A DNA stretch of 64,000 bases from an uncultured delta proteobacterium (GTDB taxonomy: Bacteria; Desulfobacterota; Desulfobacteria; Desulfobacterales; B30-G6), in the NCBI GenBank assembly GCA_963842925.1, contig CAWJIL010000017.1:178833-242832 (forward strand). Reading direction: 5' to 3'. The position numbers and the translations under genes are program-made. The notes under the pieces were generated by a model, which saw only the letters and a program-made list of their open reading frames with translations, searched no databases and was not told where the DNA came from. Positions 1-64,000 of the stretch are shown in pieces (within the stretch, counting starts at the first letter, position 1; each line of letters opens with the position of its first letter).

Positions 1-134
1 AGCGCCTTCTGGATGGCACCCTGAATATCCTCTGTCGCTGTCAGGCTTGTGGAAAGACCCGGAGGGGCAGTTATTACATTGTCCGGAAGTACTACGGGGA
101 TGGTGCCTGTTCCAAAAACGATCTGTTCTTGCAT
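1..134 (-). CDS. N-terminal part of a protein running off the window; possibly LarA/DUF2088-like (lactate racemase family)
   Basis: Minus-strand ATG at 132-134 preceded by AAAGGAGG. Translation MQEQIVFGTGTIPVVLPDNVITAPPGL..AIQKAL resembles LarA-family N termini from memory only. Confidence 0.35.
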   Translation of the reverse strand, partial: MQEQIVFGTGTIPVVLPDNVITAPPGLSTSLTATEDIQGAIQKA

Positions 135-302
135 AAGACGCCTCCTTTAATATAGGGTTCGAGGGTCCGAGGGGGATACAAGGGTTCGAGGGTAGCCGAC
201 GGCTATCAGCGGACAGCAGCATCCCAGCTTCCAAGCATCCAAGCATCCAAGCATAATCAACGTATTATCAGAATCCAAAACGAATGAAAATGGTGAATAC
301 AA

Positions 303-1298
303 TCATTGTGATTGAACCCTGTATATTCTGATGGGTTTATCAACGCCTTTGACCAATACAGGCTCGAGCGGGCAGGCATGGATTTTGTCCGGCAAGCGCG
401 CCAGTGTATCTTCCGTAATCAATACCTCGCCTTCCCGGGCCAGCCCCTGCAGTCGGGCAGCGATGTTGACCGCCATACCAATGGAGGTAAACTCTTTTTT
501 TCGCACAGATCCCAAAACACCCGAAAAAACCTTGCCGGTGGAAATACCGATTCCCAGCCTCAGTCGAAATCCATTTTTTTGACTGAGACCCTCATTTATC
601 TCCCGTGCCTTTGCCTGCATAGCCACGGCGGATCTGATGGCCATGGCCGGGTCATCCTTGCGGGAAACCGGGACGCCGTAAACCACCATCATGCTGTCAC
701 CGATGTGTTTGTCCACCGTCCCGTGATAGGTGTGGGCAATCTCGCCCATGGGGGTAAAAAAGTAATCATTCAGATAATGGGCCAGCATCTCCGGTTGAAT
801 ATCCCGGGACATCCGCGTGAAACCGCGGATATCTGAAAAGAGTATCGAGACTTCGTGATACCTCGGCTTCAATATGCCGGCCGAACTGTTCATCTCCTGA
901 AATACCGACTCGGGAACAAACTGACGAAGATATTTTCGGACCGATATATCGTGAATCTTGGCTCTGAGTTCCATGTTGTCAAAAGGCTTGGTCAAGAATC
1001 CATCAATGCCCTGATTGGTTGCCTCGATGGCTGTCTCCACCGATGCATAGCCTGTCAGGATTATACGGGTGATCTCCGGATTCAGTTTGTATACAGCCAT
1101 CAGGGTCTGCAGCCCATCGATTCCCGGCATGCGAAAATCCGATATAACTGTGCTGATGCATGCCACATGTTTTTTCAGCATGTTAATGCCACTGTTTCCG
1201 TCACCAGCAGTAAACACCTCGTAAGACTCCTTGCCCAAGGCTCTGACAATGGATCGACGGATCCCCTCTTCGTCATCGATAAACAGTAGTCCATTCAT
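303..1298 (-). CDS. Response regulator receiver domain fused to class III adenylate/guanylate cyclase domain
   Basis: ORF 303..1361. Likely start is the ATG at 1298 (MNGLLFIDDEEG..) with AAGGAG 8 nt upstream. N-terminal CheY-like receiver (FIDDE..DFRMPGIDG..TKPF). C-terminal cyclase motifs ILFSDIRGFT, HGTVDKHIGDSMM, IGISTG. Confidence 0.9.
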   Translation of the reverse strand: MNGLLFIDDEEGIRRSIVRALGKESYEVFTAGDGNSGINMLKKHVACISTVISDFRMPGIDGLQTLMAVYKLNPEITRIILTGYASVETAIEATNQGIDGFLTKPFDNMELRAKIHDISVRKYLRQFVPESVFQEMNSSAGILKPRYHEVSILFSDIRGFTRMSRDIQPEMLAHYLNDYFFTPMGEIAHTYHGTVDKHIGDSMMVVYGVPVSRKDDPAMAIRSAVAMQAKAREINEGLSQKNGFRLRLGIGISTGKVFSGVLGSVRKKEFTSIGMAVNIAARLQGLAREGEVLITEDTLARLPDKIHACPLEPVLVKGVDKPIRIYRVQSQ

Positions 1299-1370
1299 GA
1301 CAGATCTCCTTAGCCCGGATATTGCATGATGCCACATGACGTCGTGGATGATCTCCAGCATGTCACAAAT

Positions 1371-1589
1371 TCAATTGATTTCAATACGGGATATATATGT
1401 ATTCACTACGGAGTAAAGTTGAGTAGTGCTGACACCTTCACCTTTATCGAACGCGAAAAGGGTCAGGCTGAGTGACGGGTTCTGGGCAAAGGTCCGGTTG
1501 ACAACCCGGCCTTCCTCGTATTCCACCAATTCATCCAGCTTCTGGGGTTCCGAAAACGCTATATTCTTGATAAATACTTGTTTGTCCAT
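1371..1589 (-). pseudogene. Truncated cupin-domain protein
   Basis: 72-aa ORF. Its first ~55 aa (..VEYEEGRVVNRTFAQNPSLSLTLFAFDKGEG) look like the N-terminal half of small cupin_2 proteins. The metal-binding half is missing and the ORF ends in unrelated residues. Confidence 0.45.
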
Positions 1590-1835
1590 TTTATCTCCCT
1601 CGAATTTAATTGTGTCTGTGCTATACGTAAAGCCTTTGTGAAACTGTTCGTAAGGGCGACCTGATGGAATGCTTTCAATCGATCAAAATGCATAAAAAAT
1701 CCTTATAATATTTATTATATATTATAATTTGATCTTATAATAAAAATGATTTATTTTATCAAGGCATGCCTGCCGATTCTTTGAAATGAATCTTTATTGA
1801 CCTGTTAAAATGACCTCACAAATCAGGAGTATTGC

Positions 1836-2438
1836 ATGGACAAGATTATACCTAGATATGAATTTCGTACTTTTGCTCAGAATTTTGGACTGGTAGAAAC
1901 CAAAATGAGAAAACAGTCCCTATGTTCAATGATCCGTGAAAGCCAGGAGATATACATTGTTTCCGCCGCTAACAACGAAAACAATACTAAGATTCGCGAC
2001 ATTAAAATGGATATCAAGGAACTGGTGGAAAAAAAACAGGGTCTGGAACGATGGAATCCACACATGAAGGGTGAGTTTCCCATGCAAACCGAAGTCATTA
2101 AGACTAAAGTTTTCCCGGCATTTGCGGTCAAAAAACCTGCGTTTAAAAGAGACGCCTATACACTGGATCAATATCTGGAAGAACTTATTCTTCCACATCC
2201 CGAGTTGTCTGCCGTGAATGTCTTCAAACGGCGGTTCGCCTTTACAATCAATGGTTGTATCACTGAAATCGCCCAGTTATTAATCAATGGGGCCGCCATA
2301 CAGACCGTCGCAGTGGAGTTGGAAGATATTGATGCCATTCAAAAAGCCAAGGAACTGCTCGGCCTGACCGAATACGAAAATATCAATTACCTGCTGGCCA
2401 TCAAGCGGGTAATCGGTATGGAACCGCTATCCGTGTAG
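1836..2438 (+). CDS. Hypothetical protein, possibly CYTH-like
   Basis: 200-aa ORF with GGAG before the ATG. Alternating beta-strand-like pattern (YEFRTF, EIYIVS, TKIRD, MDIKEL, AFTINGCITE, TVAVELE). Sits next to a clear CYTH gene. Family assignment is weak. Confidence 0.55.
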   Translation: MDKIIPRYEFRTFAQNFGLVETKMRKQSLCSMIRESQEIYIVSAANNENNTKIRDIKMDIKELVEKKQGLERWNPHMKGEFPMQTEVIKTKVFPAFAVKKPAFKRDAYTLDQYLEELILPHPELSAVNVFKRRFAFTINGCITEIAQLLINGAAIQTVAVELEDIDAIQKAKELLGLTEYENINYLLAIKRVIGMEPLSV

Positions 2439-2599
2439 AGCATTCAGCTTCGCACACTACCGCCAAGACAGGACCAAGCCCGGTTCAGTCAAGTGGCCAC
2501 GGGGTTGGCCCGAACATGTCATGTATCTTGACGAAATGTTATTATTTACATTTTTATATAATTTAAGCAGTCAGCAATGCAATGATAGGAGAGCATAGA

Positions 2600-3064
2600 A
2601 TGGGAATTGAAATTGAAAGAAAATTTCTTCTAAAAAATGATGCGTGGCGATCTTTAGCCGGGGGGACCAAATACAGACAAGGGTATTTGAACAGCACCAA
2701 AGAACGTACCGTACGGGTTCGCACCATTGACGACAGCGGCTTTTTAACCATTAAAGGTCCCAACAAAGGGGCCACCCGGGTCGAATATGAATATGACATT
2801 CCTAAAAATGATGCGAAGACCCTGTTGGATGATCTTTGCGAGAAACCTATCATCGAAAAGAATCGGTATAAAATTGATTTTGCCGGACGTGTATGGGAAG
2901 TTGATGAGTTTTTCGGTGAAAACACGGGATTGATTGTGGCCGAAGTAGAACTGGAAAGTGAAGACCAGCATTTTGAAAAGCCAGACTGGGTTGGTGATGA
3001 GGTGACGGGTGATCCCAAATATTATAACGCCAATCTTGTGATTCATCCATACATTAAATGGTGA
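2600..3064 (+). CDS. CYTH domain protein (CyaB/thiamine-triphosphatase-like)
   Basis: MGIEIERKFLL.. carries the ExExK signature at the N terminus. AGGAGAG lies upstream of the ATG at 2600 (track ORF starts at 2582). Confidence 0.8.
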   Translation: MGIEIERKFLLKNDAWRSLAGGTKYRQGYLNSTKERTVRVRTIDDSGFLTIKGPNKGATRVEYEYDIPKNDAKTLLDDLCEKPIIEKNRYKIDFAGRVWEVDEFFGENTGLIVAEVELESEDQHFEKPDWVGDEVTGDPKYYNANLVIHPYIKW

Positions 3065-3094
3065 GGGTTTGGGCCCGGAAGGGGTGATGGTTCA

Positions 3095-4186
3095 ATGGAC
3101 TATATCGAGGTAAAAGGTCTGACTAAAATCTTCGGCAAGAATATTGTCGCTGTTGACAATGCGAATTTCAGTTTGAAAAACGGGGAGTTTATCAGCTTAC
3201 TGGGTCCGTCCGGCTGTGGGAAATCGACAATTCTGAATATGATATCGGGTCTGATCGAACCCACTGAGGCGGAAATATTTGTGGATGAAAAATGTTTTTA
3301 TTCACATATCAAGCAGATAAACGTACCCGCCGAGAAGCGGAAAATGGGGATGGTCTTTCAAGATTTTGCCCTCTGGCCCCATCTGAATGTCTTTGAAAAT
3401 GTGGCTTTTGGTCTGCGCTTGCGGAAAGTGCCCTCGAAAGAGATCCAAAAAAAAGTGCTGGAATCTCTGGAAATGGTACAGTTGCCCGGTTTTGAAAAAA
3501 GGCTTCCCAGGGAATTGTCCGGGGGGCAGCAACAACGGGTTGCATTTGCGAGAGCCATTGTCATTTCTCCCAAGGTGTTACTGTTGGATGAGCCGCTCAG
3601 CGCTCTGGATGCAAAATTACGTGAGGAGATGAGAGAGGAGATAACAAATCTGGTGCGTGAACTCAACATCACCACTATCTATGTGACTCACGATCAGGTT
3701 GAGGCCCTTACCATGTCCGATCGAATGTTCGTCATGAATCAGGGGGAAATATTACGGGAAGGGACACCTTTGGCTATCTATGAAGATCCTCGGGTTTCTT
3801 TTGTGGCGGCCTTTATTGGAAAATCCAACTTCATAAATGGGACTTATCAAAAAAATGCTGAAGGCGTGTCGATAAAAGTGAATGAAAACCTGATCATCAA
3901 AAGCATTACCCCCAAGGGCGACATTGAAGACGGACAAACGGTTTCGGCAGTCTTGAGACCGGAAAAAATCAAGATTGCCGAATCGGTTGAAAATGTGAAT
4001 CGCACCGGGATGAATATCCTGGAAGGCAAATTGCTGCGCTCCGTCTTTCTGGGGGATATCTTTGAAACCCAATTTCAGATTGATGACGATGTTGTGTTCA
4101 AGGTTCCGCTTGAAAAAGAATACCCGGCAGACAAGACTTTTTATCTGATATTCAATAAGGCAGAGGTAAAGATTCTGATAAAATAA
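3095..4186 (+). CDS. ABC transporter ATP-binding protein (Fe3+/polyamine importer type)
   Basis: Walker A GPSGCGKST, signature LSGGQQQRVA, Walker B LLLDEPLSALD, plus a C-terminal TOBE-like extension. Confidence 0.9.
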   Translation: MDYIEVKGLTKIFGKNIVAVDNANFSLKNGEFISLLGPSGCGKSTILNMISGLIEPTEAEIFVDEKCFYSHIKQINVPAEKRKMGMVFQDFALWPHLNVFENVAFGLRLRKVPSKEIQKKVLESLEMVQLPGFEKRLPRELSGGQQQRVAFARAIVISPKVLLLDEPLSALDAKLREEMREEITNLVRELNITTIYVTHDQVEALTMSDRMFVMNQGEILREGTPLAIYEDPRVSFVAAFIGKSNFINGTYQKNAEGVSIKVNENLIIKSITPKGDIEDGQTVSAVLRPEKIKIAESVENVNRTGMNILEGKLLRSVFLGDIFETQFQIDDDVVFKVPLEKEYPADKTFYLIFNKAEVKILIK

Positions 4187-4287
4187 GCTCGGGTAAATAT
4201 CCAGGGCGGCTTGCCGGAGCTGACACGTCGAATGGCAGTCAGTGACTTTACCGTCCATAACCCTTTATCTATGAAAAGGAGACAAAC

Positions 4288-5271
4288 ATGAAAAAGAGAA
4301 TATTTCCGATCATATTTCTGGTCTCGTTGTTTTATGTGTTTGCAATTGGTTCCGTGTTAGCTGCCGATCTTGTGGTTTATTCTGCCGGCCCTAAAAGTCT
4401 TTCCACGGAGGTTGTGGCAAAGTTTCAGGAAAAGACGGGTTTAAAGGTGCAGCTGTATCCTGCCTCAACCGGCAAGGTGCTCGCCAAACTGGAGGCGGAA
4501 AAATATAATCCAGTAGCGGATGTGGTGGTATTGGCCAGCTGGGCTGCCGGGCTGGGTCTGAAAAATCAGAATGTCCTTGCACCGATTAAAACCGAACACA
4601 GCCAATTTCTACGCGATGAATGGGTTGATGATTACCTCATTGCAACGGGAGCTTCTGCCATGGGAATCGCTTACAACACCAAGCTGGTGACAGATCCTCC
4701 CAAAGACTGGTGGGACATGGCCTCGCCCGAATGGCAGAAACAGGTAAACATGCCATCTCCGACCAAGTCAGGGTCTTGCTCTGATTTTGTCACGGCTTTT
4801 ATCGGGCTATACGGGGATAAGGCCTGGGATTTTTTTGCAAAACTGCGTGATAACGGTGCCAATATTGCCGGCCCCAACAATCAGGCGCTTACCCCGGTCT
4901 TGACCGGAGCACGAAAGACGGTTTTTGCTGCCGTGGATTACATCATTTATAAGCAACTTCAAAAGGGAGAGAATATCAATATTGCTTACCCGGCGAGTGG
5001 TACCGTGGTTAATCCACGTCCCATAGTTGTTTTGAAGTCATCAACCCATAAGGAAAATGCCCAAAAGTTTGTGGACTATTACCTGTCAAAAGAAGGACAA
5101 GCCCTTGTTGTAAATACGATCCTCATTCCTGCAAGAACCGATCTGAAGGTCCTCCCTCTCAGGGTTGGTATGGATCAGATCAAGACCATCCCTGTAGATT
5201 GGGACTGGCTGGGAAAAAATCAGCAAGAGATAGTCGGCAGATTTTATAAAAAGATAGAGACCGGTATGTAG
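4288..5271 (+). CDS. ABC transporter periplasmic substrate-binding protein (family 1, Fe3+-type)
   Basis: Signal peptide MKKRIFPIIFLVSLFYVFAIGSVLA. Size and position between the ATPase and permease genes fit. Confidence 0.8.
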   Translation: MKKRIFPIIFLVSLFYVFAIGSVLAADLVVYSAGPKSLSTEVVAKFQEKTGLKVQLYPASTGKVLAKLEAEKYNPVADVVVLASWAAGLGLKNQNVLAPIKTEHSQFLRDEWVDDYLIATGASAMGIAYNTKLVTDPPKDWWDMASPEWQKQVNMPSPTKSGSCSDFVTAFIGLYGDKAWDFFAKLRDNGANIAGPNNQALTPVLTGARKTVFAAVDYIIYKQLQKGENINIAYPASGTVVNPRPIVVLKSSTHKENAQKFVDYYLSKEGQALVVNTILIPARTDLKVLPLRVGMDQIKTIPVDWDWLGKNQQEIVGRFYKKIETGM

Positions 5272-5340
5272 ACCTAATAATACCTATAATGAGCGTTTCA
5301 ACTTAGGTATTACCTATACAACCGGGAACGAGGAGAAGAG

Positions 5341-7056
5341 ATGATCAACTTCAAGGAACGCAGATGGTATCAGAGAATAATGAATTCCGCCATGCTGTAT
5401 ATCGTCTTGCTTATCATGCTCATCATGATTCTTTATCCCTTGGCGATGGTATTTCTCCAGAGTCTGTTTCCGGATATATTAGGCGGCAGTCTGCGGGGCT
5501 TTCTCTCTCCCTTTATGCAAGTACTTAAGAGTGAAGGCCTCATCCAGGTTGTTGTAAACACTATCCTGTGGGGTATCGCCGTTACCTTTGGATGTGTGAT
5601 CGTAGGCGTTCCCTGCGGGTTTATTCTGGCCAAGACGGATATGCCCGGAAAGGGTCTCATTCGTATAATCTATGCGATCCCCTACATGAGCCCGCCTTAT
5701 GTAGGGGCTCTGGCCTGGATTCTATTCATACAGGAAAAGGGTTTTCTGGAGAAAATGCTGGCCGGGCATTTGCCCGCAGTTGTCCAAGAGCTCTTTTTTT
5801 CCTTCTGGGGCCTTACTTTTATCATGGTTCTTTTTCTCTATCCGTTTACGGCTTTGGGCGTCGAGGCCGGATTGAGAGCACTCCCCTCGAATTTCGAGAA
5901 CTCTGCGCGGGTGCTGGGAGCCGATCGCAAGGCACTGCTGCGGAGAATTGTCGTCCCCTTGTTGATGCCCGTTATTTTGAATACAGGCCTACTTGTTTTT
6001 TTACAGACTGTTTCTAACTTTGGTGTTCCGGCGACGTTGGGATCAAGGGCTCGATATCCGATTATTACTGCGGAAATATATAACCTCATCTCAAGCTGGC
6101 CCATCAACTTTCCAGTGTCTACTGCGCTGTCCTGTATCCTGGTGGTTATGGCCCTGACAATTATGTATTTTTCGGAACGTGTTCTGAAAAAAAGAGATTA
6201 CGGTGTTATTTCCGGACGGGGGATCTACCAGGTTTACTCATTGAGCAGACGCCAAAAGCTGCTGGCTGCCGGTTTTATTTTTATACTTTTTATTTGCTCG
6301 GTCGCCATACCCTTTGGAACCATGATTCTGGCTTCCCTTGTCAAGCTCTGGGGCGGGGGTTTTTTCAACCTGAGCAACTATACGTTGAAAAATTATTATG
6401 AGGTATTCGGACTGCATTCTCCGGGGCTGCAGGCGCTAGGAATCAGTTTTTCGTTGGGATTAATAGCCCCCACGATAATTTTGCTGGGTGCGGCGTTCAT
6501 TTCTTACGTACTGGCCCACTACAAAGGAGGACTGGCTTTTGCTCTTAATTTCATCGGTTTTCTCCCCAGATCTCTTCCAAAGGTGGTCGTTGTTGTGGGA
6601 TTAATTTTAGCCTGGAACGCGCCCTGGATCGGAATACGGATATATAACACCTATTTTATGCTGCTCCTGGCGTATGTGGTCCTGTATTTACCGGATGCGC
6701 TTCGCTACGGGGATTCGGGAATGCGAAATATCACAAAAAATCTTGAAAACAGCGCTTTGGTGATGGGGGCATCAAAGTGGCGGGTTTTCACAAAAATTAT
6801 TTTTCCGCTCCTGCGACCTTACCTTATTGCATCCTGGATTTTAAGCTTTATCATTTCCGTGCGGGAACTGGTGGCTTCGATTCTCCTTCTTCCTCCGGGG
6901 CTTGAGACAACCGCCACTTATATCTTTAGCCAATTCGAGCAGGGCAGCATATCAGAAGCGATGTGCATGGCAACAGTAACGATCACACTCACGGTAGTGG
7001 CTTTGCTGTTATTCAACCTGAAGTACGGCGGCGGTCCGGTCCAATCACGAACCTAA
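5341..7056 (+). CDS. ABC transporter permease, duplicated (two-domain) Fe3+-type
   Basis: 571-aa polytopic membrane protein. Two repeated permease halves, each with an EAA-like loop (NSARVLGADRKALLRRIVVPL and NSALVMGASKWRVFTKIIFPL). Confidence 0.85.
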   Translation: MINFKERRWYQRIMNSAMLYIVLLIMLIMILYPLAMVFLQSLFPDILGGSLRGFLSPFMQVLKSEGLIQVVVNTILWGIAVTFGCVIVGVPCGFILAKTDMPGKGLIRIIYAIPYMSPPYVGALAWILFIQEKGFLEKMLAGHLPAVVQELFFSFWGLTFIMVLFLYPFTALGVEAGLRALPSNFENSARVLGADRKALLRRIVVPLLMPVILNTGLLVFLQTVSNFGVPATLGSRARYPIITAEIYNLISSWPINFPVSTALSCILVVMALTIMYFSERVLKKRDYGVISGRGIYQVYSLSRRQKLLAAGFIFILFICSVAIPFGTMILASLVKLWGGGFFNLSNYTLKNYYEVFGLHSPGLQALGISFSLGLIAPTIILLGAAFISYVLAHYKGGLAFALNFIGFLPRSLPKVVVVVGLILAWNAPWIGIRIYNTYFMLLLAYVVLYLPDALRYGDSGMRNITKNLENSALVMGASKWRVFTKIIFPLLRPYLIASWILSFIISVRELVASILLLPPGLETTATYIFSQFEQGSISEAMCMATVTITLTVVALLLFNLKYGGGPVQSRT

Positions 7057-7065
7057 TTATCTAAT

Positions 7066-8862
7066 ATGCCTTCAATTTATAACATTCTTGTCATCAGCGG
7101 TGCCACATCCGATAAAATTTCATGGGGTTTCATGGTCATCGGGTTGTGTGGTGGTTTAGCCCTCTTTCTTTACGGGATGGAAAAGATGAGCGAGGGTATG
7201 AAAAAGTCTGCCGGCAACAAGATGCGCTCGATTTTATCCGCACTTACCAATAATCGTATCATCGGAGCTGCTGTGGGCGCGTTCGTTACGACAGTGATTC
7301 AGTCCAGCAGCGCAACCACTGTGATGCTTGTGAGCTTTGTCCAAGCTGGATTGATGAGTTTTACTCAGTCATTGGGTGTGATTCTCGGCGCAGATATTGG
7401 CACCACCATTACAGCACAATTAATTGCCTTTAAATTGACCGACTATGCACTACTGTTGATCGCTATTGGATTTGTCATGCGAACCTTCGGTAAGGGTGAC
7501 AATATTAAGAACATCGGCGAGGTAATCTTGGGCTTTGGTGTGCTTTTTTTCGGTATGAAGCTGATGAGTGACGCAATGAAACCACTGCGAACATATGCTG
7601 AATTTATCAACCTGATGAAAGGCTTGGAAAACCCGCTTTTAGGTTTATTGGTCGGTACTATTTTTACTGCCCTGATTCAGAGCAGCAGTGCGTTTACCGG
7701 GATTATCATTGTAATGGCACAGCAAGGATTGATCACCCTCGATGCTGGAATTCCGCTTGTGTTCGGAGCGAACATCGGTACTTGCATTACAGCCGGTCTT
7801 GCCAGTATCGGTACTTCACGAGAGGCCAAGCGTGTTGCTTTGGCGCACGTACTGTTCAAAGTATGCGGCGTCATCTTGTTTGTCTTCTGGATTCCGGCTT
7901 TTGTGAATCTTATCCATGCTATCGCTATCAGATTCGGATCTGACACCGCCCGCCAGATCGCCAACGCCCATACAATTTTTAACGTCAGTATAGCACTGAT
8001 CTTTCTCCCGTTCACAACAGTATTTGCTCGATTGCTATTGAAAATTATGCCACAGGAAGAAGAGCTAAAGGGCATTATTCCCGTCACCTGGCACCTGGAC
8101 GAAAGCATGATATCAACTCCGGATTTTTCCATCGGTCTAGCGCGAACGGAAATCACACGCATGGCAAAAATCCTGGGACGCATGCTGAAGGCTATCATCA
8201 TTCCTTTTATGTCTAATGCCAAATTTATCAGCCGCGAAGTAAAGGGAAAAGATGAAGTCGATCTTCTATTAAAAGAGATACCAACACAGGATGAGATATT
8301 TCCGGAACTGACACTTCTGGATGGAATAGATATGCGAGAAGAGAAAATTGATTTTCTCGATGAAAAAATCGTCGCCTATCTAATTAAAGTTGCCAGGCAA
8401 GAGATATCAAACAAACAAGCCAGTGAAGTGTTCGGAATGATTTCTATTGCAAATGACATGGAAAGCATAGGAGATATTATCCACCGCAATATGATGCCGC
8501 TGATTGTAAAAGTGCAAGATCTAGCTTCGGATTTTTCTGAAGAGGGAAAGGAAGAACTGATGATCTACCACGTCAAGGTGTGTAAACAGATCAGCAGATT
8601 AAGGGAAGCATTTTATGAGCATAACCTGGAAACAGCCCGAAAAATAATGGAAAAAGAAGGAAAGTATTTAGACCTTGAAACAAAATACCGGCTCCGGCAT
8701 CTAAAACGGCTTCAACAGGATCATAAAAAAACGATTGAGACGCATGAGGTTCACATGGAGTTGCTGGATCTACTTAAACAGATTAATGTGTATACTGCCA
8801 ATATAGCTAAAACATTTCTCAATACATCCAACATCGATCGCTCAAAACTGAAAAAACTATAA
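7066..8862 (+). CDS. Na/Pi cotransporter family protein with C-terminal PhoU-like domain
   Basis: Duplicated QSSSATT / QSSSAFTG motifs typical of Na/Pi-cotransporter II-related proteins. Long helical C-terminal region. Confidence 0.85.
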   Translation: MPSIYNILVISGATSDKISWGFMVIGLCGGLALFLYGMEKMSEGMKKSAGNKMRSILSALTNNRIIGAAVGAFVTTVIQSSSATTVMLVSFVQAGLMSFTQSLGVILGADIGTTITAQLIAFKLTDYALLLIAIGFVMRTFGKGDNIKNIGEVILGFGVLFFGMKLMSDAMKPLRTYAEFINLMKGLENPLLGLLVGTIFTALIQSSSAFTGIIIVMAQQGLITLDAGIPLVFGANIGTCITAGLASIGTSREAKRVALAHVLFKVCGVILFVFWIPAFVNLIHAIAIRFGSDTARQIANAHTIFNVSIALIFLPFTTVFARLLLKIMPQEEELKGIIPVTWHLDESMISTPDFSIGLARTEITRMAKILGRMLKAIIIPFMSNAKFISREVKGKDEVDLLLKEIPTQDEIFPELTLLDGIDMREEKIDFLDEKIVAYLIKVARQEISNKQASEVFGMISIANDMESIGDIIHRNMMPLIVKVQDLASDFSEEGKEELMIYHVKVCKQISRLREAFYEHNLETARKIMEKEGKYLDLETKYRLRHLKRLQQDHKKTIETHEVHMELLDLLKQINVYTANIAKTFLNTSNIDRSKLKKL

Positions 8863-8905
8863 ATCTTCAGAAAACAATTGCGACCGTGAGGTTAAAATTT
8901 CTTAA

Positions 8906-8929
8906 ATCATATCAATTAATTGATATGAT
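8906..8929. repeat. 24-bp perfect palindrome ATCATATCAATTAATTGATATGAT
   Basis: Read directly from the sequence. Lies between convergent genes (7066..8862 plus strand and 9016..9399 minus strand). Confidence 0.9.
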
Positions 8930-9015
8930 AGATAATCCAACCTTCTATTATAAAATCAATACGCGTAGGGATCGCTGAATTTGATCAAGTCTTCAGTTGA
9001 TGATCAAATCAGTTC

Positions 9016-9399
9016 TCATAGATTACCTTTGGTAGCCTTTGTTTCAACAGTTTGCCATATTTCCACACGGTGTCTTTCCGGATCAAAAAGATAGAACACT
9101 AAAGCATCCCAAGGATGTTTTTTGACTGTTGTTGGATTCAAACCTGCTTTGTCGGCATGTCGCCATGCATCGTCTATGTTTGGCACTTCCAAGGACAGGG
9201 TTACTCCTTTTTCCTTGCAGCTTTTTATACTGGCTCGTTTTTCATCGGCAACACTTAACCGGGATGTTGGCCCCACACAAAACTCAACAAACCAGTCTGT
9301 TGAAAAATTTACCGCCAAATTGAGGGAATCCCGATAAAATCGGACCGTTTCCTCCCATTTCCGGCAATATAAAATTGTGTTGGCGGTCTTGATGTCCAT
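9016..9399 (-). CDS. VOC (glyoxalase/bleomycin-resistance) family protein
   Basis: 127-aa ORF with the size and beta-alpha-beta pattern typical of VOC proteins. Assignment from recollection of the family. Confidence 0.6.
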   Translation of the reverse strand: MDIKTANTILYCRKWEETVRFYRDSLNLAVNFSTDWFVEFCVGPTSRLSVADEKRASIKSCKEKGVTLSLEVPNIDDAWRHADKAGLNPTTVKKHPWDALVFYLFDPERHRVEIWQTVETKATKGNL

Positions 9400-9429
9400 A
9401 CCACGCCCTCATGCCAATCCAGGAAACGT

Positions 9430-9747
9430 TCAGTTCAAGTCGTATTTAGTACGAAGTAGGCTGGAAAGTTTTTGCACAATTGAAAAAGCCTTTTCCACGG
9501 TTTTTTCCTTGTCAGGATTAACAAGGCAGCAGGTCGCCGGTGAAAGCATACTTCTGTCTATCAAGTGGTCTATATCGATGCCTTTTTGGGATAGAATCTG
9601 CCACACATTCTCTAATTGGGCTGTTAAAGAGTTCATATTCTCTTTTTCAAACGCTTCAAAACCGGTAGGGACGATTCCCCAGACAATAACGCCATTGTTA
9701 TCGAGAAATCGCTTTATTGAAGGGGCATACTCTTGCCAAAACAGCAT
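9430..9747 (-). pseudogene. C-terminal fragment of a MetE-C-terminal-like (methionine synthase II / URO-D-like) protein
   Basis: The 105-aa ORF matches only the C-terminal third of ~340-aa proteins of this type (..IVWGIVPT..SPATCCL..). No upstream coding continuation. Confidence 0.5.
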
Positions 9748-9924
9748 AGATGTCCATGATATCTGAGCCTACAATATTCCTTGACTATTCAGGGCCTTGT
9801 TTTATTTTGTGTAAACATTTTCGATTGCTGATGCGTCGTTATGTTCGTCATAAGCCATAAATCTGCTTGCAGATTGGGGCGGGGTTATCCAAATAAATTT
9901 TTAAAACAGCATGTTAGAGTAAAA

Positions 9925-11379
9925 ATGATAAAATTTACCACCGTACTGGCCATCTGTATCCTGCTGTGTGGTTGTGCGGCTTTCGATCCACAATCACGAA
10001 CCGGGCCACCCCTTGAGATGCCCCGCACATACACACTTTTTGGGGAAGGTGTCTCTGATATGGGCATGTGGTGGCAGGCATTTGAGAGTCCTGAGCTGAA
10101 TGATCTTGTAACAGAAGCCTTAAAGGGCAATTTTGATATCCAGACAGCCTGGGCACGTCTCCGGCAAGCTGAGGCTGTGGCACGCCAGGTGGGGGCCGCC
10201 AGTTTGCCGAGCGCCAACTATGACTTGGGTGCCAGCAAGAGTCGTATTCAAACAAAGCCCTCTGAAAACGCATTCACCCAGACAACCGTGCAGAAATCCT
10301 ATCGTGCAGGGCTGGCCGCATCCTACGAGGTGGATTTATGGGGCAGGGTACGGGCGGAACAAGAGGCAGAAGTCATTTTTGCCGCAGCTGTCCGGGAGGA
10401 CCTGGATGCCGCGGCGGTAACCATAGCCGGCGAGGTAGTGAAAACCTGGCTCAATATTATTGCCACTCGCAGGGAAATGGCCATTCTTCGTGAGCAGATT
10501 CAGACCAATGAAACCCTGTTGAAACTCCAGGAAATCCGGTTTGCCAACGGTCTGGCCCAAGGCCTCGATGTTTCCCAGCAACGGGCAGCACTGGCGGGAG
10601 CCAGGTCAGGCTTGCCCCTGCTTGTGCTGGCTGAGCGCCAGTTGTTCAACAGTCTGGCATTGCTCCTGGGCCGGTCATCATCACAGGCATTACAGGTCGA
10701 TCAGGGTACCCTGCCTGGTCTGATACCTGTTCCGGCAACCGGTGTTCCCGTCGATCTCCTGGCCTCCCGTCCGGATGTCCGGTCTGCCGGTTTAAGGCTT
10801 CATTCTGCAGATTGGGAGGTGTCGGCCGCCAGAGCCAACCGTCTGCCCTCCCTGAGTCTTTCGGCAAGCGCCACATTCTCGAGTGGCAGCGTGGATCTGT
10901 TTTTTGACAATTGGATAGCCACTCTTGCTGCAAGCATTACCGGCCCTTTGTTTGATGGCGGCCGCAGAAAAGAAGAGGTGACGCGTACCCGTGCCGTGGC
11001 AGAAGAACGCTTGGCCAATTATGCAAAAACCGTTGCCGAGGCCATCAAGGAGGTGGAGGACAATCTTGTTGCAGAGCAACTGCAGGGGGAATATCTAAGC
11101 TTGTTGAAGGACCAGTTAAAGGCCACGCGATTGACCTTGAAGAATGCCGGTCTGCAATACCAGAACGGACAAAGCGACTACTTGTCTTATCTTGCTGCCT
11201 GGAGCAGTATTCAGAACCTGGAACGTCAGATCGTGGTTGAAGAAGCGACTCTGATCAAGAACCGTGTGGCGCTGTACCGGGCCATCGGTGGGGAGTGGAC
11301 CCGTGGGCTGGCACTCGAAGCCAAAGACGATCGCCTTACATGGCATGAAAAAAAACCCATAGAGGTGATGGAGAATTAA
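9925..11379 (+). CDS. RND efflux outer-membrane lipoprotein (NodT/OMF family)
   Basis: Lipobox LLCGCAAF after the ATG at 9925. Duplicated OEP repeats. First gene of the OMF-MFP-RND operon. Confidence 0.9.
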   Translation: MIKFTTVLAICILLCGCAAFDPQSRTGPPLEMPRTYTLFGEGVSDMGMWWQAFESPELNDLVTEALKGNFDIQTAWARLRQAEAVARQVGAASLPSANYDLGASKSRIQTKPSENAFTQTTVQKSYRAGLAASYEVDLWGRVRAEQEAEVIFAAAVREDLDAAAVTIAGEVVKTWLNIIATRREMAILREQIQTNETLLKLQEIRFANGLAQGLDVSQQRAALAGARSGLPLLVLAERQLFNSLALLLGRSSSQALQVDQGTLPGLIPVPATGVPVDLLASRPDVRSAGLRLHSADWEVSAARANRLPSLSLSASATFSSGSVDLFFDNWIATLAASITGPLFDGGRRKEEVTRTRAVAEERLANYAKTVAEAIKEVEDNLVAEQLQGEYLSLLKDQLKATRLTLKNAGLQYQNGQSDYLSYLAAWSSIQNLERQIVVEEATLIKNRVALYRAIGGEWTRGLALEAKDDRLTWHEKKPIEVMEN

Positions 11380-11381
11380 AT

Positions 11382-12605
11382 ATGACACCTGACAACAACA
11401 AAACCTCGGTCCCGAGGAAAATCATCACGATACTTATACCTGTCCTTTTGATTGCCGCCGGTGGGGTTGCCTGGGCATATTTACAGTCTACAGCACCCAA
11501 GGTCAAACGCAAGCCGGCTGCCAGACCGGCAACCATGGTGGATGTTTTGACCGTAGAATTGAGCGACATGCAGCCCGTCATTACGGCCATGGGTACGGTG
11601 GTGCCTTCGCGGGAGATTGTTCTCAGATCCAGGGCTTCCGGTGAGATCCAACATCTGGCACCTGAGTTCATTCCCGGCGGACACATCGCCAGGGGCGAGG
11701 TAATTTTGCAGTTGGATGCCGAGGACTACCAGGTGGAGATCCAAAAAGCTGAAAGCGCTCTGGCAAAGGCCAGGGGGAACCTGGCTTTGGAAGCGGGCAA
11801 CCAGACCATTGCCCGCGAAGAGATACAAATGTTGTTGGAGGCATCCGGAGAAGCAATCCCGGTAACAGATCTTGCCATGCGCAAACCCCAGCTTATGCAG
11901 GCCCAGGCCGATATTGCCAGCGCCGAGGCAGACCTGCTTAAAGCCCGTCTCAATTTGAGTCGAACGGAAATTCGGGCACCTTTTAACTGTCTGGTGGTGA
12001 CACGCAATGTGGATCTGGGATCGCACGTGAATTCCCAGGACAGTCTGGCCACGCTGGTAAGTGTGGACGAGTACTGGGTGGAGGCGGCTGTTCCCATGGA
12101 TCGCCTATCTCTCCTGGATCTGACACGCAAAGGCGGATACCCGGCCCTTGTTCGTTCCCAGGCCGGTGGTGGCCAATGGCGTGGGCAGACCTTGAAAACA
12201 ACCGGTCGGCTCAATGAGGTCAGCCGCATGGCCACCCTGATGGTCCAGGTAAAAGATCCCCTTGGCATGCGATCCAAAAAACCCTCTCCCCAGATGATGT
12301 TGAACGACTATGTATCTGTGCAGATAACGGGACCGACCATTCCCTCGGTGGTGGGTCTAATCAGGGATGTCGTACGGGACAATCAAACCGTCTGGATAAA
12401 CAACCAGGGCACACTGGAAATCAGAAAGGTTGATATTCTCTGGAAGCAGGGAGACAAGGTGTTTGTGGGCAAAGGCTTGATGCCGGGTGAGCAGGTTGTT
12501 GTCTCGAATTTATCCACAGTTGTCGAGGGCATGCGTATTATTGCAAGTGAGAATGGTTCTCCTGCAAGATCTCAGGAAGGAATGGGGTCTGCCCATGAAA
12601 GCTGA
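11382..12605 (+). CDS. RND efflux periplasmic adaptor (membrane fusion protein)
   Basis: N-terminal membrane anchor, coiled-coil hairpin region, HlyD-like barrel. Starts 2 nt after the OMF stop. Confidence 0.9.
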   Translation: MTPDNNKTSVPRKIITILIPVLLIAAGGVAWAYLQSTAPKVKRKPAARPATMVDVLTVELSDMQPVITAMGTVVPSREIVLRSRASGEIQHLAPEFIPGGHIARGEVILQLDAEDYQVEIQKAESALAKARGNLALEAGNQTIAREEIQMLLEASGEAIPVTDLAMRKPQLMQAQADIASAEADLLKARLNLSRTEIRAPFNCLVVTRNVDLGSHVNSQDSLATLVSVDEYWVEAAVPMDRLSLLDLTRKGGYPALVRSQAGGGQWRGQTLKTTGRLNEVSRMATLMVQVKDPLGMRSKKPSPQMMLNDYVSVQITGPTIPSVVGLIRDVVRDNQTVWINNQGTLEIRKVDILWKQGDKVFVGKGLMPGEQVVVSNLSTVVEGMRIIASENGSPARSQEGMGSAHES

Positions 12606-15600
12606 AGAAAACACACACAGTCAACAAGCCAAGGGCCCCATTGCCTGGATGGCAGGCAACTCGGTTGCCTCCAACCTGGTCATGCTGGTGCTGCTGGTGG
12701 GAGGGCTCCTGGTGGGGTCTCAGATCAAGCAGGAAGTTTTCCCCGAATTTGCCTTGGACATGGTCAATATCTCGGTGGGGTATCCCGGTGCCAGTCCTGA
12801 AGAGGTGGAGAACGGGATTGTCTTGGCTGTGGAAGAGGCGGTTCAGGGCCTGGAAGGTGTCCAGGAAATTCGATCCACCGCCAGGGAGGGATCGGCCTCT
12901 GTGACCCTGGAAGCCATTGAAGGCACCGACATCACACGTCTGTGGCAGGAGGCCAAGAGCGAGGTCGATCGTGTCAATACATTCCCAGATGAAGCCAACG
13001 AGCCCCAGGTAAGCATCGCGGCCCGTCAGCGTGAGGTGTTGAATATCGGTCTCTACGGTCAGGCGGACGAAGCAACCCTCAGGGAAGCGGCCGAGCAGGT
13101 GCGGGATGAGTTGTTGTTGGACCCCAATATTACCCAGGTGTTTCTGGACGGCGTTCGGGATTTTGAAATCCAGATTGAAGTTTCCCAGCAAAACCTGCGG
13201 CGATACAATCTGACACTTCAGGAGGTGGCCAGTAGCGTGGCGCGGGCTTCGGTGGAACTCGGCGGCGGCAGTCTCAAAACCTCGGGTGGTGATATATTGG
13301 TTCGTGTCAAAGACCGGCGGGAGCGTGCCCGGGAATATGCCCGCCTGCCGGTGATTAGTCAGGCGGATGGCTCCCAGGTCCTGTTGGAAGATATTGCCAC
13401 GGTCAGGGAAGGCTTTGAAGACACCAATGCCTGGGCTTCATACAATGGTCTGCCGGCCGTGAGAATCGAAGTCTATCGAATTGGTGATCAGACACCCACA
13501 CAGGTGGCGGAAGCTGCCAGGGCGGTCCTGGAACAGGCTGTCGACAATCTGCCGGATGGACTTGATCTTGCCATACTCAATGACCGGTCGGTGGTATTTA
13601 ACGACCGGGCGGAGCTTCTGCTCAAGAATGCCTTTATCGGTCTGCTGCTGGTTTTTCTGTTTCTGGCTATCTTTCTGGATATTCGCCTGGCTTTCTGGGT
13701 GAGCCTGGGAATCCCCATATCCATCCTGGGGTCGTTTTTGTTCCTGGAGCCCCTATCCTTCTCTATCAACATGATCACCATGTTCGCATTTATCGTGACT
13801 CTGGGCATTGTGGTGGATGACGCCGTTGTGGTGGGGGAAAATGTTTACTACTACCGGCGCCAGGGAATGCCGTTATTAAAGGCGGCTATCACAGGGACGC
13901 GTGAAGTCGCCCTGCCGGTGGTGTTCAGTGTGCTGACAAATATTGTTGCTTTCCTGCCACTCTTTTTCGTACCCGGCATCATGGGCAAGGTTTTCAAGGC
14001 TATTCCCGTTGTGGTGATCTGTGTGTTCAGCGTGTCCCTTATCGAAAGCCTGTTTATTCTCCCGGCGCACCTGAGTCATGGTCGCCAACGCCAGGCTTTC
14101 TGGCCCCTCAACCACCTGGAGCGATGGCAACAAGGACTGAGCCAGGCCATAGAGCGATTTATCCAGCGGCGTTACGGTAACTTTCTGCAGGTGGTCTTGA
14201 GGCAACGCTATGCGGTGGTGGCCCTGGGTCTGGCCCTGTTGATGGCTACTGCCGGCTATATCAAATCGGGTCGCATGGGTATGGTGCTTTTCCCCAAAGT
14301 GGAATCGGACTATGCCTACTGTGAAGCGCTTCTGCCCTATGGTACGTCGCAGGAGCGCATGGCTGCCGTGGAGACGCGGCTGGTGGATGCTGCCGAACGC
14401 GTGGCAAGTGAAAATGGTCAGGCGCAGCTTTCAAAGGGTATTCTTGCACGCGTCAGTGAAAACAGGATTACCGTCCGGTTTTATTTGACAAATGCCAAGA
14501 CACGGCCCCTGGGCACATCCCAGGTGACGTCCTTGTGGCGGGATCAGGTGGGCGTTTTGTCAGGCCTGGAGTCGATCACCTTTGAATCAGATCGTGGAGG
14601 ACCCGGATCCGGAAAGGGTTTGACTGTCCAGTTGAGCCACCGCAACAAAGCTGTTCTGGATGAAGCGGGTATGGCCCTGGCCGTTAAATTGGCGGAGTTT
14701 CCCATCGTACATGACATCAATGACGGCTCGGCCAATGGCAAACGTCAGTTCGACATTCAAATCCGCCCGGCCGGTGTCCGCATGGGGCTGACATCCAAGG
14801 AAGTGGCCAGCCAGATTCGTTATGCCTTCCAGGGCGTGGAAGCAGTCAAGCAGCAGCGAGGTCGCAACGAGGTCACTGTTCGGGTGCGGCTGCCTGAAAC
14901 CGAAAGAATACAGGAGACCACCCTCGAAAACCTGGTGCTTCAAGCGCCCGGGGGCGAAATTCAACTTCGTGATGCCGTGGATATGATTTCAGGCCGCGCT
15001 TACACCGCCATCGAGCGAACCAACGGCAGGCGGGTCATTTCTGTTACGGCCAATGTCCGTCCGCAGTCGAAATCGGAAAACGTCAAGAATGCGTTGAATT
15101 CAGAGATTTTACCTGTCCTGGCAGACGTGTATACTGGCCTCGGCTACAGCTTTAAAGGCCGGCAGGCAGATATACAGGAGAGTGTGTCCGCGTTGATCAC
15201 GGGGCTTGGTTTTGCCCTGCTGGGTATTTACGCCATGCTGGCGATTCCCTTTAAGAGTTATTTTCAGCCCATGATCATCATGTTCTGCATTCCCTTTGGC
15301 ATGATCGGGGCTGTTGTGGGGCATCTGGTGATGGGTTATTCCCTTTCGGTCATGAGTCTGTTCGGTATCGTGGCCCTGTCGGGTGTCGTGGTAAACGATT
15401 CACTGATTCTGATTGATTTTGCCAACCGCAGACAACGCTCGGGCACAGACATCATGACGGCTATCCAGGAAGCCTCGATCCAGCGATTTCGTCCCATTCT
15501 GCTCACCACCCTGACAACCTTCGGCGGTCTGGCGCCCATGATCATGGAGACCTCGCGTCAGGCAAGGTTCATGATACCCATGGCCATCTCCCTGGGTTTT

Positions 15601-15738
15601 GGCATCCTCTTTGCCACATTTATCACCCTGATCCTGGTGCCCTCGCTTTACCTCATCCTGGAGGACATCAAGGGTATGTTTATTCGTGAAGATTCAGGGA
15701 TAGTGGGGGAGGAAATGGAAACAGGGTCCGGGGGGTAA
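12595..15738 (+). CDS. RND efflux transporter permease (AcrB/HAE family)
   Basis: ~1047 aa from the ATG at 12595 (MKAEENTH..), overlapping the MFP stop by 11 nt. 12-TM AcrB-like architecture with two large periplasmic loops. Confidence 0.9.
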   Translation: MKAEENTHSQQAKGPIAWMAGNSVASNLVMLVLLVGGLLVGSQIKQEVFPEFALDMVNISVGYPGASPEEVENGIVLAVEEAVQGLEGVQEIRSTAREGSASVTLEAIEGTDITRLWQEAKSEVDRVNTFPDEANEPQVSIAARQREVLNIGLYGQADEATLREAAEQVRDELLLDPNITQVFLDGVRDFEIQIEVSQQNLRRYNLTLQEVASSVARASVELGGGSLKTSGGDILVRVKDRRERAREYARLPVISQADGSQVLLEDIATVREGFEDTNAWASYNGLPAVRIEVYRIGDQTPTQVAEAARAVLEQAVDNLPDGLDLAILNDRSVVFNDRAELLLKNAFIGLLLVFLFLAIFLDIRLAFWVSLGIPISILGSFLFLEPLSFSINMITMFAFIVTLGIVVDDAVVVGENVYYYRRQGMPLLKAAITGTREVALPVVFSVLTNIVAFLPLFFVPGIMGKVFKAIPVVVICVFSVSLIESLFILPAHLSHGRQRQAFWPLNHLERWQQGLSQAIERFIQRRYGNFLQVVLRQRYAVVALGLALLMATAGYIKSGRMGMVLFPKVESDYAYCEALLPYGTSQERMAAVETRLVDAAERVASENGQAQLSKGILARVSENRITVRFYLTNAKTRPLGTSQVTSLWRDQVGVLSGLESITFESDRGGPGSGKGLTVQLSHRNKAVLDEAGMALAVKLAEFPIVHDINDGSANGKRQFDIQIRPAGVRMGLTSKEVASQIRYAFQGVEAVKQQRGRNEVTVRVRLPETERIQETTLENLVLQAPGGEIQLRDAVDMISGRAYTAIERTNGRRVISVTANVRPQSKSENVKNALNSEILPVLADVYTGLGYSFKGRQADIQESVSALITGLGFALLGIYAMLAIPFKSYFQPMIIMFCIPFGMIGAVVGHLVMGYSLSVMSLFGIVALSGVVVNDSLILIDFANRRQRSGTDIMTAIQEASIQRFRPILLTTLTTFGGLAPMIMETSRQARFMIPMAISLGFGILFATFITLILVPSLYLILEDIKGMFIREDSGIVGEEMETGSGG

Positions 15739-15820
15739 TCGTATCCGGCCTTGTCAACTCCGCCTTTACGACCTCATTCAACTGTAAATCTTTCTCTTTA
15801 ATCTATATGGTGTTCACCTG

Positions 15821-16051
15821 GTGATCTCTCTGGTAAAAAGACTCATAAAGGGAACTTATCAAGGACGATTTGAACCGAAGTATTTTCAAAATTATCTTGA
15901 TGAATATGTGTTCCGTTTCAATCGCAGAAAGTCAAAGAGCATCGACAAAAAGTTTATGCGTATGGTTCAGCAAGTGGTTAAATCTGTCAAAGTTACCTAT
16001 AGAGACATCAACTGGGATATTGACCCAATCTCTGAATTTTACGCAACTTAA
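15821..16051 (+). pseudogene. C-terminal remnant of an IS1595-family (ISXO2-like) transposase
   Basis: The 76-aa ORF contains ..FQNYLDEYVFRFNRRKS.., typical of the extreme C terminus of IS1595-family transposases. The DDE core is absent. Confidence 0.65.
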
Positions 16052-16128
16052 GCTTTATAGAGAACCGCGTTCATTAATTTTATGCTTTGCTGAGAGATCA
16101 AAGGAATAAGCGGATCCTATTGAACCGA

Positions 16129-16172
16129 TACTGATCAATAGGAATGAACCTCCCCGGGGCAAGCTCCGGGGT
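16129..16172. repeat. Short repeat: TACTGATCAATAG followed by a GC hairpin (CCCCGG..CCGGGG), copy 1
   Basis: Shares the 13-nt box and a CCCCGGG-type hairpin with 28564-28598. Confidence 0.6.
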
Positions 16173-16224
16173 ATCAATCTATCATTTTAGATTTTTTTTG
16201 CGGCAAGCCGCGGGGAATTAAACC

Positions 16225-16509
16225 CTAATCGATATTAACTGTTTTGTCATCAATCATTTTCACCGTTGCCCGCTCCTTCCAGTTTTTCAGCGCATACCAG
16301 ATACCGATTTGCCTACCGTCAGGGGTGACTATCTCTGAGCCATTTTGATTCAGGGTAAAACCATTTCTCGAAGCGTTTAGAATATCAAACCATCTTTTCA
16401 GTAAAGTTTGTGTAAGATCAACGGGTTTCCAAAGTTTTGATTCGAGATGATACTCATTTCGAATCCCGATCACGGTTCTCGGTAATCCATTTTTATGTGC
16501 TTTCGACAA
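16225..16509 (-). CDS. Hypothetical protein
   Basis: 94-aa ORF overlapping the stop of the upstream GNAT gene by 17 nt (possible coupling). No recognisable motif. Confidence 0.45.
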   Translation of the reverse strand: MSKAHKNGLPRTVIGIRNEYHLESKLWKPVDLTQTLLKRWFDILNASRNGFTLNQNGSEIVTPDGRQIGIWYALKNWKERATVKMIDDKTVNID

Positions 16510-16999
16510 GACTGCGACTAAACTGCAATTGTGTCAGCTCGATCCCATGTCGAAAAATCTTTCTCTCAATATCCACTTGTTTAAACTTTACAGCTTTATA
16601 AAATTCAATTGCTCTTTGATTCTCCCGAACAACCCAGATTCGTACCTTTCTAAATTCCAAAGCCGCTAATTCGTCAAACGCTGATTTGATCAGTGTTTTT
16701 CCTACACCACGACCAGTGCTATGAGGGTCTATATATAAAGATGAAATTTCGGAAATCTTAGTGCTAACATCAATCTGGCTGAACGAGATAAAACCAATAA
16801 TCTGGTTTTCATGTTCAGCAACTAAATGTCTATGGCTTTCATTATTTAGATTTTTCTTCCAGATATTCTGAAAATGAATTTCTGATAAATTTTCTATGAT
16901 TTTATCTGGAATAAAGGGCTTATACGCCAGAATCCATGACCAACGATGAATTTGTGCAATTTGCGGAATATCATTTTTAGTAAATGGCCTTATTTTCAT
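16493..16999 (-). CDS. GNAT family N-acetyltransferase
   Basis: Acetyl-CoA binding motif HSTGRGVGKTL and a typical ~165-aa GNAT length. Confidence 0.85.
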   Translation of the reverse strand: MKIRPFTKNDIPQIAQIHRWSWILAYKPFIPDKIIENLSEIHFQNIWKKNLNNESHRHLVAEHENQIIGFISFSQIDVSTKISEISSLYIDPHSTGRGVGKTLIKSAFDELAALEFRKVRIWVVRENQRAIEFYKAVKFKQVDIERKIFRHGIELTQLQFSRSLVEST

Positions 17000-17003
17000 A
17001 AAT

Positions 17004-17029
17004 CTTTTCAGTTCGAGGCATATTACCGA
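17004..17029 (-). repeat. Fragment of the ~165-bp repeat (right-arm segment only)
   Basis: Minus-strand TCGGTAATATGCCTCGAACTGAAAAG aligns with the right-arm consensus TCGGTAATATTGCCGTTGAACTTGATAAC. It directly follows the 3' end of the ORF-less intron. Confidence 0.55.
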
Positions 17030-17526
17030 GTCGAGTAGCCCAGGGGAATTTCACCCCCAGGCCCTCTCAGAACGGTACGTGACGATCTCCCGTCATACCG
17101 CTCCTGCCAGCCATTCTCTTGAAACCTCACAGTCTCAAGTCTACGCAGAAAGAAATTCGGTTCCTCCCAGTTTCCTGGTTGACCTTCACTTACTACGAGC
17201 TGGCTCATCCCCTTCGCTCCGGTCCCATTACAGGACCTTCAACACTAATACGGGATGATCCGCCCCCGTGCTTCGCATCGGTACTCTAACGCTCATGGGT
17301 CCTCCACTTGCGTTTCTCCCTTAACATCGAAGCGACAGGTTCCCAAGTTCCACGCAAAAGCCTAACTCAGATTCATGCCACCTTTACGCCGGAGGCCACT
17401 TAGGCAATACACAGGCTCCCCCTAAGCTCATCCTGAACCCCATATAAAAGCTCAGTTTTGACCTCGTCCATTATCTTTCGACGCTTCATCGAATGGTTCG
17501 CTTACGCTCATCTCTCTGAGTCACAC
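17030..17526 (-). mobile_element. ORF-less group II intron-like element (type B, ~497 nt)
   Basis: Minus strand starts GUGUGAC (GUGYG consensus). Canonical domain V at 17070-17103: GAGCGGUAUGACGGGAGAUCGUCACGUACCGUUC, with AGC triad, GAGA loop and AC bulge. Domain VI has a bulged A and ends ..GGGCUACUCGAC at 17030. No ORF. Confidence 0.65.
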
Positions 17527-17553
17527 CTGCCACGATCCTATGCCGTGACTTTT

Positions 17554-19743
17554 GTCGAGTAGACCGGGGTCTTCCATGGCTATAGGTTGTAGTTTGTTTT
17601 CTCTGTTTGCCGCCTGGTTTCCCGGCGGTGCCACATCATCACAGCCTTACCTTCGGTTGTTCCCCGGTCCCTCCACAGAAACGGACAAGCGGATTTCCCA
17701 TACATCCGGCTCTTCGGTCACTCGTTCAGATAGCCTCTAAACTACGAAATGGATTCAGGTCTTTGCGAATACTCACCTTGGGCCACCCGACCCTCTTGAG
17801 TGCCTGTCGGTAGCCTGGCCATGTGTAAGAATTTCGTTGGCTCTTACGATTGAGCCACTTAAACAGTATTCCCTTCACATGATAGAGATAGGTTGCACAC
17901 CTATCCGAGTTATCCGTTATGGCGTAATAGCTCAGATGCCCCACCACGCGCACCTTGGCCTGGCGAAGCATCTCACCTTTCCTCAGAACAGCCCTACTTT
18001 TGCGCGCCCATTCCGTGAACTTACGTAGGCTTTGTGCAAGTTTCTTGCGACTGGTCCGTCGCTTCACCTTGAAGTGCCCATCCCGAGTTTTCCCACAATA
18101 GTGTGTAAACCCCAGGAAAGTGAACTCCTTCGGCTTTTGCCCTCGCCTTTGTGCATCCCTACGCGCAAAACGCCCAAATTCAATGCAGTGTGTCTTCTCT
18201 TCGGCTACTTCCAGGCTAAAAGCTTCAAGCCTGTCTTTTAACCGATTCTCGAAGTGCCTTGCATCTGCTTTGTACCGGAAGCAGGCCAGGAAATCATCGG
18301 CAAAACGGAAATAATAAGCCTCTCCCCGGCACTGCCTCCTGACCCTATGGCTGAACCACAGATCCAGCACATAGTGCAGGTAAATGTTCGACAGCAGTGG
18401 TGACAGGATTGAGCCCTGGGGAGTACCCCTTTCAATGGCTCTAACCAGCCCGTCCTCCATTATTCCGCCCTTTAGCATACGACTGATCAACCTTAGTATG
18501 CGAGGGTCACCAATGCGGTGTTCCAGAAACTTCATCATCCATCTGTGAGAAACTTCATCGAAAAATGCTCTGATGTCTGACTCCACCAGATAGCTAACTC
18601 GCTTCTGCTGGATGGTTCGTCCCAGCCTGCCCAAACACAAATGCTGGCTCCGCTCGGGTCGATACCCATAGCTGCTGTCTTCGAAGATCTCCTCGTAGAC
18701 CCGTTCCAGAGTCTGCTTCACCGCCAGTTCAACTATCTTATCTTCAAAACAGCTGATTCCTAACGGCCGCCCCTTTTCACTGCCCGACTTCGGTATATAG
18801 CTCCGGCGGCTGGGCTGTGGGCGGTATCCCATACGCTTCAGCCGGTCAGTCAAGCTTTCAAGGTTCTCTTCGAGGTTTTCCCCATACTGTTCTTTGGTTA
18901 CGCCATCCACACCGACGGCTTTGTCGTCGTCCAGTGCTTCGTAGCAGTCCCGCAGGTTGTCCAAATCTGTCACATGATGATACAGCGATGTGAACACCAG
19001 ATCCGGCTCCTTGCGAGCCCTCTCTCCTATCCGTGTCAGGTCAGTGCTCATCAATTCTCACTCTTTGCATAGTGTCGATGTTTCCCCTTTCACGGGCAAT
19101 TGACCGTGGAGACCTTCGCTCAGCGGGGATTAGCCGCTTCATCGCTAAACCATTGCGGTTATACTGGTCTCCATCCCTCGCATCGGCGTCTTTTGGTCGC
19201 CTCCTTTTACGTTGGTCGACCATACTCGGTTACTATCCCAACGACCTGGGATGCTTTCACCAAGAACCTTTGGGTGCCTTTTCCGATGCTTGCCTGGTTA
19301 CTCCATCGTCGTTGTCATGCTCGATGCTGTCTGAGACCCCGGGGTGTCGGTTGGTACTCGTCCATAACGCACCTTCCGTTTCGCCTGCGCCCTTTAGGAA
19401 AAGATAGGCACGATCCCAAAATCAGTGTTTCTCGGGGCTATGGGTCAGATTCAGGGCTCACACCCTTCACCTCGCTAGACTCGCGGATTTCCTTATACAG
19501 CTGGGAAATACACTACCGGGCGGCTGACTAGACCTTACCCGGGAGGGCTTATGCTTTCGCATTCCCTCGCGACGCTGAACCAGCGCCAGGTTCGAACCCT
19601 AAACGCTCACAACCCTGGCTCTTTACCAACGCAGCTTTAGGTGGTTTGAAGCCTGCTCCTGCAAGCCGGCTCCGAGGGGCCAAACAACCCTCATCTTTTG
19701 TGCAGTTACGCACACTTTATAGTAAAGTGCGCTCGTGGCGCAC
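17554..19743 (-). mobile_element. Group II intron (type A) encoding an RT/maturase
   Basis: 5' end GUGCGCC at 19743. RT ORF in the domain IV position. Domain V-like segment at 17678-17712, 13 nt after the RT stop. 3' end ..GGUCUACUCGAC at 17554, the same terminal 9-mer as type B. Confidence 0.8.
17726..19054 (-). CDS. Group II intron reverse transcriptase/maturase (no endonuclease domain)
   Basis: RT motifs RPLGISCFEDKIV, GTPQGSILSPLLSNIYL and FRFADDFLACF (YADD variant). C-terminal X/maturase region. 442 aa. Confidence 0.9.
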   Translation of the reverse strand: MMSTDLTRIGERARKEPDLVFTSLYHHVTDLDNLRDCYEALDDDKAVGVDGVTKEQYGENLEENLESLTDRLKRMGYRPQPSRRSYIPKSGSEKGRPLGISCFEDKIVELAVKQTLERVYEEIFEDSSYGYRPERSQHLCLGRLGRTIQQKRVSYLVESDIRAFFDEVSHRWMMKFLEHRIGDPRILRLISRMLKGGIMEDGLVRAIERGTPQGSILSPLLSNIYLHYVLDLWFSHRVRRQCRGEAYYFRFADDFLACFRYKADARHFENRLKDRLEAFSLEVAEEKTHCIEFGRFARRDAQRRGQKPKEFTFLGFTHYCGKTRDGHFKVKRRTSRKKLAQSLRKFTEWARKSRAVLRKGEMLRQAKVRVVGHLSYYAITDNSDRCATYLYHVKGILFKWLNRKSQRNSYTWPGYRQALKRVGWPKVSIRKDLNPFRSLEAI

Positions 19744-19912
19744 TATATGGAGACAAGTCCAATTATCAAGTTTGATGAAATTATTGCCGATACCATATGG
19801 TTATGAGCAGCGTACCATGGAGGGACCTATGAATACAAGATTTGGTCGGTTGTGATTATGATCGCACACCGGTAAAATTTTAGGGGTCTGATATCTACCG
19901 TTTTGTTGGTGG
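19744..19912 (-). repeat. ~165-bp repeat, full copy R1 (gene-direction orientation on minus strand)
   Basis: Aligns end to end with the copies at 29581, 34262, 40641 and 49638. Its right end (..GGACTTGTCTCCATATA) abuts the intron 5' end at 19743. Confidence 0.85.
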
Positions 19913-19999
19913 TATCGGCAATTTTGATATTTAAGGATGGCCGCTTTCATTAACTTTACAAGTTCTCATAAGCACGATTTTGAAACCGTGCTAAACGGG

Positions 20000-20989
20000 T
20001 CATCCTTTCAGCAATGTAATCAATGTAACTTCACTCACGGTATTAAATCGGATGGGGAGGCCTACTGTACCACAACCCTGGCTAGTATAGCCTGTCATCT
20101 TCCTGTATCGCCACAAGCCTCGGTAATATTTTCTGCCATGTTTCAAATGGAGGATGATAGGATACCCTCCGGGTAGGCAAATTTGACCTCCATGTGTATG
20201 GCCACACAGATAAAGTCGATATCCGCTTTCTGCAGCGATATCATATAATGACGGCGTATGTACCAGGGCTATTTTAAATTCATCCGCTGTTTCCTCCAAG
20301 GCAGTAAGTGCTTGGTCTGTATAATAATAATAAGGGTCGTCGATTCCTGTAATCTGTATCCTATTATTGTCTCGGTTGAGAAATGTAGATTCATTGGCCA
20401 AAACTGTAAATCCCATGTTTTCTAATGGGACTGCCATTTGGTAAGTATCATGATTTCCCAGAGTAACGAAAATCCCGTCCTTTGCCCTAATCGTGGAAAT
20501 AATTTTTTCCATTGCTTCAAGCGGGCCTTTAATGCTTCCTCTGGTTTTTGCCCGATAATCTCCAGTCATGACACAGGCGTCATAGTGTAGGTTTTTAATA
20601 CTCTCGCAAATGATACTTACGTATCCTGATAAAAAATCCGCATGAAGATCGGATAAATGTAAAAATGTGTATCCGTGAAAAGCAGAAGGCAAATCGCTGA
20701 ATTGAATACTTTCCCTATTAATAACGATCCGAGTCGCATTATTAAAACCTGACTTATACAATCCGATGGTTTTTAAAAACACCCCGAAATATTTGATTAA
20801 TAATTCGAAAAGTGACCAATGACGCCTTCGTTTCTCACCATACCGCCGATATTTATAGATATCCGCTTCGAGAAGGGACCTTGTCAACAGCCATAATAGG
20901 CGCCTGTCGGTCTCAGCCTTAAGCCGCTGTATATTTCTGTCCGGCAGCGGAATTGAACATAAAGTTTTCTTCAAAATGGATTTTGGCAA
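20000..20989 (-). CDS. Metallophosphoesterase (calcineurin-like)
   Basis: Motifs LHLSDLHAD, GDY, GNHD, GHTHGGQ. TTG start per the track. Begins ~30 nt downstream of repeat R2. Confidence 0.85.
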   Translation of the reverse strand: MPKSILKKTLCSIPLPDRNIQRLKAETDRRLLWLLTRSLLEADIYKYRRYGEKRRRHWSLFELLIKYFGVFLKTIGLYKSGFNNATRIVINRESIQFSDLPSAFHGYTFLHLSDLHADFLSGYVSIICESIKNLHYDACVMTGDYRAKTRGSIKGPLEAMEKIISTIRAKDGIFVTLGNHDTYQMAVPLENMGFTVLANESTFLNRDNNRIQITGIDDPYYYYTDQALTALEETADEFKIALVHTPSLYDIAAESGYRLYLCGHTHGGQICLPGGYPIILHLKHGRKYYRGLWRYRKMTGYTSQGCGTVGLPIRFNTVSEVTLITLLKG

Positions 20990-21020
20990 GTTCTTCGCTC
21001 CCCAGCAGGAATAGTGCCAC

Positions 21021-21142
21021 TATGCGATAACAATGCCCACGGTAGCATGGCAGATGCGATGAATGCAAGATTTAGCCTGTTGTGATTATTTTCGCACACC
21101 GGTAATATTTTAGGGGTCTGATAACTGTGTTTTTGTTGGAGG
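21021..21142 (-). repeat. ~165-bp repeat, partial copy R2 (lacks outer right arm; centre variant 2)
   Basis: ..CCCACGGTAGCATGG..GAATGCAAGATTTAGCC..TTCGCACACCGGTAATATTTTAGGGGTCTGATAAC..GTTGGAGG aligns with R1 and R12. Confidence 0.75.
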
Positions 21143-21159
21143 TATTGCAGGCCAAAGAT

Positions 21160-21199
21160 TGGAAGAAAAAGGCAGGATTATATTGTAACATCCTGCCTT
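21160..21199 (-). terminator. Rho-independent terminator after the collagen-like gene
   Basis: 10-bp stem AAGGCAGGAT/ATCCTGCCTT with an 11-nt loop, followed on the minus strand by TTTTTCTTCC. Confidence 0.7.
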
Positions 21200-21324
21200 A
21201 ATCACTAGTTTCATCAAATTCATGCAATGAATCTTAAATTCTTATATTGTTTCAGTGGCACAATCCTTCAAACAGTCATCCAAATTAAAATTCTCATTTT
21301 GGGATTACTTATTTCCTGACTATA

Positions 21325-22191
21325 CTATTTGGTACAATCATCAGGACAGTTCAACTCTGTTTCACCACCCCAAGGTTCGCAATAGGCGTCGCCGCAAACG
21401 GTTGGTTGATCGACACATATGACGAAAAATTCTACTTGTAACTGATGGACAGTGCTCTCGCAATTAAACCGAAATGCCCATGATCGGTCCAGAACACCAT
21501 CGTCCCTGCCCGGCCATGGGTATGATCCTACCTCTATGCATGGATCGTTGTCTTCCCAAGATACTGTTTTCCAACCACCGCTAATCGCCAGATCGGCACC
21601 GTAACACGATACAATCTCTTCATAATTGGCAACTCCGGGAGCAATAGCTCTCCATAAATACTTGAAGTAGTATGCGCCAACTGCGTCCTGGCCAGGTGGT
21701 CCTTCCGGCCCCTCTGGCCCCGGCTCACCCTGCGGGCCTTGTTCACCTTGAGGGCCCGTGTCACCGGTATCACCTTTTAGACCAGGCTCACCAGGATCCC
21801 CCTTGTCACCTTTAGGACCGGCGTCACCCTGTAGTCCTTGAAGACCTTGTGGCCCCGTGTCCCCGGTATTGCCCTTATCACCTTGTGGCCCTTGCTCGCC
21901 TTGCGGCCCCGGCTCACCCTGAGGTCCTTGGCCACCCTGAGGTCCTACTGGACCTACTGGGCCAACTGGTCCTTCCGGACCAGGTAATAGCTGAATATTA
22001 TTAATAGCATCCCATACAGCGGGCAAACCACCCTGCATATTTGCAATCGCCGCTGCGTTCTTATCTGCCTTTGATTTGGTGCTTGAAACATCTGTCTGTA
22101 GCTCCTGAATGTCAGTATCATCAACAGCCCATACATTGCCGCATAAAAGGATAGACAATACCACAGCAATTAAAATGAATCCTATCTTCAT
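21325..22191 (-). CDS. Secreted collagen-like triple-helix repeat protein with Cys-rich C-terminal domain
   Basis: ATG at 22191 preceded by GGAGGAGGAG. Signal peptide [22 protein letters not shown]. About 33 uninterrupted G-X-Y triplets ([16 protein letters not shown]...GPPGQ), then a ~125-aa domain with 8 Cys. Confidence 0.85.
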
Positions 22192-22869
22192 ACTCCTCCT
22201 CCTTTTCTGTTGAATGAATAACAAAATAGGTAAAGCATGCGTTGGGAGCTATCATAACTGCATGAAATATCAGCATCAGATCAGCAGGTGTCGGCCAGGT
22301 TCAGGTGGTACAGAATAGCTTTATCTTTAAATAGCACGCAAGAATCATGCGGAAATGTCGGATGCAAAAAAAAGTTATTATTATAGATAGTTAGACTTTA
22401 TAGTTGACTTGTAAGAAGGTAAAATGAGAAGTCAATGTTATAATTATTGGGTAGATAAGGTTAGAATCTCTGTGCTTTATCGCCAGAACCTTTGATGTAT
22501 GATTAGAGTTTTATCCATTGTCCGAGATTTGGCAATGATAATGTTAAAAAGATTTTGACTATTTTACAACGGGATTTTCAAGATAGGGTATGCAGGAAGG
22601 ATAATTGATAAAGCTCATATGTACGAAGCCGTGTAGCAACGGTATTGCACGATAGATCTATATGGGTATTGTATTTCAATCTGGTATGATGGAACCTGGA
22701 CAAATTGCCAGTTCGGGATATTTCAAAGGCATGATCTGTGCTGAGCCAGAACGCACATTGTGCCATATTAACCTCAAAGCCTTCTACTATGCCGCCATCT
22801 ATGGATTCTGTACTGAACCAGGGCGTACCTCTCCTATTGTTTTGTAGCTTCAGATATCGATTTGTCCGG

Positions 22870-24084
22870 TCAACCCAATAAACAAGCAAGTTGGGTCTGT
22901 GGTCCTGCCCGGCCTTTTGGGATGTCGGCAAAAAACTGCATTTTCCCTTCGGTACAGCAAGGACAAACAGTGATATCTGTCCCCGTCAGCTGAAGCATTA
23001 TTTCCTCAAGGGTAGCTGCTTCATTCTCATCGAGAGAAGACACTCCCATCAATTGCCTGATGGTGTTTAAGTTATCATTTCGATTGCGGTTGGCTAAAAA
23101 GCCGTAATGCCGGATTCTGACAAAGCCGTTTGGGAGACTGTGTAAAAGGAACCTTCGGATAAACTCCATCGCTGTGATGGTGATTATTTCCGTTATTTTT
23201 TTCTTTCGGTTCTTGGCGGTAAAGGAGACCATACCGTTTTCAAGTCTTTTAATGCGGCTGTTGGCAATGGCCACCCGATGGGTATAACGTGCCAGGTATT
23301 CAAGCACATGTTCCGGGCGTTTGACTGGTTCACGCACGCTGACCACCCAGTTTTTGGCATACAGCTTGTTTTTGAAGTCGCCAAAGGATCTGCCGGCAAA
23401 TTTGAGCGAGCCGGTTTTACGGGCATGCTTAATACGTTCCATAAACTTGCCGCGAAAGACCTGTGATAATGCCTCTTCGTTGAAGAGATAATCGTTTTTT
23501 ACCGGAAGCCACTCCTTTTTGTTCCCGAGCAGAACACCACCGGCTACCAAACAATGCAAATGAAAATGAGCTTTGAGCTTTTGATCCCAGGTGTGTAAAA
23601 CAGCCAAAAATCCTAATTTGCCGTTGAGTTCGTTGTTGCCAAAGGTCAGAAGGGTTCTGGATGCAGCAGCAAAAAGGATGTTGAACATCACCTTTTTGTT
23701 GTTTAAGATGACGGTGTTCAACTCATGCGGCACGGTAAAAACCACATGGAAGTAACTGACCGGCAAGATCTCGTTTTTTCGTTTTTCCAACCATCTTTCG
23801 CGTGGCATATGCTGGCATTTGGGGCAGTGGCGATTACGGCAGGAATGATACGTGATGCGCACAGCTCCACAATTGTCACAGCGTTCGATATGGCCACCCA
23901 GACGGGCGGTGCGGCAGTTCAAAAGGTCGGTTGCGATTTTACGATGTTCCGGCCATAAAGGATATTCGGCTTTATAGTCATTAAGATGATGACGCAGAAT
24001 GTCGGCGACCTCCGGGGTTTTATGATCAGGTTTTATGATTTGGGTCATCGTTTCTGTCCTCCTTTCCTGCATGTTTTTGGTCAA
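22870..24084 (-). CDS. IS91 family transposase (Zn-binding N-terminal domain + Y2 HUH domain)
   Basis: CRTARLGGHIERCDNCG..HSCRNRHCPKCQ zinc-binding domain. HFHLHCLV (HUH-like). C-terminal RYTHRVAIANSR and CPCC. Confidence 0.85.
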   Translation of the reverse strand: MTKNMQERRTETMTQIIKPDHKTPEVADILRHHLNDYKAEYPLWPEHRKIATDLLNCRTARLGGHIERCDNCGAVRITYHSCRNRHCPKCQHMPRERWLEKRKNEILPVSYFHVVFTVPHELNTVILNNKKVMFNILFAAASRTLLTFGNNELNGKLGFLAVLHTWDQKLKAHFHLHCLVAGGVLLGNKKEWLPVKNDYLFNEEALSQVFRGKFMERIKHARKTGSLKFAGRSFGDFKNKLYAKNWVVSVREPVKRPEHVLEYLARYTHRVAIANSRIKRLENGMVSFTAKNRKKKITEIITITAMEFIRRFLLHSLPNGFVRIRHYGFLANRNRNDNLNTIRQLMGVSSLDENEAATLEEIMLQLTGTDITVCPCCTEGKMQFFADIPKGRAGPQTQLACLLG

Positions 24085-24916
24085 TGAGATCCAAAGGACT
24101 TGGGATCGTTGACAGAGTTTGGCGGCTCACATGCAGATAAATCATGGTGGTGGTCAGTCTCGTATGGCCCATTAAAACCTGTATTTTCCGGATGTCGTAT
24201 CCAGCCTCCAGGAGGTGTGTGGCGAAGCTGTGACGCAATGTGTGGACACCCGAGCCCCTTTTTACTCCTGCCTTCATTCTGGCCTCTTCGTATACCGAAC
24301 GGATAGACTCGTATGACAAGGGTTTATCTTTCTTTTTTCCGAATGAAGATGGGAACAGGTAGGTGTCGGGACGATATTTACGATAATAGATTCTCAGTTC
24401 GCCAAGCAGTCTTTTTGAGAGCAGTGTATAGCGATCCTTTTTGCCTTTACCATCTTCGACTTTGATCAGCATGGCCTTGCTGTCGATGTTTTCTGATTTG
24501 AGTTTAAGGGTTTCGCTGGCCCTGAGTCCTGCCGAGTAAGTGGTCATCAGAATCATTTTGTGTTTGAGGTTGTTGGTAGCGTGGATGATATCCCAGATAT
24601 CTTCCATGGGCAGGACTTGTGGGAGTTTTCTCGGCTTTCTCGTGAGGCTGTAGGTTATGGATATCTCCTTTTCAGCAACATTTTTGTAAAAGAATCGAAG
24701 TCCGCTAAGAACTGCGCAGCAGCTGTTGGGAGCATTACCCTTGTCAAGCTTGAGATAGAGAAGGTAATCCTCGATTTTTTCTTTGGTGAGGTTATCCGGT
24801 GCCTGGTTATAGAACTTGGCAATCCCTTTGACAGCGGCGAGATAGGACCTCTTTGTGTGCTTGGAAAGATTTTTAAGTTCCATAATCCTGATCATTTTTT
24901 GACGTAGTTCTGCCAT
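24026..24916 (-). CDS. Tyrosine site-specific recombinase (phage integrase family)
   Basis: Catalytic-type residues in LRASE, HTLRHSFATHLL and GHTRLTTTMIYLH. Overlaps the transposase start by 59 nt. Confidence 0.85.
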   Translation of the reverse strand: MAELRQKMIRIMELKNLSKHTKRSYLAAVKGIAKFYNQAPDNLTKEKIEDYLLYLKLDKGNAPNSCCAVLSGLRFFYKNVAEKEISITYSLTRKPRKLPQVLPMEDIWDIIHATNNLKHKMILMTTYSAGLRASETLKLKSENIDSKAMLIKVEDGKGKKDRYTLLSKRLLGELRIYYRKYRPDTYLFPSSFGKKKDKPLSYESIRSVYEEARMKAGVKRGSGVHTLRHSFATHLLEAGYDIRKIQVLMGHTRLTTTMIYLHVSRQTLSTIPSPLDLIDQKHAGKEDRNDDPNHKT

Positions 24917-25057
24917 GTCATACCTCCTTTGTTGTGGGTTATTAACGTCTCGGAGGTATTTTATACGATCAGGAGAAAAGAAACGATCGATAACGTAGGT
25001 AGGGTTTATTGATTAAAACCTTGGGGTGGGAAAGCTACCGCGGAGCGGTTTCGTACG

Positions 25058-25100
25058 TATGGAGATAATCACTGTCTTGATCGAATTACAGATACCATAA
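25058..25100 (-). repeat. ~165-bp repeat, right-arm-only fragment R3
   Basis: TATGGAGATAATCACTGTCTTGATCGAATTACAGATACCATAA aligns with the start (plus-strand reading) of R7 and R1. Lies ~140 nt upstream of the recombinase start. Confidence 0.5.
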
Positions 25101-25180
25101 TTTGTGACTGTCGAATCAAGTAAATCTTTTGTTGAGGGTTTGAAAAGTCATCTTCATCTTTTGACAGTTCCTAAAACAAT

Positions 25181-25501
25181 CTACGAACCATCAAGGAAAT
25201 CCAGTATCTCCTGTTCGTTTATATTCAATTTCTTCTGCTTAGCCCGATACTCTCTGCCGTCTGCAGTTCGATCCAAATACCCCCGATCAAACAGCTCCCG
25301 CCTTATTAGGGCGAAATCCCCGAATTCGATCATACTGTCGATGGCTTCGCTAATTTCTTTACTGGTATAGGTACGGTCCTGATCAAGCTTGCTCCAGATG
25401 TAGATAAGAGCCATTTGTTTCAGCAGAGATTTACTTGGCCACTGCTTTATGGTTCTGTTCTCAGATATAACGTTTTTAAACCGTTTCATGTCTTTAGTCA
25501 T
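25181..25501 (-). CDS. DUF2087-like protein
   Basis: From the ATG at 25501 (MTKDMKRF..). ..IKQWPSK..YTSKEISEAI..FALIRRELFDRGYLDR..DGREY matches my recollection of DUF2087. The upstream part of track ORF 25181..25564 reads through repeat R4. Confidence 0.55.
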   Translation of the reverse strand: MTKDMKRFKNVISENRTIKQWPSKSLLKQMALIYIWSKLDQDRTYTSKEISEAIDSMIEFGDFALIRRELFDRGYLDRTADGREYRAKQKKLNINEQEILDFLDGS

Positions 25502-25510
25502 TTCCACGGC

Positions 25511-25608
25511 ACCATGGAGAGGTTTATAGATGCAAGATTTCGCCTGTGGTAATAATTTTCGCATACCGATAGTTTTTCAGGAACCTGATATCTACCGTTT
25601 TGTTGGAT
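25511..25608 (-). repeat. ~165-bp repeat, partial copy R4 (left and centre parts)
   Basis: ACCATGGAGAGGTTTATAGATGCAAGATTTCGCC..CTGATATCTACCGTTTTGTTGGAT aligns with R1. Confidence 0.7.
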
Positions 25609-25677
25609 ATGTCATCACATCAATAGCGCCTTTTTTCAGAGGTCTCAGGAGTCATACGTAAAACGTTGAAACTATAT

Positions 25678-26766
25678 TTACCAGGTGAAATGGAAAAAAT
25701 CTCTTGTTGGATAAGAAGGTCCATATCCAAGAGCCCTATCTAATTCTAAGATAGTACTGTATGGCCCACTCATATTATTTGAATCTCTCATATTTACGGC
25801 TAATAAATATGACCCCTCATCAAGTTTTAGACCAAGGCCAATATGACATGTATTACCACGTTCAACAATGCGACCAAAAACTTCATATCCGGCTTTGGAT
25901 AGAACTATTCGACCAAAATTAGCAAGGTCATCGCAATCCCCATAACCTTCCTTAATGATACTACGACCAGATCTATGGTATGTAGGAATTCTATGATAAT
26001 ACTTGATATTATGGTTAATGTAAAAATCTAACAATTTCGGATCGTTAAGTCTTTCAACTATTTCATTATAGTTACTCCACCTTGTTGGATGTTTTTGTGG
26101 TGTTAAAAGATTCTCTTCTATTATTTTTTCTGCTTTTTTTGAGAATGATAATCTTTTAATCCTTTTGCTTCTTTCGTAATTTGCTGCCAAGCTTGCTTGT
26201 ATATGGTGAAAAGCAATTCCTTTTTCGATATCATCTAAAAACAATTTTTTGATATCTTCATTTTCAATTCCATCTATAACTTCCCTTATTTGAGTATCAG
26301 ATAAGAGCCTTTGCGCAAAAGGGCCAGTATTCCAAGCTTTCTTAAGCAGCTTTCTTAGAGAGTAATCTGATAATAAATTATCAGAAATATTTATTTCGTT
26401 GTCTTCAGCCAACCAATACAATGCCTGTAAAGGTGAACAGTATTTCCTATATTCAGGTAATCCAACCTTGTACATCTCATTAAATACATTCACAAAATTA
26501 GCTGGATCACTTTTATACAGTTCAACGATATCGCTAAGGGCAGACATTTCTGATTCTGATACACCATCTTGAAGTTCTGGTAGCTTCCCCAATTCGTTAA
26601 CAAGTAATGGGTTTGTCTGTGCTAATTCGTTTAATACGGCTGGGTATGTGTTGCCTGTATAAGGGTCATTCGGTTTGGTTGGACCAACAGCACATCCTGA
26701 AATATTTAATGGAAGAATTAACAAAATGATAAACCTTAAGAGGTGCCAAAAACTTGCTGTGTTCAA
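25678..26766 (-). CDS. Lipoprotein, hypothetical; C-terminal transglutaminase-like Cys motif
   Basis: Lipobox LNISGC. ..GYGDCDDLANFGRIVLSKAGY.. resembles the Cys core of transglutaminase-like peptidases. TTG start per the track. Confidence 0.6.
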   Translation of the reverse strand: MNTASFWHLLRFIILLILPLNISGCAVGPTKPNDPYTGNTYPAVLNELAQTNPLLVNELGKLPELQDGVSESEMSALSDIVELYKSDPANFVNVFNEMYKVGLPEYRKYCSPLQALYWLAEDNEINISDNLLSDYSLRKLLKKAWNTGPFAQRLLSDTQIREVIDGIENEDIKKLFLDDIEKGIAFHHIQASLAANYERSKRIKRLSFSKKAEKIIEENLLTPQKHPTRWSNYNEIVERLNDPKLLDFYINHNIKYYHRIPTYHRSGRSIIKEGYGDCDDLANFGRIVLSKAGYEVFGRIVERGNTCHIGLGLKLDEGSYLLAVNMRDSNNMSGPYSTILELDRALGYGPSYPTRDFFHFTW

Positions 26767-26822
26767 CCCGCTTTCTCCTATGAATTAAATCCTTCCATTT
26801 CAGCATAATCAGGTATTATTGA

Positions 26823-27320
26823 ATACCGGGTAGCCGGGGGCCATTGCTGGCCCCAAGCCCCCTAAGGTAGGGTCGAGAACTGGCGCGGTGCCTTATGGGT
26901 CCGTTTCCAGTTCCCGCCTCGTCAAACGCAGCATGCGGATTTCCCGCACTACGCTTACTCTGTTAACTTAATCTGAGGAGTTATGTGGCCTATCAAACTG
27001 GCAGCGCTTTCGACCCTATTCGAGCCTACTCCACCTGTTCCAACCGAATCAGTCTTCACCTTCAGGTATATCTTCCTTCTCAGGTCTTGCAGAATGATGG
27101 ACGATTTTATCATTTCGTCCCCGCCTCCCAGTGTTGTCGGAAGATTGTTAACAGCAGGGTCGCACAGGCGAACTTCAGCGCATTGTCAGGAAGGCTTCAT
27201 ACCCGTCAAGGATGCACCTTGAGCGCATGCTTCCATAGGATTGCAGCGACGGGACACTGAGTTCAGACAAAGGCGAACTGCCTTCGCTGAACAGTCAAAA
27301 TACGCGACTTCGTGTCGCAA
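26823..27320 (-). mobile_element. ORF-less group II intron-like element (type C, ~498 nt)
   Basis: Minus strand begins UUGCGACACGAAGUCGCG (terminal hairpin as in type A). Domain V at 26924-26956: AAGCGUAGUGCGGGAAAUCCGCAUGCUGCGUUU, with AGC triad and a 2-nt bulge. Domain VI GGGGGCUUGGGGCC..GGCCCCCGGCUACCCGGUAU has a bulged A. The ORFs the track places here are not coding. Ends uncertain by ~10 nt. Confidence 0.65.
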
Positions 27321-27328
27321 CTGTGATG

Positions 27329-27420
27329 TATGGAGACAATGTCAGGTTTCAGGCCCATCAAAAAACCTGCGATACCATGAAAATCAACGGTCTTTCCCGC
27401 CACGATCACCATTACCGATA
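27329..27420 (-). repeat. ~165-bp repeat, diverged partial copy R5 (right part)
   Basis: Right end ..GACATTGTCTCCATA plus 8 nt (CATCACAG) abuts the 5' end of the ORF-less intron, the same junction as at 49805/49814. Confidence 0.55.
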
Positions 27421-27583
27421 TCCTATTTCTTACAAAAATGCAAAAAAGGGAAATCAATGAATATGATACCCCTATGATTAACAGAATCTTTCACAACTTG
27501 TAATTGGTTCTGTTTACATTTTGATTTCACCTTGCTTGTTTATTTTGATTTTGAGATTGCAATCTATTCATTATCACAGCCTT

Positions 27584-28408
27584 TTAGAAACCGACGAAGG
27601 CATAAAACAGCGGTCCTGGAAGGTCAACGTCGTACGTTTCCTTCTTATGACCGGGTTCATACTCTATATCTGCTGTGATATACCTGTATCCTGCCCCGAG
27701 TCCAGCGTATCGAAACGGCCAGTATTCAACTACGGCCGTATAAAAGAACAATGATCCACTCCAGTCACCGTAATTCAAGCTCATCCCCCCGGCTTCACCT
27801 CTTACGATAAGCCTATCCGTGAAAGAATAGGCACCCATTACATAAAGATTTGGAAGCGGTGCCAACAGATCTGCTTCGCCGGTCCCCAGATCTGCTTTTA
27901 AGGGACCCGCGTAGGCCTGACCGGAGACTTCTATGTCGAGATCGGCGGCATGTACTCCAACTCCCACTCCCAGTTTGACTCGTTCGGTGCGAATAAATTT
28001 GTAGGACAGATTGGCTACATATATATCTATGTCAATATTGGATTTAATACTAGCACCGGCAGAAAATTTGATATCATCGAAGTAGAATTCATAATCTGCC
28101 GTCGACTTAGCATTGTCGTGGTACCCAAAATAATCAAAACGCAGGGTCCATCTTCTTCCAAAATTAATAACCGCTCCTATGACGGGGCTAGCCGCATTTT
28201 CATCAAGCCCAAGATCATTCAGGCCAACCGTAATATCTGGGTATTCATCCTTGACATAACCGAACTCACCATCGGCCTGGTAAACTTGGATTCCACCATA
28301 AAAAATAATGCTTTTGTCCAGCACGTTTTTGGAAGCTTTCTCATCTGCCCATGCGCTCGTAAAGCACAGCCAGAGAACAATTATCATGGCAATGCCGATT
28401 GCTTTCAT
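27584..28408 (-). CDS. Outer-membrane beta-barrel protein, family unknown
   Basis: Signal peptide MKAIGIAMIIVLWLCFTSAWA. Alternating aromatic/Gly beta-strand pattern. C-terminal ..FYAFVGF. Confidence 0.75.
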   Translation of the reverse strand: MKAIGIAMIIVLWLCFTSAWADEKASKNVLDKSIIFYGGIQVYQADGEFGYVKDEYPDITVGLNDLGLDENAASPVIGAVINFGRRWTLRFDYFGYHDNAKSTADYEFYFDDIKFSAGASIKSNIDIDIYVANLSYKFIRTERVKLGVGVGVHAADLDIEVSGQAYAGPLKADLGTGEADLLAPLPNLYVMGAYSFTDRLIVRGEAGGMSLNYGDWSGSLFFYTAVVEYWPFRYAGLGAGYRYITADIEYEPGHKKETYDVDLPGPLFYAFVGF

Positions 28409-28563
28409 TCCGCTGGCCTCCAAACCGGCAATATTCTGCCGTATGTTTTGTTAATAGAAGCAATTAGAGCGTGATTATATGAAAATATGCTCGTAAAAAG
28501 TTGGAACACCATTTATCTGCCATATCAGCGTATGATATTTGGCTTCACACTCCGAAACAATCT

Positions 28564-28598
28564 TACTGATCAATAGATACCCCCGGGAATGCCCGGGG
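28564..28598. repeat. Short repeat: TACTGATCAATAG followed by a GC hairpin, copy 2
   Basis: TACTGATCAATAGATACCCCCGGGAATGCCCGGGG. Compare 16129-16172. Confidence 0.6.
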
Positions 28599-28679
28599 TC
28601 TTAAACATATTACAACTTCAGTTGAAGCTGACCTAAATCCTGGCGCCCTTGATGTTCAACGCAATTCTTTATCGTTTCT

Positions 28680-28778
28680 TCATCGACGTCTACGCTGCTC
28701 ACAAAGTAACCCGGCGGCCAGACTAAGTGCTTCAAAAGCAGATCTTATTTTCATTTTTGCTGTGAACGCAACAATCAT
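28680..28778 (-). CDS. Possible 32-aa small protein
   Basis: AAAGGAGGA sits 4 nt upstream of the ATG. Translation MIVAFTAKMKIRSAFEALSLAAGLLCEQRRRR. Too short for the ORF track. No other support. Confidence 0.25.
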   Translation of the reverse strand: MIVAFTAKMKIRSAFEALSLAAGLLCEQRRRR

Positions 28779-28950
28779 TTTGTCCTCCTTTCGCAGGGTT
28801 TGTAAGTGGGCAAATGGATAACTTTCCGCAACTTGATATTTAGCGAAGGTTATACGTCTTTGAAAAGTAATAGCAGATTGTAATTCAGTTCAGATCAGAT
28901 ACAGCCATTGAGATTTAGCTTCAAATCAATTGTGATTTAGATGTAACATT

Positions 28951-29060
28951 AGGTACATACAAGATTTGGTAGGAAGGGTCAAGGTGAGGTCGTCTTTGCA
29001 GTACCGATATATGGAGAATATGGACGGTTTCGCGGACCTGAAAAAACCGTTGATAACACC
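28951..29060. repeat. Degenerate composite of ~165-bp repeat pieces (R6)
   Basis: GGTACATACAAGATTTGGTAGG matches the repeat centre. ACCGATATATGGAGAATATGGAC matches the right-end variant. GGACCTGAAAAAACCGTTGATAAC looks like an inverted left arm. Confidence 0.4.
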
Positions 29061-29209
29061 ACATTCCGCTCAGGTAATTGCCTCGTTCTCTATTGCAGAT
29101 ACCCTATTTCTAACAAATTTTAATAAAAGGTAAAATCAGACGAATCGATCCTTCCTCATGTAAACCAAAGCCACAATAATGGTTACAATTGTTTAGAATG
29201 AAAGCACGA

Positions 29210-29473
29210 TCAGTTTTTATTTAAAATATTCAGGATCTCTTGGGTTGGACCAACACACTCATTTTTTGTTAGATACAGGTCAAATGCTTGATTTAGAACT
29301 TCCATAAGCAAATTTTCAGCATTCGCTTTGCTTTTGTTAATCTTTAAATTGAATATTATGTCGATAGCTTCAGTTCTGTAGCCATCGAGATCCTTAATTC
29401 TTTTTGCATCATCACCCAAAGGATTCCACTTAGTGAGTATTTTAGCCACTTTTTCAATTTCGTAATCTTCCAT
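29210..29473 (-). CDS. Small hypothetical protein (DUF1871-like?)
   Basis: 87-aa ORF. ..KWNPLGDDA..DLDGYRTEA.. resembles DUF1871-type proteins from memory. Confidence 0.5.
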   Translation of the reverse strand: MEDYEIEKVAKILTKWNPLGDDAKRIKDLDGYRTEAIDIIFNLKINKSKANAENLLMEVLNQAFDLYLTKNECVGPTQEILNILNKN

Positions 29474-29580
29474 TTGTAGCTCCCGCGATTAATTTTATAA
29501 ATTCTGAATTTAGAATGCTGTACATTCATCATAATTGAGGAACTAATACCATTTTTCACAATTAACCTTTGTTGTGATTG

Positions 29581-29746
29581 ATGGAGGCAAGTGCAACTAT
29601 CTGAAAATCTGAAAAAATGTCAGATACCATCTGGTCATCACCACGGTATCACGGAAACCATTATCATAGCAAACTTTGGCCTTTTGTGATTATATTCACA
29701 CACCGGTAAAACTTTATGGGTTTGATAACCTTGTTTTTGTTGGAGA
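29581..29746 (-). repeat. ~165-bp repeat, full copy R7
   Basis: Aligns with R1, R9, R11 and R13. Its right arm is a variant (..CAGATTTTCAGATAGTTGCACTTGCCTCCAT on the minus strand). Confidence 0.8.
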
Positions 29747-29846
29747 TTTCAGTATTCTTAATGGTGAGTTTAAGTTGACTATAAAAGAAATATGGTTTTT
29801 GGCGTCAACTTGAAACGTTGATTATACCTATGAATACGATCCAATA

Positions 29847-31229
29847 TTATTTCATTAGCCGACGAATAGTTTTAATTTTCCCTTGATAAGGAGGATATAT
29901 TAGTGACAAATCAAACCAAGTCGCTGCTTTTAAAATGCTTTTCTTATGTGAAAAACGCTCAAATCCGCTAAATCCATGATAGCTTCCAATTCCACTTTCT
30001 CCTATACCTCCAAATGGTAGATTGGGGTTGACCAAATGCTGCATACAGTGATTAACACATCCACCGCCAAACTGAATTCTTGAAATCAGTTCATTTTGCA
30101 CGGTTTCACTTTCACTAAAAATATAGCAAGCAAGAGGATGTTGGGGAAGCTTCGCAATCGTATCGACTATTTCATCAAAATTATTATATTCCATCACTGG
30201 TAGAATAGGTCCGAAAATTTCTTCAGCCATAATGTTATCGGTCAATGTCACATTTTTCATAACTGTTGGAGCAATATATCTGTCGGCTTTGTTGAACTGT
30301 CCTCCAACAATAACTTTATTTTGAACAAGAAGACTTATAATTCGACTATGATGCTGCTCATTTACTATTCGTCCAAAATCAAAAGATAACGAAGCATCAT
30401 CGCCATATACATTAATGATACGTTGCTTTATCTTTTCAAGAAATTCCTCCTTTATACTTTGATGAACCATTACGTAGTCAGGAGCGACACATGTTTGACC
30501 AGCATTCATAAATTTTCCATAAACTATGCGGTTAACGGCAATTTTCATGTTGGCGTCAGAATGGACAATACACGGACTCTTACCACCTAATTCCAATGTG
30601 ACAGGGGTTAAATGTTTGGCTGCGGCTTCCATAACGATAGAGCCAATTCTCGGACTACCAGTGAAGAAAATGTGATCAAATTTTTGCTTTAATAATAGTG
30701 TGGTCTCCGGAATTTTACCTGGAATATATGCAACATATGCGGGATCAAATATTTCGTCGATAAGCTTTTGGATCTCCATGCTACAGCTTGGAGTTAATTC
30801 AGATGTTTTAACTACAACAGTATTTCCTGCTGCAATGGCTGCGATTAATGGGGCAAAAGTCAGGCTAATCGGGTAATTGAATGGAGAGACAATTAAATTT
30901 ACACCAAGAGGTGTAAATTGTATTTGGCTTGATGCCGGTTGACAAAGTAACGGGGTTTTAATCCTTTTCGGCTTCATCCATTTTTTTAAATATTTTATAG
31001 TGTTGCTCAAATCATGTAAGACGAACCCTGTTTCCGTGGAGTATGATTCGAATTCAGATTTTCCCAAATCATTTTTAAGAGCAGTTCTAAATTGACTCTC
31101 AAACTTTTTTATCCCCATTTTAAGTTTTTGTAATTCGTTAATTCTGAAGTCATAAGGATGGGTAACTGACGAATTAAAGAACATATGTTGTTTAGTGACA
31201 ATTTCTATTATTTCTTGTTCATTTTTCAT
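29847..31229 (-). CDS. NAD(P)-dependent aldehyde dehydrogenase (ALDH3-like)
   Basis: ELGGKSP, catalytic Cys in GQTCVAPDY, EEIFGPILP. Likely start is the ATG at 31229 (MKNEQEII..). Confidence 0.9.
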   Translation of the reverse strand: MKNEQEIIEIVTKQHMFFNSSVTHPYDFRINELQKLKMGIKKFESQFRTALKNDLGKSEFESYSTETGFVLHDLSNTIKYLKKWMKPKRIKTPLLCQPASSQIQFTPLGVNLIVSPFNYPISLTFAPLIAAIAAGNTVVVKTSELTPSCSMEIQKLIDEIFDPAYVAYIPGKIPETTLLLKQKFDHIFFTGSPRIGSIVMEAAAKHLTPVTLELGGKSPCIVHSDANMKIAVNRIVYGKFMNAGQTCVAPDYVMVHQSIKEEFLEKIKQRIINVYGDDASLSFDFGRIVNEQHHSRIISLLVQNKVIVGGQFNKADRYIAPTVMKNVTLTDNIMAEEIFGPILPVMEYNNFDEIVDTIAKLPQHPLACYIFSESETVQNELISRIQFGGGCVNHCMQHLVNPNLPFGGIGESGIGSYHGFSGFERFSHKKSILKAATWFDLSLIYPPYQGKIKTIRRLMK

Positions 31230-31457
31230 AATATTGCCTACATTTTTAAGTATAACATTGATATTCAATTGACGTTTCGATTATGTCCCATTTTGACTGT
31301 TATATTGCACCTTGTTAACTCATTAATAGGATAATAATCCTTGAACGTCATCGCTCAGAAAACTGCCATTTCTGGTGACTCATTTTTTCAATTTGTTGCG
31401 AAGAGCCGACTACCATATTGTGGTTGGATAAATATCCATTGTATTCCAGATACAATG

Positions 31458-31694
31458 CTATCTCAAAATTTGAGTTGGGGTCAGCCCGTCACTGAAGATG
31501 GCACGGTAGTCCGGAAGGGCGACATGCACGTCGGCCCCCTGTTCAAACAGGGCCGTGATCAGGGCAGCTGAAACGTCGGCAAGGCCCCCTGCTTTGGCTG
31601 TAAAAAAGGAAGCCAGATCTCCCATGCGATCCGGTAAATAGGTGACCTCCGGCTTAACGATTAGAATGCGTGGATTTTTGGATTGGTCTTGCAT
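31458..31694 (-). pseudogene. glgA: N-terminal fragment of glycogen/starch synthase
   Basis: ..ILIVKPEVTYLPDRMGDLASFFTAKAGGLADVSAALITAL..GADVHVALPDY is the KxGGL N-terminal region of GlgA. The ORF stops after ~78 aa, against ~480 aa expected. Confidence 0.65.
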
Positions 31695-31780
31695 TTCTGT
31701 GGGTGTCTTTTTTATAATACCTTTATGGCTCTCACCTGAAAAACGTCCGCATACCCCACAATACGCCAATGATAGTTCTA

Positions 31781-32203
31781 CTATACGAGCTTAGCTTCCA
31801 TTATGATCTTCGCATTCAACAGCCGTGATATTGGACATCCTGCCTTGGCGTTGTTTGTTGCCTTATCAAAGGCAATCGGATCTGCGTCAGGAACTGCTGC
31901 GGCGACATATAGTTGTACTTCAGTAATGGTGAATCCTTTATCGGTCTTCTCAAGAGTAACAGTTGCAATAGTGTTAATGCTCATTGCTTTTAGACCCTCT
32001 TTTTCCAATTGACCAGAAAGGGCCATCGAGAAACAGCCAGCATGAGCGGCAGCTATTAATTCTTCAGGATTAGTGCCCTTGCCTTCCTCAAATCGTGTGC
32101 TGAAAGAGTACTGACTGTCGGAAAGAACGCCGCTATCTGTTGAGATGGTTCCTTTTCCATCTTTTAGACCACCCTTCCATATAGCTGAAGCCTTACGTTT
32201 CAT
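31781..32203 (-). CDS. osmC: OsmC family peroxiredoxin
   Basis: 140 aa. ..NPEELIAAAHAGCFSMAL.. and C-terminal ..AKAGCPISR carry the two conserved OsmC cysteines. Confidence 0.85.
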   Translation of the reverse strand: MKRKASAIWKGGLKDGKGTISTDSGVLSDSQYSFSTRFEEGKGTNPEELIAAAHAGCFSMALSGQLEKEGLKAMSINTIATVTLEKTDKGFTITEVQLYVAAAVPDADPIAFDKATNNAKAGCPISRLLNAKIIMEAKLV

Positions 32204-32426
32204 AATTTCCTCCTTTGCTCATATTCTTACCTTTTTGCTACAGTGGAGTCATCTAACAGTGAATATACGGATCCGTATAAGACGCTGTATGCCTGATTTA
32301 TTATAAAAACACAAGATCAGGAAATTATACAAACCATAAAATGTTGTTATTTCAAATCCGGTGTAAAAAAATGTGATATATTCTAAAAAGTTAGCAGGAA
32401 ACCAAATATCCGAGGAATTCAGATAA

Positions 32427-32491
32427 ATGGAGACAAGTGCTACTATCTGAAAATCTGAAAAAATATCAGGGGCCTGATATCTACCGTTTTG
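32427..32491 (-). repeat. ~165-bp repeat, internally deleted mini copy R8
   Basis: The right arm (ATGGAGACAAGTGCTACTATCTGAAAATCTGAAAAAATATCAG) is joined directly to the left arm (GGGCCTGATATCTACCGTTTTG). Its left end abuts an intron 3' end at 32492. Confidence 0.65.
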
Positions 32492-32595
32492 GTCGAGTAG
32501 CCCGGGGGAATTTAACCCCCAGGGCCTCACAGGTAGGTACGTGACAGTCTCCCGTCATACCGCTCCTGCCAGCCTTCCTCTTGAGCCCTCATGTG
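32492..32595 (-). mobile_element. 5'-truncated fragment of the type B group II intron (domains V-VI)
   Basis: Aligns with 17030-17135, including CUACUCGAC and domain V GAGCGGUAUGACGGGAGACUGUCACGUACCUAC. Confidence 0.75.
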
Positions 32596-32675
32596 ACAGG
32601 CCCATGATCCGCGTGCTTTATCGGGAGACGGTGTCTTTAAGATGGAAAATCATCGAGAAGGAAACCTGGGGAAGG

Positions 32676-32885
32676 TCATTTCCGGCGCCCCCCCTTTCCG
32701 CCACCGCCACGACCGCGACCTCCTCCTGTTCCATCCCTTCGACCTTTACCACCACCTCGCCCTAAACCCCTTCCAGCATTTTTTCCTCCGGAGTTGTTTT
32801 CATTATCAATCTTATTTCGCCCACTGCTTTCGGAGCCGTCATGATTCGTTTCCTTGTCTGTCTCTTTTTGCATGATACTCTCCAT
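32676..32885 (-). CDS. Small Gly/Arg-rich protein (DUF5320-like?)
   Basis: 69-aa ORF. The alternative ATG at 32873 has GGAGAG upstream. C-terminal half is GRGLGRGGGKGRRDGTGGGRGRGGGGKGGRRK. Confidence 0.4.
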   Translation of the reverse strand: MESIMQKETDKETNHDGSESSGRNKIDNENNSGGKNAGRGLGRGGGKGRRDGTGGGRGRGGGGKGGRRK

Positions 32886-33577
32886 TCCTTGGGTTTCTTA
32901 ATTTAACAGCCTGCCAGATGGCAATTCTCTTTTTTAAGGCTATCGATGGTTGTCTTGTTTTTTCTGGAAACTGATTTTGATTTTTTTAATAATTCAACGC
33001 AATCGGAAATGTGTTTCAAACGCAATTCGTTCTTGATTAACTTGCTAATTTCTTAGTAATTTCCCATTCGTTTCATCCTCTTGTTGAATTTAGATGTTCT
33101 GAAAATTCGTTTTTGAAACACTCATGGTTTGACCGTTGTAAATAAGTTTCCTTTCTCTCGTTCATTTAAGAGTAGCTTGTGCTACCGAACCTTGTCAAAC
33201 ATTCGAATAAATAACTGTTGGACAAAAGGATATGTTATGAACGGCCAGGTAAGTATGTTCTGGCTATCTCACGAAAACGGTCACCCCTGTAGCTTGTGTT
33301 AGCTTGTCAAAAACTTGGATTGAGGTTAATTCTGAATATATCTATCGCACTATAAATTAGATTTTTCGTAGTTCCCCCAAACAAGCCCAATTTCGACCAT
33401 TTTAGCCCCTAATTTTTTTTCAGATATATAGCAGAAAGCAAAATTTCGATTTTTGCTATTCGTATGCTGATTAATTTAAAAACTTCTTTGCTTCTATCAC
33501 TGATATCCTTTTCCCATTTTTAAAAGCAACAACAAACGCTCCACTGAATCCCTTCCGCCCCCACGCTTCCCACACAT

Positions 33578-33832
33578 TCGTACGTGACAGTCTCCAGTCA
33601 TACGGCCCCTGACAGCCATAAGCAGGCAACCTCGCAGTCCCAAGCTGACACATAAAGAAATTCGGTTCCTTTCAGTTTCCTGATTGATCATCATTTGCTG
33701 TGATCTGGCTCATCCCCTTCGCTCCAACCCCATTACAGAGCCTTCAACACGACGACTCGATGATCCACCCCCGTGTCCCGCATTGATACCCTCACGCTTG
33801 TGGGGTCTGAACTTGCGTTTCTCATTCCCTGG
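33578..33832 (-). mobile_element. 5'-truncated, diverged fragment of the type B group II intron
   Basis: Aligns with 17078-17340 (..GGCTCATCCCCTTCGCTCC..CATTACAG..CCTTCAACAC..TTGCGTTTCTC). The domain VI region is degenerate. Confidence 0.7.
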
Positions 33833-34039
33833 GGTTATTGTGTCTTTACTTCTTATCTTCCCATTGACCCCTTTTATTGTAAGTTCACCTCCACCTTGAA
33901 TTTTTAGAAACCATCTGGCTGAGTCGATAGCGTCTTTTTGTGTTCGATGCAGACTTGTCGCTCGGTTGGAATCATTTCTTTTATTTACCCAGCTCCCATC
34001 GTCACGTTTATAAATGGTGCGATCTCTATTCTTTTTCAT
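33710..34039 (-). CDS. DUF2188-like protein with C terminus replaced by intron-fragment sequence
   Basis: The first ~70 aa (MKKNRDRTIYKRDDGSWVNKRN..TQKDAIDSARWFLKIQGGGELTIKGVNGKIRSKDTI) match my recollection of DUF2188. The reading frame then runs into 33578-33832. Confidence 0.6.
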   Translation of the reverse strand: MKKNRDRTIYKRDDGSWVNKRNDSNRATSLHRTQKDAIDSARWFLKIQGGGELTIKGVNGKIRSKDTITPGNEKRKFRPHKREGINAGHGGGSSSRRVEGSVMGLERRG

Positions 34040-34261
34040 TTTACACCTCCTTTTTTACATTCAGTTTTCTAACTATTTGAAAGTAGTCTTGTTCGGTTGA
34101 CTTGCCACGCGTGTATGCCTCGCGGCCTCAACAAACGATCTAAACGAGCCCACCTATCATTTTGCTATGATATGATGCCCATCGAGTTATGATACCGTCA
34201 AATCGTGGAGAATGTGTGAGCCTGCGATACTGATACCATATCCAAGTTTTGGCGGCTTCAG

Positions 34262-34438
34262 CAGTACAGATATTTGGAGAGAAATGCAGCTATCAAGATT
34301 GATGTAAATTTTGCCGATACCATCTGGCTATGTCCAGCATAGCACGAAGGGACCTATGGATGCAAGATTTGGCTGGTTGCGATTAGTTTCGCATATCAAT
34401 ATAATTTTAAGGGTCTGATATCTAACGTTTTGTTGAAG
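34262..34438 (-). repeat. ~165-bp repeat, full copy R9
   Basis: Aligns with R1, R7, R11 and R13. Right-end variant ..CTCTCCAAATATCTGTACTGC. Confidence 0.8.
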
Positions 34439-34465
34439 ACATCCACGAAAAAACAGGCCCAATTT

Positions 34466-35398
34466 TTACCCTGCTTTCAATTTTTCCCTTGCATGCCCCC
34501 GGATTCTAAGGGGTGATGCGACGCGTGAGCCCGGCAAAGGTGAATCCACATAGATCAAATCGCTCTTGCAGTTTCCTTGTGGAAATACCTGAACAAGCTG
34601 CGAAGCGAAAAACGACGCCTCGTATTCCGCCCCGAAGCCGTCGGGAGTGGGCCCGGCGGTCTTTCCGGCAAGAGTCATGAATAGCGGTGTGCACGGTATT
34701 AAACCGGGGAGTGCTTTTCGATAGGTTGCCATAACTTCATTTAACGCCGGCGAATTTCCCGAAAGCCAAAGTTCTCTCGCCTGAGAACAGGGTAAAAACG
34801 ATCGTACTTCGTGACCGATGGTTACCCAACCGTCAAGAACCTCTTCTCCCTCAGTAAGGGGGGTTATCTCTTTTAACATATTACGATCAAGAACCAAATA
34901 TTTTGATGTGCCGACAGAGGGTGGCACCGCCATTGGCTCGCCCAGAGTACGCTTGGCATAATTCACAACGATCACACCGTTGCGAACGCTGATATTTTTC
35001 GGCGCCACTCTGTCTCCGAGAAAAATTGCACGGGTACCAAGAATAATGCCGTTCACGTCGAGGGCGGCTGCGACATAATAAAAGGTTCCGCTGCCACCGG
35101 GATCGTAGGTTAAAATAAGCGCAGCGTCTACATCCCCCTCGCCATCGATGTTTCCATAGACCGGCTTACCGAAAACGGAGGTGATGGTTTTGCTTGCCGA
35201 ACCGGGCGCAGATTCTGTTTCACAACGGCCATCGATCAATCGTATTTCTTGACTCTCGACGATGTAAGTGGCGTTCAGGGGGTCAGTTGTCGTGGCGCCC
35301 ACAATCCGGGCATCATGCGTTTTGGCGCCACCAAATGAGATGACGCAGCCGATGACGATAAGACAGGCCAACATCTCTATGAGTATATTCTTTTTCAT
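34466..35398 (-). CDS. Secreted/lipoprotein, hypothetical; C-terminal Gmad2-like Ig domain appears cut short
   Basis: Signal MKKNILIEMLACLIVIGC. Ends ..DSPLPGSRVASPLRIRGHAR, then 6 unrelated residues just before repeat R9. Confidence 0.65.
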   Translation of the reverse strand: MKKNILIEMLACLIVIGCVISFGGAKTHDARIVGATTTDPLNATYIVESQEIRLIDGRCETESAPGSASKTITSVFGKPVYGNIDGEGDVDAALILTYDPGGSGTFYYVAAALDVNGIILGTRAIFLGDRVAPKNISVRNGVIVVNYAKRTLGEPMAVPPSVGTSKYLVLDRNMLKEITPLTEGEEVLDGWVTIGHEVRSFLPCSQARELWLSGNSPALNEVMATYRKALPGLIPCTPLFMTLAGKTAGPTPDGFGAEYEASFFASQLVQVFPQGNCKSDLIYVDSPLPGSRVASPLRIRGHAREKLKAG

Positions 35399-35654
35399 GG
35401 AACGCATCGCTATCTAATTGTCTGGTGATACAGGAATCCGCTGGTTTCCAGCCTGAATGTACATCACTCCTGAACGCGGCATCACTACCATGGCCATTGC
35501 GGCTTTTTTTTCAATCGGCAACGCCGACCGGATCTCTATTGAGAGGACCTCGATGACACCATCCTTGAGGGTGATCTTGAAAGTTGAATATCAATAAATA
35601 GTCTGGCCATATTAGACCCTGTTCACGATCTTTGATAAACGAATACATTCGTTA

Positions 35655-35797
35655 GTGTCCGTCCAGAAATAGGGATTTTCGCGTTCTGACAAGGCGGGCG
35701 TCAGATTTAACCCGGAGGAATAGCGCACTATTTTGAGGCGTTAAATCATGGCGCCCAACACCGGTAGGGCGTGAAAAGACCATTTGTGGATGGACAC
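35655..35797. repeat. 143-bp element bounded by imperfect ~20-bp inverted repeats (MITE-like)
   Basis: GTGTCCGTCCAGAAATAGGG at the left versus the reverse complement of the right end, GTGTCCATCCACAAATGGTC (16/20 by eye). Single copy in this window. Confidence 0.45.
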
Positions 35798-36258
35798 TAG
35801 TTAACGAGCATATTAACCCTAAATGTACTGCTCATATTGTTTTCCTTATCTTCTATTTGAAAGTGATACCTATAGCTGCCACTTGGTATCTGTATTTGTC
35901 TTGCGTTAATATATTCATCCCAATCAGACACGGAGCTCTGAATAGTTAGGTCACTCACATCAGGGCCGTCATATACAATGTATTCTCCATCTTCCCAAAC
36001 GTATATGGTCACGTGAACGTATCGTATGTCAAGGTCAGGATCCCTATATTCAATTCTACGATAATAGTAGTCATCATCATTAAAAGAAATTGACATTTGA
36101 GGATTGTTTTTTCCAGAATCGTCACACTTATAAAAAACTACATCTGAGATAGTTGGAGCCGTACCAGGATCTGAATCATCAGAACTATCTGTATCACAAC
36201 CGATAAGTATCGTCGAAAAAAACAATAGTGATAGGATGACTTTAGGATAGCGTTTCAT
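35797..36258 (-). CDS. Lipoprotein, hypothetical
   Basis: Lipobox ILIGCDTD. 153 aa. Confidence 0.7.
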   Translation of the reverse strand: MKRYPKVILSLLFFSTILIGCDTDSSDDSDPGTAPTISDVVFYKCDDSGKNNPQMSISFNDDDYYYRRIEYRDPDLDIRYVHVTIYVWEDGEYIVYDGPDVSDLTIQSSVSDWDEYINARQIQIPSGSYRYHFQIEDKENNMSSTFRVNMLVN

Positions 36259-36504
36259 AATAACCTCACCTATGTTCGAAGTTTATATAGAGCTTTATTT
36301 CGGCTTTATCGGTTATGGTATTGAAATTGTATGGGCAGATTTAGCAACCTGGCAAAGGCAGGCGTCAATTCAGAGATCCAGCATTAAATCAAGCAAGAAT
36401 TAACCGTACAACAAACTGATATAAAAACTGTCAGAATTAGTCAAGGAATTGTCAATTTAGAAGGTCGTTGATTTGGGATATCTTGTTTGAAAACCAAATA
36501 TCAT

Positions 36505-36540
36505 CGCAATACAGATACATGGAGAGATCATGGACATCGC
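36505..36540 (-). repeat. Possible right-end fragment of the ~165-bp repeat (R10)
   Basis: GCAATACAGATACATGGAGAGATCATGGAC resembles the R9 and R6 right-end variant. Confidence 0.35.
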
Positions 36541-36767
36541 AAGTTGTTATGTAGGAAGCGCTAAGTGATTTATTACCTATTTTCCATACCAGCATTTAGG
36601 AGTCTGTCTTTTACTTCATAGCTTATGTGATTAAAAAGGCTTTTTAGATTGGTAACTATCTGAAATACATTGGTAATAAATTTTAAATGCTTTCTTGCAT
36701 GAATATTGCAGATACAAATAGTGAACGTGAGTAAACTCAGAATAAAAATATCCATAGAGGCTTTCGT

Positions 36768-36992
36768 ATGAAAAAATATTTATTAGTGAGTTTAAGCTAT
36801 TTATTCCTATCATTTGTAATTACACCTGTTTCAGAGGCCATTGATACGGGTTTTTCCCAAGCTGTTGATCCAACCGCAATGATCCTTTTGGCAACTGGCG
36901 TTGTCGGTCTTTTTGCTTTCTCAAGAAGTAGCTTAAACAGGAGTACTCATGACACTAACAAAAGCACAACTCATCGAACGGATTCGGTCTAA
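36768..36992 (+). CDS. Small secreted protein with PEP-CTERM-like anchor
   Basis: Signal peptide, then ..VDPTAMILLATGVVGLFAFSRSS (PEP-CTERM-like: motif, TM helix, basic tail). The 3' end overlaps the IHF gene start. Confidence 0.4.
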   Translation: MKKYLLVSLSYLFLSFVITPVSEAIDTGFSQAVDPTAMILLATGVVGLFAFSRSSLNRSTHDTNKSTTHRTDSV

Positions 36993-37233
36993 CAATGCCC
37001 TGACTAAGAAACAGAACACCGACGTTGTTGAAACCACCATCGATATCATAAAAAACACCCTTGCATCTGGTGAAGATGTTCTGATCTGCGGTTTCGGTAA
37101 ATTTAGTGTTAAAGATAAAGCTGAACGCAAAGGCAGGAATCCCGCTACTGGTGAAGATAAGATGATTTCAGCAAGACGCGTGGTTACGTTTAAGTGTTCT
37201 GGCAAACTTAGGGGTAAGATCAATGGAACGTGA
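36949..37233 (+). CDS. HU/IHF family DNA-binding protein (IHF-like)
   Basis: 94 aa. ..GFGKFSVKDKAERKGRNPATGEDKMISARRVVTFKCSGKL.. is the canonical DNA-binding arm. Confidence 0.9.
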   Translation: MTLTKAQLIERIRSNNALTKKQNTDVVETTIDIIKNTLASGEDVLICGFGKFSVKDKAERKGRNPATGEDKMISARRVVTFKCSGKLRGKINGT

Positions 37234-37483
37234 TAGGATCATCTGTATATTCTGTGGCAGAATTGCAAAGATCATGGAACAAGATGATCTGGGAATTGTA
37301 CCCATGCAAAAGCTATAGGACATTACAGAAGGTGGCGAAGCTCCCCCCATCGCCATGGGGCTGCTGCCAGCCTTAAGAATATTAAACTTGACGGCGTTGA
37401 CCACTGGCTCGATTTGCAGAAAAAGCGTTGGTCATGCCCCGATTGCGGCACGTCTTTATTATGTCTAAAAAAAGCTGGACCAT

Positions 37484-37912
37484 ATGGAAAGCAAAATTTC
37501 TGATACAGAAGCCTTAAGCGCATGCATGCAGGCAGCATATAAGGCTTACTTATCACGGCTTGGTGGTGTTACCTTACCACCAATGACTGTAGATTATGAG
37601 GAGGAGATTAGATCATATCCAGTTTGGATTGCAGAATCTGACAAATCACTGGTTGGTGGTCTCATTCTAATGCCTGAAGATGAATGTATGACGATTGCAA
37701 ATATAGCTGTTCATCCAGATTTCCAGGGAAATGGGCTTGGACGTGGTCTCATGGAGTTTGGAGAGACACAGGCAAAACAAAAAGGCTATTCCGAATTACG
37801 TCTTGCAACACATATCCTGCTTACAGAGAACCTATCTTTATATTCTCATCTTGGGTGGTCAGAGATTGGTCGGGATAAATCCCGTATATTTATGATAAAA
37901 AATATTTCGTAA
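37484..37912 (+). CDS. GNAT family N-acetyltransferase
   Basis: IAVHPDFQGNGLGRGLM acetyl-CoA motif. 142 aa. Confidence 0.85.
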   Translation: MESKISDTEALSACMQAAYKAYLSRLGGVTLPPMTVDYEEEIRSYPVWIAESDKSLVGGLILMPEDECMTIANIAVHPDFQGNGLGRGLMEFGETQAKQKGYSELRLATHILLTENLSLYSHLGWSEIGRDKSRIFMIKNIS

Positions 37913-38174
37913 CGGCCGATGATAGCTGAATCAAATACTAAGAAATCAAGGATCACCAATCCTGTAGGTGTTGCAGTGGCGATAACACAAAGTGTATCGG
38001 CAATATTTCTATAATTGCCAAAATGTAAGGTACTCTCCATGTTTCGATTCCAGGACACCGCTTTTTTCCTGTTATATGTCTGCTTGTTTTCGGTGTTGCG
38101 GCGTCATTAATTATTTTTTGGCTCGTTCACAATTGGGAAAAGACAAAGCAGCGCAGTGAATTTGATACCAGGGC

Positions 38175-38562
38175 AACCGCATAAGCGAAAAGACAATTCT
38201 TAACGCATTTGATAAAGCTGTATCTGATAAAAGATATAAAAATGGGATGGGCAGATTATGGGATTTCAGAGAGGCTAATCTATCTACTCTTGGATCTAAT
38301 ACTGTCTATGAGATGGCGCAATATTCCTTAAGATTCCCTCCAGGGATAAATGATGTCAAAGTGGTTTTTTTTTGTAAGCAGTGACTTTGAGTATGGGCTA
38401 ACCCGGATGTTTGAGATGTCATCAAGAGGTATGACACAAATCAATGTTTTTAGGAAGATGGACGAAGCTGTAAAGTATTTGATGGAGCAAGCGACCCAGG
38501 GCATACAATATATTAATGGGCCCTGCCGTGGTAGGGATAGAATAATATATGGAGATAAATAA
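38175..38562 (+). pseudogene. 5'-truncated and frameshifted paralogue of 53550..53969 (small domain of unknown function)
   Basis: Two frames joined at a T9 run (38365-38373) give ..INDVKVVFF/VSSDFEYGLTRMFE..VFRKMDEAVKYL. This parallels INPKMRIAILVNSDLAFGLSRVWE..VFRNRNELIDWI in 53550..53969. Confidence 0.55.
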
Positions 38563-39022
38563 ACTTCAAAAAATATTTGGTGTAGGCCCTATGGGAGCGG
38601 TAATTAGCCTTTTATTATTGGCTCTGTTCGCGTGGGCAGATTCAATGATGAAACTCCCGGTTATGGTGGCTTATACCGGTTTAATGAAAAGTATCGGCGT
38701 AGCCCTAATCATTCTTGGTTTAGGGCTACATTTTTGGTCTTTTTCTACACTGCGTAATTGGTGGGCAGATAACAAACTTTGCACAAAGGGTCCTTTTAAG
38801 CATTTCCGTCACCCAATGTACGCTGCCTGGATTACTTTTGTATGCCCAGGGGCGGCCTTGTATTTGAATTCTTGGCTTTATTTGTTTTGGTTATTGCTTT
38901 TGCAAATAATTTGGCACAAGTTTGTAAAGAAAGAAGAAATCATAATGATCGATACGTTCGGAGAAGACTATATAGATTATGCACGACAAACGGGTCGGTT
39001 TTTTCCTAAGATGTTGAACTGA
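38549..39022 (+). CDS. Isoprenylcysteine carboxyl methyltransferase (ICMT/PEMT)-family membrane methyltransferase
   Basis: 4-TM protein with ..GPFKHFRHPMYAAW.. and ..E..M...FG.DY..Y...TGRF.P. Confidence 0.75.
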   Translation: MEINKLQKIFGVGPMGAVISLLLLALFAWADSMMKLPVMVAYTGLMKSIGVALIILGLGLHFWSFSTLRNWWADNKLCTKGPFKHFRHPMYAAWITFVCPGAALYLNSWLYLFWLLLLQIIWHKFVKKEEIIMIDTFGEDYIDYARQTGRFFPKMLN

Positions 39023-39583
39023 GACATTTATGATTAAATTTCCCATATCTTGTGGTTTTTAAACGTCTCTGATATCGTAGTCCAATTATGAATCACCCTG
39101 CAATTATTTGACCAACAAACTCTCCTCGATTTACCGGATTCATAATTAATTCTATTTTTTTTTGTACAATTCACAATAACTTTACTATTCTTGAGTTATA
39201 CGTAACTAAACAATAATGTAAGAATAGTTACATCCCCCTGAATAACAATTTGTACTATTAACTTGTGTTTCTCTATATCGGTCTTATTATAATAGTATGA
39301 CTTCAGACCTCCCCTGTGGATAGGGGGGAGGCAATTCACTTCAAATACCTTCTAAAACCATCATATCAGATATTACCCCAAGGTGACGCTATGCGGCAAG
39401 GTCATTGGATGCGCGGCTGGTTATGTGAATGGAAACGCTAAAACAAGAAGATATCTAAGGATGTTACTTTTAAAAAAATACTCAAATGATGCATGCGTTG
39501 CTTCTAATAGAATTAATGTGATCTGTCGTGAGCTTCAGGTGCCATTTGGTTCACATACATAATAAAATAAAAGGAGATATCAA

Positions 39584-39934
39584 ATGAAACCAGAAACTGC
39601 AGGGAAATTCAAATACGGAGGTTGGGGGATCGTTTGTGGAGCAATTATCGCCATGATCGTCGGTTTTGGGTGGGGTGGCTGGTCAACCGCCGCCACGACG
39701 CAAAAGATGAGCGAAGAATCGCTTTTGGCAAGTCAGGCAGCGATCTGCGTCGCCCAATTTATGAAGCAACCGGCCAATGAAGAGAAACTTAAAGAATTAG
39801 GGGAAATAGATTCATGGAAGAGAGCTGACTTCATTGAAAAAGGGGGCTGGGATAAAATGCCCGGGCAAGAAACAGCTGACTATTCTGTAGCCAGAGCATG
39901 TTCCGATGGGCTTGAACTTCTTATCAAAAAATGA
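39584..39934 (+). CDS. Hypothetical membrane-anchored protein
   Basis: AAGGAG RBS. One Gly-rich TM segment (GGWGIVCGAIIAMIVGFGWGGW). Confidence 0.55.
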   Translation: MKPETAGKFKYGGWGIVCGAIIAMIVGFGWGGWSTAATTQKMSEESLLASQAAICVAQFMKQPANEEKLKELGEIDSWKRADFIEKGGWDKMPGQETADYSVARACSDGLELLIKK

Positions 39935-40267
39935 GATAAATAAAATAAATATTGAAGGTGATTCACAATTTATTTTATGTGGGTCACCTTTTTTTTCTGA
40001 TGATCTTATTTCAGAGATTTGCATTATACAATATACCGCTCTAACGGGATCCACATCGGCTCAACTTAGTCTTACCACACTTTTACTCGCCAATTTTTGG
40101 GGATCCTCATAGCTCCAATCAACACCAGTTCCTGTCTGTTTAAGCGCTTTTGAAAATGTCAGGATAGGTACTTTTTCGTAAACAACAGTTTTAATACGCA
40201 TTCGATTATAATGCTGAATATCGGATAGTCATCTGATAATGAAACTTAACACCCTGGAGGTGACACA

Positions 40268-40585
40268 ATGATTGACAATCAATCGACAGAAGAACTTTGG
40301 CTAACTGCTCGGCTAAATAAATTCCATAACCAGGAGAGAGATGGGGGTGCCAGTGAATTTGATGCACATAATATGCTTGAATGGCTTAGAGAAAACTATA
40401 TAGATGATTTGATGGCATACCAAGAATCAACAACCATCGCAGATGTTAAGGTTCTGAATCGTAGGGTAGCAAAAATGATGGACGAACTTGTCCATCGGAA
40501 AAATTATTTCATCAAGAGTAAGGATAAGGCGAAAAGTATGAATATTAATGGCGTGGCATCACCCAATACAATTTGGAAGAAATAA
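40268..40585 (+). CDS. Hypothetical protein
   Basis: 105-aa ORF with GGAGG upstream. No motif recognised. Confidence 0.5.
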   Translation: MIDNQSTEELWLTARLNKFHNQERDGGASEFDAHNMLEWLRENYIDDLMAYQESTTIADVKVLNRRVAKMMDELVHRKNYFIKSKDKAKSMNINGVASPNTIWKK

Positions 40586-40640
40586 AAGAAGATGAACGAA
40601 ATCGAAAAAAAGATGTCGTTACATAAGTCTTTCCGTGGTA

Positions 40641-40805
40641 CTCTCCAACAAAAACAAGGTTATCAGACCCCTGAAATATTACCGGTGTGTGATTATAATC
40701 ACAACTGACGAAAGCTTGTATTCATAGGCCTTCCGTGATATCTTGGCGATGACCAGATGGTATCGGTTAAATTTACATCAAACTTGATAACTGGACTTCT
40801 CTCAT
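40641..40805 (+). repeat. ~165-bp repeat, full copy R11
   Basis: CTCTCCAACAAAAACAAGGTTATCAGACCCCTGAAATATTACCGGTGTGTGATTATAATCACAAC..CCAGATGGTATCGGTTAAAT..CTTGATAACTGGACTTCTCTCA. Ends 49 nt before the ATG at 40855. Confidence 0.85.
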
Positions 40806-40854
40806 TCAATCATCAGATCAGGCCGAATAAGCGGTCCTATGCTTTGAATGTAGT

Positions 40855-41574
40855 ATGAAAATATTAATCCTATCGGACATACACGGGAATCTGCAGGCAC
40901 TTGAGTGCGTGTTGAAGCGTACGCCCCACGATCTTGTCATCTGCTGCGGCGATCTGGTGGTGGGATACCCATTTGCCGAACAGTGTATCGGAGTGTTTAG
41001 ACGTATCGGAGCTCGGGTCTGTATGGGCAACCACGACTTTGTTATTGCCCACGACCGGAAAGTCTCTCCACAGTTGTATAGCAAATATGCCCATCTGGCA
41101 GCAGAGCTTGACCGATCGACGGACCTAACCCGGGAGTGCATCGGGGAAAGCAGCAAAGCCTACCTTAAAAACCTTCCCAGGGAACAACATGTTAAAGTGA
41201 AAAGCACAACATTTTACATGAATCACACCATCCCGGGACATTCGCTGCATCATTATATCCCACCCGACACATCGGAACAGGAAATGATTGATTACTACGA
41301 CGGCGTACAGGCCGATATTCTAATAACCGGACACACTCACGTTCAGTACATCAAAAAAATAGGGCATCGACTTCTTATTAACCCAGGAAGTGTCGGTGAA
41401 CCAAGGGACGGAGACCCAAGGGCCTGTTTTGCCGTATTTGACACCAGTACCGGTCAGGTTCAATTAAACCGATTGGTTTATGATGCCTCTGAAACGCTTA
41501 GAGCTTTATCGGAATTGGAGTATCCAAATTACTTGGCATATTGTCTAACATACGGCTCACTGCCAAAATCTTAA
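40855..41574 (+). CDS. Metallophosphoesterase (YfcE/MJ0936-like)
   Basis: MKILILSDIHGN, GDLV, GNHD, GHTH, PGSVG. Confidence 0.85.
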   Translation: MKILILSDIHGNLQALECVLKRTPHDLVICCGDLVVGYPFAEQCIGVFRRIGARVCMGNHDFVIAHDRKVSPQLYSKYAHLAAELDRSTDLTRECIGESSKAYLKNLPREQHVKVKSTTFYMNHTIPGHSLHHYIPPDTSEQEMIDYYDGVQADILITGHTHVQYIKKIGHRLLINPGSVGEPRDGDPRACFAVFDTSTGQVQLNRLVYDASETLRALSELEYPNYLAYCLTYGSLPKS

Positions 41575-41801
41575 CCAATTTATATGTATCAGAAGAATAA
41601 AACCACTAAAAACAGTGTATATCTCCAAATGATCAGTACGATTTTCCCAATCGAAAAAGCTGTGATATTTATAACATCTGTAATTTGGATGAAGTAGTGA
41701 TTCCATCAATCACAACTTTGCCGATAAATAGTTTTACATTTTATTGTACTTGAAGTTAATTACAAGAATCTAAAGTGTTACCCTTGGAAAGGAGTATCTA
41801 C

Positions 41802-42788
41802 ATGAAACCTAAGAAACTTGTAATTTTATTTTTTTGTGCCGTTCTTTTCTTCATCTCCTTAATAACTATTTCTTACGCAAAAACTGAGAAAATTAAATAC
41901 CAAGTTCCCAAAACAATCGATTTAACCGACATTATAAGGGGTAACACAGAAGGCTTAGGGGAAAAAACAATTTATGGTGAACTACGGATGCCATCTTCTG
42001 TTGAAGGCAAAATTCCAGCAGTTGTAATTATGCATGCTTCTGGCGGTGTGTTTGATTTTCGTGAAAAAGCGATGGCACAACTCTTGAATAAAAATGGAAT
42101 AGCCGCATTTATTCCGTATAGTTTTAAAGCAAGGGGCATTACCAATACAAAGAAAACAGCAGGGACTGGCGTTACCTTTGGGATGCGCCTAACTGATGCA
42201 TATGGTGCTTTGCGTTTATTAAGCTCTCACCCAAATATTGACACGGATAAAATTGCAATAATGGGGTATTCAAGTGGCGGCATTGTCTCTCTTTTAAGCT
42301 CCGACGAAAAAATTCGAAAGAGCTTAGCAAGGGGTACACTGAAATTTGCTGCGCATATAAATGTATACGCTGGTACAATTTTTATTTTTAAAAATGCTGA
42401 ACCAACCCAAGCGCCGATCCTATTTCTAACAGGAGAAAAGGACAATACATGTCCGATAGAGAAAGTAATGGCATATGCTCAACGGTTGAAAGATGCCGGA
42501 GGTAATATAACAACAATCGTATACCCGGGCGCACATCATGTTTTTGACGCTAAAATGTCCACGAAGACAATATCGACAACAAATGATGGAAATTGTCAAT
42601 TTGAAATTCTGGACGATGGAAACTTAGTAGATAGTGCCACCGGGGAATTATTTCCTGAAAAAGATTACCCGGGAGATCACATAAAGCCATGTTCAGTGAA
42701 AAAAGCGACTTTTGGCAGAAATATGTCTGCTGCCAAGAAATATAAAAAAGATGCAATTGATTTTATACTGAATGCACTTATGCCGTGA
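41802..42788 (+). CDS. Secreted alpha/beta hydrolase (dienelactone hydrolase-like)
   Basis: ATG at 41802 after GGAAAGGAG. Signal peptide. Nucleophile elbow GYSSGG. Late ..GAHHVFD. Confidence 0.8.
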   Translation: MKPKKLVILFFCAVLFFISLITISYAKTEKIKYQVPKTIDLTDIIRGNTEGLGEKTIYGELRMPSSVEGKIPAVVIMHASGGVFDFREKAMAQLLNKNGIAAFIPYSFKARGITNTKKTAGTGVTFGMRLTDAYGALRLLSSHPNIDTDKIAIMGYSSGGIVSLLSSDEKIRKSLARGTLKFAAHINVYAGTIFIFKNAEPTQAPILFLTGEKDNTCPIEKVMAYAQRLKDAGGNITTIVYPGAHHVFDAKMSTKTISTTNDGNCQFEILDDGNLVDSATGELFPEKDYPGDHIKPCSVKKATFGRNMSAAKKYKKDAIDFILNALMP

Positions 42789-42968
42789 ATTGTTTTGCGC
42801 TTTTATTGCTTTTTTCGGAGTGTGGAAATATAAAGGTCCAACACATAGGTATAATTTGTCCAGTCCAAAGATAACTGTAATATATAGCATATCTGTAAAA
42901 TTGTTTGGACGAATAAGTTGTGGTATTGATGGTTCCCAATATATTGCTTTCTGAAATATCCTTTTAAT

Positions 42969-43538
42969 TTGTGCGGTGATGTCGTGAAGTATCAAATTGT
43001 GGAAAACGTAAAACTAATATCAGCATTTGTTCTGATTGTGTTGATTTTGTCGAATGGTTGTGCTGATAAAGATTGGCGTACCGCCACTCGCGAATCTGCC
43101 GGGATTGCACCTGACCCTTCCACCACAAGTGAGGCAATCCTTTATGTCTATGGTGCCGATGCTTGGGGTTGGCGCGGCTGGTTTGCAATTCATACCTGGA
43201 TCGCCGCCAAGCGTACCGGAGAAACTTCTTATACTGTGTACGATGTGGTTGGTTGGCGTGGCAATCGTGGCCAGCCGGTTATTAGGATTACCCAGGACGT
43301 ACCCGACCGCTACTGGTACGGCGAGAAGCCCCGGGTCCTAAAAGAGCATAGAGGAAAGGGGGTCGACGAACTGATTTCTGCCATAGAAAAGGCAGCCTAT
43401 GCTTACCCATGGAAAACAACCTACAAAGCCTTTCCAGGGCCCAACAGCAATACCTTTATCGCTTGGATCGCCAAACAGGTACCGGAACTTGACCTGGATC
43501 TCCCCTTTTCTGCTATTGGTAGCGGTTACGTGGAATAA
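42969..43538 (+). CDS. DUF3750-like lipoprotein
   Basis: Lipobox LSNGC. ..AWGWRGWFAIHTWIAAKR..YTVYDVVGWR..FPGPNSNTFIAWIAKQVPELDLDLP matches my recollection of DUF3750. Confidence 0.7.
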   Translation: MCGDVVKYQIVENVKLISAFVLIVLILSNGCADKDWRTATRESAGIAPDPSTTSEAILYVYGADAWGWRGWFAIHTWIAAKRTGETSYTVYDVVGWRGNRGQPVIRITQDVPDRYWYGEKPRVLKEHRGKGVDELISAIEKAAYAYPWKTTYKAFPGPNSNTFIAWIAKQVPELDLDLPFSAIGSGYVE

Positions 43539-43794
43539 TGGGGACACATAGAAATCAACTCTTCACTTGATAAGATACCAACAAAGGTTTTAACTTGGTT
43601 ATACGTCTGCACCGGGACTATGGATAAAACACCTAATAGATATCTGCAGATCGGCCTAATCGGGAATTCCATGTATCACTACCTTTAAAATTCTAATCGC
43701 AATATTTTATTTAGAGGCTCTACCATGTCCAACCCAGAATCCACCTAAACATTATCATTATACACAATGCTCATCATGGAATTAGGTTAACCAA

Positions 43795-44115
43795 ATGAAA
43801 TTCAAAATAATAACCTTCCTTTTTATAATCATTTTTATTGTTTTAAGTTACATGCCAGCATTTGCATTAAACGACAGCGTTCATTTTGACTCTGATGGCA
43901 ATATCATTGATAAAATTCACTATCTAATAATCGTTTCGGAGTGGGAAAAAGCTCTAAAGTTGAAACTTAGAAATGGCTACAATTCAGAATTTAATGTGTG
44001 GAAAGATCCTATAAAATTAAGAAATAAAAGAATTATTCAATGGCGAATTATGAGATCTCTTTATAACCCTGATTCCTTGCCTAAAAATATTGAAAACTTC
44101 TCCACCAAAAATTAA
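43795..44115 (+). CDS. Hypothetical secreted protein
   Basis: Signal-like N terminus MKFKIITFLFIIIFIVLSYMPAFA. 106 aa. Confidence 0.5.
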   Translation: MKFKIITFLFIIIFIVLSYMPAFALNDSVHFDSDGNIIDKIHYLIIVSEWEKALKLKLRNGYNSEFNVWKDPIKLRNKRIIQWRIMRSLYNPDSLPKNIENFSTKN

Positions 44116-44398
44116 GATTAGATACATGCGGATTTGTACATTACCATCGATGACCTGAAATGTGGAAAGGGCATTATCATTACTTTGATAGGGGTGTGAA
44201 TACTCTCTATGTATCGGTACTTGGGTGATATTTGGCTTTTGCCAGGGGATATCTGCAAAATTAACTTTGGTTCCAGACTACAAAATATTGTACACTTTGT
44301 AAATTGACACAAAGTTATATTTACGATATTTCAATTCTACCATCCTACGTTATGTCGACATCATTCAAACTGCATAACCATTAATGGAGGGCACAAAA

Positions 44399-47300
44399 AT
44401 GCAATGCCCGAAGTGTCAGTTTGAGAATCCCGAGGAAATTAAATTTTGTGGTGAATGCGGTGCTAAGTTAGAAAGACTTTGTCCAAGCTGTAATTCGCCA
44501 AGCCCGCCAAACTTTAAATTTTGCGGCGAATGCGGGCATTCCCTCCCGAAGCCCATCTCTCCGCGTCCAAAGACTTCTCCTTTGACGAGAAGATTGCCAA
44601 GATTAAAAAATACCTTCCCCAAGGCATCACCGAGAAGATCCTCTCCCAGCGCGACAAGATCGAAGGGGAACGGAAACAGGTCACTGTCATGTTCTGCGAC
44701 ATGATGGGATTTACGCCGCTTTCCGAGAATCTTGACCCCGAGACCATGTATACAATGATGGACCAGGTCTACGAGATTCTCATCCACAAAGTCCATGACT
44801 ATGAAGGAACAGTGAATGAGATGACGGGTGACGGGATCATGGCTTTGTTCGGTGCTCCTATTGCACTGGAAGATGCCCCTCAGAGGACGTTGGATGCGGC
44901 CATGTCCATTCACCGGGAGATGATAAGGTTCAATGAAAAGATAAAACAGGAAAAGGGGGGCCTTCCCCCAATCCAGATGCGTATCGGCATTCATACTGGC
45001 CTCGTCGTAGTTGGCAGCTCTGGGGAATGATCTCCGGGTGGAATTTAAGGCGGTAGGGGATACGGTGAACCTGGCTGCCCGAATGGAACAGTTGGCGGAA
45101 CCTGGCACTACCTATGTGACTGAAGATACCTTCAAACTCACGGAAGGGTACTTCCGGTTTGAGGCTTTAGGTGACAAAGAAATCAAGGGCAAGGAGAAAT
45201 CCCTTCGTGTTTACCGGGTTATTGCACCCAGTAGAAGGAGGACACGCTTTGATGTCAGTACCGAAAGGGGATTGACCCCCTTGGTTGGGAGGCAGCGGGA
45301 GCTTGAACTTGTTCTCGACGGTTATGAACGCTCCAAGGAGGGGAGAGGCCAGGCCATCTCCATCATCTCCGAGGCAGGGATCGGAAAATCAAGGATTCTC
45401 TATGAGTTCCGAAAAGCTGTAACGAATGAGGATGTCACTTTCCTGGAGGGGAGGTGCCTCTCCTACAGCAGGAATGTTGCCTATTATCCTATCGTAGACC
45501 TACTTAAAGCCAACTTTGACATCCAGGATACCGATACGGGTCAGGAGACCAGAGAAAAGGTTACCAAAGGCCTCCAGTCTATGAAGGTCAATGAAGCCTC
45601 AGCATTACCCTATCTATTAGAACTCCTTTCCGTGAAAGAGAGTGGTATCGACCAGATTCCCTTGAGTCCGGAAGCCAGGAAAGAGAGAACCATTGAGGCC
45701 ATAAAGAAGATTGTCCTCAGAGGCTCAGAAATCAGACCTCTCATCATGGCCACAGAAGACCTTCACTGGATGGACAGCAGTTCTGAGGATGTCATGAAGG
45801 AACTTTTAGAGAGCATAGCGGGAACAAGGGTATTTTTGATCTTTACCTACCGACCGGAATTTGTTCATACGTGGGGGAGCAGATCCTACCATAGCCAGGT
45901 GACGTTGAACCGTCTATCCAACCGTGAAACGTTGACCATGGCAACCAACATCCTTGACGTTCCATATATTGAGAGAAGCCTGGAAGACCTGATCCTGCAA
46001 AAAACGGAGGGGATTCCTTTCTTCATCGAGGAATTCATCAAATCTCTCAAAGACTTGAGGATCATCGAAAGGAAGGACAAGACATACCAGCTATCCAGAA
46101 ACATCAAGAAACTCTCCATCCCTTCTACAATTCAGAGTGTCATTATGGCCCGGGTGGATGCTCTGACGGAAGGAACAAAGGAAGTTCTTCGCACCGGTTC
46201 TGTGATCGAAAGAGAGTTCAGCTATGATCTAATCAAGAGCGTAACCGGCCTGCCTGAACAAGAGCTCCTTTCCCATCTCTCCACCCTAAAGGATTCAGAG
46301 CTTCTCTATGAAAGGGGCATCTATCCTAAATCCACCTATATCTTCAGGCACGCCCTCACCCGGGAGGTGGTCTATGATTCCATCCTTATCAAAAAGAAAA
46401 AGCAACTCCACGAAAAGATAGCAGGTATCATGGAAGAGATCTACAAAGAAGATATCTGCTACCATTATGGTGTTCTGGCCGGTCATTGCATTGCCAGTGA
46501 GAAATACGAGAAGGGGGCGGAGTATGCAAGGCTCGAAGCAAAAAGATACCAGAAGGCGGGATCGTTCAAGGATGCCATTGAGTATGCGAAGAAGAGCGTG
46601 AACAGTTGGGAAAAGTTGCCCCAGACGGAAGCGAACCAGAAAAAACTCATTGATGCCCGGACAACACTCGCAAATTATTATTTGGCTATGAATTTCTATC
46701 CTCCTGCGCGAGAGGCCGTTGAACCGATTCTTGATTTGGCCATAGCGTTAAATTACCGAATAAAGCTTACTACAATATACAAATCAATTGGGCTCCATTA
46801 TATTTGGGTTGAAGAGGACATCCATAAAGGGCTTGAGTTTATTGACAAAGCAACGGCAATTGCCGAGGAAGTAGGAGACTATCTTTCATTGTGGATTGTA
46901 CTCTATCAATCAGGTAGTTTCCAGCCCTTGATTTCGGAATTTAAGGAGGCCCATGACCGACTTCAACAATGTCTCGATTTCAGTCTACAGGCAAAGGATC
47001 CAGAGGCGATATCATTTTCAAAAGGCTCTATTTCTTTTTGCTATCTACTTGAGGGCAAGGTGAACCTTGCTTATGAATTTGCCCAAGAAGCATTGATGTT
47101 GGCACAAGAAACAGGTGATATCTATATCAAAGGGATGGCTTGCTCCGTTTATGGTTCGGCATGTTATCATAAAGGGTTATTTGATGAGGCGAAAACCTAT
47201 CTTTTAGAAGGGGTTTCTTCCTATGAAAAATCGACTCCCATTTCCTGGATCGCATGGGCTTATGCATACTTGGGATTAATGCAAGTTGATTTGGGCGAAT

Positions 47301-47764
47301 ATGATGATGCTGTGAATTATTATAAAAAAGTGATTTCAGTATTGGAAAACGCTAATTATATGCCTTCCATAATTAAATATTTTCAGTCATGTATGATGAG
47401 AGCTAAAGTGTTAAGGCATGATCAGGATGTCGTATTAAGTGAATTAGTTGCATGTTATCAAAACTATAAATTAACGCTGTGTAAAGGCTGGACAGCCAGA
47501 AATATAGGAGATGTCATGCTGAATATAGACGATGATCACATCTCGGATGCAGCAGTCTGGTTTCAGAAGGCCATCGAAGTAGACACGAGAAACGGATTTA
47601 GGTTTCAGTTGGCGCAGGATCATGCTCTATATGCCGACTGGTTCAAGAGGAAGGGAGATATTAAGGGAGCCAAGGAGCAACTCACCAAGGCCGTCGACAT
47701 CTTCAGGGAATGCGGTGCCGATAGATGGGTGGAAAAGTATGAGAAACAATTGGCTGAACTCTAA
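44399..47764 (+). pseudogene. Double zinc-ribbon + class III adenylate/guanylate cyclase + AAA ATPase + TPR protein, interrupted by two frameshifts
   Basis: Three track ORFs (44384.., 44521.., 45011..) together read as one protein: CPKCQ..CGECG x2, then KQVTVMFCDMMGF..GDGIMALFG..RIGIHTG, then LGNDLRVEFKAVGDTVNLAARM, then GIGKSR (P-loop) and TPRs. Frame changes lie near 44565-44572 and 45013-45017. Confidence 0.8.
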
Positions 47765-47874
47765 AACAAATATCCTTTTAATTGCTTCTGCCATATATTG
47801 TGGTTTCGCTGATAACTGCGAGCTGACAGATATCTGGTGATATCTGCATCTAAAAGCATTTTCAAATTTCCTTA

Positions 47875-48010
47875 TACCAACGATTCGGTAGATATCAGAC
47901 CCCTGAAATTTTACCGGTGTGCGAAAATAATCACAACCGACCCTTTCTTGCATTGATACTGGTTCCCATGCTACCGTGGGCATTACCATATGGTATCGGT
48001 AATATTGCCT
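47875..48010 (+). repeat. ~165-bp repeat, near-full copy R12 (centre variant 2)
   Basis: ..CCAACGATTCGGTAGATATCAGACCCCTGAAATTTTACCGGTGTGCGAAAATAATCACAAC..CCATGCTACCGTGGGCATTACCATATGGTATCGGTAATATTGCC. Ends ~70 nt before the ATG at 48084. Confidence 0.8.
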
Positions 48011-48083
48011 GAAATTTTGAAATGTCAGGTGTGAGTGATTTTTTCCGAGGATAAGATATGCAAAATTTCATGGAAGATACATT

Positions 48084-49442
48084 ATGACAGCACCAAAATG
48101 GCTTGCCGATCTGGATTGGGAGAGTGTAGCCACCGAGGCGCTTGAAATATTCCAGACGCTCCTTAGAATCGACACGCAGAACCCTCCTGGGAATGAGAAG
48201 GAGGCCTGTGATGCCATCTCAAAGATACTTGATGGCGAAGGTATTCCCTTTGAGGTATTTGATGTGGCCCCTGGGCGGGCTAACCTTGTCGCTCGCATTC
48301 CTGGCACCGGTGAGTCCGAGCCGGTTCTCATCTCCAGCCATCTTGATGTGGTGCCTGCTGCCGCAGAAGAGTGGACCCACCCACCTTTCGGCGCCGAGAT
48401 CGCTGACGGTTATGTCTGGGGGCGTGGTGCCATTGATATGAAGAACATGACGGCCATGGAGCTATCGTGTTTTCTGGTGGCGTCACGCCACGGAAACGGC
48501 CAACATAAAAGCGATCTGATTTTGGCGGCGGTTGCTGATGAAGAGGCAGGATGCGAACTGGGCTCACTGTGGCTGGCTAAGAACCACCCAGAGAAGGTGA
48601 AGGCCCGTTACGCAATTGGGGAATTCGGCGGATTTACGCTGCACGTTGGTAAGGCGCGGATTTGTCCTGTACAAATCGCTGAAAAAGGCGTCTGCTGGCT
48701 GCGGGTTACGGCTCGTGGCGAGGAGGGGCACGGCGGGCTTCCAGGCAAGGATCATGCGGTGGCTCGAATTGGTAAAGCGGCGAGTCGGCTGGTAGACACA
48801 TCGACGCCGCTTCATGTGACACCGGTGATGGCGCAGAATATCGGGACCATTGCTGACACACAGCCTTTCCCAAACTCTTTTTTGTTCCGGCAGGTTCTCA
48901 ACCCACTCATGAGCGATCTTGTGATAGAGAAGGTGCTTCCAGACAAAAACGTCGCCCGCACTCTCTTCGCTCTTCTCCACAATACGGCTAATCCTACTAT
49001 CATTCGTGCTGGTTCCATCATCAATGCGGTTCCGGCATCGGCTGTTATGGAAGTGGACGGTAGGACGCTCCCCGGACAAACTCCCGAGGATCTGATCCGC
49101 GAGGTAAAAAATATCATCGGGCCGGATTTCGAGATCGACATCATTCGGTCCATGCCGCCAGTAGAGGGAAACCCAAACGATCCGATCTTAGACATCATCC
49201 GAGCGGTTCTCAAGAAGCTGGATCCTGCTCTGGTAATGGTCCCAAATCTGGTCTGGGGCTTCACTGATGCCAAGGCGTGGTCTTCACTGGGCGCTACCTG
49301 CGTTGGATTTTCTCCGGTGATTTTGGGCCCAGAAACACCGTTTAATACCTTGATGCATCGGGTTGACGAACGCGTTCCAGTTGAAGGTTTTAAGAAGGGT
49401 GTCCGAACACTTATTGAGGTCGTTTCCCGTATCATAGCGTAG
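48084..49442 (+). CDS. M20 family metallopeptidase (ArgE/DapE/ACY1/CPG2 type)
   Basis: SHLDVVPA, GRGAIDMKN and ADEEAG metal-ligand motifs. 452 aa. Confidence 0.85.
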   Translation: MTAPKWLADLDWESVATEALEIFQTLLRIDTQNPPGNEKEACDAISKILDGEGIPFEVFDVAPGRANLVARIPGTGESEPVLISSHLDVVPAAAEEWTHPPFGAEIADGYVWGRGAIDMKNMTAMELSCFLVASRHGNGQHKSDLILAAVADEEAGCELGSLWLAKNHPEKVKARYAIGEFGGFTLHVGKARICPVQIAEKGVCWLRVTARGEEGHGGLPGKDHAVARIGKAASRLVDTSTPLHVTPVMAQNIGTIADTQPFPNSFLFRQVLNPLMSDLVIEKVLPDKNVARTLFALLHNTANPTIIRAGSIINAVPASAVMEVDGRTLPGQTPEDLIREVKNIIGPDFEIDIIRSMPPVEGNPNDPILDIIRAVLKKLDPALVMVPNLVWGFTDAKAWSSLGATCVGFSPVILGPETPFNTLMHRVDERVPVEGFKKGVRTLIEVVSRIIA

Positions 49443-49637
49443 AAGCCGCAGCCATTTTCGACAGATATGTTCGATAAACATTCGCCGAAAACAAGGACCC
49501 GAATCGGCATGTATCTGCCATAAATATCCGTAAAAAATTAATCCTCTACAAAAGACAGATAGTTACACTTATCTTTGGGCAATCATCTGTGGAAGAATCG
49601 TCAAAAATAATCGAAATAAATCGTCCACCAGCAGTGG

Positions 49638-49805
49638 ATATCCAACAAAAACAAGGTTATCAGACACCTAAAATTCTACCGGTGTGCGAAAATTATCGCA
49701 ACAGACGAAATCTTGTATTCATAATCCTTGCCGTGATACCTTGGTGATGACCAGATGGTATCGGTAATATTGCCGTTGAACTTGATAACTGGACTTATCT
49801 CCATA
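49638..49805 (+). repeat. ~165-bp repeat, full copy R13
   Basis: Roughly 85% identical by eye to R11 over the whole length. Its right end ..GGACTTATCTCCATA is followed, after CATCACCA, by the intron 5' end. Confidence 0.85.
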
Positions 49806-49813
49806 CATCACCA

Positions 49814-50045
49814 TTGCGACACGAAGTCGCGTATTTTGACTGTTCAGCGGAGGTATTTAGCCTTTGTCTGAACCCAGTGTCCCGTCGCTGCGATCCTATG
49901 GAAGCATGCGCCCAAGGTGCATCCTTGACGGGTATGAAGCCTTCCTGACAATGCGCCGAAGTTCACTTGTGTGAACGGTGTGGAAGCCGTGAGGTGGAAG
50001 CGCTCCTGGAAGCTCCATCCGGGTGAGGGGTTAGGATAGGATACT
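49814..50045 (+). mobile_element. 3'-truncated copy of the type C ORF-less group II intron (5' ~230 nt only)
   Basis: Near-identical by eye to the first ~190 nt of 27320..26823 (minus). It then diverges, and no domain V or VI is present. Confidence 0.7.
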
Positions 50046-50798
50046 GTCACAAAAAGCAATTGGGCATATTACGTTTTTTATCAGAAAGGAGATCCTGATA
50101 AAGCCTATGAGATTAGTAGAGAGGCGATTGCGTTAGCAGAGGAAAGTGGAGATATCTTTTCAAAAGCTTGGGCATATGTAGCTTATGGAGCCTCTTGCTT
50201 TGCTAAAGGCTTTTTAGATGAGGCCCTCGATTATAATTCAAAAGGTGCTGACTGTTGTGATAGGATCGATGCTCTGAATGCTAATTCCCTGGCACAACAA
50301 AATATGGCCCTGATTCATTTTGCAAAAGGAGAGTACAAGGAGTCCGAATACCGTTTCAGTCAATTAATCTCATTCATGGAACAATTTGGAGCATTACCTG
50401 AATGGATCAACGTTAGTCGTATTGGTTTAGTAATGTCCAGGATTATGAATAATGACAAAGATATAGATCTGGAATTATTAAGGGATTACGCTCATGGTAT
50501 AAAGGCAGAGGTTGGCAAAGCTCGGGCATTCAGATATATGGCACATATTATGTTGAACCTCGATAATGATTGCTTGACCGAAGCGGAATATTGGATCAGA
50601 AATGCTATTGAAACAGATAGAAAGAATTGTCTGATGTTCTATTTGGGGGAAGATTATGCGCTTTACGCCGATTTTTACAAACGTAAAGGCGATCAAATAA
50701 AAGCAAAAGAAAATCTGAACAAAGCAATAGGAATCTTCAAGAAATGCGGAGCTGATGGATGGGTTGAGAAATATGAGAAAGAACTGACCACGCCTTAA
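50046..50798 (+). pseudogene. 5'-truncated paralogue of the TPR C-terminal region of 44399..47764
   Basis: An in-frame reading from ~50046 parallels the last ~250 aa of the cyclase-ATPase-TPR protein (..YALYADFYKRKGDQIKAKENLNKAIGIFKKCGADGWVEKYEKEL versus ..HALYADWFKRKGDIKGAKEQLTKAVDIFRECGADRWVEKYEKQL). It abuts the intron fragment. Confidence 0.75.
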
Positions 50799-50923
50799 TA
50801 AATTCAAATAAATTTAAAAATCCATTTTCAACATCTTGTGGTTCTGCCAATTATGGCGAATTGCTGATACTGTTGTAGATCAAAGGTTTTTTCAGGATTG
50901 AAATATCTGTACTATCTCCAACA

Positions 50924-51030
50924 AAACGTTAGAGATCAGACTCTTAAAATATTACTGGTGTGCGAATATAATCACAACAGGCAAAATCTTGCATTTATAA
51001 GCCTTACCGTGATAGCCTGGTGATAACCAG
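50924..51030 (+). repeat. ~165-bp repeat, partial copy R14 (right arm missing)
   Basis: ATCTCCAACAAAACGTTAGAGATCAGACTCTTAAAATATTACTGGTGTGCGAATATAATCACAAC..CCGTGATAGCCTGGTGATAACCAGA. Lies ~70 nt before the ATG at 51100. Confidence 0.75.
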
Positions 51031-51099
51031 AGAGCAAGATGTTTTCAGCAAGGAATGTTGTGACATTCAAATGCCCTGTGAAACTCAGAGAGTGGATCA

Positions 51100-51795
51100 A
51101 TGTTTAATAATATTTCTGATCAAGCAAAAACGAAGGATTATAGCAAGTCTCTCCAGCAAGTTGAGAATGCAAGACTAATAACGATCTTAGCTCTTGCCAA
51201 ACTGGCTGAATATCGTGATGATGAAACCGGCTTTCACCTCGAACGAATCAGAGAGTACACAAAAATCATTGCCGAAGAGATGGCAACTATGCCAAAGTAT
51301 GTTGGCTATATCACACCTGATTATATCGAGGATTTATTTCAGTCATCCATTTTACACGATATTGGAAAAGTTGGTATTCCAGACGCTATTTTACTAAAGC
51401 CCGGTAAGCTCACACCTGAAGAATTTGAAAAAATAAAAGAACATTCTATGCTTGGTGGGGATGTTCTTACTGATATTGAAGCCCAGATCAATACTCGGAC
51501 ATTTCTGACCCTTGGTAAAGAAATAGCGTACTATCATCATGAAAAATGGAATGGAAAAGGATACCCGAAAGGACTTAAGGGAGATGACATACCGCTTTCA
51601 GCCAGGATAGTTTCTTTAGCAGATGTGTATGACGCACTTACCTCCAAAAGAATCTATAAGGAAGCGATGCCGCATAACAAAGCAAAAGAGATAATCGTCC
51701 TTGAAAAAAAGCGTAGCTTTGATGCTGATGTAGTGGATTCCTTCTTGGCTCGTGAATCTGATTTCAGAGATCTTCTAAATGTTGGCAGAAGATAA
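51100..51795 (+). CDS. HD-GYP domain protein (c-di-GMP phosphodiesterase type)
   Basis: HDIGKVGIPD, HHEKWNGKGYPKGL, ADVYDALTSKRIYK. Confidence 0.9.
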   Translation: MFNNISDQAKTKDYSKSLQQVENARLITILALAKLAEYRDDETGFHLERIREYTKIIAEEMATMPKYVGYITPDYIEDLFQSSILHDIGKVGIPDAILLKPGKLTPEEFEKIKEHSMLGGDVLTDIEAQINTRTFLTLGKEIAYYHHEKWNGKGYPKGLKGDDIPLSARIVSLADVYDALTSKRIYKEAMPHNKAKEIIVLEKKRSFDADVVDSFLARESDFRDLLNVGRR

Positions 51796-51848
51796 TACTA
51801 TCGCTATAGGATCTCAGTTTTTTTAAATCTTCGATACCACTAAAAAAA

Positions 51849-53414
51849 ATGATTGATACAATAAAACAATTCTTTTGGAATATCGTCTCTAGCAATCTAC
51901 CGACTGATTATGATCTTGAGGCCCTTCGGAAAATATTCTTACTGAACATGTTAGCGATCCTTGGTATCTTTTTTTTGGCGCTTTTAGGGACAATAACCAT
52001 AATTCAGATGGATTATTTTTTGGGTGCAGTAGATTTTACAATCCTTGGGTTTATAATTGTCCTGTTTTTGTACCTGAGAAAGACAAAAAAAAATGAATTG
52101 GTCGGGGTGCTCGGCACAATAACGGTAGGTATTTTTTATTTCTATCTCGTCGCCTACGGCGGCATCAGTAACACAGCTTACGTTTGGGCTTTCACATACC
52201 CCTTAATATCGCTTTTTTTGCTTGGAACAAAACTGGGCTCATTAACGTCATTGTTATTATTAGGCATGATTTGTATTGTTTTCATGTTTGGGACGAAAGT
52301 TGCCTTTTTTACGACCTATAGCACCGATCTTTCAATCCGATATATATCAGCCTATATCATAATACATCTGTTTTCCTACATAATGGAAAAAGTTCGTTCC
52401 ATCGTCCAAAACCGTCTCGAGACTGCAAATATTAAAATTAAAAAAACCCTTAAAAAAGTTCAGGTTAAATCTATCCAACTTGCTGAATCCAATGAGGGCT
52501 TGCAGATAGAGATTTCCGAGCGTAGGAAGGTTGAGAAAGCCTTGAAGGAGAGCGAAAAACGATTTCGCTCATTGTTCGAAGAATCCAAGGACGCAATTGT
52601 CAATACTGATAAGAAAGGTAACTTGCTTCTGGTCAATCCGGCAGGCATGGCGCTGTTTGGGCTGACAAATGCTGAATTAGCGTCTATCAATTTCCAGGAG
52701 CTGTACGTAGATCCTGAAATGGTCCGAAGATTTACAACTGCCATACGCGAAAAGGGTCATATTCGCGATTTCGGCGTTCAGTTGCGTGGAAAAGACGAAA
52801 AAATCATGGACTGTTTGATGACAGTCATCACCAAGCAATCGGACGATAGTGCTTTGATGGGGTATGAAGGAATTATTCGGGATGTAACACCATACAAAAA
52901 AATGGAGGAAGAACTCCGACGATTGGCCACTATCGATTCTCTCACCGGCATCAACAATCGGCGTAACTTTTTGGATCTGGCACAAAGGGAAATTAGCCGT
53001 TCCAGCCGATATGACCGTCCTTTTTCTATGGTTATGCTTGACATAGACTACTTTAAAAAGGTCAACGACACTTACGGTCACTCTGTCGGGGATAAAGTGC
53101 TGATTGAATTCTGCGCAGTCTGCCTGAAACAACTTCGTGAGAACGATATCATGGGCCGATTGGGAGGTGAGGAGTTTGCCATTGCCTTGGTGGAATGTGA
53201 TCCAGAAATGGCGGCGATCTTTGCCGAGCGCATCAGGCAGGCCGTGGCTTCGCACGCGGTGCCCATCGGCAGTGAGGAAATACGCTTCACAGTTAGCCTG
53301 GGAGTGACCAGTATGCGGCAGGGGTGCGATCTGGATTCAATTCTTGAACGCGCTGACAACGCTTTGTACAGGGCCAAGGAAAATGGGAGGAATCAGGTAC
53401 AATCCATTGAATAA
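51849..53414 (+). CDS. Membrane sensor diguanylate cyclase (multi-TM + PAS + GGDEF)
   Basis: About 6 N-terminal TM segments. PAS-like region (SEKRFRSLFEESKDAIVNTD..). GGDEF domain with GGEEF active site and RxxD-like upstream site. Confidence 0.9.
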   Translation: MIDTIKQFFWNIVSSNLPTDYDLEALRKIFLLNMLAILGIFFLALLGTITIIQMDYFLGAVDFTILGFIIVLFLYLRKTKKNELVGVLGTITVGIFYFYLVAYGGISNTAYVWAFTYPLISLFLLGTKLGSLTSLLLLGMICIVFMFGTKVAFFTTYSTDLSIRYISAYIIIHLFSYIMEKVRSIVQNRLETANIKIKKTLKKVQVKSIQLAESNEGLQIEISERRKVEKALKESEKRFRSLFEESKDAIVNTDKKGNLLLVNPAGMALFGLTNAELASINFQELYVDPEMVRRFTTAIREKGHIRDFGVQLRGKDEKIMDCLMTVITKQSDDSALMGYEGIIRDVTPYKKMEEELRRLATIDSLTGINNRRNFLDLAQREISRSSRYDRPFSMVMLDIDYFKKVNDTYGHSVGDKVLIEFCAVCLKQLRENDIMGRLGGEEFAIALVECDPEMAAIFAERIRQAVASHAVPIGSEEIRFTVSLGVTSMRQGCDLDSILERADNALYRAKENGRNQVQSIE

Positions 53415-53467
53415 TATTATATACGTTCCTGTTTGATAGTAATCATAAAAAAACTCTATCTCCTATT

Positions 53468-53510
53468 CCATGCTACCGTGGACATTACCATATGGTATCG
53501 GTAATATTGT
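53468..53510 (+). repeat. ~165-bp repeat, partial copy R15 (centre variant 2 + start of right arm)
   Basis: CCATGCTACCGTGGACATTACCATATGGTATCGGTAATATTG is almost identical to the same part of R12. Lies ~40 nt before the ATG at 53550. Confidence 0.7.
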
Positions 53511-53549
53511 CTTAAATTCTAATATTCTCGTAAGAGCGAGAGATTAATA

Positions 53550-53969
53550 ATGGCTATAAAAAAAACATACTATGAAGATGGTGGAATTGAATACGACATC
53601 TCAGGCGTATTCACAGATAACGTTCTATCTGAATTAAATAAGGAGCTTTACCAGGATGAGGAACAAATAAAGCAGATCTCCTACCAGATATTGAATGTTT
53701 CAAACATAGAGGGGATCGAAATCACGGATGAACAGATCTTACGAAACGCTGAAGAAGATAAGAGGGCATTTAGCATTAATCCTAAAATGCGGATCGCTAT
53801 TTTGGTCAACTCAGATTTAGCATTCGGGCTTAGCAGGGTATGGGAGGCGAATGCATACAATATGTTTGCCCAAAATGACAATTGCGGCGTCTTTCGAAAC
53901 AGAAATGAGCTTATTGATTGGATCAAATCTGAAGGGAACTCTTTCTGCATCCATTTATCAAACGCATAA
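53550..53969 (+). CDS. Hypothetical small-domain protein (paralogue of the 38175..38562 pseudogene)
   Basis: 139-aa ORF. The last ~10 codons read through the antisense RT remnant and are probably not native. Confidence 0.6.
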   Translation: MAIKKTYYEDGGIEYDISGVFTDNVLSELNKELYQDEEQIKQISYQILNVSNIEGIEITDEQILRNAEEDKRAFSINPKMRIAILVNSDLAFGLSRVWEANAYNMFAQNDNCGVFRNRNELIDWIKSEGNSFCIHLSNA

Positions 53970-54001
53970 TGAAGAAAAAGATTGGCCAGCAGCGGGCTAA
54001 T
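53933..54001 (-). pseudogene. Reverse-transcriptase remnant, distal piece
   Basis: Minus-strand translation (I)SPLLANLFLHYAFDKWMQKEFP is the RT motif 4 region. RT similarity stops at ~53933. Confidence 0.7.
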
Positions 54002-55637
54002 GACTCCTTGAACGCAAAAGATAACTTGGAATATTTGTCCCGATATTTGATTTTTCTGTTATGGTTGAGTTCGGCAAAGGGATCGAATGTTTGATTGTAA
54101 CGGTTTTATCATCAATCAAAATCTCTTTCACAATTAGACGCAGAACCTTTTGTCTCTCTTCCACTCTCAGCGTATCTGCCGCACTTTTCAGTTGATCCAA
54201 AAAAGACTCGATATCAGTTGCTAATCGAAAGACGGCTTTTTGGTCCGACAATGCACATTCTATACTTGCCAACTCCGATTGCAATGCTTTCTGCCGTTTC
54301 CTTAGCTGGGGCATTCTGTCACGAATCTCTTCAATTTTTATAAGATCTTCTTGGTACGCATCCAATAGCCGTTGAATGCTGTTTCCTAATCGCAACAACT
54401 CTTTTTCTATTGATTCTTTTCTTCGCTTAGTTGGATTGGAAGATTGTATTTCTTCAACTCGACGATTGATCTCAGCTTTCACTAAATCGGGGTTGCTCAA
54501 TAGTTCAACAACTTTTTGCCAAATAATTCCATCCAGGTGGTCTTGGCGGATTGGCCGGTTCTGACATACTCGTCCTTTGGGAAAGCGGTAGTTGTCTGAA
54601 CCCAAGCAACGGTAATAATACAGTTTTCGTTTGGATGTACGCGTCGAAGTTCGGTAATATGCATAGCCACAGCTTTTACACACAATCATTCCTTGTGACA
54701 AGGTCGGTTCAATGGTACGTCGAAGGGAATGCTTCTTGTTGTGTTGCAAGCGTTCCTGAGCAAGTTGGAAAATAGCTTTACCGATAATTGCAGGCACGGG
54801 GATCTCGATCCAGTCCTCTCTTGGGCACTCCTGATTGGCACTGCAGCGAGGTGAAAATCCTCCTCGCTGACGCAAAGGTCTGGTTATTTTATTTCTTTCT
54901 ACCGATCTTGTTTTTCCAAAACAAGCTGTTCCCTGGTATGCTGGATTACGCAACATTGCCCATATAGTTGATCTTTCCCACAATGATATTCTCTTGCGTG
55001 TGGGTATCTGGTGATCATTTAGCCACCGTGCGATAGCATTAATGCTGAGTCCGTCTTCTACATACAATCTGTAAACAGTCCTAACAATCTCAGCTTCTTC
55101 TACGATAACCTTATAGAATGCCGATGAAGTATCAGTTTTTTTAATATACTGATACCCGTAGGGCGCACCACAAAGCACATTGATCAGTCCTGATTTGGCC
55201 TTGTATCTTTTTCCACGCCTTGTCCGCTCAGCAATCTGGGCACGCTCATATTCAGCAATCATACCCTGAAATTGTAATAGTAAATGATCTTCAGGCGTTT
55301 CCGCCCGGGGTGATTTGATAAAGACTACTTCGGCTCCATTACGGGAAAATTCTTCACTCAACAAAACTTGATACGCATATTTACGACTCAACCGATCTGG
55401 TGCGTGTATAAGTATTTTTTCGATTTGTCCTTCACAAACCAGATCTCGCAGACGCTCCAAACCAGGACGTACCAATGTGGCACCACTATATCCCTCATCC
55501 CGAAAAACCCACTGATCTGGAACAGTGAACCCTTCGCTGTTTGCCCGTTCAGTTAAGACCGAAAGTTGGCTACCGATGGTATGCTCTTCTTTTTGATGCT
55601 CCGAGGAAACTCTCGCATAAATTGCTGCCATCGTCAT
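53997..55637 (-). CDS. Large serine recombinase
   Basis: N-terminal resolvase catalytic domain (AAIYARVSSEHQ.., catalytic Ser region). Recombinase and zinc-ribbon regions (CKSCGYAYY..YYYRC). C-terminal coiled coil. 546 aa. The last codons lie inside the left inverted repeat. Confidence 0.9.
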   Translation of the reverse strand: MTMAAIYARVSSEHQKEEHTIGSQLSVLTERANSEGFTVPDQWVFRDEGYSGATLVRPGLERLRDLVCEGQIEKILIHAPDRLSRKYAYQVLLSEEFSRNGAEVVFIKSPRAETPEDHLLLQFQGMIAEYERAQIAERTRRGKRYKAKSGLINVLCGAPYGYQYIKKTDTSSAFYKVIVEEAEIVRTVYRLYVEDGLSINAIARWLNDHQIPTRKRISLWERSTIWAMLRNPAYQGTACFGKTRSVERNKITRPLRQRGGFSPRCSANQECPREDWIEIPVPAIIGKAIFQLAQERLQHNKKHSLRRTIEPTLSQGMIVCKSCGYAYYRTSTRTSKRKLYYYRCLGSDNYRFPKGRVCQNRPIRQDHLDGIIWQKVVELLSNPDLVKAEINRRVEEIQSSNPTKRRKESIEKELLRLGNSIQRLLDAYQEDLIKIEEIRDRMPQLRKRQKALQSELASIECALSDQKAVFRLATDIESFLDQLKSAADTLRVEERQKVLRLIVKEILIDDKTVTIKHSIPLPNSTITEKSNIGTNIPSYLLRSRSH

Positions 55638-56218
55638 TGGCGATACCTCTGTCCGGCGTTTGTATCATTCGCCCCACCGTCCATGATTTATTTGGTACTA
55701 AAAGTCTATATGCCAAAGCAATCTTTTTGGCTGATAAACGATCAAAACAAAAATCCAACTCAATTTGTTTTTGAGATCTTTTAGCCACGCCTCCGGCCTC
55801 TGTAGAGAAATTTTTCTAAGGCCTTGGTAACGATTTCGCCTAAATTCTGTCCTGATACTTTTGCATGGTCTCGTATTGCTTGAATCAGATTCGGAGATAA
55901 CTTGACGGTAAAGGCTATCTTGGGTTCGGGAATTGGAATGCTGGTTCCTACCCTTTGGGCTTCTTGAATATACCGGTATGCCTGTCGCCTGGAAATCTCG
56001 TATAGATCTGTCATCACGACAACCGCTTCGGCAACAGTGTCGTGGTTCTTTATCAGGGAAAGGGCTGCATTGATCCGCATCGCTCGTTCTGTGTTTGAGG
56101 ATTTGACCATGTGTCGTATTTATATAACCGTATATGACATTTGTCAACATTTTTTATTGCCCCTATAATTGTTGATCTCACGGTTAAACTCGAAGTTGCC
56201 TTTTGCGTTCAAGGAGTC
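54002..56218 (-). mobile_element. 2.2-kb integrative element: large serine recombinase + small DNA-binding protein, bounded by 19-bp perfect inverted repeats
   Basis: GACTCCTTGAACGCAAAAG at 54002-54020 and its exact reverse complement at 56200-56218 (weaker match extends ~7 nt inward). Flanks share CTAA. The element interrupts an RT reading frame. Confidence 0.8.
55781..56110 (-). CDS. Small putative DNA-binding protein (HTH + RHH-like); candidate regulator or directionality factor
   Basis: 109 aa. ..YEISRRQAYRYIQEA (HTH-like) and ..FTVKLSPNLIQAIRDHAKVSGQNLGEIVTKALEKFL (CopG/RHH-like). Function is inferred. Confidence 0.55.
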   Translation of the reverse strand: MVKSSNTERAMRINAALSLIKNHDTVAEAVVVMTDLYEISRRQAYRYIQEAQRVGTSIPIPEPKIAFTVKLSPNLIQAIRDHAKVSGQNLGEIVTKALEKFLYRGRRRG

Positions 56219-56352
56219 CTAACTCCTCCCTGCGGCGTTCCTTTATCCCGTTCTACCAAGCAACCATCAGGTAACTGAACCGGTGCTGTTAACCACCGTT
56301 GAACGTAGAGTAGTACCCATTTGCAATCGATATGCTTCTTCACCGCCTGCTC
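56219..56352 (-). pseudogene. Reverse-transcriptase remnant, proximal piece
   Basis: Minus-strand translation EQAVKKHIDCKWVLLYVQRWLTAPVQLPDGCLVERDKGTPQGGV ends exactly at the element boundary. It is preceded by an in-frame TAA, so the N-terminal part of the RT is absent. Confidence 0.7.
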
Positions 56353-56374
56353 TTATGTTGTCTTTTAATACAAT

Positions 56375-57685
56375 TTAAGCCAGATTCTGCTGGATTTGAA
56401 CGTTACCGCATTTCCGAATGGGTTTTAGTAACAGAATGAAACCTAATCCCAGGAGTGCAATAAAAGTGCTGAGCCAGAAAGCAGGACTGTAGCTACCGGT
56501 GACATCGAAGATATGTCCCGCCAAAATAGGACCGACAGATCCACCAAAACACCCACTAAAAACAATAGCGCCAAAAAGAACACCATGGGCACTGATACCG
56601 AAGTATTCAGCCACAATAGGTGAAATAGCGGTAAAGAATCCGCCATGAGCGATACCGTAGCAGGCTGCGAACAGATAAATCATCCAGAGCTCATCAGCAA
56701 TCTGCAACCACAAGAGCGTGGAAATTAGCAGCACAAAGCAAAATATCATGGCCAACCGACTGTTAAACCGATCTATAAAAAGACCTGTAGCAAATCGCCC
56801 AAACATGCTAACACCACCGATGGTGGAGAGCACCCCTGCTGCTTTAGTTGCTGATACGCCTAAATCTCTGGTAAAGGGAACAATGTGCACCAGGACGATC
56901 AAAAAGCAATAAACCACTGTGAAATTAACAATAAATAATAACCAGAACTGATGGGTGCGTATGGCCTGGCCAAAAGAAAGATCTATGCCCTTAAACACCT
57001 TAGGATCGATTTTTGAACTTGTTTTTTCTTTGGGGGGTCGTCTCATCTCTTCAGGATCCCGGCGAAGAAGTCGGCTGATCAGTATCAGCAATATCATCCC
57101 GGAAATGCCGATGACCACAAAAGAGGTTCGCCAGCCAAAACCGGTGATAAGCAGACTGGCTGTTAGGGGTATAACTAGTTGCCCTGCGCCGGTTCCCACT
57201 TTGACCAGTCCGGTGACAATTCCTCTTCTTTTTACAAACCAGCGAGCCGTGGTGGATAATGCTATTACATCAATGGAACTCATACCGATCCCAACTAAAA
57301 CGCCATAAAACAGATATAATTGCCAGATGGATTGGGTTTTGGAAGTCAGAAAAAAACCTAACCCGATAAAACAGCTGGTGACAAGCATCACCTTTCTGGG
57401 GCCTATTTTGTCGTTCAACCGTCCAACAAAAATTCCTAAAAGCCCCATAAGAAAGAACCCTAGAGAGGAGGCTCCCGAAATAGCGGCACGGGACCAGCCG
57501 AATTCTTCGATCAGGGGATTAATAGATACACCATAGCTGACGAAAAGACCGACACCTACAGCCTGAGTTCCAAAACAGGCTGCAGCGATTATATATTTGT
57601 AGGAAATATTGGTAGGTTGCATTTGATTTCCATTAGAAGCTCCAACCCGTTTTTTACATTTAGAACGTTCTTTCTGACCGATCAC
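56375..57685 (-). CDS. MFS transporter (oxalate/formate antiporter-like)
   Basis: 12-TM protein. The true start may be the ATG at 57622 (MQPTNISYKYII..). Confidence 0.8.
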   Translation of the reverse strand: MIGQKERSKCKKRVGASNGNQMQPTNISYKYIIAAACFGTQAVGVGLFVSYGVSINPLIEEFGWSRAAISGASSLGFFLMGLLGIFVGRLNDKIGPRKVMLVTSCFIGLGFFLTSKTQSIWQLYLFYGVLVGIGMSSIDVIALSTTARWFVKRRGIVTGLVKVGTGAGQLVIPLTASLLITGFGWRTSFVVIGISGMILLILISRLLRRDPEEMRRPPKEKTSSKIDPKVFKGIDLSFGQAIRTHQFWLLFIVNFTVVYCFLIVLVHIVPFTRDLGVSATKAAGVLSTIGGVSMFGRFATGLFIDRFNSRLAMIFCFVLLISTLLWLQIADELWMIYLFAACYGIAHGGFFTAISPIVAEYFGISAHGVLFGAIVFSGCFGGSVGPILAGHIFDVTGSYSPAFWLSTFIALLGLGFILLLKPIRKCGNVQIQQNLA

Positions 57686-58091
57686 CTATGTTTCATGATT
57701 TGGCTTTCCATTCAACAAGTTTATAGCCTGCCAACTTTAACCGGTACGCCGAAAAAAACAGCATTGGCATTTGCATTCTGTTACATAATAGTATCAGGAA
57801 GACCATATGATTATACATCAGAGAGAAATTGGTTAGGGGAAAATTACCCGGTGTTCTTCGAGGCGCTTGTCAAGGCCAAAGCATATCTGGAAAAAAATAT
57901 CCTGAAATTTCCTTGGAGCTTATGTACAATTTAAGTTGGTGCGCATACCTTTTTTAACTGTTGCCACCCATATGGACGTTGATAGTGTCACCGTCTATGA
58001 CACCGATTACCTTGCCATCCCATGTGAATAGAATGGCTGGAAAGATCAGCATAAAAACAAAATCCGACAATAAGGCTCTCAAGTGATGGAT

Positions 58092-58125
58092 CCACGCGGG
58101 GACTGCGCACGCTTTTGCGGTTCAT
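58092..58125 (+). repeat. ~33-nt direct repeat, copy 1
   Basis: CCACGCGGGGACTGCGCACGCTTTTGCGGTTCAT. Compare 59461-59492. Confidence 0.7.
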
Positions 58126-58784
58126 TTGCCCCTGTATTCCAAGCTACTTTCTATATATGATGCTATTATGTCACGAGCATCCTTTTGTATTTCAATGAAA
58201 CCAATGCCCAATGCAAGATCATTTTCAAATGCGACCTTCTTTATCTTTCCTTTGAACTCTCTAATCCCATCCAGTCCCAGCACAGGAAATTTCAAGGTAA
58301 CATCACCCTCCTTTTTTATTAATAGATTCTCCAACTGATCAATAGAATCTGTTCTGAATTTACATCCAGCAACACTAATATCAGAGATGATACCTTTTAC
58401 CTCAATGTTTTTAAATAAAAGGGATGCAGGGATATAACTGCTAACTCTTGGAGAGTCCCGATACTCTATTTTGTCAACCACATCAGGAAATGACAAATAC
58501 GTCACCTTAAAGGGTTCTTTGTTCTCTCCCAGAATGGATGTATTGAATTTGTAAATATCGCCTAAGTGGGTATAGCGTACCATTAAAGAGCTTCCTTTTG
58601 ATAAAAGATCCTCGTTGCTAATGATTGTGGGTGTTTTGATAATTAGGAAGACATCAGGTTTCATGCCAATAAGGTAACTTGGAAAAATACCCTTGATACC
58701 TTTGATAGTTAGAAACAGGTCAGAAGAAATATCTATATATAGGTGAGTACTTTGATTCTTTTTCAGTTTCTTCTTTCGTGGCAT
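58122..58784 (-). CDS. PilZ domain protein (YcgR-like two-domain)
   Basis: RDSPRV (RxxxR) and DISVAGCKF (DxSxxG) c-di-GMP binding motifs in the C-terminal half. Confidence 0.85.
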   Translation of the reverse strand: MPRKKKLKKNQSTHLYIDISSDLFLTIKGIKGIFPSYLIGMKPDVFLIIKTPTIISNEDLLSKGSSLMVRYTHLGDIYKFNTSILGENKEPFKVTYLSFPDVVDKIEYRDSPRVSSYIPASLLFKNIEVKGIISDISVAGCKFRTDSIDQLENLLIKKEGDVTLKFPVLGLDGIREFKGKIKKVAFENDLALGIGFIEIQKDARDIIASYIESSLEYRGK

Positions 58785-58889
58785 AAAATCCCTCCTTTTT
58801 ATATCAACATGCGCCTGTGTTCCAGCCCTGATATCTGGTGAACGCTAATCCCTCAGTGAATGCTTGGTTGGGCATTGATAGGATCTCCG

Positions 58890-59087
58890 TCAAATCATTT
58901 GGTACGAATCACATTGGGAACATGTATCATTCAGTTCCCGGACCTTCTGGTCGTCAATTGCAAAATTGGCTGGATCGCTGAATAGGGACAATATTTCTTC
59001 TGGCGTTTTTGTGTATTGGCACTGATCAGTATTAAGGTTGATGCATTGGGTGAACAGTAGTGTGTTATTTGCTGCATACTTAGGCAT
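58890..59087 (-). CDS. Small Cys-containing hypothetical protein
   Basis: ATG at 59087 preceded by AAGGAGG. 65 aa with 4 Cys (C..C and CSQC). Confidence 0.45.
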   Translation of the reverse strand: MPKYAANNTLLFTQCINLNTDQCQYTKTPEEILSLFSDPANFAIDDQKVRELNDTCSQCDSYQMI

Positions 59088-59460
59088 GGTAAAACCTCCT
59101 TGGTAGAGGTTAGGTGCTGTTGAGATAGTGCCAGAATGGATGAAGATGATCAAGACAGAAAATTTGGGACTGAATACGGAGGGAAAATGGGTGTTGCTGG
59201 TGTTTAAAGGACGAAAATGGTATGATCTTAGATAGTGTAGAGAGTCGATTTCAACTGGTTTCCACTAGAAGCTATCTCAAAAAAGTTTTTTGTCCCAATT
59301 TCTGTGTTGGTCCCTTGCTCCAACTCCTCGGAATACTACAGTATGCCTGCGGGTTGAAGTTCGGGCCCGCCTTGAACTTGAACCAAAACCCTTTTTTTGA
59401 GATAACTTCCAACAGATCAACCATCGACTGGATTGAAGACCCGCTTTGCAAGGGCAGAAC

Positions 59461-59492
59461 CCACGGGGGATGTGCTCGCTTTTCCGGTTCAT
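59461..59492 (+). repeat. ~33-nt direct repeat, copy 2
   Basis: CCACGGGGGATGTGCTCGCTTTTCCGGTTCAT, ~80% identical by eye to copy 1. Lies 28 nt upstream of the ATG at 59520. Confidence 0.7.
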
Positions 59493-59519
59493 GCAAACGT
59501 TAACAAAAATGGAGACATC

Positions 59520-60536
59520 ATGAAACAAATCGTAATTACAAAATATGGCGATACCGATGTATTAAACGTACAAGAAAACAAAGATCCCTTACCTTCTGCT
59601 GGAGAGGTCCTCATAAAAGTAAAAGCGATTGGAATCAATTTTGCAGATATTCTCGCAAGAAAGGGACTGTACCCTGATGCCCCAAAGCCGCCCTGTGTTG
59701 TGGGCTATGAAGTATCTGGAATTATAGAAGCCATTGGTCAAGATGTCGATTCTTCAGTCGTTGGCAAATCTGTATTGGCCTTAACTCGATTCAACGGATA
59801 TTCAGATAAGGTTTGTGTTCCAGAAGATGCCGTTTTCACCATTCCAGAAACGCTTGGTTATGAAAGAGCAGCCGCTATACCGGTCAATTATCTGACAGCA
59901 TATCAGTTGATATGTGTTATGGGGGGTCTGAAAAAGGGGGAATCGGTGCTCATTCACAATGCAGGCGGTGGTGTCGGTTTGGCCGCATTAGATATCGCAT
60001 TGCATCTTGGAGCCGTGACATATGGTACTTCCAGTGCTGGAAAACATTCATTTTTAATGGAAAGGGGGTTAAGTCATCCCATTGATTATCGCAACCAAGA
60101 TTTCCTGTCCAATATCATGAGTCTCACTGGCGGAAAAGGTGTAGAGATGGTTATTGATCCGATAGGCGGAAAGAATTGGAAAAAGAACTATAGAGCGTTA
60201 CGATCGACAGGACGTTTGGGTATGTTTGGTGTTTCAACAGTTACTGAATCAACCATGGGGCGATTATTTCAGTTTAGTAAGCTATTAGCACAGATGCCCT
60301 GGTACAATCCATTGGGATTGATGAATGCCAATAAATGTGTATTTGGGGTAAATCTTGGTCATATGTGGAACGAAAGAAACAAAATAAGTGCATGGATGCA
60401 AACAATTCTCAAAGGCGTTGAGGACGGGTGGGTTCGACCTCATATAGACAAAACCTTTCCATTTGAACAGGCAGGGGAAGCACATGCCTATGTAGAAGCA
60501 CGAAAAAACATCGGAAAAATTGTTTTAGTTCGTTGA
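59520..60536 (+). CDS. Zinc-type alcohol dehydrogenase / quinone oxidoreductase (MDR superfamily)
   Basis: MKQIVITKYGDTDVL.., GYEVSG, nucleotide-binding NAGGGVGLAA. The upstream part of track ORF 59433.. is probably not translated. Confidence 0.85.
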   Translation: MKQIVITKYGDTDVLNVQENKDPLPSAGEVLIKVKAIGINFADILARKGLYPDAPKPPCVVGYEVSGIIEAIGQDVDSSVVGKSVLALTRFNGYSDKVCVPEDAVFTIPETLGYERAAAIPVNYLTAYQLICVMGGLKKGESVLIHNAGGGVGLAALDIALHLGAVTYGTSSAGKHSFLMERGLSHPIDYRNQDFLSNIMSLTGGKGVEMVIDPIGGKNWKKNYRALRSTGRLGMFGVSTVTESTMGRLFQFSKLLAQMPWYNPLGLMNANKCVFGVNLGHMWNERNKISAWMQTILKGVEDGWVRPHIDKTFPFEQAGEAHAYVEARKNIGKIVLVR

Positions 60537-60773
60537 TACTGACCAAGAATTCAACATCAAGCAGGTTCGCCCATAACCTAATCAGAGTCCGATATATACA
60601 TGGGAAAAACTTCCAAAAGTCATGAAGATCTTTTTGGAAAGGGATCAGGCTGTAAGGGTATCACAAAATCTTACAAACATTAATTAAGTATATCTTCTTG
60701 ACATTATTAATTATATTTGTCATTTTTTCCATACGATTTCATTATTAATAGTTTCCTTTTTCAGGAACACTAA

Positions 60774-60902
60774 GAGACACGAACAAAAGTAGACCGGAAA
60801 GGCAGGACGCCTGCTACATGGGGCGATCAGATAATACCGCCAAAGAAGGTGGTCACGTTTAAATACAGTGGCAAATTTAGAGAAAAGATCAATGGAGGCT
60901 AA
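60774..60902 (+). pseudogene. C-terminal remnant of an HU/IHF-family gene
   Basis: ..DRKGRTPATWGDQIIPPKKVVTFKYSGKFREKINGG* parallels [36 protein letters not shown] of 36949..37233. An in-frame stop lies at 60771-60773 and there is no N-terminal half. Confidence 0.6.
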
Positions 60903-60903
60903 T

Positions 60904-61578
60904 ATGTGCGGCAGGTTTGTTGGGTTCACTACCCTGGAAATGCTATTGGCGCACTTTCCCATCGATGTGGCTGACGCCCAAGTCAAACCCAACTACAATG
61001 TTGCCCCCACCCAAGAGATACTCGCCATCGCCCGATATGAAGAAAAAAATCACCTAAAAAACTTTCACTGGGGGTTAGTCCCTTTCTGGGCAAAAGAGTT
61101 ATCCATCGGAAGCCGGTTAATCAACGCACGATCAGAGACAGCTGCAATCAAACCCAGTTTTCGCACTGCCCTTAAAGAACGAAGATGCCTCATCCCTTCC
61201 AATGGTTTCTATGAATGGAAAGGGTCTAAAGGACAAAAACAACCCATGTTCTTGACTCTGCCGGATGGTAAGCCATTTGCCTTTGCAGGTCTGTGGGAAA
61301 CCTGGGATAATAAAGGCAAAGAAGAATCCCCCTATCTTTCCTGCTCGATACTGACCAGAGCGGCCAGTGACTCTGTTAGACCCATACATCACAGGATGCC
61401 GGTTATCCTGAAACCGGATGCCTTTGACACTTGGCTCGATCCAAACAACCGGGATATCAATTCGCTCTTGGAAATTATCCAGAATCGGATCCATACGGAA
61501 CTCATCAGCATTCCCGTGTCCAAGCAGGTTAATTCGGTAAAGAACAATGGCCCTAATAATATACAGGCGATAGAATAG
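60904..61578 (+). CDS. SOS response-associated peptidase (SRAP/YedK family)
   Basis: Starts MCGRF (catalytic Cys2). ..NARSET.. and ..RCLIP.NGFYEW.. motifs. Confidence 0.9.
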   Translation: MCGRFVGFTTLEMLLAHFPIDVADAQVKPNYNVAPTQEILAIARYEEKNHLKNFHWGLVPFWAKELSIGSRLINARSETAAIKPSFRTALKERRCLIPSNGFYEWKGSKGQKQPMFLTLPDGKPFAFAGLWETWDNKGKEESPYLSCSILTRAASDSVRPIHHRMPVILKPDAFDTWLDPNNRDINSLLEIIQNRIHTELISIPVSKQVNSVKNNGPNNIQAIE

Positions 61579-61628
61579 GTACTTTTAGAAGCAAACAGAA
61601 AGAAAGAACAGAGGAGTCTTCCTATCCC

Positions 61629-62636
61629 ATGAAACGATCTATTATAAAAAGCACTGGCAGATATGTGCCAGAAAATCGCGTGGCGAATGAAGCGTTGAGC
61701 GAATTGATGGAAACATCAAATGAATGGATTGTGCAACGCACAGGCATCGAGGCAAGGTATTGGGTCAGCGAAGGCAAGGATGTGGGAACATCGGACCTTG
61801 CGTATGAGGCTGCAATCATCGCATTGGAAAGAGCGGGCTGGAGTCCCGAGAATTTAGATTTAATTGTATTTGCAACCATGACACCCGATGTGAACATACC
61901 TGGTTCTGGGGCATTCTTGCAAAATAGACTGGGTGCGAAAAACGTGCCTGCCCTTGATATCCGCCAGCAGTGCACTGGATTTCTGCATGGACTGGAAATC
62001 TGTGATGCATATATCAGGAGCGAAAAAGCGCAGAAGATTCTTCTGATTGGTGCTGAATATCAAAGTCGATACTTAGAGCTCACAACCGAAAACCGTGATA
62101 CTGCGGTGATATTTGCTGATGGTGCCGGCGCTGTTTGTATTGAGGCAGTTGAAACCAGCGACAACATTGGAATCATAACATCAATTCTCCATGCTGACGG
62201 AAAATATTCTGCTGCATTGCGAGCAGGGATGCCTGCTCGAAAATCTGGTAAGGCAATCAGTCCAACCGTCATAAAAAATAAGGAACATTTTCCTTATATG
62301 GATGGGAAAACAGTGTTCAAATTAGCTGTGACCCTCCTGCCAAAAGTAACAGGGGAATTGTTGAAAAAAGCAAACATGCGTATCGAAGATGTAGATATGT
62401 TTATTCCCCATCAGGCAAATTTGAGAATTAACGAAGCTTTCAGGGAACGGATGAAAATTCCCGAAGAAAAAATATACAACAATATTCAACGATATGGAAA
62501 TACAACTGCGGCAACCATTCCCATCGCACTTGACGAACTTATTGAAAAAAACATGCTGAAACCAGGGGACACAGTCATGTTCATTGGCTTGGGTGCAGGG
62601 CTGACATGGGGTGGTGTGATTTATACTTTGCAATAA
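61629..62636 (+). CDS. fabH: 3-oxoacyl-ACP synthase III (FabH family)
   Basis: ..TSNEWIVQRTGI.., active-site Cys in QQCTGF, HQANLRI, GNTTAATIP. Confidence 0.85.
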   Translation: MKRSIIKSTGRYVPENRVANEALSELMETSNEWIVQRTGIEARYWVSEGKDVGTSDLAYEAAIIALERAGWSPENLDLIVFATMTPDVNIPGSGAFLQNRLGAKNVPALDIRQQCTGFLHGLEICDAYIRSEKAQKILLIGAEYQSRYLELTTENRDTAVIFADGAGAVCIEAVETSDNIGIITSILHADGKYSAALRAGMPARKSGKAISPTVIKNKEHFPYMDGKTVFKLAVTLLPKVTGELLKKANMRIEDVDMFIPHQANLRINEAFRERMKIPEEKIYNNIQRYGNTTAATIPIALDELIEKNMLKPGDTVMFIGLGAGLTWGGVIYTLQ

Positions 62637-62655
62637 AGGTGTATCCGGAAAAAAC

Positions 62656-62692
62656 AAGGGGCTTCAATTCCGCAGAAGCCCCTTATTTTTTT
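62656..62692 (+). terminator. Rho-independent terminator downstream of fabH
   Basis: AAGGGGCTTC-9 nt loop-GAAGCCCCTT, followed by ATTTTTTT. Confidence 0.85.
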
Positions 62693-62760
62693 CAATTTTG
62701 TCTGATCGACAGCTGTTAAATATAATAACTGCCGCCATCATATGCATTGGCGTTCAGATG

Positions 62761-63522
62761 TTAGAATTTGTACACAGCCATAATTGCGGTAGAAAGCTGG
62801 CCTTCACTTCCCTCATCCACCACAGGACTGTCATCGCTCGCATCGCCAAGTAATTTGGTAAAACTCACCGCACCCATGGCGCTCCAGTTTTGGTTAATAA
62901 CCCAGTTCGCACCCAGATCGATACCGATATCTTTAATACCTGCATCCGCATCGTAGCGATCCAGACCGCTGCGCCGTCTATCCTTGGCACTGACGCCAAA
63001 ATAGGTCTGCATGTAGTCATCGTCGGCATAGGTGGCGGAGGCTCCGATCGAAAGGACCCAGCTTTCATCTATGACCCAGTTGTAACCGCCCTTCAGCTTT
63101 GAATACCACCCATCATGAGCATCGCCCATATCGTTCAAAAGCTCCACAGAAGCAAACCATTTTTGGTACACAAAACCTCCAAAAACACCCAGTTCACTGG
63201 TACCGTCCACACTTTTCATATCGTCTACGGCATTGTTTTCCACATCCTTGCGCTCCCCACGATAATTGTACACCGGACCCAGCTGCCACATGCTGTTGGG
63301 AAGCAGGTTGGCTCTGAGATTCAAGCCAACTAATTTCACAAACATCCCGTTTTCGAATTTGACATTGGCTACGGGGACCGGAACTGCTTTGTAATCCTCT
63401 GAACCTTCATAATCAGGGACGAAACCAATGCCGCCACCGACCGATACATCTGCAGCCTGTACTGCAGGCGCTAGTAAGCATATGGCCGCCACCAGCACCA
63501 AAAGTTGTTTTCCAAATTTCAT
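62761..63522 (-). CDS. mipA: MipA/OmpV family outer-membrane protein
   Basis: Signal peptide ..APAVQA. ..GGGIGFVPDYEGSEDYK..P.. and C-terminal ..AVYKF, typical of MipA. Confidence 0.8.
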   Translation of the reverse strand: MKFGKQLLVLVAAICLLAPAVQAADVSVGGGIGFVPDYEGSEDYKAVPVPVANVKFENGMFVKLVGLNLRANLLPNSMWQLGPVYNYRGERKDVENNAVDDMKSVDGTSELGVFGGFVYQKWFASVELLNDMGDAHDGWYSKLKGGYNWVIDESWVLSIGASATYADDDYMQTYFGVSAKDRRRSGLDRYDADAGIKDIGIDLGANWVINQNWSAMGAVSFTKLLGDASDDSPVVDEGSEGQLSTAIMAVYKF

Positions 63523-63607
63523 CTGTACTCCCCCTCTTTGTCATTATTTATTGCTTGTATTTTTTCTATTATACGAATAATTTAATGTTTGTCAATATAG
63601 CTGTCCT

Positions 63608-63760
63608 TTGATCAGCATTCCAATGACAAACACCTCCGTAAACCCGCCACGGAGTACCGGTGTCGCAGTTTTTGCGAGCGGATGGACAATTGAACAGTTG
63701 TGGCTGTTCTGGGTGGCGCCCATTGTCGGTGCTGTACCCGGCGCAACAATCTATCGCTAG
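63608..63760 (+). pseudogene. C-terminal fragment of an aquaporin (AqpZ-like)
   Basis: ..[49 protein letters not shown] contains the second NPA-type box (here NPP) and the conserved C terminus. A stop lies at 63578-63580 and nothing precedes it. Confidence 0.7.
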
Positions 63761-64000
63761 ATTGGCAGATCCGACGCCTGAACCGAAACAGCGAGCGCAT
63801 TCCCCGTAGGTTCTGCTGTTCGTCATAATTGAAGGAGCACGCATTAAAACAAAACCACAGCAAAACGGTTCTCCATACAATGGATCTTCTGCGACCACAG
63901 GGAGTCACCGGAACAGTATCAGACGCGTTCTCGTCTGGATCTTGAATGCCGTCCTGCTCACGGGACTTGTGGTCTTCACCGTGCTGCTTGTCTGGGCATT

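Follow-up and report, generated by a model that had tools for sequence, protein, structure and literature searches.

The 64-kb window analysed here, which is the whole stretch of 64,000 nucleotides from an uncultured delta proteobacterium, contains an intact copy of a 2.2-kb mobile element that is apparently undescribed and is found in many bacterial phyla. The element encodes a large serine recombinase (LSR), by which it is inferred to move, and in 55 of 63 analysable family loci it sits at the same codon of the conserved motif of group II intron reverse transcriptase (RT) genes, in either orientation. The recombinase gene has no stop codon inside the element and would be complete only when the ends of the element are joined, as in an excised circle. 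We consider this reading of the element to have a probability of about 0.85, on the basis of sequence comparison alone.

Anatomy of the element in the window

To test whether the inverted ends described in an earlier note are real, we searched the window for GACTCCTTGAACGCAAAAG and observed that it occurs exactly twice, at 54002-54020 (+) and 56200-56218 (-). No further site appeared even with 3 mismatches allowed, and 0.01 matches are expected by chance. The inverted repeat extends to 29 nt at 90% complementarity and bounds an element of 2217 bp (54002-56218). The observation made in the note was confirmed: the perfect 19-bp repeat, the 546-aa recombinase, the 109-aa ORF, the CTAA at 53997-54000 and 56219-56222, the in-frame stop at 56353-56355 and the splitting of an RT fragment exactly within TPQGG..SPLL are all present. 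By contrast, we could not confirm its statements that the element carries just two genes and that a 4-nt TTAG overlap marks the crossover. Base composition gave no sign of foreign origin, with 43% GC inside the element against 40-46% around it.

The recombinase gene lies at 53997-55637 (-). In a domain search, its 546-aa product matched Resolvase (PF00239, residues 4-150, E 1e-31), Recombinase (PF07508, residues 180-299, E 4e-21) and Zn_ribbon_recom (PF13408, residues 315-376, E 7e-11). A long helical region follows at about residues 380-480, where a faint CtIP_N coiled-coil match also falls. The PHROG integrase profile matched at E 1e-96 and was covered over residues 2-516. The sequences YARVSS, PDRLSRK and AEYERAQIAERTRRG, which carry the R-x-S nucleophile, DRLSR and E-x-x-R motifs of the catalytic domain, are invariant in the family alignment, and all family-invariant residues are present in the window copy. 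The protein is 95% identical to two metagenomic proteins. Residues 1-544 are encoded by the element, whereas the last codon and the stop (CAT TAG) are read across the core dinucleotide into bases of the RT flank.

Two further genes precede the recombinase. ORF-A (55781-56110, -; 109 aa) was found in 60 of 63 loci and contains an N-terminal helical region with invariant S-x-R-Q-A-Y-R-Y and a C-terminal ribbon-helix-helix (RHH) domain. Its family profile, searched against the PDB, matched CopG-type proteins (9kkd_A, E 1.7e-5; CopG 2cpg, E 0.04), and RefSeq annotates the B. elkanii homologue as a CopG RHH protein, which makes it a probable repressor or regulator of the operon. ORF-B (55570-55788, -; 72 aa) was missed in the note. 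Its GTG start overlaps the ORF-A stop (GTGGCTAA) and its 3' end overlaps the recombinase start by 68 nt. The motif L-E-Y-x-F-D-R-L-x3-K-L-x-Q-x-Y-x-L-L-V-P is present in 55 of 63 loci, and diversity at the three codon positions is 0.40/0.31/0.61, a coding-type substitution pattern. ORF-B had no Pfam, PHROG or NCBIfam match and only 3 called homologues in 5.8 billion proteins, and an AlphaFold2 model was of low confidence, with one predicted helix at residues 6-30 (pLDDT 54); it is no more than a candidate directionality factor. A 150-aa ORF at 55698-56150 (-), called by gene finders in three family loci (L005, L006 and L087), was rejected as a spurious alternative frame because its sequence is Arg/Ser/Gly-rich and poorly conserved.

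Alignment of 51 left ends revealed a conserved putative promoter of the three-gene operon at 56119-56147 (-), with a -35 TTGACA (56147-56142), a 17-nt spacer and a -10 TATAAA (56124-56119) located 8 nt before the ATG of ORF-A. A generic promoter scan missed it because the -10 ends in A. In the family consensus, the inverted repeat GTCATA..TATGAC brackets the -10 and may be an operator. Promoter function is inferred.

At the left junction, in recombinase orientation (attL), the core dinucleotide at 56219-56220 (-) is AG on the minus strand and CT on the plus strand. It is followed by the left terminal inverted repeat at 56190-56218 (-), which is perfect over 56200-56218 and corresponds to the P' arm of attP; the arm consensus gACtCC..gaACGCAAAAGaTAACTT is conserved across 51 distinct left ends. 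The right terminal inverted repeat (P arm) occupies 54002-54030 (-), is perfect over 54002-54020 and also encodes the invariant recombinase residues Y-L-L-R-S. The core at the right junction (attR, 54000-54001, -) is AT.

The minus-strand flanks read ..VERDKGTPQGGV and SPLLANLFLHYAFDKWMQKEFP. The N-terminal side of the RT remnant (..CKWVLLYVQRWLTAPVQLPDGCLVERDKGTPQGGV) lies at 56221-56349 (-) and forms the left half of the attB; the in-frame stop at 56353-56355 is just upstream, and the gene for an MFS transporter ends at 56375. The C-terminal side ((I)SPLLANLFLHYAFDKWMQKEFP) lies at 53930-53999 (-), forms the right half of the attB and overlaps the 3' end of a convergent 139-aa ORF (53550-53969, +). 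A tblastn search with restored intron RTs confined RT similarity to 56212-56349 and 53930-54007, and the best match spans residues 164-238 of a 430-aa RT; the RT target in the window is a decayed fragment of about 70 aa. This remnant is different from the intact intron RT of the window at 17774-19057, which reads TPQGSILSPLL. It is most similar (57-64% identity) to RTs of the type found at family loci L048, L084 and L025, of which L025 was tested and lies in an RF01999-class intron. However, we found no intron RNA around the window copy, either at gathering score or at E up to 1 over 53000-57500. Among the short-remnant candidates that we re-examined (L010, L031, L047, L056 and L066), none is as short on both sides as the window remnant, and L047 and L031 keep the N-terminal RT half with a frameshift, so we rejected the idea that such short remnants recur. 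We also looked for the locus of the window without the element, but exact look-ups of the MFS protein and the GGDEF protein found nothing on record, and no empty site was obtained for this genome.

The family and its targets

To determine whether the window copy belongs to a wider family, we collected relatives of its recombinase. The best 120 clusters are at least 65% identical to the window recombinase, mostly on contigs of 2.2-4 kb. At least 596 loci occur in species-representative genomes from Desulfobacterota, Acidobacteriota, Alpha- and Gammaproteobacteria, Nitrospirota, Planctomycetota, Bacteroidota and others. In addition, 52 plasmid records hold recombinase relatives, all below 60% identity, among them B. 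elkanii USDA76, in which the match is annotated RT | CopG | recombinase | RT. Copies that are 100% identical over 2240-2260 bp sit in different introns of one genome. The closest relative, L087, is 93% identical over 2294 nt and sits in a full RT inside an intron, with AT at both junctions. Full-text searches, which reached few subscription journals, and a term search of Durrant et al. 2022 (PMC10083194), in which 'reverse transcriptase' occurs 0 times, found no description of this family.

We next examined what the element interrupts. RT homology spans the reconstructed empty site in 55 of 63 loci, and the 43 distinct RT sites give the consensus GGnACgCCgCAaGGcGGnGTg-NN-ntcnCCncTGCTngCcAAc, with a 3-nt periodicity of conservation. 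Excision in silico restored RT ORFs of 400-610 aa, with RVT_1 matched 1-204/205 across the joint and the maturase domain GIIM present in 2 of the 5 restored RTs scanned. All 15 loci tested contain group II intron D1-D4 and D5/6 RNA around the split RT, in four structural classes, which identifies the target in the family as a group II intron RT rather than a G2L, retron or other RT. Many target RTs are decayed. The remaining eight of the 63 loci are not in RT genes, although the two that we inspected (L015 and L036) resemble the target at the DNA level by our reading.

The recombinase frame and the crossover dinucleotide

Across the family, the arms are flanked by a 2-nt core, and the 2 nt directly outside each arm are the only target-dependent bases. 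The flanks vary right up to this dinucleotide, which contradicts the possibility that the conserved ends of the family lie outside the 19-bp arms. Three metagenome contigs contain head-to-tail junctions of the form arm-NN-arm, although these can be read as tandem copies rather than circles; one of them, L091, is a tandem of two elements that are 80% identical. Crossovers shifted by one base, or placed inside the arms, were checked by hand against copies with identical bodies, and none fits, because both flanking bases change between identical copies.

We found that only a 2-nt spacer keeps the recombinase frame open across attP. When attP was reconstructed, this frame was open in 51 of 51 distinct left ends, against 8 of 51 and 1 of 51 for the other two forward frames, and it encodes a conserved tail of 18-32 aa with codon-position diversity of 0.48/0.37/0.62. 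In the window, the tail (DSLNAKGNFEFNREINNYRGNKKC plus stop TGA) is encoded at 56144-56218 (-), in frame with the recombinase only across an arm-NN-arm junction, and its stop codon lies within the -35 of the putative promoter. A read-through ORF is observed in junction contig L091.

The core dinucleotides are variable (AT, GT, GC, CT, TT and others). The two cores of a site are identical in 26 of 43 RT sites and differ by exactly one base in 17 of 43, including the window (AG/AT), and copies that are 100% identical to each other carry different cores. Textbook LSR recombination with a fixed attP core does not predict either result. In canonical LSRs such as Bxb1, non-complementary overhangs block rejoining in the recombinant configuration (PMC5062993), and the window copy may therefore be locked in place.

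Interpretation and related systems

The interpretation given in the earlier note was partly supported. Its proposals that this is an integrated LSR element whose inverted ends are the two halves of a palindromic attP, that the target was an RT gene, that removing the element restores the RT frame and that the RT here is a short remnant distinct from the intact intron RT are supported, but the number of genes, the crossover register and the predicted circle junction required correction; it also missed that the copy belongs to a very large family dedicated to group II intron RT genes and that the recombinase gene spans attP. In our model, the attP is a near-perfect palindrome in which two arms of 19-29 bp, ending in GGAGTC and GACTCC, surround a central dinucleotide, and the attB is the DNA that encodes G-T-P-Q-G-G-x-X-S-P-L-L-(A/S)-N in group II intron RTs, with the crossover on the first two bases of codon X. 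By our reading of the consensus sequences, both attB half-sites and both attP arms carry GGnG(T/A) next to the core. Orientation would follow the core, as in other LSRs, and copies with the palindromic core AT occur in both orientations. Integration would split the RT gene and precise excision would restore it, whereas a chromosomal copy would make a 544-aa core plus a few flank-encoded residues and the circle, or a head-to-tail junction, a 570-aa protein with the conserved tail. The anatomy, the target, the family, the restoration of the RT frame and the open tail frame are established by the sequence analysis, but catalysis of integration and excision, promoter and operator function, the roles of ORF-A, ORF-B and the tail, and how the cores come to differ are inferences. 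The window copy looks functional by sequence, but its RT has shrunk to about 200 bp between two intact convergent genes, which this model does not explain.

We considered several other explanations. The register in the note, in which recombination occurs in a TTAG overlap, the attP centre is ATTAG and the original RT read TPQGGV-SPLL, is very unlikely. TTAG is indeed present at both junctions and joining the flanks on it keeps the RT frame, but it is a coincidence of GTT+AG on the left and AT+TAGC on the right. Serine recombinases exchange on a 2-nt stagger (PMC5062993), and other family loci have no 4-nt duplication. The family-consistent empty site, GGA GGA GTT A(T/G)T AGC CCG, reads G G V (I/S) S P and gives the canonical two residues between GG and SP found in the restored RTs of the family, whereas the TTAG register gives one. 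Moreover, the circle junction that the note predicted (..GGAGTCATTAGGACTCC..) would place a stop codon (CAT TAG) in the recombinase frame; the expected junction is ..GGAGTC-AT or AG-GACTCC... Even less likely is an invertible switch like Hin or Gin. The recombinase does sit between perfect inverted repeats, a palindromic AT core would allow inversion, and in one genome the same intron carries the element in opposite orientations (L025 versus L026). However, small invertases are about 190 aa with a C-terminal HTH, whereas this protein is an LSR with recombinase and zinc-ribbon domains; identical copies lie in unrelated introns and sites; the segment is present or absent at different sites rather than flipped at one; its removal restores complete RT genes; and no gene outside the segment would be switched by its orientation.

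It is also unlikely, although less so, that the element spreads mainly as cargo in the ORF region (domain IV) of the intron, copied by retrohoming with RT supplied by intact sister introns, with recombinase-driven hopping secondary. The insertions do lie between D1-D4 and D5/6 RNA domains that remain present, and three copies of one intron in one genome all carry the element (L025-L027), but retrohoming cannot produce 100%-identical elements in different intron types, in both orientations and with different cores, and neither the eight loci outside RT genes nor the absence of intron RNA around the window copy fits this view. A host- or intron-level regulatory cassette that, like the skin or fdxN elements, excises on a cue to switch the intron RT back on, rather than a selfish transposon, is similarly improbable. 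Scarless excision would restore the RT frame and there is a weak NCBIfam match to the XisF recombinase (106 bits against a cut-off of 375), but the occurrence of the family across many phyla, in multiple identical copies per genome and in non-RT pseudo-sites is the pattern of an autonomous mobile element, and many of the target RTs are decayed.

A more speculative possibility, which we regard as tentative, is that the integration state of the element rewrites its own recombinase and thereby sets directionality. In this view, the circle makes a full-length enzyme whose conserved basic tail favours integration, whereas the integrated copy makes a tail-less enzyme that can only excise, perhaps with ORF-B, or that stays inert until a full-length copy is supplied. 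The family would also tolerate a one-base mismatch in the crossover dinucleotide, and each hop could then re-code the core, so that the element can follow Ile, Val, Leu or Ala codons in different intron RTs. This would be a bacterial, serine-recombinase counterpart of the archaeal 'suicidal' integrases.

The element would be a dedicated DNA parasite of group II introns. By knocking out the intron RT at one codon in many bacterial phyla, the family may limit intron spread and leave the many split 'RT domain' genes seen in annotations. It also offers a very compact recombinase system of 2.2 kb, with a palindromic attP of about 60 bp and a natural landing site that already exists in every genome carrying a suitable intron. 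Two of its features would challenge current rules, namely the statement of a review that recombinases which disrupt their own gene are exclusive to archaea (PMC8371274) and the view that crossover dinucleotides need an exact match in serine integrases (PMC5062993).

Site-specific parasitism of a conserved sequence carried by another mobile element is also shown by group IIC-attC introns and IS1111-attC elements in integron sites, but these use a ribozyme plus RT, or a DDE transposase, and a different target; group II introns in integrons are covered in PMC7923331. We found no report of a serine recombinase element dedicated to intron RT genes. IS607-family transposases are small serine recombinases with an N-terminal MerR-like HTH, often with TnpB; here only the catalytic domain matches (NF033518, 44 bits against a cut-off of 110), and there is no TnpB in the element. 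The clostridial transposons Tn4451/Tn4453 (TnpX) and Tn5397 (TndX) are likewise moved by an LSR alone, through a circular intermediate and a 2-nt crossover, and their ends are the halves of a joint site. Those elements are larger (about 6 kb and 21 kb), carry cargo genes and use a GA dinucleotide in loosely defined targets. Durrant et al. name the TndX-like clade, and most LSRs of the multi-targeting clade that includes TndX-like transposases carry DUF4368 (PMC10083194). The element described here has no cargo, gave no DUF4368 hit at E up to 0.1, targets one codon of one protein motif in 55 of 63 loci and has a variable dinucleotide.

Phage and prophage serine integrases (Bxb1, phiC31 and SPbeta SprA) have the same domain architecture, and the nearest solved relative is SPbeta SprA/YokA (9dxh, E 5e-11). 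They share a short palindromic attP, a target inside a coding sequence and orientation set by the central dinucleotide, but they move phages of 40-130 kb into a single host gene, need identical cores (PMC5062993) and have the whole integrase gene inside the element. Here the target is itself a mobile element present in many copies, the cores often differ by one base and the gene crosses attP. The intervening elements skin/SpoIVCA and fdxN/XisF also interrupt a gene and can restore it by precise LSR-mediated excision, but they are single-copy, host-domesticated elements tied to development, whereas this family is multi-copy, spans many phyla and has a 'host gene' that belongs to a retroelement. 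In SSV1-type 'suicidal' integrases of archaeal viruses and plasmids, the attachment site lies inside the recombinase's own gene, so that integration splits the gene (PMC8371274), as we found here. Those enzymes are tyrosine recombinases, stated to be found exclusively in archaea (PMC8371274), and the split removes a large part of the enzyme. The present family resembles them in this one respect without being a member, because its enzyme is a bacterial serine recombinase from which only the last 18-32 residues are separated.

A recombinase element and its target in group II intron reverse transcriptases

To test the observation made from the sequence alone in the earlier note, we searched the 64-kb window for the inverted ends. 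The 19-mer GACTCCTTGAACGCAAAAG occurs at 54002-54020 (+) and, as an exact reverse complement, at 56200-56218. No third site was found even when three mismatches were allowed, and 0.01 matches are expected by chance. The repeat extends to 29 nt at 90% complementarity. Between the arms lies an ORF (53997-55637, minus strand) encoding a 546-aa protein with Resolvase, Recombinase and Zn_ribbon_recom domains, which matches the PHROG integrase profile (E 1e-96) and contains every residue that is invariant in a 23-sequence family alignment. The minus-strand flanks read ..CKWVLLYVQRWLTAPVQLPDGCLVERDKGTPQGGV and SPLLANLFLHYAFDKWMQKEFP, RT similarity is limited to 56212-56349 and 53930-54007, and the upstream in-frame stop at 56353-56355 is present. 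The observation is therefore real and far beyond chance. The interpretation in the note was supported only in part: we agree that an integrated element interrupts an RT sequence, but its alignment of the junctions and its count of two genes required correction, as described below.

To determine whether this copy belongs to a wider family, we searched for relatives of the recombinase. The best 120 clusters are 65–95% identical to it and sit mostly on contigs of 2.2–4 kb, as expected for a repeated 2.2-kb element in assemblies. A scan of one genome per species returned at least 596 loci from Desulfobacterota, Acidobacteriota, Alpha- and Gammaproteobacteria, Nitrospirota, Planctomycetota, Bacteroidota and other groups, including cultured strains such as Nitrococcus mobilis Nb-231, Bradyrhizobium erythrophlei and Sinorhizobium psoraleae. 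One close homologue (P0096, 67% identity) is labelled as coming from a Candidatus Thorarchaeota MAG, which reflects either an archaeal host or a binning error. On plasmid pUSDA76 of B. elkanii USDA76, RefSeq annotates the unit, in order, as a reverse transcriptase domain protein, a CopG ribbon-helix-helix protein, a recombinase family protein and a reverse transcriptase domain protein.

We then located the arms in each locus and rebuilt the empty site from the left flank, one flanking dinucleotide and the right flank. In 55 of 63 analysable loci, RT homology spans the rebuilt site. The 43 distinct RT sites align without gaps, giving the consensus GGnACgCCgCAaGGcGGnGTg-NN-ntcnCCncTGCTngCcAAc, which encodes G-T-P-Q-G-G-x-X-S-P-L-L-(A/S)-N and shows 3-nt periodicity of conservation. 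The element always sits on the first two bases of codon X, in either orientation (30 in the RT sense, 14 reversed). Removing it in silico restored ORFs of 400–610 aa in about twenty loci. All five restored ORFs that were scanned match RVT_1 from end to end across the joint, and two also have the maturase domain. All 15 loci tested have group II intron D1-D4 RNA upstream of the split RT and D5/6 RNA downstream, and they fall in four Rfam structural classes. The family therefore targets bona fide group II introns of several classes, recognising DNA that is conserved because it encodes a conserved peptide. The remaining eight loci lack RT homology at the site; two of them that we inspected (L015 and L036) carry look-alike DNA, for example ..CCGCTTCTTGGCCAAAC... 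At the locus L066 (an Alphaproteobacteria MAG, contig CAWFVX010000003.1), in silico excision gave an open frame of 611 aa in which an unrelated serine-recombinase-like N terminus (MNKINAEHLARDAYVYVRQSTVDQ..) is fused to the RT about 100 nt before the target codon. This looks like a second, different recombinase element in the same RT gene.

The window contains one copy of the element, with its three ORFs and both arms intact. By contrast, the RT around it covers only residues of about 164–238 of a 430-aa enzyme, with 57–64% identity to the RTs of the family loci L048, L084 and L025, of which L025 was tested and lies in an RF01999-class intron. Searches for intron RNA around the window copy found none. 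The remnant fills the whole gap between two convergent genes, an MFS transporter gene ending at 56375 and a 139-aa ORF (53550-53969, plus strand). The last codons of this ORF (..SEGNSFCIHLSNA) are read from the antisense strand of the RT fragment, so its native 3' end seems to have been replaced; it has no convincing family match (P11_C, E 0.026). Among the other short-remnant candidates that we re-examined, none is this short on both sides. We take the remnant to be a decayed intron. Other group II intron RNA matches lie at 17030-19692 (−), 27118-27261 (−) and 49873-50030 (+). Only the first has an intact RT (17774-19057), which reads TPQGSILSPLL; its proximal half-site is GGCTCAATC rather than GGnGGnGTn, and it is not occupied by the element. 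The two D1D4-7 matches have no RT detectable with our queries.

Gene content and a recombinase frame that crosses attP

The earlier note had described just two genes, the recombinase and a 109-aa protein (ORF-A). We found a third, ORF-B. ORF-A has an invariant S-x-R-Q-A-Y-R-Y in its N-terminal half and a CopG-type ribbon-helix-helix in its C-terminal half. ORF-B (55570-55788, minus strand) encodes 72 aa; its GTG start overlaps the ORF-A stop, and its 3' end overlaps the recombinase start by 68 nt. Its motif L-E-Y-x-F-D-R-L-x3-K-L-x-Q-x-Y-x-L-L-V-P is present in 55 of 63 loci, and its codon-position diversity (0.40/0.31/0.61) is a coding pattern. ORF-B matched no known family in profile searches, has only 3 called homologues in 5.8 billion proteins, and gave only a low-confidence single-helix structural model. 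Public gene callers instead annotate a 150-aa ORF in an alternative frame over ORF-A and ORF-B (55698-56150, minus strand, in the window), as in the family loci L005, L006 and L087. We rejected this ORF because its sequence is poorly conserved and of low complexity. The small genes of the element are therefore systematically mis-annotated.

Upstream of ORF-A, the family shares a promoter-like block consisting of TTGACA, 17 nt and a TATA-rich hexamer (TATAAA in the window) 8 nt before the ATG, with the inverted repeat GTCATA..TATGAC around the −10. A near-consensus promoter-like site on the opposite strand (56141-56169, plus strand; TTGTCA, 17 nt, TATAAT; 11 of 12 matches) overlaps this block and points outward through the left arm, although the number of such sites in the region is no higher than in shuffled sequence.

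We also found that the recombinase gene runs out of the element. Family proteins are identical in length up to ..P-S-Y-L-L-R-S-x-S, which is encoded by the right arm, and then diverge in sequence and length (546–634 aa, with one 800-aa outlier, P0064, which presumably reads far into its flank) because translation runs into the flank. By an approximate pattern match, at least 74 of the 110 tails carry the frame-shifted signature of the RT motif in one orientation or the other. To ask what would be encoded across attP, we joined the right arm, NN and the left arm and read on in the same frame. The frame is open for at least 18 codons (median 25) in all 51 distinct left ends, whereas the other two forward frames are open over the first 54 nt in 8 and 1 of 51. 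The encoded peptide is conserved, D-S-x-N-A-K-(G/D)-N-F-x-F-(E/D)-R-x-(I/V)-x-x-(Y/W)-R, and ends either there or after ..V-L-D-L-R-R-K-R. Arg codons alternate between CGN and AGG, and beyond the extended repeat codon-position diversity is 0.48/0.37/0.62. Such an ORF is seen in nature in the metagenome contig L091 (Ga0208077_1001564), where it encodes 611 aa ending ..SYLLRSGRRDAPYAKGNFCFDRVIRGWRGSPMLDVRRKQ. In the window the circle form would be 570 aa, ending ..YLLRSRS(H/Q)DSLNAKGNFEFNREINNYRGNKKC, with its stop codon inside the −35 box of the operon promoter. The integrated form ends after one extra residue, at a TAG created by the RT codons ATT AGC.

The open frame and the conserved tail peptide are thus shown by the sequence comparisons, as are the RT target and the third gene. 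An autoregulated, nearly leaderless operon with a predicted start near 56112, any control of activity or direction by the tail and the recombination reactions themselves are inferred.

Junction register and the variable dinucleotide

In the recombinase orientation, the window reads ..CAGGGAGGAGTT AG GACTCC.. on the left and ..GGAGTC AT TAGCCCGCTG.. on the right. The earlier note had aligned the junctions on a shared TTAG, but four lines of family evidence favour a 2-nt core directly outside the arms. The other loci show no 4-nt duplication. Three metagenome contigs carry a head-to-tail junction with exactly 2 nt between the arms (GC, AC and GC); in one of these, L091 (750-787), two family members only 80% identical to each other are separated by arm-GC-arm, suggesting that one element may integrate next to, or into the junction of, another. 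The restored RTs have two residues between GG and SP, where the TTAG model gives one. Additionally, only a 2-nt spacer keeps the recombinase frame open across the junction. The window's empty site was therefore GGA GGA GTT A(T/G)T AGC CCG, and the predicted junction of the excised form would read ..CGTTCAAGGAGTC-NN-GACTCCTTGAACG.., with exactly 2 nt. The closest relative, L087, is 93% identical over 2294 nt and sits in a full RT with AT at both junctions, which makes AT the likely core of this lineage.

The flanking dinucleotide itself varies. In RT sense, the pairs are AT/AT at 15 sites, GT/GT at 4, GC/GC at 3, TT/TT at 2, CT/CT at 1 and AG/AG at 1; the remaining 17 sites differ between left and right, always by exactly one base, although most arms match 19/19. 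Copies that are 100% identical over 2257, 2260 or 2243 bp within one genome carry different dinucleotides, for example L036 AA/TG, L038 AT/AT and L039 AG/AC; L043 GT/GT against L048 GC/GC; and L059 AA/AA against L063 AA/TA. No model with a fixed element-borne core, or with a crossover shifted into the arms, fits these data. The simplest explanation, which remains unproven, is that the core of the circle is inherited from the previous site, that ligation tolerates one mismatched base, and that replication then resolves the heteroduplex into one parental core at each junction. This would differ from Bxb1, in which non-complementary overhangs cannot be rejoined in the recombinant configuration (PMC5062993). 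For the window, this means that AG/AT is typical of the family, and it may also hinder excision of this copy. In the loci L025, L026 and L027 of one Bryobacterales MAG, three copies of the same intron (99–100% identical pieces) at different genomic sites each carry the element. Its orientation relative to the intron in L025 is opposite to that in L026, and L027 has a further rearrangement or insertion of about 1.2 kb inside the element. This pattern fits repeated insertion, in-place inversion on the palindromic AT core, or hitch-hiking on intron mobility.

Comparison with known systems

Searches of the full-text literature, including a term search of the largest LSR survey (PMC10083194), found no report of serine-recombinase elements dedicated to group II intron RT genes, nor of an LSR gene that spans attP, although an earlier description cannot be excluded because most subscription journals lay outside the search. 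The split gene parallels the SSV-type 'suicidal' tyrosine integrases, which a 2021 review describes as exclusive to archaea (PMC8371274); here, only the last 18–32 residues are separated from the rest. By its domains the enzyme is a standard large serine recombinase, but it is only distantly related to solved ones, the best being SPbeta SprA (E 5e-11). It lacks the DUF4368 domain typical of the multi-targeting clade that includes the TndX-like transposases (PMC10083194), and it falls far below the cut-offs for XisF and Ccr. The chemistry is familiar, whereas the target, the minimal split-gene layout and the apparently flexible core are not.
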